A program made the translations under genes and the position numbers. A stretch of 64,000 nt of DNA, from assembly GCA_002104945.1 (NCBI GenBank), contig MCFH01000004.1, positions 1,178,001 through 1,242,000 of the forward strand, read 5' to 3'. Below, in pieces: positions 1-64,000 of this stretch. The first letter of the stretch is position 1. Each line of letters opens with the position of its first letter. This DNA is from Piromyces finnis finn (lineage: Eukaryota > Fungi > Neocallimastigomycota). The notes under the pieces were generated by a model. That model had not been told where the DNA came from and made no database searches. It was given only the letters and a program-made list of their open reading frames with translations.

Positions 1-2924
<2,924 letters not shown>

Positions 2925-5900
2925 TATTATATTTTATTGTTTCAAAAATTATTAGAATTAAATATATTTTAAAAAAAAATGTTTTATCGTATTGTTATAA
3001 TTTATGTCGTATATAAGTGAAATTGATATAGAAATTTTAATGAATAATATTTTTCTATTATAATGTGTATTTAGTATTAATAAAATTGTTTTTAAAAAAA
3101 CAAGATCTAAAAAAAATAATATTTAATTCTAAAAAATTAAAATTTATTTTTGGGATGAATTAATTCCTTTTTTTTATTATTATTATTGTAATTATTATTT
3201 AATATATCTGTTCGTATATCAAGTATATCCTTATATTGTGATATTTGTACTGTATAAATTTTTAATAAAGGAAATTAAAATTGATACAATAGTTTACAAA
3301 ATATTGTAAAAAATATTTATTTTTTTATTTATTTTAAATTCAAATTTCCTTTTATTCCTCTTGTCTCTTCAAACGAAATAAATATTAATTAAAAAAAAGT
3401 GAAATATATAAAGTGGTGCGTAATTGTTAATTATTCAGCATCAAAAGTTTTTTCTTAAGGCATATATATCTTCCAATAATAACTTATTAAATCTAAAATA
3501 GTTATTGAGGTGTTTTTCAATAACTCTCAATATATAGATATATATCTCAAAAAAAAAAGAAAGAAAGAAAGAAAGAAAATAAAAAAAGATAATAAAAGAA
3601 AAAAGAAAAAAAAATACTTATTTCTAAATATATTTTTCTTATCAAGAAATTATTATATATTTAAAAATTTCAATTACTGTTAAACTTTTTTTACTGATAT
3701 TATTTCATTAAAAATTGTTTAATTTGATTTTATCCTCTTATATATATGATATATGATATATGATATATGATATAAATAACAAATTTTGAATGAATTTTAT
3801 CCTTAAAATTCTAGAAGATGATATTACAACTAAATTTGAATTTCTTATATGATTGACTTTTTGTAAAAGTTTTAAATTACTGTATTTCAAAAAATATATA
3901 TATAAATGGATAAATAGAATGATATTTTATATCTTAATATATTAAATGAGGAAGTTAAAATTACAATATTAATATCATTTTTATAATCATACTTTCAATT
4001 ATTTACAAAAAAATAAAAAAAAATATAAAATAATAATTTATAATTTTAAGAAATTTATTAATCTTTTTAGAAAAAAAAAAAAAGATTTTCTTAATATTAA
4101 TTTTTCAATAAATTATATTTAAATAAATAATATTTTTATATGATTCAAATACAATTAATAAATATTATTATTCAATTAAATTAATTGATATTTTCATATA
4201 TATTATTTATGATCAACTTTATTAAATAGAAATTTTAATAATTATAAAAAATTTAAATTATTTTAATCATAAGAAAAAGCATATATTTTCTTTCAAAATA
4301 AAATATATAAATACTTTACCTATAAAAAAGTATCATATTTCAAACAAATAATACATATTCATATTAATAAATAAATATATTACAATATATACTTGTAAAA
4401 TATAGGAAAAAAGAAAAGATTAATTTTTTTTAAAAAAATTAAAACCACTTAAAACTATTAACATTGAAAACTATACGTTATATTTAATTAATGGTAATTC
4501 ATTCTGTTAAAAAAACACTAATATCAATGATGAATAATATGATATTTTATTTAAAAAAGAATAGTTAATAAAAAAAAAGATACTTTTAATTCCAAATTAC
4601 TCTTGCAGTCTTTTACTTTTAGTATTATGTAGGACCTTACTCCTTTACCCTTATATAGTATTAATTTCTGTATAACCATAGTTGGCAATCATTTTTAAAA
4701 ATCTTTTTAAGATTAGAATATAAAAATATGCTACATATTATGTATTATATGTATTATATTATAATAATTTATTTAGTATAATATATATTTTAATAAGGAA
4801 TTATATTTTACTATATTAAAAATAGGATAAATTAATATATTTAACATATTTTAATTTAATAATATTCCATATATTAATAATATATAAAAATTGTTAAGCT
4901 AATATATTGAATTTATAAATTTTTTTTTTAGTTAAGAATTAGCATAATTATTCTCCTCTTAATACAAAAAATGGTATATAAATAAAAATTTATGTAATTA
5001 ATTGTAATTTATAGTTTCAATTAAATAATATGATATTAATTTAATAATAATATATTAACTTTATATGATAATTTTTCATTTATTAATAAAAAAAATTTTA
5101 ATCAATGAATGATTTGATAATAATATACGGACAATATTAAATTTAATTCTATATTTTTTTTAATATCTTATGGATAATTAATAAAACATATTTTTTACTA
5201 TTTGAGTAAGTAGCGGTCAAAATCTTTCATTTATCAATACAAAATTTAAAGGTTAAAGTCTAATGAAATAAACTAATTCGTAAAGATAAAGAAAAGAAAT
5301 AATAAAATAATAAAAATAAAAATTATTAAATATATCAAGAATTTAAAATATTTAATAATTATAATTTATACATAAGAAATAAAAAATAGAATTATTTATA
5401 TAAAAACGTCTTTAGAGCATAAGGACAAAGATGAATAGCAGGTAATAAAATGTTATTGGTATATTAATTAGGAAAGAATTATATAAAAAAACATTTTTCA
5501 AAATATTAAAAATATTTGTGATACCACGTTTCATGTAGCCCATCTTAAATGTTTTTATCTTAATATTGAAAATTAATACATATAAATAAATTTGTATTTG
5601 TATTGGATAATAAATAAAAAAATAAATAAGTAAAAAAAAGATAAATTTTGTTGTTTCAATATCATACATACTGATATAAAATTTTATATATTAATTATAT
5701 ATATTATACAAAAATTTATATTCATGTATTATAATATGAAAAAATAAAAATAAAAATAATATTAATAGAAATTACTTCAAAATCTGTTCAAAATTAAATT
5801 TCATTTCATCAAAATTTATTTACAAATATATTTTTTTATTTTAATTATACTTTTCATCATTATTCAAACTTTTCTAAATATTATAATATTAAATTACATT

Positions 5901-6682
5901 TTAATATACATTTTAAATAATTAAAATAAGTGAATGAATTAATAAATTCTATAATAAATTAATAAATATATATATTAAAATAATTAACATTCCGCTAGCT
6001 TCATGCTTTTAATATGTATTGATTTTAAATTTTTATAATTACTTAAATGTGTATTATATAATAATAGGTGAAGTTGTTTTTATTTTAATTGATATTATTT
6101 TTATCATAATAATAATAAGCTGACGATCAAATTTGGCACTAATTTTTAAAATTTAAATAATATTCTTTAAACAATAAAAATTATACAAAATCAAGTATAG
6201 TAAGGATTTTATATAAATATACTATAACTTTAAATAATTCAATTATTATCATATTTAAACTTTTCTAAATCATTATTTGAATTGAAAACCTTTTTTTTTT
6301 TCATTATAAAAGTAATATTTAATAGAAACTATAAAACTTAAATATAAATTAAAGAGAATAAATTTCAATAATAAAAAAAGTAGCTATAACTGAATAAAAA
6401 AATTTCAAAATAAAATTAATTTATAATTAATATATAAAAATAATAATATATGTAATTTAACTTTAAAGTTTATTCAATCATTTTATTTAAATTATTTTTA
6501 TTAAGTTTATCTTTATTATTTTATTTCAATATTAAATTATTAAAGACTAATTTATTTCTATTTTTGTTTTTGTTTTTATTTTGCTTATAATTTTATAAAA
6601 AAAAGTTACATTTCAAACTATTAAATATAATATATTAAAACAAAGTATATTATATATAATATCTAAAAAGCAATAATAAAAT

Positions 6683-6970
6683 ATGAATAACCAATTAAGT
6701 ATTTGTCAATGTTGTAATAATGAAATCTTAGGAAGAACTAAAATATTTTGTGGAGAATGTTTTCAAAAAATGAAAGAAATGGTCAGTATAGGGCAAAATA
6801 AAATTTTAAAACCTATGGCTGAACAAAAATGTGTTCTGTGTAATAAATATGAAAATAGATTTATTTATCAATTAAATGAAAAAGATTTCCACAAAAAAGG
6901 AATATATGTTTGTGATTTATGTATAGAAGAAGAAATGTCAAAAGAAGAAAAATTATGGAGAATAAGATAA
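6683..6970 (+). CDS. Small intronless cysteine-rich protein (95 aa), four CxxC-type pairs, putative double zinc ribbon
   Basis: Clean ATG-to-TAA ORF with protein-like composition in otherwise ~90% AT non-coding DNA; motifs CQCC, CGEC, CVLC, CDLC. Confidence 0.6.
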   Translation: MNNQLSICQCCNNEILGRTKIFCGECFQKMKEMVSIGQNKILKPMAEQKCVLCNKYENRFIYQLNEKDFHKKGIYVCDLCIEEEMSKEEKLWRIR

Positions 6971-7268
6971 ATTGAAATAAAAAAAAAAGTATTATAATCT
7001 AAATTGCCATATTTATTTATTTTATATAAATAAGACATTGTAATATAAAAAGGATAAAAAGGTTTAACAATAAAAATAACTTATTTATTAACATGTAAAA
7101 TACATAGTAAAAAGAAAAAAAGAAAAAATACAATAATTTTTACCTTTTTTTTTTTTTATTTTATTCTAATTTTTTTATTTATTGTTGTTGTTAATGTTGT
7201 TATTGCTCGCAAATTGAAAAGAAAGAGAATTTTGAATCTTATTTTCTTTTATTTATTTACTTATTTAC

Positions 7269-7299
<31 letters not shown>

Positions 7300-8057
7300 T
7301 ATATATATATATATATAATATATATATATAAAAAAAAAGATATAATATGCTTTCAAATAAAATAATATTTATGAATGTAGTGTATTAAATTTTTTATTTT
7401 TTTCAAATTGTATATAGCAGAACTATAACTTTTATTGATTGCTTTGACTCTAATAACTTAATATTTTATTATTTTATTTCATTAATAATTAAAGGGAAAA
7501 TATTATGTTCAAAAAGAATGTAATAAGCTTACTAACAAAAATAATATTATGTATTATATTTTAACTTTTCATATTAATTATTAATTTTTTCTTTTTTTGC
7601 AAAAGATATGGCAAAAAAAAAAAAAAAAAAAAAAAAAACTTTTTAAAAATGTACTAGAATTAAATATTAAATATAAATAAATATATTTTGATTAAACATA
7701 TCTATCATCAAATTTAAAGATAAAAAATAAATAAATAAAAAATATACTTTTTATTTTAATTTTTATTATTACTGCTAACTAAATTATTTGAACTTTTTTT
7801 TTTTTACTTATTATTACATAAAATAAATAAATATATTATAAAATACTAATAATAAAATTTATATAAAGAAAATAAGACTAATAATTGAAATAAATTATTT
7901 AAAAATAGGACGAATTATATTTTTTTGTCTTTGAGGATTATATTTTAATTTAATAAAATTAATAATTCAAAAATAATAATTAAATAAAATAAACATTCGC
8001 ATAGCATTAATAAACATTAGTAAGAAAAAATGATGATGTTGACTAATTTTAATAGTT

Positions 8058-10625
8058 TTAATTTATATTTTCATTTGTAGCATAATTAATAGTGGGTGTG
8101 ATAGTATTAGATGTGTAAGATGACTCTTCTTCTTGATGTTGATATTTGGATGAATAATAAAGTTCAGAAGTTGATTTAGCCTTCTTAAACATTTTACGAT
8201 GATGTTTGCATTGTTCAATATATTTTGAATCAGCCATCTCAACATATTTTTGAGGACTACAAAATTCTTTATAGTTATTATAGAATTCTTTGTAACCACC
8301 CTTTAAAACATATACTTCAGGATAATGAAGCCTTGGATAAAAAAATAGGTTTTTTTCACGATCAGCTTTTCTAAAGAACTGAGCCATCCAAGGAGCACGT
8401 TCAGATGAAAATTCGCAATGAAAAATAATTATAACTTTCTTGGAATAATCTTCTTTATTGAAAAATAGATTATAAAGCTTGGCAGGGTCATTAATATTTT
8501 TAGCATTATGTATATGGCCACCTTCATATTCGTATGGGAAACGACAATCTATAATATGAAATTCATCATATAAACCTTTGTATTTACCTTGTAAAAGCTT
8601 AGAGAGAGTAGTAGCCGAAATTCTTCTTAGAGAATCTTTACCACTATTAAACGGCAAAATAGAATCTTCACCATGACCAAAAGAAGATGCATCTTTCCAG
8701 TTCTTAAGATATTGTAAAGAACATTCACTATAAGTACGGCATATACGTTTTGGGAAACACTTAGAAAATGAATTACATTCTGAAGAAGAAGAAGAAGAAG
8801 AAGGGGAATCTAAAGTGGAATCATCTTTTTTAATATTGGTATCATGATTCTTTTCATCTTCATTTTCTTTAATATCAGAAGTAGAAGCAATAGAATCTAT
8901 CGATGACGTTGAAAATAATGTCTTTCGGCGTCTTGGAGCTACTGGGGTTGGTGATAATAATATATAGCTATTTTTATTATTTATTTCATTCTTAGATTTT
9001 GAAGCTCTAAAGTAATTGTTACAACCTTCAATCATACTTTTACTCCTTCTAAGAAAATGACTAGCAGAAGGAGTGGGTGATAATAAATTACTTTCTATTT
9101 GGTCCTTAATAAAATCTAATGTAAAATCAGAACGTTTATTGATTTTGAAATCTGACAAACCTAAAGGAGAAGAGTTAACAAAATCTGTATTGGAATTAAT
9201 TATATTTTCATTATTAAAATTTGCTAATGGTGATGAAGGTATAGGTGATGATGAAGGTTGAATTTGTGAAGAATATGAAAAAAGAGAATGAGATGGGCTT
9301 TCCAATAAATCCTCTGTAGATTGATAAGATGATACAAAATTAGTTATTTCATTATCAGACACCTTTGTTGCTACAGGCGTTGGGGTAGGTGAACTAAAAA
9401 CATCTGTAATTTTTGGAGTTGAAGATATTATTGTCGAGGTAGTACAATTAAAGGAAGAAGTTTCTGGATAAGAATTCTTAAAAGTATTTTTTAAATGATT
9501 ATATGGAGAGGAAATAGATGAATCTGAATCAGCATCAAAAAGAGTCTTTGCATTATTAAATGATTTTGAAGAATGTAAAGAAAATAGTTTTTTAGGCATA
9601 GCTGGGGTTGGAGATTGTAAGTCAAAATCTTGATATCTTTTAAATATATTTGGATAATAAGAGTTTCTTTTATGCTTATCATCTAATTGGGTATCATTCT
9701 TATTGTAAAAAAGAATATTTTTATTATTATCTTTTAATTCAGATTCTGTAAATGGCGTATCATTTGATTCAGATGGGGTTAAAGTATTAGCATTAGATTC
9801 AAAGTTATTATTATTAATAGAAGAAGAGAAACGATGACGTGTAATATTTAAAGGGGAAGGTGTCATTTGAAATGGTGAAGGTATACAGTTAAACGGTGAA
9901 GATAAATTAGTTTTACTCATCAACGGCATTGACTCACGACGCGTACTATCATCGCTTGAAAGTGGTGTTGCTTGTTGTTGTTGGATGCGAAATAATCTAC
10001 GACTATTTGAAATATGATGATGATGGTGTTGATGATGTTCATCATACTTCATATTTTCAAAAGATAATTTTGTTTTCACTTTAGTTTTAGACTTTGCTTT
10101 AGATTTATTACGTAAAATATCTGATTTTAAATTAAATAATTCCTTTGTTTTTATTTCAATATTAGCAATATGTTTATCCGTCTTTTCCTCAGATAAATTA
10201 TTCTGCTTACTAGTAATAATTAGTGTTTTAATAGCTTCTCGTTTATTCCAATGAGATATTCCATTCTTCTTTTTTATTCCTGAATTACATATGGGTATCA
10301 AAAAATCTGAGGAAGAAGATAAAGATTTTGTCTTATTCTTAATTTCTGATGACAGCTTAGCAGGTGAAGAAAAAGTAACAATAGGCGCTTTTTTAGTTTT
10401 ACTTATAAGTTTTATAGGAGAACTATTAAAAACGCTTGTACTAATAATGCTGCCCTTACTTATAATACTATTAATTTTTGGACTAGATTTTTTTTGAATT
10501 TGTCGAGAAATTAATGACTTTTTATTTTTTGTTAATATTGGAGAATGGGTTTTAAAAAAACCCATACCAAAACCTGATTTTCTTTTTATTACTCCTTTAG
10601 AAGATGTTGATTCTTTAGTTGTCAT
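8058..10625 (-). CDS. cdc25: M-phase inducer phosphatase Cdc25/Mih1 (855 aa, intronless)
   Basis: C-terminal rhodanese-fold catalytic domain with IIDCRFPYEYEGGHI, HCEFSSERAP (HCX5R active site) and YPEVYVLKGGYKEF, after a long S/P-rich regulatory N-terminus. Confidence 0.95.
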   Translation of the reverse strand: MTTKESTSSKGVIKRKSGFGMGFFKTHSPILTKNKKSLISRQIQKKSSPKINSIISKGSIISTSVFNSSPIKLISKTKKAPIVTFSSPAKLSSEIKNKTKSLSSSSDFLIPICNSGIKKKNGISHWNKREAIKTLIITSKQNNLSEEKTDKHIANIEIKTKELFNLKSDILRNKSKAKSKTKVKTKLSFENMKYDEHHQHHHHHISNSRRLFRIQQQQATPLSSDDSTRRESMPLMSKTNLSSPFNCIPSPFQMTPSPLNITRHRFSSSINNNNFESNANTLTPSESNDTPFTESELKDNNKNILFYNKNDTQLDDKHKRNSYYPNIFKRYQDFDLQSPTPAMPKKLFSLHSSKSFNNAKTLFDADSDSSISSPYNHLKNTFKNSYPETSSFNCTTSTIISSTPKITDVFSSPTPTPVATKVSDNEITNFVSSYQSTEDLLESPSHSLFSYSSQIQPSSSPIPSSPLANFNNENIINSNTDFVNSSPLGLSDFKINKRSDFTLDFIKDQIESNLLSPTPSASHFLRRSKSMIEGCNNYFRASKSKNEINNKNSYILLSPTPVAPRRRKTLFSTSSIDSIASTSDIKENEDEKNHDTNIKKDDSTLDSPSSSSSSSECNSFSKCFPKRICRTYSECSLQYLKNWKDASSFGHGEDSILPFNSGKDSLRRISATTLSKLLQGKYKGLYDEFHIIDCRFPYEYEGGHIHNAKNINDPAKLYNLFFNKEDYSKKVIIIFHCEFSSERAPWMAQFFRKADREKNLFFYPRLHYPEVYVLKGGYKEFYNNYKEFCSPQKYVEMADSKYIEQCKHHRKMFKKAKSTSELYYSSKYQHQEEESSYTSNTITPTINYATNENIN

Positions 10626-13611
10626 TTTACAAATATCAAAATTAAAATGTAAATATTATCATGTTAATATTGTTTTATTATAATTTGAATTTGTATATAT
10701 GAAATAAATTTGACTTTTAAGAATTTTATTAATCTTTTATATATATTAATTTATAATTATAAAATTAATATATAAAACAATAAAATATATTATATGAAAT
10801 GCTATTTTCTTACCTAAAGTTTTCATGTTAGGATATATTATATTAATCTCTTAGATTTTAAACCAAAATAATAAAAAATATTATTATAAGTATCTTTATA
10901 ATATAGGAGAAACAAAAAAAGAAAAAAGAAAAAAAAAAAGAAAAAAAAGAAAAGAAAAAAAGAAAAAGAATATATATTAAATCCTAAATTTATATATATT
11001 AACACTTCTTTCTATAATACAAATTCCAATTACGCATATATAAATTTTATATAAAAACTTTATAAAAATTTTATGTTTTAAATGGATTGATAAATAATTC
11101 CAATCCAATATAAAGATTTTAACAATTTAAATAATACAAAGAAATGTATTGGATAATGTTTTAATCAAGTTTTATTATCATTACTAATACTTCTTAATTA
11201 TCTAAAGTAAATGTCAATTAAACATATAATAAAATTTTTATATATAGTAATATAGTAATATACTATATTTCTTTCTATATTTTATATATGCTTTTTAAAA
11301 ATAGTAAAAAGGGAAAAAGGAATAAAGAAAAAAAAAAGAAAAGAAAGCTGTTTTTATTTAAATATATAATACTTTTTTTTTTAATGGAATATACTTAAAT
11401 AACATATAAAAGAAAGTTTATTAGTTATTTATTTACATCTTAAAATTTTTTTTTTTACAATATAATTCTTAATAAAATATAATAATATATAAAAGTATAT
11501 TGATTTATTTTTATAATTTAATAAATAAATTAAAATAAATATTTATATATATTATTCATATATATATTAATATTTAATATATAATACTAACTCTTTATGT
11601 ATTAGTATTATTAAAAAAAAAAGAGATTTAAAAAATGAAATTTAAAAATAATTTATTCAAAATATATAATATTATATATAAAATATATTGAAATAGTTAA
11701 TACTGAGTTATGTTTTGTAGATGAATGTAAAATATACTTTAATCAGTATACATTTTATTTTCTTTTACACACTTTTTCACTAATGTATAATAAAATAAAG
11801 ACAATTATAATTATTATTATTATAAATTGTCTTATAAAAACAAGTATTTTTATAGTTTATACAATCATTTTAATAATATTGTTTTTACTTAAAATATAAA
11901 CTATGTCATATATATTAATTAAATATAAAAAAACATATTAATCACTCATTTTATCACATAAATATGTATATTTAATTAAAAAAAGCTATTATAATAATAT
12001 ATTTTATTTCTTAAATTAAAAGTTATTCCTTTATTTATGTATATAATGATAATAAAATAAATATTTAGTTGTTAATAGTTTTATATACATATATTTATAT
12101 TTTAGTTTAATTTTGTTATGTATAGACCATATTGGTTCTTTTTTTTTTTTTTAAATTATCTTAAAAAAAGATTTTATCTCTAACCTTTTCATATTTATTT
12201 GTAATACATAACTTAAAAAATCATGTTAATTATGATTAATCCTTTAATTTAATAAATCTATTAAATACAATTATTATCCAAAAATTTATATATAATAATA
12301 TTATTAGTATTATGTCAAAGTTATTAGTAAAAATATCAAAAACATTTATTTTGCTATTATATGATAATTATATCATCAATATCAACAAAAAAAAAAGAAA
12401 AGAAGAAAAGAAAAATAATAGTATATTAGTTTATTGATAAATATACTATTATAAAAAATATTCGCTATTCAATAAATATTATTAATTTTTGATACTATGA
12501 ATATATTTAGTTAAAAGTTTTGGCACTACTCGGATTAAACTAAAAAAACTTTAAAAATTTAAAAAAAAAATTATAATAAATGAAAAATATATTTAAAATC
12601 AATTTACAATATATAAATAATATATAACTAAAAATATATGGGCACTGTAAGTTCTAAAGTATATTAGAAATAATTATATAAAATATAAAAATATAGTATT
12701 AAATTTATTAGAATATTAAATAGTTAATATGAATAAATATTTTTAAAATTAAGTAATTATTTTTTTTTCTCAATGTCCTTATTATCTTGAAATTTTGGTC
12801 GTTTCAAAAAAAGATGTATCTAAATTATTTATTATACATTATTATATTAATAGTAAAATCAATACCTTTATATAATTACTTTTAATAGTAAATAATAAAA
12901 ATTTAAAATGTAAAAAAGAGTATTATATTTAATAAATTTTGATTTAAAATGATTTTAGAAATTAAATAACCTTTTTAAAAAAATTAATAAAAATTATTTA
13001 TTATAACAAAAAACTAAATATTAATATAATTACGTAAAAAAAAAAAAGATACCTTGCCAGAGGAGGTAGGAAAACAGATGTTTATATATTCTTTATGTTA
13101 TTATTTAGAATTGAGTTTTATTAACGTTGAATTTTTCAAAAAAAAAAATTTAATATTTAATACATTTTAATTGTAATGATTTAGAAATATTAATACAATA
13201 ATTATAATCTTTTATATTGTTGTATGTAATTGTTATTAAACTGAATTTATGTTAAAATATCTTTTATAACTATTAAAGTTTGGAAATAAACTTTCAGTAC
13301 AACATTTTAATATCATATATAAAATTATATGAAACAATTGTTAATGGTATCAGTATTAAAAAATATGAATAGAAATATATCATTATAGAAGAAGTTAATT
13401 TTTTACAGAGGGTTAGATTATGTTAAAAAAAGGTTTTTTTTTTTTTTTTTTATTTATTTCTAATATATATATATATTTTTTTTTATATCTTATTATATTT
13501 TTTATTTTATCTTTTAATATTATTGTGTTAGAGAAATTTTAAATTTTAAATATAATTACTGTAATTATCTCACATAAATAAAATAAAATAAATAATATTA
13601 TGATTTATAAT

Positions 13612-13614
<3 letters not shown>

Positions 13615-13677
<63 letters not shown>
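13615..13677. repeat. (AAT)n microsatellite
   Basis: About 20 uninterrupted AAT units just upstream of the Nup84 gene. Confidence 0.9.
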
Positions 13678-13678
<1 letters not shown>

Positions 13679-13734
13679 GTAATAATATTAATAATAATAA
13701 TACAATAATATTTAATACTTTTGAAAAAATATAG

Positions 13735-16700
13735 ATGAGTAAGGAATTAAAAGGGACATTAGAGGAATTTCATGATGCATTTGTTTCATATAAAAATAAT
13801 GTTGATATTATAACAGAAAAGTATATTAACATTTGTCAAAAAAGGTACTAATCTATATCTATATTTATTTGTATTATACATAGTTTACATGTATATACAA
13901 ATGGAATTATTATTAGAAATAATTAGAAATAATTATTCATTATACATCAATATTTTATATTTTAAACTAATTTCACTAAATTACAAAATCATTAATATTC
14001 CAAAAAAATAATAATAATAATAAAATAAATTTTAGAATTAAACATTTAAGTAAAAATTCGAATTCAATTCAATTTTACGATTCATCTGAACTACTTAACG
14101 AAAAATTGGAATTAAACACATGGAAATTAATTCAAATGTTAAATAGGTAAACTATTTTTTTTTTCTTATAATGCAAAATAATAATTTCATGTTGATTGTT
14201 AATCAAGAAATAATTTTCAATTTTTATGTGCTTATTTTAATTAAGACATTGTAAAACAGATACTGAACCTGACATTTGTTATATGGAAGACCCATATATT
14301 AGTGATGCTTCATTTTCTACACAGTATCTTCAAAATGAAGAATTAAAGAAAGTTTATGTAGGTTTAATCAAAGATTATTAAGTTTTAATTAAAGTTAAAA
14401 TATAGTTATAATAAAAATGAATTAAATTTATTATATTTTTTAAACATTTAAAATTTGGTAGACTGTAAAAGAATGGTTACAAGATATTTGTTCTCAATAT
14501 TCAATTCCATCGGTTAAAAAAGATTCAAGTTTTACATTGGGCCCATCAAGTCAAAAATTAAATAGAGAACAAAAAAAATTATCATTAGAACCAGATACAA
14601 AAGATCAGGTATACATTTTAGCATTTTTTATTAATAAAGATTTTATTTTGTAATATCAAAATTTCGTTAAATCTAACATAAATGTATAAAAGGAATTTGA
14701 TGAAAAAATATCAAAAGTTATTTATGAATTAATTAGAAGGGGAAAATTAGAAGAAGCTATTGAATATTGTGAACAATGTGGACAACCATGGAGAGGTGCT
14801 AGTTTAAGAGGTACTTTATTATGGGCTGATCCAAATTACGGTTAGTATTTTATTTTTAATATTTTATATTAATTAATATTAATTTTTATTTGATATATAA
14901 ATTATTTTTATTATTTTAATAATATTGTAATATTGATAATTATGTGTTTAATTAATCAATTATTTTTATTTTTAGATAAAGAAGAAATAAGTGATGTTGC
15001 ATCCGGGAATAGAAATCGTGATTTATGGAAATCTCTTTGTTTTAAGCTTGCAAATGAAGTATATATCAAGTTATGTTAAATAAATTAATAATAATATATA
15101 TATATATTAATAACAACAACTTATATAAAACATATTAGGAAAAATATTGTTCCCACGAAAGAGCTATTTATTCAGTTATGTCAGGAACAGTAAAAAATGT
15201 ATGGCATATTATAAAAAGAATAAGCTAAAGGTTAAATTTATTTTTATTGAAATTTAATATTAATATTATATCATTTATGTTAATTATACAAAGGCTTTAG
15301 TTGTATGTAAATCTTGGGAAGATTACCTTTGGGTATATTGCAATTCATATTTGGAAAACGAACTTAGCAAGGTATTATTATATATATATTTTAGTAACTA
15401 TGTGGAAAATATAAAATTAATATATAAATTATAATAGGGTTTCAAAGCATCTGCTAGATATGCAGTTGATGATAATGATGAAACAGATTTATATTTAATA
15501 GAGGATAATCTTATACCTGAATCAACAGAATCAATTTTTAATTCACTTCTAAAGAATGAAAATGAAAAAATAAGGTTATAATTATTTATAAAAAATTAAA
15601 TTTATTTGATTATGAAAAATTATATCAAATATTCTTATTAATATATGCTATTTTTTTTTTTTTTTTTAATTATTCATTTATATTAGAAAATCTGCAGCAG
15701 AGCCATTCCATTATATACAAAAAATGATTATATTGAATAAATACAAAGAAATGATTATTCACTTTAAAAGTCAGCTCGAAGAATCAGAGACTATTATTGG
15801 GTATATAAAATATGATAAATAAATAAATAAATAAATAAGAATACTTTAATATATATAAATATATATTATATTCTTAATCGTATTAACAATAAACTATTTA
15901 TTATATTGAATTTTATAGAACTCCAGTAAATACTGATTTATTGCGTTTCTTTGTTCATTTTATTCTTCTTTTGAAAAATTCTGGAATGTCTTATCCAGAA
16001 AAAGAATCAGAATATATCATCATAACTTATATTAATTCATTAATTAAATATAAAAAGGTAATATATAACTATATTTTTAATATATTTAATTTATCAATAT
16101 ATATATATATATATTTTAAATATTATAGTTTTATTATTTTATGTTAATTTGAGAGAAGAAAATTAATAAATTATTATTTACACATGTATATAGAGAACCC
16201 TTATTGCAGGATATGCTTCACATCTAACAAATGAAAACCAAATCAAATCATATGTTTCATTATTGAAAAGTAAAGAATTATTTCATTATAATCTTAACTA
16301 TAATTGTTGTTAGAATTAATGTTTTTTACTTAAATAATTAATGTTACTTTTTAATGTATATATTTATTAAGCTATTAATGAACCTTTACATATCAAAAAA
16401 GAATATATTAAATTGGCACAATTATTTGGTCTAGATACACCATCAATATGTACAGTAACTGTAAATTCGGTATTGGATGATATAGAGGTAGTTTATTTTT
16501 ATTCATCTATAACTTGATATTGATAGTATTAATAATGAAAGCTTAATAATTTTATTATATTTTTTTATTAAATAAAAATTAAAAGAATTCATTCCCAACA
16601 GAAATAGACTCTTCTATATATAAAAATATTTCAAATCCAATAACTAGCTCTGATATAGCAAAAATACATACTTTAGAATGGTTAACTTTTGAAGTTTCTT

Positions 16701-17925
16701 TAGTAAAAGAATTTTTCTTACAAAGTAATAGATTATATAGATATTTCTTAGGTAATTATATTAGCACACATTATTACATGAAAAAATAGATATTATATCT
16801 CTATTTTTTGTATTTAATATATTAATTTTAAACATTATATATATTAATTAGGTATTGGAAAATTAACTGCTGCACAAGAATTATTTAATTTCATATTAAA
16901 TATTAATACTATTCAATGTAAACTTGATGATAATAAAGATGATCAAGATATATTTATGAGCGAAAGTATTGCTTATTGTGGTTTAATTGATGCATATAAT
17001 TCATATGTAGCATGGAAAAATTCTTTAGATAATAAACCAGATGACAAATTAGCAAAATCATTGTAAATATTAAATATCATAAACATATACATATATATAT
17101 TTATAAATATAAACTTTTTTTTTTTTTTTTTAATATTAACTTTTTTTTCTTCAATTTTTATTTACAAAAGAAAAACTTTAAAAGAAAATGAATGGAAATC
17201 CCAAGTCATTGTAAATTGCTAATTTTTATTATTATTATTTTTTGCTAATTAATCTATTTTAAAATTATATTTTATCTATCAATAAATATTAATAAACTAA
17301 TTAAATGAACAATATAATTCAATAGGAAAAAACTAAGGAGGCTGAACAATTATTAAATACAGCTATATTATTATTAGTTAATTTAGTAAAACCAAATGAA
17401 ATTGAAAATCAAGAAGGTTTGCTATTATTAAAAGTTATTAATACTATTATTAGATATCCATCTCTATTTTTATTAATTTATTTTATCATTAATATATTAT
17501 GTAAATTTCATTCTAAAGAATCTCCTGATGCTATGGAGGGTGTCGAATATACTGATCAAAATGATTTACAAAAAAGAAAGATGATTCAAAGTATTTATAT
17601 ACCACAAATATTTTTATGGCTACATACAATATACTTTGAAACTAAGGATATAATACCAGAGTAAGCTATTATGTTACTAATATATAAAGAATGATTTTTA
17701 CTATGACATTAATAAACATTTCTTTATCTTTTTTTTTTTTTTTTTTCTTTAAGAAATCTTAATAAAAGCTTTGACTTAGTTAATGATGTTGCATCTCAAT
17801 TCTGTGACCAATTCGAATTATCAAATACTATTGAAGTTTTCTTAGATGCTATTAAAAAATCTGCTATTTATTTATTAGATAGAAACCCAAATAATGTATC
17901 TGATATTAGCCCATTTATATTTTAA
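13735..17925 (+). CDS. NUP84: Nuclear pore complex protein Nup84/Nup107 (many introns; start codon tentative)
   Basis: Spliced exons give ELNTWKLIQML, VKEWLQ, YELIRRGKLEEAIEYCEQCGQPWRGASLRG..WADPN, GNRNRDLWKSLC, ERAIYSVMSG and VCKSWEDYLW, matching Nup107-family motifs. The last exon ends SPFIF-TAA at 17925. An upstream exon cannot be excluded. Confidence 0.85.
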
Positions 17926-18808
17926 TTAATTTTAACATATTATAATTTAAATTATTTATTATTATATTTTGTTATTTTACCTATTTAATAAAAATTATCT
18001 TTATTTAAAATAATTATATTTTTATATATCACATTTCCTTTTTTATATATATATATATATACTTTTTTATAATTAAAATAAACTATATTTTCTAATAAAT
18101 ATCAAATTTAATAATAATAATAATAATTAATATTTGAATTTTAAAGTATACAATGGAAAATAAAAAAAAAATAAATATAATAAAATGATTAATAATAGCA
18201 TTAAAAGTATGTTGATTTGATTAGTGAAGACAAAAAAAAAAAAAAGTTACATTATAAATAAGTTATAGTAGAAAATATTAAGCTTTAAATAATGTAAATT
18301 CTATTATTTTAATATCAATATATATCTTTTTTATAAATATCAAAATATTTTGTACTTTAAAACATATGTAAACCTTGCAAAGCTTTTAATTATTAATTCT
18401 CTATATTATTTATACTAGCATTAATTATCCATTAATTATCCTGTGGAAATAATTAATATCTTAAATAAAAAAATAACCATTTATAAAGCACGTGTATTCA
18501 TAAATATAAATAGGATTAATAATAATAAATAAAGACAATACATTTTATCCTTAATATATTTTTTATTATAAATAATATAATGTAGATATGGAAATAGTTA
18601 TATAATAATAAAATTTTAATTGAAATTTTTTATTTTTATTTCTTCTTTTTCTTTTTTTTTTTTCTCTACTTTTTTGTTTTCCCTTTTCCCTTTTTTTTTT
18701 ATCTTTTTTTTTTTTTTTTTTATTTTTAACTTTGAAAAAAATATAATAATTTATGCAGTTTTATTAAAATTTTAAATTTTTATGGAAAAAATTTTAAAAT
18801 TATTAAAA

Positions 18809-21588
18809 CTATTTGAAGAATTTTTCTTTAATATCTGGGTATTTTTTAATAACATCAAGTTGGGCTTTAGCAGCTTCTCTGCACATAACAGCTTGTTGTA
18901 AATCCATATTAGTTCTAGCTACTTCAATAGCTTTACCATATTCTTCAACAGCTTCTGCGATATCATGCTTTTGTAAACAAATTTGGGCCAATTGAACGTG
19001 AGCAATATCACATTCTGGGTCAACTTCAATAGCTTTTCTAACAAATTTTTCAGAGTTAAGTAAATCCATTTTTTGTTGATGTAAAATAGCCTTATTAACA
19101 TATGAGAATGGAAGTTGTGGTGCAACCTTTGATGCTTTATCAAATTCATTCATAGCATCATCAAATCTTTGTAAGTCCATTAAAATTTCACCATAATAAT
19201 TATGTAAATCTGGAGAGTTAGGGAATTTTTTACTTGCATCTTCAAATGTCTTAATAGCAGTTGGAGTGGAACCATTACGATAGTATGCAACACCTTGTTG
19301 AATATAACTGAAAACAAAGGTTGGATCTAATTCGGCACTCTTTTTGTAATCTTCAATAGAATCTTCATATTGGTTTAACATAAATTTAATATGTGCTCTG
19401 TGGTAATAAAGATCTGGATCATCAGAAGAAATCATTGCAGCTCTTATAAAATTTAATGTTAAATATAAATATTAATATTTATGCCATAAAAATTTAAGTA
19501 TGAACTCGAAATTATTGTATTATCATGATCTTCTTACCTGTCAAATAATTCTAATGATGGCTCAAGTTCACCCTTTTCTAATAAACAAGAGGCTAACTTA
19601 ATATGAGTTTGAATATTTTCTGGGTCAAGCTTTAATGATTCTTCAAAATCAGCTATAGCAGCATCCATTGAATTAGCTAAATAAAGGTATGTACCTCTTA
19701 AACGAAGAGCACCAGCTTTCATCTTGTCATTTTTAATACCAGCTTGAATAGCATGATCAACCTTTTCTGATGCTAATTTATAATTCTTTAATTTTGTGTT
19801 TTCTAAAGCATCCAAGAAGAGAGATTCACCTTGTTCTTCATTCCAAATATTAGAATTTGGTTCATCATAAAAATCTTCTTTTGCTTTATTATTAATAAGT
19901 ATAGTTTATTTTTTGTTAGACATTTATTATCATATTGATGATTTTTTAAATTTATTTATCAGTATTATTATTATTTTTCTTTTATTAAAAAAAAATAAAA
20001 TAAAATAAAAGGAAAAAGATATACATACTTCTGAATGAATCTAAATATGTTGTAATAAAAGTATCTGATGGAAGTTTTGGTTTTCTATTCTTTATGATTT
20101 CATTAGTAACTTCTTCAGAATAATTCTTTAATACTGTTTCATTAGAAGCAACAATAGAATTATCAGAAAATTCATCTAAAATACACAAAGCAGTATAATC
20201 ATTTAAAGCTTGTTCTAGATTTTTGGTTTTTTCATATGCTTGAGCTCTTCTTTTTAAAGCTTTGATATAATTTGGATTTAATTTTAAAGCTAATTTAAAA
20301 TTATAATAATATATTTAATAATGAAAGTAACTTTTTTTTTTAATTATATATGATTTATTGATATTAATTTTACCTTCATTGCAATCAGCAATGACTTCTT
20401 CCATTTTTCCTAAATTATTATAACAAGCAGCTCTATTTCCATAATATACACAGTCTGGGAAGAGTTCAATAGCTTTTGTATATTGTTTAATAGCTTTATT
20501 ATATTTTTTAGACTGGAATAACTTATTTCCTTCGTCTTTTGCTTTTTTAGCTAGCTCTTTACGTTCCTAAATAATATTTAATATATCGCAATAAAAAGAT
20601 TTCATAATTTAAAAACTGATATATATTTAAAAAGCAATAGACAGAAAATTTCAAATCTCCATAATTTTAGATTTAACATTTATATCTTATACTATTGAAT
20701 AAAATAACATACAGTTTCAGTTAAATTAAGATACTCATTTTTTGGTTCAGTATCATCATTATCTTCTTTTATTTCTTCTAATGGTGGTGGTAAATCATCG
20801 GTTTCTGTGGAACCTTCTTTTTTATCATCATTAAATCCATCAATAAATGGATTTAATTCTTTAACTTCTGATTCAGATAATTTGAAATTTGAGTTGTAAG
20901 TTGGTGTTGATAAAATTACATCGTCTAATTTATTATTTTGGTCCGGATTTTCTGTAGCATTACTATTTATAACATTTGAAGATTCCTTCTTTTTTCCTTT
21001 ACTCTTTGCTATTTAAATTTTTAATTTATTAATTTTTCACAAATTATTTAAAAATTATAAAATGTATTCAAGAATTAAATTAATAAATATATATATATTT
21101 AATTAATTTTAAAAGTTCATTTAAAGTATTATTAAGATATTTATAGATAAATAATTAACTTTATTATGTATTCTTATATTTTTAATCATTCCAATAAATT
21201 TATATATAAATGTATATATTATATATTTACATTTAGACTTCTTTTTATTCTTCTTTTTATTTTTTTTTGGTGTACTTAATAAAACTTTAATATTTGATAG
21301 TATCTCTGGATTTTTATAAACATTGTATGCTGTTGCTATAAATGCTGAGGTAGCTAAAAATGCAGAAATCTGTTTATAATTTAAAGATGAACTAGCAACT
21401 TTTGCAACAGTACTAGTGGTTGGTGCTACAACATTTTCTACCATATCCGAAGCATTTTGATTTATAACTTCTGGAATTACAGCATCTGCAACTGATTCAG
21501 CTACGTTATTTAGAGGTTCTGTAAAATTAACATCGACGTTAGGTGCAGACCAACTTTGAGCAATAGCTCTAGCTTCAGATCTATACAT
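18809..21588 (-). CDS. TOM70: Organellar (mitochondrial-type/hydrogenosomal) import receptor Tom70, multi-exon TPR protein
   Basis: Exon 21588-21231 encodes a TM segment (ISAFLATSAFIATAYNVY) plus a Lys run. It splices in phase through 21008-20713 to KAKDEGNKLFQSKKYNKAIKQYTKAIEL..YYGNRAACY..VIADCNEALKLNPNYIKALKRRAQAYE, then LPSDTFITTYLDSFR and DPDLYYHRAHIKFMLNQY..ELDPTFVFSYIQ, typical of Tom70 clamp and core TPRs. Confidence 0.88.
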
Positions 21589-22410
21589 TCTTTAAATTTA
21601 TATGTATCTTTTTATTTAATTTTATTTATTTATTTATTGAATAAAAATGTTTACACTTAAAGTGGAATTTTTAAATTAATTTTAATTATATTTAATAAAA
21701 AAAAAATAATTTATCGAGGTTATTTTATAATTAAATATATTATTAAGTTATTAATATTCAATTTGCTTACCAGCAATAACAAATCAAATCTTCAATTTAT
21801 TTTTAAAAACAAATAATGAAATTTTACTCTATTAAACTCTATTAGTTCAAAATTCAAAAATCTAATTTTAAAATAATTTCATTTATTTTTTATTTTTATT
21901 TTTAAAAAATAATATAGTTATATAATAATATAGTTAAAAATTAAAGAGAAATTTTATTATTTTTTATCCAATGCAATTGTTTTATTTTTGTTATAATTCT
22001 TTTTTATTTTTTTTAAAAATTTCAAAATTTTATTTCATTAATATATTATTTCAATATATAAATCATAATTAATAACATATATTATTTTTGTTACACATTA
22101 TTTTCAAATATGATTGGCTATAAATTATTGAAAGATTAATTTTTTTTAACTATTATTTTATTAATTATTGACAGTAAAGAAGGAAATAAGTGAAAATATA
22201 ATAAATATATCATATTTACAATTTATATACTTTTTTATTTTTCTATTTAAAAATATTAACTTTGGTTATAAGATAGTAATAAATGATGTTATTTTGATAT
22301 ATTAATAAAATATAAAATTACATTATATATATTTGGTAATATTAGTATTTTATATTGCAATTAAAATTCAAAAATATATTTGAATTTAAAGATATTTAGA
22401 AAAAAATTCA

Positions 22411-23269
22411 TTATTTAAGAATTTTTAACACAGTCCAAGATACAATGAAAACTAATACCTAATAATATTTTGTAAGAAAAAAAAGATTGCATATTTATTA
22501 ATTTTCTATTTTGTTTGTGTATTTATTTATCTTTTACTTACAAAATTAAAGACAAATATATAATATGGATATGACCTTTTATCCGACCCAATGTTCGGTT
22601 TGCATTTGTACAAATCAAGTAAACACATCTTTAATTTCATTTTTATTTAATATATATTCAATTATTGATTTTAATTACAAATTAAAATTTAACTAAATAA
22701 CTTAGAAATATCAAAATAATAAACTTACTTTGTCATCTTCAAAACTCCAACTATACTTTCTTTCTTCTAAAATAACAGAACACCCTTTACAAATAGGATA
22801 TTTATCAATTATTGGATCTACAATGCATGTCTAGTATTCATATTATTAATTTTTTCATATAATTACATTATTTTTATTAATTTATTATTTCAATTACTAT
22901 TTTATATATTTTTATAATCCTACTTTATTATATTCTTTTCCATAATATGTTCCCATATATTTAAATTCAATTGTAAATCCAATACAAAATTTTTTATCTA
23001 TGAAATCTTTGCATAGCTCATTATCTATGATACATGACTATAAATATAATATACTTAGATTTTATATAAAAAAACATATAAAATTATATAAAATAATAAT
23101 TTACTTGTTCATTTTCCCATCCTAAATTAAATTTTAATTCTGAATTTTCTTCAGCTGTAATAATACAAGTTTTACATACTGGTAAAATATTAGAATTGCC
23201 GGATGCAATTTTTATTAACAATAGTATAATGAATACTGATTTTCTATTTAAAATATCAATTATCTTCAT
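22411..23269 (-). CDS. 171-aa secreted protein: signal peptide, three degenerate fungal dockerin (CBM10/NCDD)-like repeats, C-terminal transmembrane helix
   Basis: Five phase-0 exons (23269-23105, 23037-22924, 22830-22729, 22628-22542, 22458-22411) with GT-AG ends give an open frame. Repeats: LPVCKTCII..LGWENEQSCIIDNELC; KFCIGFTIEF..YGKEYNKTCIVD; YPICKGCSVI..WSFEDDKMCLLDLYKC. Tail: YYIFVFNFVLVFIVSWTVLKILK-stop. Confidence 0.75.
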
Positions 23270-24831
23270 ATATTAATTATTATCAAGTATTATTTTGATT
23301 GTGTTATTTTTATAATTATTTCAAATTTTACATATTTCTTGTTTGGATAATTTTTTTATTCAATAAACTTTTTTTCGAAAAAAAATTATTTTAGTGTACT
23401 AATTACTTAATAATTAATTTAATTTTAATATAGAAATTACTTATTAAAATTGTAGTAAATCTAATTTGTTTTAAATCTTTAATACATGATTTTTTTATTA
23501 ATAATTAATTTTTTTTAATATTGTATCATATTAAAAAATGGTAAAAAAATGAATGAAAAAATATATAATAAATAGAATTATGATATAATAATAAACTTTA
23601 TAGATTAATTTATTTAAAAAATATTATCCTTGTTTTTTTATCGAATTATTCTTTTTATTAGATTAAATAATTTAGAAAAGATTAGACTAGGGTTAGGTTC
23701 AACTATACATTACATGAATTGGTCTAAATTAGTATTTGTTTTAATGTCAACAAACAAACAAAAAAAAAAAAAACTAAAATATATAACACAATAATTCTGG
23801 TACAATTCATATATATATAATCCTATATTTTTAATTATAAGGAATATAATATTGAAAATCTTAACAAAGATCATTTAAAGCATTCTATTAAGTTTCTATC
23901 TAATTTTATTAAAATCCTGATGTGATTACATATATAAGATTTGAAAAGAATTTTTTAAATATTTATTTATAATTAATATTATAAATATTTGATATTATAT
24001 ATATTAATAATCTAAAATAAAAAAATTTATTTTTTGAATTATATGAATTGTTATAAATTGTTATAAAATAGATATCTTTTGAATAAATATTAAAATATAA
24101 AAATTGTTATAAAAATATATATAACCTTTTATTAAATAAAATAACAAAATAAAATAATAAATATATAAATATATATTTAAATTTTTTTAAAAAATATAAA
24201 GCTTTATTAAAGTATAATGTTTTTAAAATGAAAAATTAATTTTAATTTTATTAAAAACATATATATAATATCTTAAAATACATTTATAGAATTATAATAT
24301 TTGTTTATCTATTTATTTAATATAAAATTTTAATAATCTTAAATTTATTTATAGCGTTGATATTACAAAATTTAGATTTTACTTATTAAAATTCAATTTA
24401 TAATTCTTTTAAAAATAACTTATTTAAATAGAAATTGTAATAATTAATTATATTATAATTAAAATTAAATGAGTTATAAATATAATTTAAAGTATTTTTA
24501 GAAATAGATACTTTTTTAAAATATGTTTTAATTTTTTAGATTCTATTTTTAAATAGTTTATTCTATTAATATCTATTATTATTAATTAAAACTAATAATA
24601 AAAAAATAATAAAGAATTAACAAAAAAAAAAAAAGTATATAAAGAAACAAATTTTCGTTTCTTTTAAAAAACTATCCTTTTTATAAAGGTGTGTCTTATA
24701 TTACAGGGTAATATATAGATAAAGGAGCAATATAAAAATTAAATGTGTTAAAAGCTAGAAAAAAGCAAAGTATAGTAAAATCCCCAAAATTTAGCTAAAA
24801 AAAAAAGATACCCAAAGAAAAAGAAAAAAAA

Positions 24832-26181
24832 ATGACTGCAATTGATACTTATTCAAATACAGCAAATTTCTTTATCACTAAATTAAATGATAAAGAAGAA
24901 GAACTTGAAATAAATTATAAGAGCCCAAAAAATTATTTATTAAAGGATTTTAATAATAAAAATAACACTTTTATTGTAAAATCTGATTCGACAAATACAC
25001 TTTGCAATTGTAAGGAAGATATTCTTCAGCCCACAGGAATAGTATGGTCAGTAACAAATGAACAAGGTTATCGTAAAAGAAATGGAGAAAAGACAAATTT
25101 ACATGAAAGATGCGAAGATTTTCATTGGCCACAAAGAAATGATAATGCATTTAAACGAATTCATCCAATAAATGGGAAATCCATTAATATGTATATTCTT
25201 GCTGATGGACATGGTGGTCATGAAGCTCCACAAATATTTCTTGCAAGAGCTTGTGCCGCATGTTTTAAAGTTATGGAAAGTAAAAATTGGAATTTATCAA
25301 TGCCTGATCATCAAGAGGAATTAAGAAGTATTCTTACTGATACTTATATTTCATTAGATAGACAATTCTGTGAAGAAAAGGTAGCAGAATATGAAGAATA
25401 CAACAGAAATGGAAAACAAGGTAAAAAGCCAGTAGATGATGGTTGTACCCTTATTGTCAATATAGTATATGATGGTTATTTAATAAATGTTAATACTGGT
25501 GATTCAAGAACAGTTTTAGGAAGTAAAAAGGAAAAGTCACACTTTTTACATAAAAAGACGTTTGAATTTGTTCCAACTTTTTCTTCTTTAGACCAAAGTC
25601 CTGATCATCCAGAAAAAGCATATAACGTTTCGCATAACGGAGGTATATTCTTATCTTCAGGAGGAATTCCTCGTAAAAGACCAAACATTGAACCTTTTGA
25701 AAAGAGAGGTATGGTTACATATCCTGAACTTGTAGGAACTCGTATCTATCGTCCATCTAATAAACGAATTGAGGAATTAGGTATTAATCATTTGATGACA
25801 CTTAATATGGGAGGTTCTATGGGAGATCTTCTCTTCAAAATTGAACCAGCTGTAATTTCATGTCGTCCAGACGTTTCAATTTTAAAAATTGATCGTTCAG
25901 TTGATAATATTCTTTTAATCGCTACTGATGGTATCTGGGATCACCTTAATTGGCAAGAACCAGAAAAGCAAAACGAAAAGATTATGAGTTACATTAGTAA
26001 GCAAATGGGTGAAAATGTTGAAATTAATGAAGAACTCTTAAATAAGATTTCCTCTAAGTTAGTTAAACGTGAAAATAACCTTGAACTTTACGAACCACGT
26101 CAACGTTACGATGACTGTACAGCTTTCTTAGTTTATCTTCCAGCCGGTTCTGAAGAACAAAACTTAGAAGCCTCTAGCTAA
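24832..26181 (+). CDS. PP2C/PPM-family Ser/Thr protein phosphatase (449 aa, intronless)
   Basis: Metal-binding and family motifs RCED, ILADGHGG, DDGCT, NVNTGDSR, SMGD, LLIATDGIWD and YDDCT in the canonical order. Confidence 0.9.
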   Translation: MTAIDTYSNTANFFITKLNDKEEELEINYKSPKNYLLKDFNNKNNTFIVKSDSTNTLCNCKEDILQPTGIVWSVTNEQGYRKRNGEKTNLHERCEDFHWPQRNDNAFKRIHPINGKSINMYILADGHGGHEAPQIFLARACAACFKVMESKNWNLSMPDHQEELRSILTDTYISLDRQFCEEKVAEYEEYNRNGKQGKKPVDDGCTLIVNIVYDGYLINVNTGDSRTVLGSKKEKSHFLHKKTFEFVPTFSSLDQSPDHPEKAYNVSHNGGIFLSSGGIPRKRPNIEPFEKRGMVTYPELVGTRIYRPSNKRIEELGINHLMTLNMGGSMGDLLFKIEPAVISCRPDVSILKIDRSVDNILLIATDGIWDHLNWQEPEKQNEKIMSYISKQMGENVEINEELLNKISSKLVKRENNLELYEPRQRYDDCTAFLVYLPAGSEEQNLEASS

Positions 26182-26271
26182 ATTTTGGGGAGCAAGCTAT
26201 GAAAACACAACTGTTTAATTAATATATTCTCTTAAAAAATAATAATAATAATTTCTTAAATTATTATTAAA

Positions 26272-26302
<31 letters not shown>

Positions 26303-26400
26303 TCAAAAACTTTAAAATTTGAGAAATCTTAAAAAAAAAATAAAAAAAAAAAATACTAAAAAAAATGTTATTTTATTTTAGTGTAATTTTTATGTAATTT

Positions 26401-26969
26401 TTTTAAATATTGTTTAATATTGTGTTTTAAATTATTAGAGTTGTGCTTTTTTTAAAATGAAAATAACTAATTAAAGTAAATAATATTTTTTTTAAATATT
26501 GTTTAAATATTGTGTTTTAAATTATTAGAGTTGTGCTTATTTTTAAAAGAAATAACTGAAAGTAAATAATATTTTTAAAAAAAGAATTAAAATCGTTTAT
26601 ATTAGTATAGAATAGAAATGCATTTTTTATATTTTATGATAAAAAAATATTTTACGTATTGATATATTTAATTATAATATCATAATATAATATTATAACA
26701 TAGAGAATTATAAAGCATAACGTTATTAAATATACAATTTTCAAGTTAAATTGGGCTAAGTATGTTTTATATTGCTTCGGCAAAGTGCTTTTTTTAAAAT
26801 GAAATAATTAATTAAAGTAAATAATATTTTTTTTAAATATTGTTTAATATTGTGTTTTAAATTATTAGAGTTGTGCTTTTTTTTAAATGAAATAACTAAT
26901 TAAAGTAAATAATATTTTAAAAAAAAGAATTAAAAATCGTTTATATTAGTATAGAATAGAAATGCATTT
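26401..26969. repeat. Nested non-coding duplication: ~90-bp tandem unit inside a ~185-bp block present twice
   Basis: Unit ttttaaatattgtttaatattgtgttttaaattattagagttgtgc..aaagtaaataatatttt at ~26401, ~26491 and ~26831 (partial at ~26785). Shared tail aatcgtttatattagtatagaatagaaatgcattt ends at ~26624 and ~26969. Confidence 0.85.
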
Positions 26970-27099
26970 GTTAATGAACATTTTGCGAATTTATTTATTG
27001 GTTTTAAAAATAACAGTTGAGATTAATAAGATTATTTATGGCATTATTGAAAATTTTATATTTAGTTCAAATAGTAATTTTACTTATAATAATTACTTT

Positions 27100-27215
27100 A
27101 GTTAATTACTATATAAATTTCAACATTTCTAATAAAATTACACATATTGCAATTAACAGTTAATTACTATATGAATTTCAGCATTTCTAGTAAAATTACA
27201 CATATTGCAGTTGAT
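27100..27215. repeat. 58-bp tandem duplication
   Basis: 27100-27157 and 27158-27215 align without gaps with 6 mismatches. Confidence 0.9.
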
Positions 27216-27799
27216 AAAGTGTGCCTTTGTGATAAATATAATTTGTGCAGAAATTCAATTTTGATGTTTTAAATATAAATTCTTGGGAGCGTGTTATGTT
27301 GTAGCTTTTGAAATTCCTTACTAATGTTATACCAATCATGAATTGGGACTAACACAGAATTGAATGATAATAATAATCTATAAGGAATTCTCATCAAAAA
27401 ATGGGAAGAATTAGAGATTATTATAAATACAATTAGTGGCATTAATCCTTAAACTATAATCGCTATTAAAAATAAAATTAATATATCGAATTTATTGTAT
27501 AAGTGGTAATTTGTTAATGTTAGCTTTAATAATCTAGTGAATATTAATGTGCAAAAAATATTTAAAGTCCTTCTTTGGAGAAATTTTAAATTTAAGCAAA
27601 TGAAAAAATATTACAAGTACCATGTTAAATTGAGAACTTTCAACTATAATATTACTTTTTGTTATTAGTTAATAATGATCGATGATCAAAATGTTTAAAG
27701 CAATAAATAATAATAGAAAACTACATAGTGAGTAAAAAGGACAAAATGCTTCTAACTCTTCATGAAAAATTGTTTAACTATTCAGTTAATATATAGTGT

Positions 27800-30700
27800 A
27801 TTCTTCTCATTTAAAACGCAATATTCGATTAAACATTAAATCAAAGGAAATATATGGAATAACCGATAAAAATTGATAATTCTTGTTTATATTATTGTTG
27901 GTGTGAAGTTTAGATGTAATGATTCAATCATACACATCAATGTTCATCAAATTATTATTATTAAAACTTTTATTATTATTAATTAAATTACTATCTAAAT
28001 TAGAATTATTATCTTCACTATTGCTATTACTACTATTAATACTACTATTATTAAAATTATTATTATTATTATTACTATTATTGTTATCTTTCTTATATTA
28101 ACATTTTCATTATTATTGATAGGACTATTGGAATTACGTTGACTGAAAAAATTAATAATTTGACTATATAATTGTAATGTTTCTCTAAATGTTGGCCAAT
28201 CTAATAATCAATGCTTAATACTTTGATCTCCACACTTGCAACATGGACAGTAGTTAGGACAAACTGGATCAACAAATTTGGCAGCTTTGGCAACTCTAGC
28301 ATCCAACTTGTATCCGCTTCTTGCTTTCAATAGCCAGTAAAAGCCATAGGCAAACTCTGGGTACTCATAACATAATTTGATAAAATCTTTAGTTTCAATA
28401 AATTTATTATCACCATAGTATTGTGCTTTGATTGAATTCCCTTTGAGATCTTTCCAGTAAAAGTTTTTAACTGCTTTAACATCTTCATGCTTCTTTAGTT
28501 TTATATCAAGTGTCCTACTTGATTTGTACCACGTGTATTTTCTAAATTTAGGAATGTAATTGACAAGGTGTGAGATAATACAATTTGAGTTTTTCCATTT
28601 GTTAAAACATCTAACCTGAGCTAAAGCACATTTGGCTGACAATGGAGGAATATTCAAATCTTTTGAGATAGAGTATAAAGATATAAACGATACAGCTTTA
28701 TGAACTCCGGCAACCCATCGTATTCCTTTGTTAACATGCTTCTGAGCAATCCTAGACCTAGCTTTGTTGGATCCAAGTAATGGTGCAAAGTATGAAACTC
28801 TGCTAATCACTTGTGAGTTAAGTACTAGCTTTTTGAAAGGAATAGGAATATTAAGATTTCTTAAGAATTTACTGACTGAGAAAAGTCCTTTCAAAACCTT
28901 GTTATTAAGAGCTTTAATTACTGGTTTAAGGGACAGATTCTTATCAAATGGAACACCAAGATAAGTATAACAATCAGTAGTTGGAATGGGTTGTCCTTCT
29001 AAGTAAAATGTTGGATCTCTCTTGTTCTGATTTTCTATTGATTCAGGACGAATCACCATCGTTGAACATTTCTGGATACCAAATTCCATTTCATTATACA
29101 AGGCCCATTCATTAACTCTTCTTAGCATCTTTTTTAAGCATCCTCTTGTTGGAGCACAAATAACTATATCATCTGCAAAAAGTCCACCACAGCATCGAGT
29201 GTCACCTAAACTGACTCCTAGATCTTCGCACTCTCTAAATATATCATTAATAAAGAGATTAAAAAGAATAGGCGAAAGTGGGCAACCTTGACGGACTCCT
29301 TTCTTCACATCAAAAGATTTCGAGAATTGTCCATCTAATTTGACATTAGCCTTAGATGTTAAATATAAATTTTTGATAAATTGTAAACTCTTACCTCGTA
29401 TTCCTAAACAATCTAATTTATGGAGAATATTACCGATTGGGACTGAATCGTATGCTTTCCTGAGATCTAAAAAGGCCAAATATGTCTCTTTATTATCTAA
29501 TTGACGTTTACGGCATATTTCTTGGATTGAAATGAAAAGACTGATACTTTCTTCCTTTTTTCGAAAACCAAATTGTTCAGGTCTAATGAAATTATTCTTT
29601 AGACCATATTCTGAGATTCTAGTGGTGACAATTTTGGAAATCAACTTAATGCCATTATTGATAAGTGATATACCTCGATAGTTATCACAATCTGTCAAAT
29701 CTCCCTTCTTAGGAATAGAAACAATACTGGATTCATTCCATGAGTTGGGGAAGTCTCCATCCCAAATACGGTTGAATAATTTAAGAATAAAATTTAAACC
29801 ATGAGCATCATTATCTGAAGTAGTATTACCGGAAGAATTATTATCTGTAGCATTATTAGAATCATTACTTGATGGAATTAATGCTTTGTAAAATTCAATT
29901 GGAATACCATCCGGACCTGAAGCTTTATAATTTGGAGTAGAGAGGATAGCTGACTTGACTTCATCAATACTAATATCTTGGTTGATATCCCATTCATCAA
30001 GCATAGGAAGTGAAAAATGTTTATTCGTTGGTTCTTCATACCAATGCTCTAAATCAAGACTTACACCACTTGGATCTGATGCAAGGTTTTCGAAATGATC
30101 ATGCCACACATCTAGTTGTTCTTCCGTAGCAACAACTAATTCTCCATTTTTGTTTTTAATTGGTTGAGCAATAAAGAAAGAATCTTTTCTAATTTTTGCA
30201 GTTTTCTTGATCCATTTCCAGGCCTTCTTAGGATTATGACTCTTCATATACTCACATCCTGTTTTAATCCAATGAAGATATTCTTGCTTCCTAAATTCAT
30301 TACATCTTTTGTGGATGTAATCAATGAGCTTACGGTAGATTTTAATTCTTTTAATAAATTCATCTATATCATAAATTCTTTCTTTTTTAAATCTCTTATA
30401 CAACTTCATTTTGATTTTTTGAAGATTAAAAATTTGTTGTGAAATATGAAATGAAGACTTTATAACATTATTTGCTGAGGTAATACTGAGCTCGTCTGCA
30501 ATTGAAAAAGCAGTTGAAGTAAACTCTTTGGAAAGTTCATCTGTAGAAACATTAGGATCGTTGAATTTTGCTGAAAGTATTTGGAATTTATTATGACTGA
30601 GAATAGATTCCTTTTCCTCAATACATTTTACTCTATTCCATTTCAGAATTTTCTTAGGAACATTAAAGTCATTAGAAAAATCTTCCATAGGAATAATTTT

Positions 30701-32403
30701 ACCATTAATAAGAAGTGGCTTATGGTCTGATACTGGATAAAAATTATTTATAAATGATCCTGAGTGAATAAGATCTTTCATCTTCGAATTGATAAGAGCA
30801 TGGTCAATGTCGGAAGATTGATCACCTCGAGTCCAAGAGATAGTCGACCCTCTAAGCGGAAGAATTTCCCAATCTCCTAATCCATTAGTTGATAACCAGT
30901 TGGATAATTTTACTTTAGACATATTAAAATCACCAACAAGAATCGATGGATGGGATGAATGAGTTTGTAACCACAAGCGAACTTCTAACTTTGCATGATC
31001 AACATAGATGTTGTGATGACTATGAGGCATATAAACATTTCCAATCGAGCATTTGAATCTATTCCAAAGACTAAAAGTATAAATAGAAATAATATACTTT
31101 CCAGAGAAGTTTTCAAGTGAGGCTTGACACGAATTGTGAAAACCTAAATATAAACCTCTCATTCCAGGAACTGATTCATCAGTTTTCTTGAAAAAGTGTC
31201 TATAGTTTCGCAAAGTAACACGACAAGGATAATCTGTATTCGAACCAGAACCATTACCAGTTTCTTGGAAACATAAAAATAATGGTTTGAAAATAGCTGT
31301 GAAATAGCTAATACTATCTCTCTTTTCGTGATTCCACCCATTGGTGTTCCAACTAAGACAAAAAGAAAAGTTATCAGGCTTGTTGGATGAGGAAGAATCG
31401 TTGCTATTATTATTATTATTAAAGTCATCGTTATTAATGGATGATGCATCAGAGGAATAAGTAGAACTATTACTAGATGGCTGTGAGACTGAAGAACTAT
31501 CAACTATTGAACTGTTATCAGAGTTGATAGAACTATTAGAATTAATTGTTGAATGTTGAGATTGAAATTGTGTTTGCTGTAGATCTGGAATATTTTCATG
31601 ATGGGAAACTTGTTGAAGATCTAGTTGAAGATCGGATTGTTGATGAGATTGTTGAACTAATTGTTGAAATGATTGTTGAATAGAATGTTGATGTTTATTA
31701 GAAACTAAAATTTTACGTTTGAGAGTGGAAAAAGTGTATTTGTGATTCCTTCTACTACGAGCTGGAAAGGAAATTGAGGTAACTGAAAGTTTCTTCTTTA
31801 ACATGTGTAAGATTTTAATACAATCTTTCGATGAACCATGAACCTTGACTAAGAAAAAGTGATCATTGAAAGTCTGAAAATATTTAACACTAATAACTGA
31901 ATTAAATTTATCTTCTAGAATAACCTCGAGTTTTTCCCATAGCATATTTACTGACCATGATCGAATACCACGGATAAAGAAGGAGCGAATATCATCTAAG
32001 GGGATACCATAAGACCGGGTACCACGTCTGATATAATTCTTATCTTTAATATAAAGGACTGACATGATAATAAATTCTAATTAAAAAATATTGAATATAA
32101 AATAAATACTAATAAAAATTACAAATATAACGTATATGGAAAAAAATCTGTCTCTCTCTCTCTTCTTAAAAGTACTGGATAGTACAAAAATTGTTACGAT
32201 GCTTTGTTTAAAGTTTCTTTTTTTTTTTTTGAATTCTAGTTGTTAACTTTTTTTAAAAATTCTAGTTTTGGTTTGTTGTTAGTAAATTCGATTCGTTTTT
32301 TGACACTAAAATTGTTTGACTTTACTTTTCATTAAATATTTAAATTGGTAAAAAATTTGAATCAAGAATGTCGACACCAGAAAGCTTGTGAATAGTATTT
32401 TTA
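27800..32403 (-). mobile_element. Near-full-length non-LTR retrotransposon (LINE, APE endonuclease + reverse transcriptase); boundaries approximate
   Basis: APE motifs SWNTNG, FQETG, GNVYMP, ILVGDFN, DIDHAL, SDHKPL. RT motifs NYRGISL, EQFGFR, FLDLRKAYDSV, GVRQGCPLSPILFNLFINDI, LFADD, YTYLGV. Degenerate C-terminal coding sequence continues to ~27800; the upstream 32289-32403 segment has a diverged copy at 33140-33254. Confidence 0.93.
28208..32065 (-). pseudogene. LINE APE-RT ORF (1285 aa open), cut by a premature TGA within the C-terminal Cys-His knuckle
   Basis: Ends CPCCKCGDQSIKH-TGA-LLDWPTFRE in frame, followed by a 1-nt frameshift near 28090 into an Asn-rich frame and further TGA codons. 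Confidence 0.8.
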
Positions 32404-33254
32404 CATGATGTAGAGTGAATCAGTCTCTTACAAGAAACAATACAACAATAGCTACATGAATATAAAAATACAATGCAAATGCTAAAGTTGACTACATTGG
32501 ATTCTTACAAGAGAAGAGTAGTACTACATGAATACATGAATAAAAGAAAAAAATACAGCAACAAAATGTATTACTCTTCTAATTAAATACTATACAAACT
32601 TACCTGAGTATCAAACATTCAACTTATTCATCAAATACTTAAATTCGATGAATAAAATGTTTTTTAATCGCTCAGTACCATGAGCTTAGTCCTAGTAATT
32701 TTCCCTTAAAGACTAACCAAGCATCCATTGCGCAATACTTGGATTTAATTCTTTCTACTCTCTCAGTACCATGAGCATGAGTAGACCCCCTTGAGAAACT
32801 ACATTTATTAAATAAATGAAGGCACGTTCCCAAGAGGGTGAGCATGAGTAGACCCCCTTGATAAACTCCATTATTAAATAAATGAAGGCACGTTCCTAAG
32901 AGGGCACCAAGCATCCATTGCGCAATACTTGGATTTAATTCTTTCTACTCTCTCAGTACCATGAGCATGAGTAGACCCCCTTGAGAAACTACATTTATTA
33001 AATAAAGGAAGGCACGTTCCCAAGAGGGAAATGATCAACATAGATGTTGTGATGACTATGAATGAGCATGAGTAGACCCCCTTGAGAAACTACATTTATT
33101 AAAGAAAGAATCTTTTCCAGGCCTTCTTAGGATTATGACCGATTGAATCTGACAACTAAAATTATTTGACTTTACTTTTCATTAAATATTTCAATTGTTA
33201 AAAATTTTAGAATCAAGAATATCGACACCAGAAAGCTTGTGAATAGTATTTTTT
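32404..33254 (-). mobile_element. Internally deleted, rearranged LINE derivative (5'-flank copy, ORF scraps, repeated ORF 3' end, putative 3' UTR) head-to-tail with the full-length LINE
   Basis: 55-bp unit A at 32717 and 32907. 66-67-bp unit B at 32772, 32839, 32962 and partial at 33063. Exact LINE-internal pieces at 33031-33061 and 33100-33139. A+B translates to LHLFNKCSFSRGSTHAHGTERVERIKS, which aligns with the LINE C-terminal relic at ~45990-46080 (WLMFKRFEATSKSVNAEETARQARRAS). Confidence 0.75.
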
Positions 33255-33609
33255 ATTTTCCAATTTCTTAAAGCATCTTAAAATTTTATGTAAATATCAC
33301 ATTATTAACACAACATTTTAAATATATTTCTATTAAATCTTTTTCTTTTTTTTTTTTATATTATTAATTTTTTATTAATTTTTATTTCTATTTTTTATTT
33401 ATAAATTTATATTAATTTTATTCTTTTACAAAATGTTTTACTTTTTAAAATAATAATTTTATTTTATTTTTATATTTATTTCTATTTTTTACTTTATATT
33501 TTTATTTATTTAATTAATACTTTAACAAAAATAAATTTTTTTCACTATAAAGAAATAAAAACGTTTAAAATAATCAATATTTTAAAAGTTTAAATTAAAT
33601 TATTTTAAT

Positions 33610-36600
33610 TTAACAATTGGTTGGAATACCACACCAATCACCATCTTCAACACCCCAGTCACCAAGATCATCAGTGTAGTAGACAGTTCTACATCCTGAA
33701 CAGCACTTGTAACCTTGTTTGATGAATTCAGCATTACAGATTTCTTCTTCTGGTTCTTCTGGTTCTTCATCAACTTCAGCTTCATAGAATGGGGATTTTT
33801 CTAACATACTAATGAAATATTCACTGAACCATGAACCAGCATCTGGAGAACCTGGGAATGAATCTTCACGACCACAAACTGGATCAGCTCTGGAACCAAC
33901 ATCAGAACCATCAGCTTCACCTGGTGGCTTGAGCCACATGTAAGCATCTAATAATGGCATCTTTTCTAAATCTGGACTTCCGCGAGATGGTTCACCTAAA
34001 CCAGCGTAAACGAAGTTACACCAGGTTTGGTTAACATCGAATTCTTCAGTAACATCAACACCACTACGACCGGTATCAACAATGAATTTCTTTCCAGTAA
34101 TACCAAGCTTTTCAAGAGCAGCATTAAGAGCTTCATGATAAGCGTATTCCTTTTCAATAGATTGATAGTTAGAAACATTGGTACTGAAACCACGAATGTT
34201 AGCATTTGGAGCATTGTCTAAGATTTCCTTAATGACAGCAGCAGTCTTGTCAGCAGCCCAACCTAACCACTTACCATGAGCAGCATCAAGGTAAGCACTA
34301 ACGTTACTCATGTTACCGAAAACGTTAGCAGCGTAGGAAAGAGCATTCTTGTGTAAAGTGTGAACATTCTTACAAGCTTCAGTAGAACCAGTAATAAGGT
34401 TACCAAGAGTATCTGGTTCAATAACCATAGCAACCTTAACATCTGGGTACTTGCTAATGGTATTAGCGATCTTGTCAACAATACCTTGGTATTTCTTAAG
34501 ATCAGAAGCACCACCAGCAGAAGCTAAACTGTTACAATCACGAGTTGGAATCATGTAAAGAATGAAAGTAATAGTCTTAGAACCAGCAGCCTTAAGATGA
34601 CCTTCAACTTCATTTGGAGCACCTTCCCAGGCTAACCAAACAGCAGAAGAAACATTCATGACATTATTAGCCTTGGCTTGTAATTTCTTGCTCATATCTT
34701 GCATAGAAGACTTAATTTCTTGAGCGTATCTTGGATTAACGTAAAGTTCATTGTCAAAGAAGTTAACAGTTGGAGCACTAGAAGTACCAGTTGGTTCGGA
34801 TGGAGTAACAGTTTCAGTTGGTTCGGATGGAGTAGTAGAAGTTTCACCATAGAATGGAGACTTTTCTAACATACTAATGAAATATTCACTGAACCATGAA
34901 CCAGCATCTGGAGAACCTGGGAATGAATCTTCACGACCACAAACTGGATCAGCTCTGGAACCAACATCAGAACCATCAGCTTCACCTGGTGGCTTGAGCC
35001 ACATGTAAGCATCTAATAATGGCATCTTTTCTAAATCTGGACTTCCGCGAGATGGTTCACCTAAACCAGCGTAAACGAAGTTACACCAGGTTTGGTTAAC
35101 ATCGAATTCTTCAGTAACATCAACACCACTACGACCGGTATCAACAATGAATTTCTTTCCAGTAATACCAAGCTTTTCAAGAGCAGCATTAAGAGCTTCA
35201 TGATAAGCGTATTCCTTTTCAATAGATTGGTAGTTAGAAACATTGGTACTGAAACCACGAATGTTAGCATTTGGAGCATTGTCTAAGATTTCCTTAATGA
35301 CAGCAGCAGTCTTGTCAGCAGCCCAACCTAACCACTTACCATGAGCAGCATCAAGGTAAGCACTAACGTTACTCATGTTACCGAAAACGTTAGCAGCGTA
35401 GGAAAGAGCATTCTTGTGTAAAGTGTGAACATTCTTACAAGCTTCAGTAGAACCAGTAATAAGGTTACCAAGAGTATCTGGTTCAATAACCATAGCAACC
35501 TTAACATCTGGGTACTTGCTAATGGTATTAGCGATCTTGTCAACAATACCTTGGTATTTCTTAAGATCAGAAGCACCACCAGCAGAAGCTAAACTGTTAC
35601 AATCACGAGTTGGAATCATGTAAAGAATGAAAGTAATAGTCTTAGAACCAGCAGCCTTAAGATGACCTTCAACTTCATTTGGAGCACCTTCCCAGGCTAA
35701 CCAAACAGCAGAAGAAACATTCATGACATTATTAGCCTTAGCCTTTAATTCATCGCTCATATCTGGCATGGAAGATTCAATTTCTTCAACGTATCTTGGA
35801 CTAATGTAAAGTTCATTGTCAAAGAAGTTAACAGTTGGAGCACTAGAAGTACCAGTTGGTTCGGATGGAGTAACAGTTTCAGTTGGTTCGGATGGAGTAG
35901 TAGAAGTTTCACCATAGAATGGAGACTTTTCTAACATACTAATGAAATATTCACTGAACCATGAACCAGCATCTGGAGAACCTGGGAATGAATCTTCACG
36001 ACCACAAACTGGATCAGCTCTGGAACCAACATCAGAACCATCAGCTTCACCTGGTGGCTTGAGCCACATGTAAGCATCTAATAATGGCATCTTTTCTAAA
36101 TCTGGACTTCCGCGAGATGGTTCACCTAAACCAGCGTAAACGAAGTTACACCAGGTTTGGTTAACATCGAATTCTTCAGTAACATCAACACCACTACGAC
36201 CGGTATCAACAATGAATTTCTTTCCAGTAATACCAAGCTTTTCAAGTTCGGCATTAAGAGCTTCGTGATAAGCGTATTCCTTTTCAATAGATTGATAGTT
36301 AGAAACATTGGTACTGAAACCACGAATGTTAGCATTTGGAGCATTGTCTAAGATTTCCTTAATGACAGCAGCAGTCTTGTCAGCAGCCCAACCTAACCAC
36401 TTACCATGAGCAGCATCAAGGTAAGCACTAACGTTACTCATGTTACCGAAAACGTTAGCAGCGTAGGAAAGAGCATTCTTGTGTAAAGTGTGAACATTCT
36501 TACAAGCTTCAGTAGAACCAGTAATAAGGTTACCAAGAGTATCTGGTTCAATAACCATAGCAACCTTAACATCTGGGTACTTGCTAATGGTATTAGCGAT

Positions 36601-37233
36601 CTTGTCAACAATACCTTGGTATTTCTTAAGATCAGAAGCACCACCAGCAGAAGCTAAACTGTTACAATCACGAGTTGGAATCATGTAAAGAATGAAAGTA
36701 ATAGTCTTAGAACCAGCAGCCTTAAGATGACCTTCAACTTCATCTGGAGCACCTTCCCAGGCTAACCAAACAGCAGAAGAAACATTCATGACATTCTTAG
36801 CCTTAGCCTTTAATTCATCGCTCATATCTGGCATGGAAGATTCAATTTCTTCAACGTATCTTGGACTAATGTAAAGTTCATTATCAAAGAAGTTTTCAGT
36901 TGGAGCATTGTTAGTTGGTCCAGAAACATTACATGATTCTGGAATACCACACCAATAATTGTTTTCAACACCCCATTGTCCCATTTCATCTGTTAAGTAA
37001 ACATCACAATGGGAACAACACTTATAACCGTATTGTTCAAATTTACAATTGTTTAAAAGATCACCACATTTGCTTTCATCGATGAAACACCATTCACCGT
37101 TAAGGCTACCCCATCTACCTTCATCATCAGTTTCTATAACTTGACAATTATTACAACATTCATAATTTGGATGACATGATGAAGCGAAGGCTGAACCTGC
37201 AGCGAATAATGATAAAATATTTAGATATTTCAT
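33610..37233 (-). CDS. Cellulosomal GH6 cellulase (cellobiohydrolase-type): signal peptide, 2 dockerins, 3 tandem GH6 domains, 1 C-terminal dockerin (1207 aa, intronless)
   Basis: Each domain has YMIPTRDC, IEPD (catalytic acid), YLDAAHGKWLGW, GFSTNVSNY, FIVDTGRSG, WCN, WLKPPGEADG and PDAGSWF. Dockerins YECCNNCQVIETDDEGRWGSLNGEWC, YKCCSHCDVYLTDEMGQWGVENNYWCGI and YKCCSGCRTVYYTDDLGDWGVEDGDWCGI. Confidence 0.95.
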   Translation of the reverse strand: MKYLNILSLFAAGSAFASSCHPNYECCNNCQVIETDDEGRWGSLNGEWCFIDESKCGDLLNNCKFEQYGYKCCSHCDVYLTDEMGQWGVENNYWCGIPESCNVSGPTNNAPTENFFDNELYISPRYVEEIESSMPDMSDELKAKAKNVMNVSSAVWLAWEGAPDEVEGHLKAAGSKTITFILYMIPTRDCNSLASAGGASDLKKYQGIVDKIANTISKYPDVKVAMVIEPDTLGNLITGSTEACKNVHTLHKNALSYAANVFGNMSNVSAYLDAAHGKWLGWAADKTAAVIKEILDNAPNANIRGFSTNVSNYQSIEKEYAYHEALNAELEKLGITGKKFIVDTGRSGVDVTEEFDVNQTWCNFVYAGLGEPSRGSPDLEKMPLLDAYMWLKPPGEADGSDVGSRADPVCGREDSFPGSPDAGSWFSEYFISMLEKSPFYGETSTTPSEPTETVTPSEPTGTSSAPTVNFFDNELYISPRYVEEIESSMPDMSDELKAKANNVMNVSSAVWLAWEGAPNEVEGHLKAAGSKTITFILYMIPTRDCNSLASAGGASDLKKYQGIVDKIANTISKYPDVKVAMVIEPDTLGNLITGSTEACKNVHTLHKNALSYAANVFGNMSNVSAYLDAAHGKWLGWAADKTAAVIKEILDNAPNANIRGFSTNVSNYQSIEKEYAYHEALNAALEKLGITGKKFIVDTGRSGVDVTEEFDVNQTWCNFVYAGLGEPSRGSPDLEKMPLLDAYMWLKPPGEADGSDVGSRADPVCGREDSFPGSPDAGSWFSEYFISMLEKSPFYGETSTTPSEPTETVTPSEPTGTSSAPTVNFFDNELYVNPRYAQEIKSSMQDMSKKLQAKANNVMNVSSAVWLAWEGAPNEVEGHLKAAGSKTITFILYMIPTRDCNSLASAGGASDLKKYQGIVDKIANTISKYPDVKVAMVIEPDTLGNLITGSTEACKNVHTLHKNALSYAANVFGNMSNVSAYLDAAHGKWLGWAADKTAAVIKEILDNAPNANIRGFSTNVSNYQSIEKEYAYHEALNAALEKLGITGKKFIVDTGRSGVDVTEEFDVNQTWCNFVYAGLGEPSRGSPDLEKMPLLDAYMWLKPPGEADGSDVGSRADPVCGREDSFPGSPDAGSWFSEYFISMLEKSPFYEAEVDEEPEEPEEEICNAEFIKQGYKCCSGCRTVYYTDDLGDWGVEDGDWCGIPTNC
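33790..36906. repeat. Intragenic tandem triplication, 1065-bp period (355 aa)
   Basis: Equivalent positions at 34776, 35841 and 36906; the shadow ORFs in the track recur at exactly 1065-bp offsets. Confidence 0.95.
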
Positions 37234-40106
37234 TTTTATTTCTTTATATAATTAAATAATAATTTTATATCAAATAAAATATATTATTAAATATCAAATA
37301 AAAATTTATTTTATTTATCTTTATTTGATATATTGATATATTATATTATAATTTAATAATAATGAAGAATATAGTATTAAAAATGAGAATTTATGTTCTT
37401 TTTATATCAAAACTAATATATATGCGTTATATATATTATTTTATATTGAATTTTAATTATATATAACTATATTACATATAAATGTATATAAAAAAATAAT
37501 TATAAAAAATGTTATGTGACCAACATCTTTTTAAAAAAAACTAATAATATTCAAGATCGACATATTTTCAATATATATATTAATATATTTGTTTTGGGTT
37601 AAAATTTTAATTTAAATTTAATATATTATATATTTTTATAAACAAGCCTCAAATACGAAGTTTATATTGTAATAAAAATACTTAAAATAAAAAAATATTT
37701 TTTAATTCTTAAAAACAAAATACAGTAAATTAATGTAACTATGCTACGAATGTATTATAACTACTAATTTTAATTTATTTTTTTTTCTCCTAAATTAATA
37801 TTTATCCAATTATAATAAATAACCGTAAAAATAATATTATTTAGAGTATCATTTTCAATTTATAATAATGTTCCTTAAACATTAAACTCTTACAATATTA
37901 TCAATATAATTAAAATATAAATTAAATTAATATGTATTTAGATTCTAAACCTTATTAAAATAAAAATATGAATATTTAAAAATAATAAATATTAAAAAGT
38001 TAATACTATTTTATATAATAAAACATTTTATTTTTAATCTGTAAATATATTATATATATTATTCTTCAAAAATAATAAACAAAGATTCTTTATATTTTCT
38101 CTAAAATAATTTAAAACTATCTAATATTAATTTTTATAATTGTTCAAATAATTAATACAAGATAATATTAAAAATTATTATACTTTATATTTATTTATAA
38201 AATATTTTTTTATTTTCTAATACTATTTATTAATATATTAAATTAATTATAAATAAATTATATAAAATAAGGAATAAAGAATATGTAAATCTTTACAGTT
38301 TATTTAAAATGATAAGAGTTATCCTATAATAATATTTTTTATTTATTTTTTATTTTTATTTATAATATTAAAGCCTTTTTGCTTTAATATTAATATAAAA
38401 AAAATTGTTACACATATATTTAATTAGTCATGTCACATGTTAAATCCATTAACCATGAATCATCTGTTTTTTTTTTTATACTCAAATATATAAAAAAAGC
38501 TTGGAGTTACAAAACATTTAATACTATAAATAATATATATAAATATATTATATAATAAAAGATTATATGGGGTAAATTTTATAAAAAAAAAAATGGAATA
38601 TTTTAAAAAATATAATTTAAATTTGAAATCTTTAATTTAAATATTTCCTTTTTAATACAATATTATTTAATGGAATTTATATAAGTTTCATTTTTTACTA
38701 ATTAAATTAAATGGAATAAAAGAAACAAAAAATATATAATATACAAAATCATATCAAACAAAAATGGTTTCAAGTTATTATGATTTTGTGTCTATATATG
38801 TAATATATGTATATTAAACATCTAAAAATGAGATTTTTGTTTTTGTTTTTAATATATAATTAAATGTAATTAATAATATACACTATTCATATATAAATTA
38901 TAAAGTTTGATGATGTAATAGTAATCCGCTTTTAATCACTATTATTTAAAAAAAAAAAAAAAAGAGTTAAATATATATATATATATATATATATAAAAGC
39001 TAATAGCTTTAAAATAGTTATAATTATAATTGTACTTTTGTACTTTAATTATAGTAATAATAGCCTATTTTTATTTTATATTAAATCTTATTTATTTGGT
39101 TTAATCTTTATAATAAAAAATAATAACAATAAAAAATTGATATATTTTTGTTTTTGTATTTAAAATTATGAAATTTTTTTTATGTCTATCCAATTATTTA
39201 ATTATTTAGTTGAATTTAATATTCTATATGAAATATTATAATTATAAAATTAATGGAGATTAATAATATATATATAGAAATCACTAAACTTTCTTTAAAA
39301 ATTCATTTATTGGACAATATTCTATATAAATATATTTCTAAACTATTCTAATAAAAATGTAAGTAATAAAGTTTATATATTATTATGTTAATAATTATAT
39401 TTTTTATTTCTTTATTAAATAAATAGTATCAGAATAAAACAATAAGTTTGTAAAAGTATTAAAAATATAATCATCAAAAATACAATTATTTGATCAATAA
39501 AAATATAAAACTAATAAAAATATATATTTAATATTTTCTTTTTGTTTTAAATTTCTTTAATAAAAAAATTTATATATTAATCATTTACAAAATAAATTTT
39601 AATACTATATTATATAAAAATGTATAAATATTAAATATGAACTTATACATGATACATACTTATATGGTTTATATCGAATAATATAAATTGGAAATTTTTT
39701 ATTTATTAAAATCAATTATATAAAAAGGAACTTTAATAGCTTTTTAATATATATAAATAAAACATAAATTACTTATATTAAAATTTAAAACTTATAATTA
39801 CTCAAAAAAAAAACTGTTTATTTTTCTTAGAATGTAATAAATAAAATATATTAATTTATATAAACAAAATAATATATAATTGATATTTTCCATTTTAACA
39901 AAAGAAGTTAAATATTTATCAAGGCTTAATATAATTTAATTATTTTAAGTTTTTTATCAATGCACAAAAATATAAAAAGTGAAGAAATTTTTTTTAAAAT
40001 CTGTGTTAATATTCAGTATTTATATGACTTTTTTCAACACTTTTTAATTCAAATATATTTTTTATTATAATTTATTTAATTATCAACTTTCAAATATATT
40101 TTATCT

Positions 40107-40298
40107 TAACATGATAGATGGTAGTAATAAAAAATAAGGTAAATCCAGTAAAATAAAAGAAGGTACCTCTCTATTCAATATCTTATTTAAATAAAAAAGA
40201 TATAACATGATAGATGGTAGTAATAAAAAATAAGGTAAATCCAGTAAAATAAAAGAAGGTACCTCTCTATTCAATATCTTATTTAAATAAAAAAGATA
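40107..40298. repeat. 96-bp tandem duplication in the long intergenic region
   Basis: taacatgatagatggtagt..gaaggtacctctctattcaatatcttatttaaataaaaaagata at 40107-40202 and 40203-40298; no differences seen by eye. Confidence 0.92.
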
Positions 40299-43203
40299 TT
40301 GTTTTAAGAAAATTTTTAAGTTTCTTAATATTATTGAATTCTTAATGAGAGGGTTAGATTTAATCAATATCGAAATAAAATAATGCCATACTTTTTTAAG
40401 TAATGTAAAAAAAAAAAGGAAATTGTAAGATTGTTTTAAAAAGGGTGTTAATAATTATTTGGACTACTCTTTTTATTAATATTATTATTTTTATATTTTT
40501 ATAGTATTTCTTTTAAAATATATTTCTAAAATCAAAAACAAATATTACATTTTTTATTAATAAAACATAATTTCTATTCATATTGAAAATTCAAATCTTT
40601 AAAAATAGAAAAAAATATTCAGAGGTTAGGAAATTTTTTTGAAAATTAAAAAATAAAAAAAAATTTAATATTTAAATTTTTTATATATAAATTTTTATTT
40701 TATTGGCATATATAAATAATATCATATCAATGTGTGTATCTTCAAATTTAAATGAAATAAAAATTATAACCTGTTTTTAGAAGTTTTATTGTAGAATTGG
40801 GACTAAAAAAATACAAATTTATGCACCACATAATAATATAATAATAAATATAATGATAAAGTAATAGATTGCTACGAAATAAAAACAAATAAATAAATAA
40901 ACAAGCTAATAATAATAAATATAGTATTAAAAAAGAAATTTATATAATTAATTATAAAAATTAAAATTTTCAAAATTTTTTACAAACTTTAATATTTAAA
41001 TGTAAAATAAATAAATAAATAAATTATGAAAAACTCTTTTTTAATTTATATAGTGTATTGAATTAATTCCAAAATTTAAAAATGTGTTTTTATTTTTTAA
41101 TGCTAATTATTAATTTCTATTATTGAGCAAATTAATAAAGTATTTCTTTTCAAAAAATTGATTTTAACAAACAATTATATTATTTAATATATATTATTAT
41201 TACTGTAACTTGCCATTTAATATAATTAAATAATTAATATTTTTATTTGAAACCTTTGATAAGAATGATATTTAATAAATAAAAATATTGTCTTTAAATA
41301 ATTTATCAAATGTGGAATTTTTTTTTTTTATTTTTTTTTAATAGTCAATTACTTTTATGCAATTAAATATTTAAATGTAAAAATGACAATAACATTTAAA
41401 TAATAATTAAGAGTAAAAAACTTATAATTTATAGAAGAATTAATGTTTTTTTTTATAAAATTATTATTGAAACAAAATACAGATTTAAGTTTAGATATAT
41501 TATTATATTTATTTATTATTGTATTCTTATAAATATAAATACATATATATTTTAAAAGTTGAAAATAATAATTTTAATAGATATTTATAAATTTTATATT
41601 TATAATTATATAAAATAATATAGAGTAAGATGCTATTTAATATTAAAATACCTACTAATGTTATAATTGATAATAATTCTATGATTCTATATTAACTATT
41701 TTCATATTAAATGTTGATAACAAAAACTCATTCCTTTTTTATTTATTTTTTTAATAATTAAAATGTGTAATAATAAATAAACAACAACTTTAATATTATA
41801 TAAAATTTTTAATTTTTTTTTAAAAAATAAAAGTTTCTTTTTTTGTTAAGTTTAATTTTTTTTAATATTTTATATATTTATTATATTGATTAGAAGAAAA
41901 TATTTAAATATTAAATTATAGATAATATTTTAATAACATAAAGAAAGATTTAAAAAAAAAATTATCATTTGTATACTTATTTAATAGCCATTTATATATA
42001 TTATATTTTTAATCTTTATATTTTCTTTTTCTTCTTCCTATTCATTGTTTTTTTTTTTTTTTTCATTTTTATTTACTTGTTGACTATGCTAGTTTATTTG
42101 CTATACATATAAATATAAAATACAATATCTCATAATTACACATATTTAATCATAAATATTACATTACTATACCATAGGTAATTCTTATATTTATTTAATC
42201 ATATTCTCATATAAAATATAATAAAAAATAATATTTGTTGTAATATTCACATACATATATTATTAAATAATATTTTCATTTAGTTATTCTTCATAATTAT
42301 ATTAATTTTTTTGTTTTTTATTAATTAAAAAAATAATGATAATACTAAATATAAAAAACAATATATTACAATATATTATACAAATTTAGAAATATTTGTA
42401 TATTTTTTAAATTTAAAATTTAAATTAAAATTATTATGATTATGTATTTAATGTATTTATTACTTTTAATATGAAATAAAATAAAGTTTTTAAGGTGTAT
42501 AAAATTATTTTATTTATATAGTAATAATATATAGTTATTATTATTCATATATAATATTTTATTTGTTTATAAATTAATTAAACTACCTTAAAATTATATA
42601 GTTATTTATTTAAAAAAAAAAAGTAATTAAAAATATGGAAGATTTTCAATTTATTTTGAATAATAAATAATTTGGCTTAAATATATTTTTATATTTTAAA
42701 ATACTATTTTATGTATATTAATATAAATAAATGATATATATAAATATTTTTTCAATAGTATTTATTAAAGCTTAAATATCTAATTATTTAAATATTATTT
42801 AAATAAATAAAAATAATAATTAATAAAAACAATTATATATAATTTTATATTATAATATAAAAATAATTAATAAAAAAATAATTAATTAACACTAAATTAA
42901 TAAATAAAATTTTTTTTATCAGAAAAAAAAAAAAACTGTAAATAAAAAAATATATATAATTTTTTTTTGTACTTTCTTTTTTATTAAAAAAAAAAAAAGA
43001 AAGAGTATTACAATATATTTTATTTAATTTTTTGTTAATAAAAAAGTTTTTTTTTCTTTTAATTTTTATTCTTCAAGCAAACAATAAGTTCCAACAAGAC
43101 TAAAAATAAAAGTATATCAAAAAAAAAATACCAAAGCAACAATAAATAATTTAATTCAATACACAATCAACTTTTTTTTTCAATTATAAATATAAATAAA
43201 TAA

Positions 43204-44946
<1,743 letters not shown>

Positions 44947-45689
44947 ATTGCTTAAATATAAAACTATGTAAATAATATATCTTTAATATATTAATATAAG
45001 AAAATGATAAAATAGAAATAATTTAATTTTAAATGTAAAAATTAAAAAAAAAGCAAATTTTAATTTCACACATAAAACAAAAGCAAAAATTATCATTAAA
45101 ACATGAAATAGAAAAAAAAGAAAATATTTTTTTCTTTTTTTCTTTTTATATTTAATATATAAATATAACATTTATATATAGTACATATAGTACATAATAA
45201 AACAAATCAATCATGAAAAAAATCACAAAACTTTTTTTTTATTTTAAAAAATTAATAAAATATATATAAAAAATTAAAAAAAAAATGAAAAATAAAATAA
45301 AAAAAAAAAAAAAGTAAATAGTAAATGAATTTTTTTTTTTATTTTTATTTTTTTTATTTTGTACATTAAATAAATGACAAAAAAAAAAAGATTATTATGA
45401 AGAAATAATGCGTATGTGAGGGAAAAGGGAAAAAATAGTATTTTTATGTTATTATAGTATTATAAAAATGTCATAATTTAAAAAAAAAAGGTATATTTTA
45501 TTTTATTTTTTTGAGGTAGTCCAAGAGAGTTTACAATAATTATTCTAGTGTGTGAAAAAGAAAAATAAATAAGTTTCATTTTGGGAAAGAAGTATTAACA
45601 ATAACAATTGAGGAGAATGGAATATTTATTGTAGTTAAAAAAAATAAAGGAAACTTTGAAGTAGTCTAATCAAACAAGACATTTATAAA

Positions 45690-45727
<38 letters not shown>

Positions 45728-45729
45728 GA

Positions 45730-46110
45730 TGGAACTTTTTACCATAATAAGACAGATGATAAATATTATTTGGAAAGAACTTTACAAGTATCATATTCAA
45801 TCTGGCACTAACGAAGGAACACCATTCTTGGCGGTTACAGCGGAACTTCTTTTAACAATATCAATTACAATTCAAGGGAATGGAAAGAACTTTGTAAGCG
45901 TCAAATTCAATCTGGTATTAACGAAGGAACTCCATTCTTGACGGTAACCGCGGAACTTCTAACCAAAATCATGCCTTTTGCTATTGGCCAGCAATGGTTA
46001 ATGTTCAAAAGGTTTGAAGCAACATCCAAGAGCGTCAATGCTGAAGAAACAGCAAGACAGGCCAGGAGGGCCAGCGCAACCAATGGAGATCATAATTTTG
46101 TTCCATGATA
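45730..46110 (+). mobile_element. LINE 3'-end relic with an internal diverged ~80-bp duplication
   Basis: WKELCKRQIQSGINEGTPFLTVTAELLTKIMPFAIGQQWLMFKRFEATSKSVNAEETARQARRAS resembles the C-terminal LINE segments at 27800-27930 and 32700-32840. Segment 45771-45850 recurs at 45881-45960. Confidence 0.65.
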
Positions 46111-46519
46111 AAATTTTGATCTTTGGCTTGGTGTCCCATTGAAAGTCAAATACAATTATTATACTTTAGTATAATAGTGGCTTTCTTACTTTAATTAAAA
46201 TTACTAGAATACATTATACCCAATTTTTATTCATTTGTGTTTATTTAAACATTTTTTTTTTTTTTAATTTTTAATTTTTCATTTTTTGTTCAATTTTATT
46301 TTTTATAACATGTAATTATAATTTTAATTAAATTAATAAAGTTTACAAATATTTGATGCCGTTAAAAAAAAAAAAAGTGTAACAAGTGGAAATAATGATT
46401 TGTCAACTGAAAAAATTTAACCTTTAAGTTGAATAAATAATAGTTGACCTTCATTCTTTATTTAAAATAGTTAGAATACATTATATTTTTTCATTTATTT
46501 GTACTTCTTTTTTTTTTTT

Positions 46520-46900
46520 TTTAATTGGAATTCCAATTTCATTGTTTCAGTTCCAAAGAAAAGTGATCTTTCATATTATAATAATTATTGTGGCAATTTG
46601 GTTTTTACAATAAAGAAAGTATTAGCGTATTTATATCTATCAGAGATATCTATTAAATATAAAGTAGAGTACCTTATTTTATTTTCCTTGACCTCAAAAA
46701 AAGCATATGATTAAGTTTTTATTTTTGATACTCTTACAAAGGTATATTAATTTGGTATAGGCAACAAATGTTTTGATTTTCTCAACAATCTCTATTCTAC
46801 CATAAAGACATGTGCAATTTTCTTGGATATACTTTCTAATCTATCAACCTTGGTATAAAACAAGAATGCCTTTTTTTCTTATACTATTCAATTTATATTA
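46520..46900 (+). mobile_element. Degraded LINE reverse-transcriptase fragment
   Basis: WNSNFIVSVPKKSDLSYYNNYCG matches WNESSIVSIPKKGDLTDCDNYRG of the LINE in this window; KKAYD matches RKAYD; GIGNKCFDFLNNLYST matches GIRGKSLQFIKNLYLT. Interrupted by deletions and frameshifts. Confidence 0.75.
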
Positions 46901-48531
46901 CTTTGATTGTTCTAGTAAGAAGAATGCCCAAAAAATACTCAAGTGACTTTTTGATTGGATAAATATAAGCTTTTGGTATAAATAAATAAGCAACTATCAT
47001 TATTAAACCAACTTTAATGTATTAACTTTTTATATAAGAATGTACTCAGTTCTAAATATCTCTTACTATGCTTTTCTTTTATAAAGAAAATTTTGCTCTT
47101 ACTCTTATTTTATTAAATACGTAGAAACAACAACAACAACAACAACATCAATAACAACAGGAATCCATATTTTCTTTCAGGATTTTTTTTTCTATTAATT
47201 TGAAAAATGTATCCATTCATTTTGGCATTCTATTCCAATATAAATAGAACTTGTAGAATTCAATCACTTATCAACGCAACTATCTTATAGAGTATTAATA
47301 ATAAGCTAAGTTTTGTTTTATTAATTTATTATATTAGTTAATTAGTTATTGTTATTATTATTTAATAATAATAGTAAAATGATTAATTAAACTTCAAGTA
47401 CTAATATATTATATTCAATTTCAAAATTAAGTGAAATATTGAATAAAATATTATTTTAAATGAAAATAATTTTTAATTTGAAAAAATATTGATTCTTGTA
47501 AATATGTAGACTCCATTTTGACACAAAGTTTATTTTTAAAAAATAAATAATAATCAAAGTTTGAAGAATTATAATGAATGTTTCACAAAAAAAATTATTA
47601 TTCATTTATTTATTTTATTTTATTTTTTTTTAAATAATATTTTAATATTCAAATGTTCTACTTTCAATAATTGATTGATATGTTTTTACTATTTTTTAGA
47701 TGCTTATTATGTATTGTTATATTATATATTATATTAATACTTTTTTTTAATAATTACTGATAATAATTTTAACTTTTTTGGTATTTAAATATATTTAAAT
47801 ATACAGCTATTAAATTATCTAGTTATTAAAAAAGAAAAATTTCTATATGTAATTATTAAATATTAAGCCGTTAAAAATATAAATACATTACATATATAAT
47901 AATGTATTTCAAATTTCTATATTATGTATTAGAATACAAGTCATAAATAATAATTTTATATACAATACAATCTTATTTCATAATATTATATTTTGAAGTA
48001 TAATGTAAGTATAATGTATTAATATATTAATATACAAAAATTTTATGGCTAAATAATATAATTTATTATATTTATCATTTATTATAATATACTATCTAAT
48101 TATAAAAATATATTAGCGATTTAATATAATTCTATTATTTAAACTTAAATAAATTTGATTATATAAATATTATATATATTATAATTATATTAATATATTG
48201 TTTCCTTGTTTTTTTTTTTTTTTTTTGATTTTTATCTTATAATTTTTTTAATAACAAATTTATTTTTCTAAAAATTTATTGTTGTTATAAAAAAAAAATA
48301 AACATAAAGTAAATATAAAATTTAACATTTTACGTAATATTTATTATTAAATTTATTAAGGAACTATAAACAATTTTTATTTGTTTATTATTCATTATTT
48401 ACTAATTATTAATTATTAAATAAATATCATCCATCAATATTATTTATCAATATTATTAATTATAATAATCGTAAAAATCGTAAACAAAACCTCATATTAA
48501 ATAACAATAAAATAAATAAGGAAAAGTAAAA

Positions 48532-51245
48532 ATGTCATCACCAAACGATTTTATTGGTATTGCTAATCTTCCAAATCAAAGACACAAGATTGTTTCCAGA
48601 AAGGGAGCACACTTTACAATTATGGTTGTTGGTAAGAAAACAGAAAACAAAAAAAAAAAAAAGAATAAAATTGATATTTTTTAATAATGAAAAATACTTT
48701 TTCAATACAGATTTTGGATTAATAATAACGAAATTTATTAACCTGAAAATAAACAAAAAAACCATAAATTGAAATAAGCAGTGAATATAAAATATTAAAA
48801 TAAAAAAAGTTTAATTATTGAGTATATAAAAGTAAAATGGAAAGTTTTTTTAACTAAATTTAATATAATAATAAAGAAATTAAATATTTATTATATTGAT
48901 AAGATTTATACTTTAATAATTGAATAAATAAATAAATAAATAAATAAACAAATAAAAAAAAAAAAAAAAAAAAAAGAAACTAAGGAAGAATAACTCGGTG
49001 AACAATTTAATAGAGTGATATTATAAACAGTAAAAATTATAATTTGTTATTTTTAAATTGAAAGAAATATTTGAAAAATGTTATTTTGATAAACAAAAAT
49101 AATATATATTAAAAAATACAATAGATACAACTTTCATACTATATATAAATAATATAAATAATATTATTAAACATAAGAGTTTAATAAAACCTATATAACA
49201 TTATTTTTAAATTTTTATTATTTATTAACTATAATTCTTATAATGAAAATAATAATATTGTATACTTTGAAAAGGTGAATCTGGTGCTGGTAAGACTACG
49301 TAAGTGTTTTTATTAATAATATCAATATATATAAATTAATATTGTAAGAAGAAATAAAATATAAAATTAACAAGCCAATGTATTATATATTTATGTATTT
49401 TAGTTTTATTAATACTTTATTTGCAGCTTTAATGAGAGAATACCAAAATGAAGATAAGAGATTCCAAAAACAATTAGAAAGAACTGTTGAAATTGAAATT
49501 ATTAGAGCTGGTAATTTTTTTTTGTTATTATTATATGTATATAAATATATGTATATTTTTATTATAAATATAAAGATTATTATATTATTAAATAAATAAA
49601 AATGGCTTTTTTTTTCCTTTTTTTTTAAATTAAATAAATTAAATAGAAATTGAAGAAAAAGGTTTCAATGTTCAATTAACTATTATTGATACTCCAGGAT
49701 TTGGTGATTATGTTAACAATTCTGATTGTTGGGTTCCAATTGTTGAATTCATTGATGAACAACACTTAAATTATATGAAACAAGAAAGAAAAGCTAATAG
49801 AAGAAATATTGATGATATGAGAGTTCATGCTTGTTTATACTTCATTCAACCAACTGGTCATACGTATAAATTATTTCCAAAATGATGATTATAAATAATA
49901 ATTATATAGTTATATAATTATACTAATAAAATATTAATGATTAATTAACTTATTTTTATGAATTAAAATATTAAAATTCATATAGATTAAAACCATTAGA
50001 TATTGAAGTTATGAAACAATTAGGTTCAAGAGTTAATTTAATTCCAGTTATTGCAAAAGCTGATACAATTACTCGTGCTGATCTTACTGCTTTTAAGAAC
50101 AGAGTAAGTAAAAAAATAAAAATTTTTTAAATATTTGATTTATTATGTTTATATATAAATCTATTTTTTTTTTCAATGTAATGCCAGATTCTTGATTGTA
50201 TTAAGTTCCATAATATAAATGTCTTCTGTCCACCAATTGAAAGTGATGATGAAGATACTACCAGAAGAAATACTGCAATTGCTGTAAATATATAAAAAAT
50301 AAATTTTAAATATATTTAGTTTAACAAAATATAAAAATATTAACTTGCTTTAATAAATTAAATAGAATGCTATGCCATATGCTGTTATAGGTAGTGAACA
50401 AGATGTTGTTACTCCAGATGGTCGTCGTGTTAAAGGTCGTCAATATTTATGGGGTGTTGCTGAAGGTAATTTTACTATTGTTATTATTATAGTTTTAATA
50501 TAAAAATTTAAATTGATAAAATATATTAAATGATTATTATATTTTTTAATAAATTAGTTGAAAATGAAGAACACTGTGATTTCAAGAAACTTAGAAATTT
50601 ATTAATTAGGTAAAATATTATGAAGATTTTCTTTGGTATAGATATTTATATATTTATCAAAATTATTAATTATATATTTATATTTAAATAATAGAACTCA
50701 TATGGATAGTTTAATTTCTACCACTGAAGAAGTTCACTATGAAGACTATAGAGCTAACAGACTTACTAAAGAAGGTAGAACTGATGATGATCCACAAGTC
50801 AGGTATATTTTAAGTATAAACATAATATATATAGTTTACATGACTGCTTCAGTTTGTGTATTTTAAATATATAATTTGGGAAATATAATAATGATATATT
50901 TTTATATTTTAGAGCTAGAAAATTGTTTGATGCTAAGATGAAGGAAGAAGAAGAAGCTCTTAGAAAACGTTTTACTGAACAAGTTCGTACTGAAGAAAGT
51001 AAATTTAGAAAATGGGAACAAGAAGTAAGTTTAATTTAAAATATTATTATTTATTAATTTGATATTAATGTTGTATTTTATAATAAAAAAAATTATTCTA
51101 AATATTTAAAAATATTTAATAGTTAATTGATGAACGTGATAGACTTAACAAAGACCTTGAAGCTGAACATTCAGCTGTTCAAGCCTTAAAGGCTGAAATT
51201 GAAGCTTTAAAATCCCCAGTTCAATCTCGCAGTCCAAGAAAGTAG
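48532..51245 (+). CDS. CDC12: Septin, Cdc12/AspC-like, multi-exon
   Basis: Spliced product [110 protein letters not shown], ending LIDERDRLNKDLEAEH..SPRK-TAG. Confidence 0.9.
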
Positions 51246-51896
51246 ATAATTAAGTAATTAACTTTGAAATACCATAGCAATGGAAATAATATATATATTT
51301 AAAATGAAAGAATGAATATTTTTTCAGTATAATAATATAATATGATATAAGCAATTTGACCAAAAAAGAAACATAATATCAATATGCTATTTTTTTATAA
51401 ATTAAAAATTAACATTATAAAAATACAGAATAAAGATAAAAAAAAAACAAAAACAAAAACAAAAAAAAAAACAAAAAAAAAAACTTTAAAATGTACTTAA
51501 CTATTTTCAGTAAGAAGTAAACGAAAAAAAAATACAAATACTATAACAAAAAAAAAAAAAAACAAACAAACAAAACAAAATAAAAGCAAAAACAAACAAA
51601 CACAGAAGAAGAAAAATAAAAACTTCAATCATCTTTATAGATTTTTTTTTCTTTTTATAATTTAATTTTTATAGTTAATATTATAAATTATATATGAAAT
51701 ATTTATATTTACCATATGTAAACAGTATATACATTTATAAATCGAAATAGAATAAACAAAATTATAAAATAAAAATATAAATAAATTAAAATAATATTTT
51801 TAAGAATGATTATTTTGTTTATATTTTATTAAGAGTTTTTATTGTAAACTATTCTTTATATCTATTTATATATACATTTTATATAAAAATATTTTA

Positions 51897-52163
<267 letters not shown>

Positions 52164-53331
52164 TCGAATATAATAATTGATAATTATATTAATATATTTT
52201 TATAATTTATCAGCCATTATAATTATTTTCACAAATATTACTGCAAGTTTTTATTTTAATTAGTAATTTCTATTTTTTTTATTTATTTGATTATTTTTTC
52301 ATTTTATTTTTTTTTATAAATGCATCTGTTAGTATTTTTAACGATGAGATTATTTATATAAAGAGTAATAATTATACAGAATAAAAATTATTATTGTAAT
52401 TAGACTATTATTCACATATTATATATTACAAATAAAAATGTATTTCATGATAGGGTTTAACAATTTTGTAATTAATATTATATAACATTATTCTTTTTAA
52501 AAGATATTGAAATTTAATTTATTAACACAAAATATATAATTGAAAATGGAAGATACTGAATATTCATTTATTTTTCAGTAAAATTTTCGAAGCCCTTTAA
52601 TTAATAGCTTTATTAAACTAGCATCAGAATTATTGAAACTCCTAATGTAACATATCACTGATTAATTAATTAATATATGAATGAATGGATATAGATTCTA
52701 TATTCCAGTAGATGAAACTGCATCATTATTACAAAATATTAGTAAATTAATATAAGTAGGAACATATATTAGATTTCGTAATAGCGTATCTTACAATAGG
52801 ATTATCAGATCCTTTTTTTTTTTTTTTTTTTTTTACAGATCTAGGTTTTACTAGAATTAATTTTGATGAGTATAATCAAATCATATTATACTTTTATACC
52901 GTCATTTATATAATCTGAAGGAAGTGATTATCATTATTCTAATTTATTATTGATTATTACAATTAAAAAAAAAAGAAAAACAACTCAATATTAAAAGATT
53001 TCTCATACATATCAGTATTTGAAAATTTTAATAAAAAAAACATATAATGATGAAACTAAAAGCAATTGGTATTATGGTGTATTTTTGAGTTATGAAATGA
53101 ATTATAATTTTATATAATATGTAATTGTAATTTATAACGAAAAGAATGAAAGAGCTTAACAAGAAAGTACGAACAAATAAAATATAATGGAATGAAACAA
53201 TAAATAACAATTATTAGATTACTGAATAATAAGTAATATATAAGATTTTATTTTAATATGTAAATATTTAAATTATTTAAAATCAATCCTTTTTCTTTTT
53301 TATTAATTAAAGTGTCGAAATTTTAAAAAAG

Positions 53332-53470
<139 letters not shown>

Positions 53471-54950
53471 AAATTTAAAAATATATAAAATGTTAATTTG
53501 GTAAACAAATGTTATATCACTTTTTTCCTTTTTATTTAAATAATAAATAATTTATAAAAATTTATGTAATTCATTAATTATAATTAAAATATTAAAAACA
53601 AAATTCTAAGATTTAAGATATGAATATTTATTAGAGAGTAATATATATTCAATCAATACTTTTAAAAGAAGAAGAAAAAAAAAGTTCTTGTATTTTAAGA
53701 TTTCTTTATATATATATATATTTTTTTTAAAGAAAAAGGCCTTTCATCTAATAATTTTATACTATAATAGAAAGTATATATAAATACTAAAGATAGTTAT
53801 TTTATGGTAAATACATTAATAATACATTGTTTTAATGTATAGTAAGTATTTTAATAGCTGTTTAATCTAAAATTAAAATTTGTATTTTTTGATTCGAAAG
53901 AGCAAAATTAATAATCATCAACTTTATCTATTTTCATCATCATTGTTATTGTTATATATATATTTATCGTTTTATTATTATTATTTTAAAAATCTTTAAT
54001 TTTAAAATAATACATATAAATATTTTATAAATATATATTATTAAAAGTTTTTCTAAAAATAGAAACATTTTAATGATGTTTAGAAATGAACAAATAATAA
54101 TAATAATAATAATTAATAAAAGAGAGAGAGAGAGAGAAAAAAAAAAAAAAAAAAAAAAAAGAAAAAAAGAAAAAATTAAAAAACAATTAATTATGAAGCT
54201 AATAAGTTATATATATATATATATATTTTCTTTTTCTAATTTTCTTTTTCTCTTCCTTCCTTCCTTCTTTCTTTCCTTTTTTTTTTTTCTTTTTCTTTTT
54301 TTAAATTTATATTTATATTTATATTTATATATCCCACTTTATCTTTTAAAATTTGTATTTTTAAAACCTTTTTTTTTTTTTTTTTTTTTTTTCTTTTGAT
54401 AAGATCATTGATAATACAAATAAATATAATTTTTATTTAAATTTATATATTTTCTTTAAATTATATATGCATAATAATTAAATTAATTATTGTATATATT
54501 ATTTTATTTTTGCATATATCAAATTTTAAATCTAAAAGTCAATTATTCATATTATTTATCATGATATTTATTAATAGGGATTTCCTTTCTTTTCTTTATT
54601 ATTATTGCTATTATATATTGTATTGAAATTATTATATTATTATATTTATATATTTCATTCGTTTTTTAATTGATTTTTGTATATATATTAAACAATTATT
54701 TATTAGCAACAATAACTTTAATAATAATAATAATAGTAATAACAAAAACATAAAAACTATTATTAAAAATATATTCATTTCTAATAAATATTTTTTGTTT
54801 TATTTATTTTGTTATAGGGGGTTTTTCTTCAAAAGTATACAAGCTTTTAAATAGAAAATTTAGAAATTTGGATAAAGAAAAGTTGAAGAAACAGAAGGAA
54901 ATAAGATAAATAAAGTAAAGTAAAATAAGATAAAATAGAATATAATAGAA

Positions 54951-55005
<55 letters not shown>

Positions 55006-55198
55006 TAATAATAATATAATTATTATTATGTTATAAAAAAATATAGAAGTTCGATTATTATAATTTATTGAAGAATTAATTAAAATTTAATAATAATAAT
55101 ATTATAATATAAAATATTATGTTTTAATTTTAATTGTAATAATTATTTTAAAATATAAAAAATAAAAACCATAATATAAATATTAAAAAGGTTTTAAA

Positions 55199-60964
<5,766 letters not shown>

Positions 60965-61289
60965 ATTTGCATAATAATCCAAATTATATTATCAAACAAC
61001 ATAACTTATATTATTACTATTGAAAAATATTAAATTAATGTGTAATTTTTTTTTTACTTTTTTTTTTAATAATTAATATCTTATATATCCAAAAGTTGAA
61101 AATGACAATACTACTAATAATAATGATAAAAAAAAATAAAATACACAATATAAATATTTAAATATTTATCTTTTTTAATAATTTCGAAATATTAGTTGTT
61201 AAAAAGTAATTTATATTATTAAATGTTATTTAATGGAATATTATTATAAAAATTAATTTGGTGTTGAATTATTTCTTTTTTTTTTTTAT

Positions 61290-62609
61290 TTATTTATTTA
61301 TAAAAGCAAATAAATTAGTGAATGAGTTATAGCATAATATATCTATTTATATATTTTACATACTTAAAACATCATCAGGATTTATTTTTGAATAGAGTTC
61401 ATGACACCACTTAAGTATATGTGTATAAAAGTACATATTATATTAATAATATAATAATATAAATATAATATATTATAAATACTTTTTTTTTTTTACCTGT
61501 GAAAAAGTTTTATATATTCCTATATTTAAGTTTTTCAATCCAAAATATAAACTTGCTATTGCGATTGCTTTATGGGAATAATTTATACAAATTTCAGGAT
61601 TTAAATAACAATCATTAATAAATGACCACGATACTTGTGTTAAATGCCTTAATACATTTTCTATTTATGTGAAAGATTCAATTTAATTTAATGTAATATT
61701 TATATTTATATTTATACATATTTAAAGATTTACCTAAATTTAATGAAATACTTCTTTTATAATCATATTTTAAATCACAAAAATCCGAAATTAAATAATC
61801 TTGAAAAAACCTTTGTAAATATTGATAAGCTAGTTTTGTATTGACATCAAATTTTAATACTCGAAGTAAAATCAATTCAGAATTAACCAAGGAATTACAA
61901 AATTTCCAAAAATTCTTAAATTATACATTTTCTTATGTTAATATAAAATTAAATATTTTTTTTTTTTTTTTTTAAGCATAACAAAAATATATATATTTAC
62001 ATCATCTATTTTTAGTGTTTTTTCTTCAGGATGCTGTACTCTTACAAATCAATATTAAATATAAAATTAATTTATAAATTTTATATTGAATTAAATTATG
62101 AGATTTAATATTACCTATAACCAACATTTATTACATCTCGAATTTTTCTGTTCACTTCATTTGATTTACAAGCAAGATATAAACAAGTGCAACATAGAAG
62201 CTATTATTATTGCATATTTTATTTATTTAATTTGTCTATATTTTAATTTTTATATCTACATACTATACTATATATAATAATTATAATTATATACTTCATT
62301 ATCAAGTGGTGTATCAATTTCAGGGTCAATAATTTTCTCCTTTATTTGATTTTCTTGATTGTTTATATTTTTTAATTTATAGTGATTATTAAATTTATGA
62401 AAAAATGTTAATGCCAAAGAAAACGTTTGCTGAGATCTTAAATATTGTCAAAAATAATAAAATAATAATAAAATATTAATTTAATTTATATACATATATA
62501 TATATTTTAACTATTTTGACATGAAATTTAATTAATTTTATTACATTTTTAATAAATCAGAACATTTCTTCATATATTTTATATAATAAGCATATTCATA
62601 CTGGTTCAT
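61290..62609 (-). CDS. Transcriptional-type cyclin, cyclin Q (FAM58/cyclin M)/cyclin L-like; last exon tentative
   Basis: Spliced product MNQYEYAYYIKYMKKCSDLLKISQQTFSLALTFFHKF..LLCCTCLYLACKSNEVNRKIRDVINVGY..HPEEKTLKIDDNFWKFCNSLVNSELILLRVLKFDV..VSWSFINDCY..AIAIASLYFGL, i.e. two cyclin boxes. Confidence 0.8.
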
Positions 62610-63670
62610 TTTAATAATAATTTGGATGTGTTATTAATTCTTTTATTTTATATTTTGTATATAAGTATGATATCATAAAAATATTAACATTTATTTTTTT
62701 TAAATGAAATGTCTTTGAAATCTAATTTTAAATATTTTAATTATAAATAAATTATTTTTAATCATAGTAACATAATAAATTCAATATGTATCATACATTT
62801 TATTAATTATAAAAAATAATAAATAAAGTTTAATATACCAATACAATTAAAAGATAATTGTGATATAACCATTTTAAAAGTTATTTAATTTATTAAATAC
62901 TTTTAAAAAAAGAAATAAAAGAATAAAAATAAAAATAATAGAAAAAAAAATATTAATTTAACCGAAAAATAATAAATAAGAGTATAAACAAGTAAATAGC
63001 ATTTATTTTCGATAAAATAGTAAATTAAAAAAAAAAAAAAGATAAAAAATAAAAAAGAATAGAAAAAAAAAAAAAAAAAAAAAGAGTAAACAAAAATAAA
63101 TAATAAAAATAATAAATCAAAGATTGATTATAAAATAAAGAAATATTATATATATAATATTGTTATTATTAGAACAATTTGAAAAGATTCATATATATTT
63201 TTTTATTAATAGAATAAATTGAAAAAAATTGAAAGAATAAGCTTAAAAACATATCTATTTTATTATTCAATATTTATTTCATTTATTTATTATTAATTTT
63301 AAATTAAAAAATAAAACAATAACAACAATAATAAAAACGAAAGCAAATACAAAAACAATAGAAAAAAAAAAATAATAAAAAATAAATAAAAAATAAATAA
63401 AGAAAAAAGTAATAATAAATAAAAATAAAAATAAATAGTAATAACATTATTATTATAAAAGAAATTATTAATCCCATTTTATATATTTTAATAAAATTCC
63501 GCAAATTAAAAATAGACAAAAAATATATATCACAATATTATATATATAATAACAAATACAGGAATAATAATAATATCTTTAATAATAAAGAATATTAGAT
63601 AAATTCTTAAATTATTGAATTATTATAATTATCATTTTTGTAAATATTATTTATAGGATAATTAAACATA

Positions 63671-64000
63671 ATGCTCACCTGGTGGGCTTTTGGTAATATC
63701 TGCTTATTTGCAGGTTTAATTTATATATTTTTACAGTATGGTATTCCAATTTTATGGGATAAGCTTCAAGAAAAATATGGATTTAAAATAGGATTATATA
63801 ATTTTTATAAATATAAATTTGAATTTTCGGCTGATAAGATTCATGGTATTAATAAAGGTCTTATTATAAACAATGTTGGTTCTATTGAAAAAATTAATAT
63901 GACAGCTTTAAGAATATTGCCAAAAATATCCTTTTCAAGATTAAATAAGCATTGGTTTACAGTTGAAATCCAAAATCTCTGTATATTAATTGATGGTAAA
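63671..64000 (+). CDS. 5' part of an N-terminally membrane-anchored protein running off the window; possibly a bridge-like lipid transfer protein (FMP27/BLTP2 type)
   Basis: Open frame MLTWWAFGNICLFAGLIYIFLQYGIPILWDKLQEKYGFKIG.. with no stop to 64000 (hence absent from the ORF track). A TM helix followed by beta-like sequence; the family guess is weak. Confidence 0.55.
   Translation, partial: MLTWWAFGNICLFAGLIYIFLQYGIPILWDKLQEKYGFKIGLYNFYKYKFEFSADKIHGINKGLIINNVGSIEKINMTALRILPKISFSRLNKHWFTVEIQNLCILIDGK

What the first reader, a model, noticed from the sequence alone, without database searches (positions are those of the whole stretch)
22411..23269. Non-catalytic, membrane-anchored triple dockerin-like protein: candidate cellulosome tether/adaptor
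Seen: only exon 1 is in the ORF track. Splicing five exons gives signal peptide + three degenerate repeats of the fungal dockerin pattern (P-x-C-xx-C ... W/Y-x-x-E ... C-[IL]-[IVL]-D) + a ~20-residue hydrophobic C-terminal helix ending in Lys, with no catalytic module. Knowledge: fungal dockerins normally ride on secreted CAZymes and bind scaffoldins, and large scaffoldins are the described membrane-anchored part. Inference: a small dockerin-bearing membrane protein could anchor scaffoldins or cellulosomes to the rhizoid surface in the reverse orientation, or act as a surface receptor. I know of no description of this architecture but cannot search.
Basis: partly seen in the sequence, partly recalled or inferred. 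Interest (0 to 1): 0.7.

Follow-up and report, generated by a model that had tools for sequence, protein, structure and literature searches.

The report
Small membrane-anchored triple dockerin-like protein
A real, conserved five-exon gene of anaerobic gut fungi encodes a roughly 170-residue protein with a signal peptide, three worn-down dockerin modules, a membrane-anchoring tail and no enzyme domain. It could hold cellulosome scaffolds at the cell membrane, but that role is untested.

Summary
On the minus strand, five exons (23269-23105, 23037-22924, 22830-22729, 22628-22542, 22458-22411) with GT..AG phase-0 introns encode 171 aa.

- **Conservation.** The same five exons, with identical intron positions, sit between the same TPR and PP2C neighbours in a metagenomic Piromyces, Anaeromyces robustus, Neocallimastix lanati and N. 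cameroonii. In the last three the public annotation already calls a 169- or 168-aa product with exactly these ends. Against the Piromyces orthologue dN/dS is 0.19, and exons are 71-87% identical against 49-56% for introns.
- **Copy number.** The gene is single-copy in this genome, which is Piromyces finnis by assembly statistics.
- **Dockerin identity.** Repeat 3 is a dockerin homologue: CBM_10 is its only Pfam hit in all four species (16-22 bits, below the cut-off of 23), and hhalign gives 91.5%. Repeat 1 links to dockerins through a variant subtype (92.8%, then 97.2%). Repeat 2 is only weakly supported.
- **Cysteines and tail.** All ten cysteines and the hydrophobic tail are conserved.
- **Not settled.** I could not distinguish a transmembrane helix from a GPI signal.

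The cellulosome-tether role is plausible but untested. The stalk of about 12 residues argues against reach through a cell wall. No RNA reads could be laid, and the joined protein was never searched or folded. The scan has two unchecked notes of other anchored dockerin or CAZyme proteins in this genome.

The parts
23105..23269 (-). Exon 1 (55 codons). Holds the start codon, a signal-peptide-like hydrophobic segment (residues about 11-22), and the first 29 residues of dockerin-like module 1 (P-x-C-K-T-C ... G-W-E-N-E).
   Evidence: four-species alignment; best 12-residue hydropathy 2.7-3.6; module 1 against variant dockerins, Prob 92.8%.
23038..23104 (-). Intron 1: 67 nt, GT..AG, phase 0, GC 0.07.
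   Evidence: same position in all orthologues; 56% identity to the orthologous intron, against 73% for exon 1.
22924..23037 (-). Exon 2 (38 codons). Holds the end of module 1 (x-C-I-I-D plus a trailing Cys) and the core of module 2, which is the most degenerate module but the best conserved.
   Evidence: pN 0.05; against module 3, Prob 31%, P 5e-4; single copy in the genome.
22831..22923 (-). Intron 2: 93 nt, GT..AG, phase 0, GC 0.11.
22729..22830 (-). Exon 3 (34 codons). Holds the end of module 2 and the core of module 3, which is the most canonical dockerin (Y-P-x-C-x-G-C ... S-W-x-x-E-[DN]).
   Evidence: CBM_10 E 0.013, 16.4 bits; the same sole family in three orthologues, up to 22.1 bits; Prob 91.5%, P 8.7e-7 against canonical dockerins of this genome.
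22629..22728 (-). Intron 3: 100 nt, GT..AG, phase 0, GC 0.11.
22542..22628 (-). Exon 4 (29 codons). Holds the end of module 3 (x-C-L-L-D plus a trailing Cys), a short stalk with the invariant R-S-Y-P-Y motif, and the first 8 residues of the hydrophobic tail, including a conserved polar position (N/T/D/D).
22459..22541 (-). Intron 4: 83 nt, GT..AG, phase 0.
   Evidence: Read-through products differ between species, whereas exon 5 is conserved.
22411..22458 (-). Exon 5 (15 codons plus stop). Holds the rest of the hydrophobic tail, ending K-x-L(-K). It is either a membrane anchor or a GPI signal.
   Evidence: V, W, K and L invariant in four species; mean hydropathy 1.6-2.4; annotated orthologues end at this stop.

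Best explanation
This is a genuine, single-copy gene that is conserved across Neocallimastigomycota.

**Product.** It enters the secretory pathway through an N-terminal signal peptide. It carries three tandem disulfide-knotted modules derived from fungal dockerins (CBM10 type). It is held at the membrane by a C-terminal hydrophobic segment, most likely a single helix with a 3-4 residue cytoplasmic end.

**Most likely mechanism (inferred).** The dockerin-derived modules bind the same kind of partner as ordinary fungal dockerins, namely the cohesin-like repeats of scaffoldins. The protein would then be a membrane-proximal docking or escort site for scaffoldins. That would act on wall-less zoospores, at growing tips, or inside the secretory pathway, rather than as an outward tether through the mature wall.

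**Shown versus inferred.** Shown: the gene model, its conservation, the dockerin ancestry of modules 3 and 1, the lack of any catalytic domain, and the conserved hydrophobic tail. Inferred: signal-peptide cleavage, helix versus GPI, the ligand and the site of action.
For: **Gene model.**
- Splice sites and GC contrast support the exons.
- The five-exon structure is identical in a metagenomic Piromyces (L007), A. robustus (L037), N. lanati (L041) and N. cameroonii (L042), always between the TPR gene and PP2C.
- The annotated products of 169 and 168 aa have exactly these ends.
- dN/dS is 0.19, and exons are 71-87% identical against 49-56% for introns.
- The gene is single-copy.

**Dockerin ancestry.**
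- CBM_10 is the only Pfam family hit by exon 3 in all four species.
- hhalign of module 3 against canonical dockerins gives 91.5%.
- Module 1 against module 3 gives 79%.
- Module 1 against the variant dockerins of L002 gives 92.8%, and those against canonical dockerins give 97.2%.

**Cysteine pattern.** The pairs behave as in dockerins. The extra Cys after CC and the trailing Cys after C-G-I co-occur in genomic dockerins. In this protein they are both present in modules 1 and 3 and both absent in module 2. All ten Cys are invariant.

**Anchor.**
- The hydrophobic tail is conserved in sequence, not only in character.
- The literature holds that fungal cellulosomes are thought to be membrane-anchored by a single terminal helix, and that scaffoldins occur with and without transmembrane anchors (PMC10066034; PMC8262932).
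- Dockerin signal was reported on zoospore surfaces (PMC8262932).
Against:
- No exon piece reaches the CBM_10 gathering score of 23 bits (best 22.1).
- Modules 1 and 2 score poorly against canonical dockerins directly (Prob 1.6% and 0.9%).
- The module 3 profile finds no solved dockerin by sequence.
- Several aromatic positions of canonical dockerins (Y of G-Y-P, the W before C-G-I) are replaced in modules 1 and 2. Cohesin binding may therefore be lost.
- The stalk is only about 12 residues, too short to cross a wall.
- A polar or acidic residue sits inside the hydrophobic segment.
- Nothing tested binding.
Confidence: 0.4

Rival explanations
1. The gene and ectodomain are the same, but the C-terminal hydrophobic stretch is a GPI-attachment signal that is cleaved. 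The mature protein would then be lipid-anchored on the outer leaflet or transferred to the wall glucan.
For: - The layout is classical: a signal peptide, then a hydrophobic stretch ending 1-4 residues from the C-terminus, preceded by a polar spacer with small residues (N-I-G-S-D in the window, N-T-G-S-D in L007).
- The transamidase subunits Gpi16, Gaa1 and Gpi8 are encoded in this genome.
- An acidic residue inside the stretch in Anaeromyces and Neocallimastix is awkward for a helix.
Against: - The tail is conserved at specific positions (V, W, K and L are invariant, and R-S-Y-P-Y lies just before it). That is unusual for a cleaved signal.
- The small-residue rule at omega and omega+2 is not met in A. 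robustus (my reading).
- There is no Ser/Thr-rich stalk of the kind wall-linked GPI proteins usually have.
- No GPI predictor could be run.
Confidence: 0.25
2. The modules keep the dockerin fold but have changed partner. The protein would be a surface lectin or receptor subunit (for cellulose, chitin, a glycoprotein or another membrane protein) that is unrelated to cellulosome assembly. Signalling would go through a partner recruited by the polar residue in its helix.
For: - Key aromatic positions are replaced in modules 1 and 2.
- The least dockerin-like module (2) is the most constrained (pN 0.05; 89% identity).
- The gene is single-copy and syntenic among housekeeping genes, unlike the expanded CAZyme-borne dockerins: at least 561 candidate dockerin sites in the first look at this genome, and the 150 that were scored all passed the cut-off.
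- A polar position is conserved in the hydrophobic segment.
- The Pfam family itself covers 'cellulose or protein binding'.
Against: - Module 3 retains the Y-P and S-W-x-x-E-N signature of cohesin-binding dockerins.
- No alternative ligand is indicated by any result.
- A cytoplasmic end of 3-4 residues cannot signal by itself.
Confidence: 0.3
3. The model is an artefact. The locus would be non-coding or a decayed gene, and the exons would be a chance assembly in AT-rich DNA.
For: Only exon 1 is an ORF of notable length. No RNA reads were laid. No annotated P. finnis protein was retrieved, although records of the window's own genome are withheld.
Against: Exon lengths, phases and splice sites are conserved in three genera. 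dN/dS is 0.19. The ten Cys are invariant. The annotated orthologues have exactly the same extent.
Confidence: 0.03

Closest known systems
Fungal dockerin (non-catalytic docking domain, CBM10-type, Pfam PF02013; solved for Piromyces equi Cel45A, PDB 1E8P and 2J4M)
   Same: Modules of about 36-40 residues occur in tandem. Module 3 keeps the signature Y-P-(C)C-x-x-(C) ... W-x-x-E-N ... C-x-[IL], and module 1 keeps it in the variant form. The cysteine pairs covary as in genomic dockerins.
   Different: - The first Cys and one Cys of the CC pair are lost in all three modules.
- Several aromatic positions are replaced.
- Each module is split by a phase-0 intron just before its last Cys.
- No exon piece reaches the Pfam cut-off.
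- The modules are not attached to an enzyme. They are followed by a membrane anchor.
Fungal scaffoldins (ScaA family) with a terminal transmembrane helix
   Same: Both are secretory-pathway, non-catalytic cellulosome-type proteins thought to be held at the membrane by a single terminal hydrophobic helix (PMC10066034; PMC8262932).
   Different: Scaffoldins are large and carry cohesin-like repeats that receive dockerins. This protein is about 170 aa and carries the dockerin side of the pair, so the polarity of any anchoring would be reversed. No similarity to scaffoldins was tested.
Bacterial cellulosome anchoring systems (for example, the type II dockerin of CipA binding the cohesins of SLH-anchored SdbA, OlpB and Orf2p in Clostridium thermocellum)
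   Same: The logic is the same: a cohesin-dockerin pair fixes the complex to the cell surface (PMC12484212).
   Different: In bacteria the surface-fixed partner carries cohesins and the scaffoldin carries the dockerin. The folds are unrelated to the fungal modules, and anchoring is by SLH or sortase rather than by a helix or GPI.
Variant dockerins of the gene at G000:C1:302416-305550 (L002)
   Same: They share the P-C-C-x-S-C ... G-W-E-N-N form that module 1 resembles most (Prob 92.8%). One copy also has an intron next to the last Cys.
   Different: They keep all six Cys. They sit at the end of a long Asn/Ser/Thr-rich protein, and no hydrophobic tail was seen.

Membership tests
Fungal dockerin / CBM_10 (PF02013) | Significant match to the family profile at or above the curated cut-off (23 bits). 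| tested here: inconclusive
Exon 3 scores 16.4, 22.1, 18.8 and 17.8 bits in the four species. CBM_10 is its only hit, covering profile positions 6-32 of 36. Exons 1 and 2 have no hit, or E 0.44.
Fungal dockerin / CBM_10 (PF02013) | Profile-profile homology to bona fide dockerins of the same genome. | tested here: met
   Module 3: Prob 91.5%, P 8.7e-7. Module 1 is linked through the variant dockerins: 92.8%, then 97.2%. Module 2 reaches only Prob 31% against module 3 and 0.9% against canonical dockerins.
Fungal dockerin / CBM_10 (PF02013) | Conserved cysteine framework (first Cys, CC pair, Cys of C-G-I; optional extra pair). | tested here: inconclusive
   The Cys of the CC pair and the Cys of C-x-[IL] are kept in all modules. 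The optional pair is kept in modules 1 and 3. The first Cys and its presumed partner are absent from all three. The disulfide connectivity is my inference.
Fungal dockerin / CBM_10 (PF02013) | Dockerin fold (as in 1E8P and 2J4M). | not tested
   Every module is split by an intron, so no module has a contiguous reference. The joined protein was not folded. Sequence search of the PDB with the module 3 profile found no dockerin.
Fungal dockerin / CBM_10 (PF02013) | Binds scaffoldin cohesin-like repeats. | not testable with these tools
   This needs a binding assay, or a complex prediction with intact modules.
Type I single-pass membrane protein | Cleavable N-terminal signal peptide. | tested here: inconclusive
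   A hydrophobic core at residues about 7-22 is present in all four species (mean hydropathy 2.7-3.6 over 12 residues) and is followed by small or polar residues. No SignalP was available.
Type I single-pass membrane protein | A hydrophobic helix of about 20 residues near the C-terminus with a basic cytoplasmic end. | tested here: inconclusive
   About 22 hydrophobic residues span exons 4 and 5 and end in K-x-L(-K). The stretch is conserved. It has a polar or acidic residue in the middle, and no TM predictor was run.
GPI-anchored protein | C-terminal signal (small omega region, polar spacer, terminal hydrophobic stretch) plus the transamidase in the genome. | tested here: inconclusive
   The layout fits in both Piromyces sequences but less well in A. 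robustus. Gpi16, Gaa1 and Gpi8 are present. No GPI predictor was available.

The most novel reading that the evidence does not exclude
The protein would be the missing reverse-polarity anchor of the fungal cellulosome. In that reading it is a dedicated, single-copy, membrane-fixed triple dockerin. It captures cohesin-bearing scaffoldins that lack their own anchor and so fixes cellulosomes to the membrane of wall-less zoospores and growing tips. Alternatively it escorts scaffoldins through the secretory pathway. Either version would account for the dockerin signal reported on zoospore surfaces.
Probability: 0.2. Interest if true: 0.8.

Novelty: new variant of a known kind. Interest (0 to 1): 0.55.

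Why it matters
How fungal cellulosomes are held on the cell is unsettled. The literature assumes that some scaffoldins carry their own terminal helix, yet many scaffoldins have none.

A conserved, single-copy, enzyme-free protein that presents dockerin-type modules from the membrane would add a second anchoring or assembly route that can be tested directly. It is small enough to express, and its three modules are natural variants for mapping what a fungal dockerin needs in order to bind.

It also shows that Pfam-based counts of dockerin proteins in these fungi miss divergent modules. Examples are this gene and the variant dockerins at L002.

Tried and rejected
**Reads**
Those places were sent to no tool afterwards.
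- Runs X1 and X2 hold 0.62 and 0.46 of the words. Their kind (RNA or DNA) is only guessed, so nothing is concluded from them.

**Searches that found nothing**
- Two metagenome scans, with exon 2 and exon 1 alignments, matched patterns but confirmed nothing by tblastn.
- The word search with exon 1 found no candidate.
- The phmmer search of exon 1 against 1.84 billion representatives gave one hit only, the exon-1 ORF of the Piromyces orthologue. This does not show that P. finnis lacks an annotated model, because clusters are represented at 50% identity and records of the window's own genome are withheld.
- PDB sequence searches with exon 3 and with the module 3 profile gave only chance-level hits.
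- Rfam has nothing in 21600-24800.

**Dead ends**
- The syntenic interval of Piromyces sp. E2 is a 2,180-base run of N, so presence there cannot be told.
- N. californiae has no orthologue within 10 kb of its PP2C copy, where synteny is broken.
- A genome scan for the R-S-Y-P-Y-[YF] motif gave 16 hits against 14 in the control, which is chance.

**Left out on purpose**
- I ran no complex prediction, because no intact module has a contiguous reference.

Full report
**What is there**

The window is very AT-rich. It belongs to a 56,455,805-base assembly in 232 contigs. Those figures match the ones published for Piromyces finnis (56.46 Mb, 232 scaffolds; PMC12341934). A paralogue of a neighbouring gene is also named P. 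finnis in the protein collection.

- Exon 1: 23269-23105
- Exon 2: 23037-22924
- Exon 3: 22830-22729
- Exon 4: 22628-22542
- Exon 5: 22458-22411

All four introns begin GT, end AG and are phase 0. Exon GC is 0.21-0.29, against 0.07-0.16 in the introns and 0.11-0.13 in the flanks. Only exon 1 shows up as an ORF. The product would be 171 aa. Neighbours are a TPR-repeat gene downstream and a PP2C phosphatase upstream. No Rfam family lies in the interval.

**Is the gene real?**

Direct RNA evidence could not be had. Those places were not sent to any tool afterwards.

Comparative evidence settles the question instead. A full phmmer search with exon 1 found one protein, the exon-1 ORF of an orthologue on 23 metagenome contigs. 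That locus (L007) has the same five exons between the same PP2C and TPR neighbours.

Through the PP2C orthologues I fetched the syntenic loci of other gut fungi.
- Anaeromyces robustus carries an annotated 169-aa gene there, with a faint CBM_10 mark.
- Neocallimastix lanati and N. cameroonii var. constans carry an annotated 168-aa gene (accession identified).
- My exon-by-exon mapping reproduces those annotated starts, stops and lengths exactly. Intron positions and phases are identical in all species.

Against L007, exons are 71-87% identical while introns are 49-56% and flanks 43-46%. Summed over exons, dN/dS is 0.19. Exon 5 is conserved (V, W, K and L invariant), whereas the read-through past donor 4 is not.

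The gene is single-copy in this genome. The Piromyces sp. E2 interval is an assembly gap, and N. californiae has lost the synteny.

**Are the repeats dockerins?**

Searched exon by exon, exon 3 hits CBM_10 and nothing else in all four species. The E-values are 0.013, 2.2e-4, 0.0023 and 0.005, with scores of 16.4-22.1 bits against a cut-off of 23. The match stops at profile position 31-32 of 36 because the rest lies in exon 4.

| Comparison (profiles of the within-exon parts) | hhalign Prob | P |
|---|---|---|
| Module 3 vs nine canonical dockerins of this genome | 91.5% | 8.7e-7 |
| Module 1 vs canonical dockerins | 1.6% | 0.031 |
| Module 1 vs module 3 | 79% | 1.6e-5 |
| Module 1 vs variant dockerins of L002 | 92.8% | 4e-7 |
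| L002 variant dockerins vs canonical dockerins | 97.2% | 4.5e-11 |
| Module 2 vs module 3 | 31% | 5e-4 |
| Module 2 vs canonical dockerins | 0.9% | 0.062 |

The L002 variants come from another gene of this genome. They are missed by Pfam.

A further argument comes from the cysteines. In genomic dockerins an extra Cys two or three residues after the CC pair goes together with a trailing Cys a few residues after C-G-I. That held in 11 of 12 cases seen. In this protein both are present in modules 1 and 3, and both are absent in module 2. The first Cys and one Cys of the CC pair are missing from all three modules. All ten cysteines are invariant across the three genera. This fits three dockerin-type knots, each with one disulfide removed. 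The connectivity itself is my inference.

The canonical profile finds the solved P. equi dockerins 2J4M and 1E8P. The module 3 profile does not.

**The ends of the protein**

All orthologues start with a hydrophobic core (mean hydropathy 2.7-3.6 over 12 residues) followed by small or polar residues. The sequence is otherwise poorly conserved, as signal peptides are.

After module 3 come about 12 residues with an invariant R-S-Y-P-Y motif. Then about 22 hydrophobic residues span the exon 4/5 junction and end K-x-L(-K). This could be a terminal helix or a GPI signal.
- For GPI: the layout fits, and Gpi16, Gaa1 and Gpi8 are encoded in the genome.
- For a retained helix: the tail is conserved at specific positions, and the small-residue rule fits poorly in A. 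robustus.
- A polar or acidic residue (N, T, D, D) is conserved in the middle of the stretch.

I put helix at about 60% and GPI at about 25%. No predictor was available, and the two halves of the tail were assessed separately.

**What it probably does**

There is no catalytic domain. The annotated orthologues stop at exon 5.

The literature I could read holds three relevant points:
- Fungal cellulosomes are thought to be anchored by a single terminal helix (PMC10066034).
- Scaffoldins occur with and without transmembrane anchors (PMC8262932).
- Dockerin signal is intense on zoospore surfaces (PMC8262932).

A membrane-fixed dockerin-type ectodomain could therefore dock scaffoldins at the membrane. 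The stalk is too short to cross a wall, so I favour action on zoospores, at tips or in the secretory pathway.

A rival is that the modules, which are much altered at aromatic positions, now bind something else. The least dockerin-like module is the most constrained. No binding test was possible.

**Novelty**

My four literature searches turned up no paper describing a small anchored dockerin-only protein in these fungi. The protein does exist as an unnamed gene model in three public genomes. Two unchecked notes of this scan report other membrane-anchored dockerin or CAZyme proteins in this genome. I rate it a new variant of a known kind.

**Left out**

All searches were exon by exon by reference. 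No complex prediction was run.

Noticed in passing
L002 = G000:C1:302416-305550 (dockerin-like copies at L002 1207-1323, 1540-1641 plus the next exon, and 1899-2012): A gene ends in three variant dockerins of the form P-C-C-x-S-C ... G-W-E-N-N. It follows a long Asn/Ser/Thr-rich region. Pfam CBM_10 does not report these copies at E up to 1, yet hhalign gives 97.2% against canonical dockerins. Pfam-based counts of dockerin proteins in this genome are therefore probably too low.
   Followed up: partly
L037 7267-8061, L036 5071-5834, L007 3805-4578, against window 23270-24831: An APH-family (PF01636) gene lies between the orthologue and PP2C in A. robustus, Piromyces sp. E2 and the metagenomic Piromyces. 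In the P. finnis window the spacer is only about 1.5 kb and has no ORF of 50 aa or more.
   Followed up: no
L036 2829-5008 (Piromyces sp. E2, KZ150817.1): The syntenic interval where the orthologue should lie is a 2,180-base run of N. Its absence from that genome's annotation therefore means nothing.
   Followed up: yes
L037 (A. robustus) introns of the orthologue: All four intron lengths (87, 114, 87, 297) are multiples of three. This is probably chance, about 1 in 81.
   Followed up: no
L033 = G000:C167:78229-80336: A canonical dockerin at the end of a ricin-type-lectin-like protein ends W-C-L-L-D-x-x-x-C. That is the same ending as module 3 of this gene, in place of the usual W-C-G-I.
   Followed up: no
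They lie in the first exon region of the neighbouring TPR gene and were not examined further or sent to any tool.
   Followed up: no
window 18809-21588 (-) and 24832-26181 (+): The flanking genes are a multi-exon TPR-repeat gene and an intronless PP2C phosphatase. The PP2C is 82-91% identical across gut-fungal genera. Their order around the small gene is conserved in Piromyces, Anaeromyces and two Neocallimastix assemblies.
   Followed up: partly
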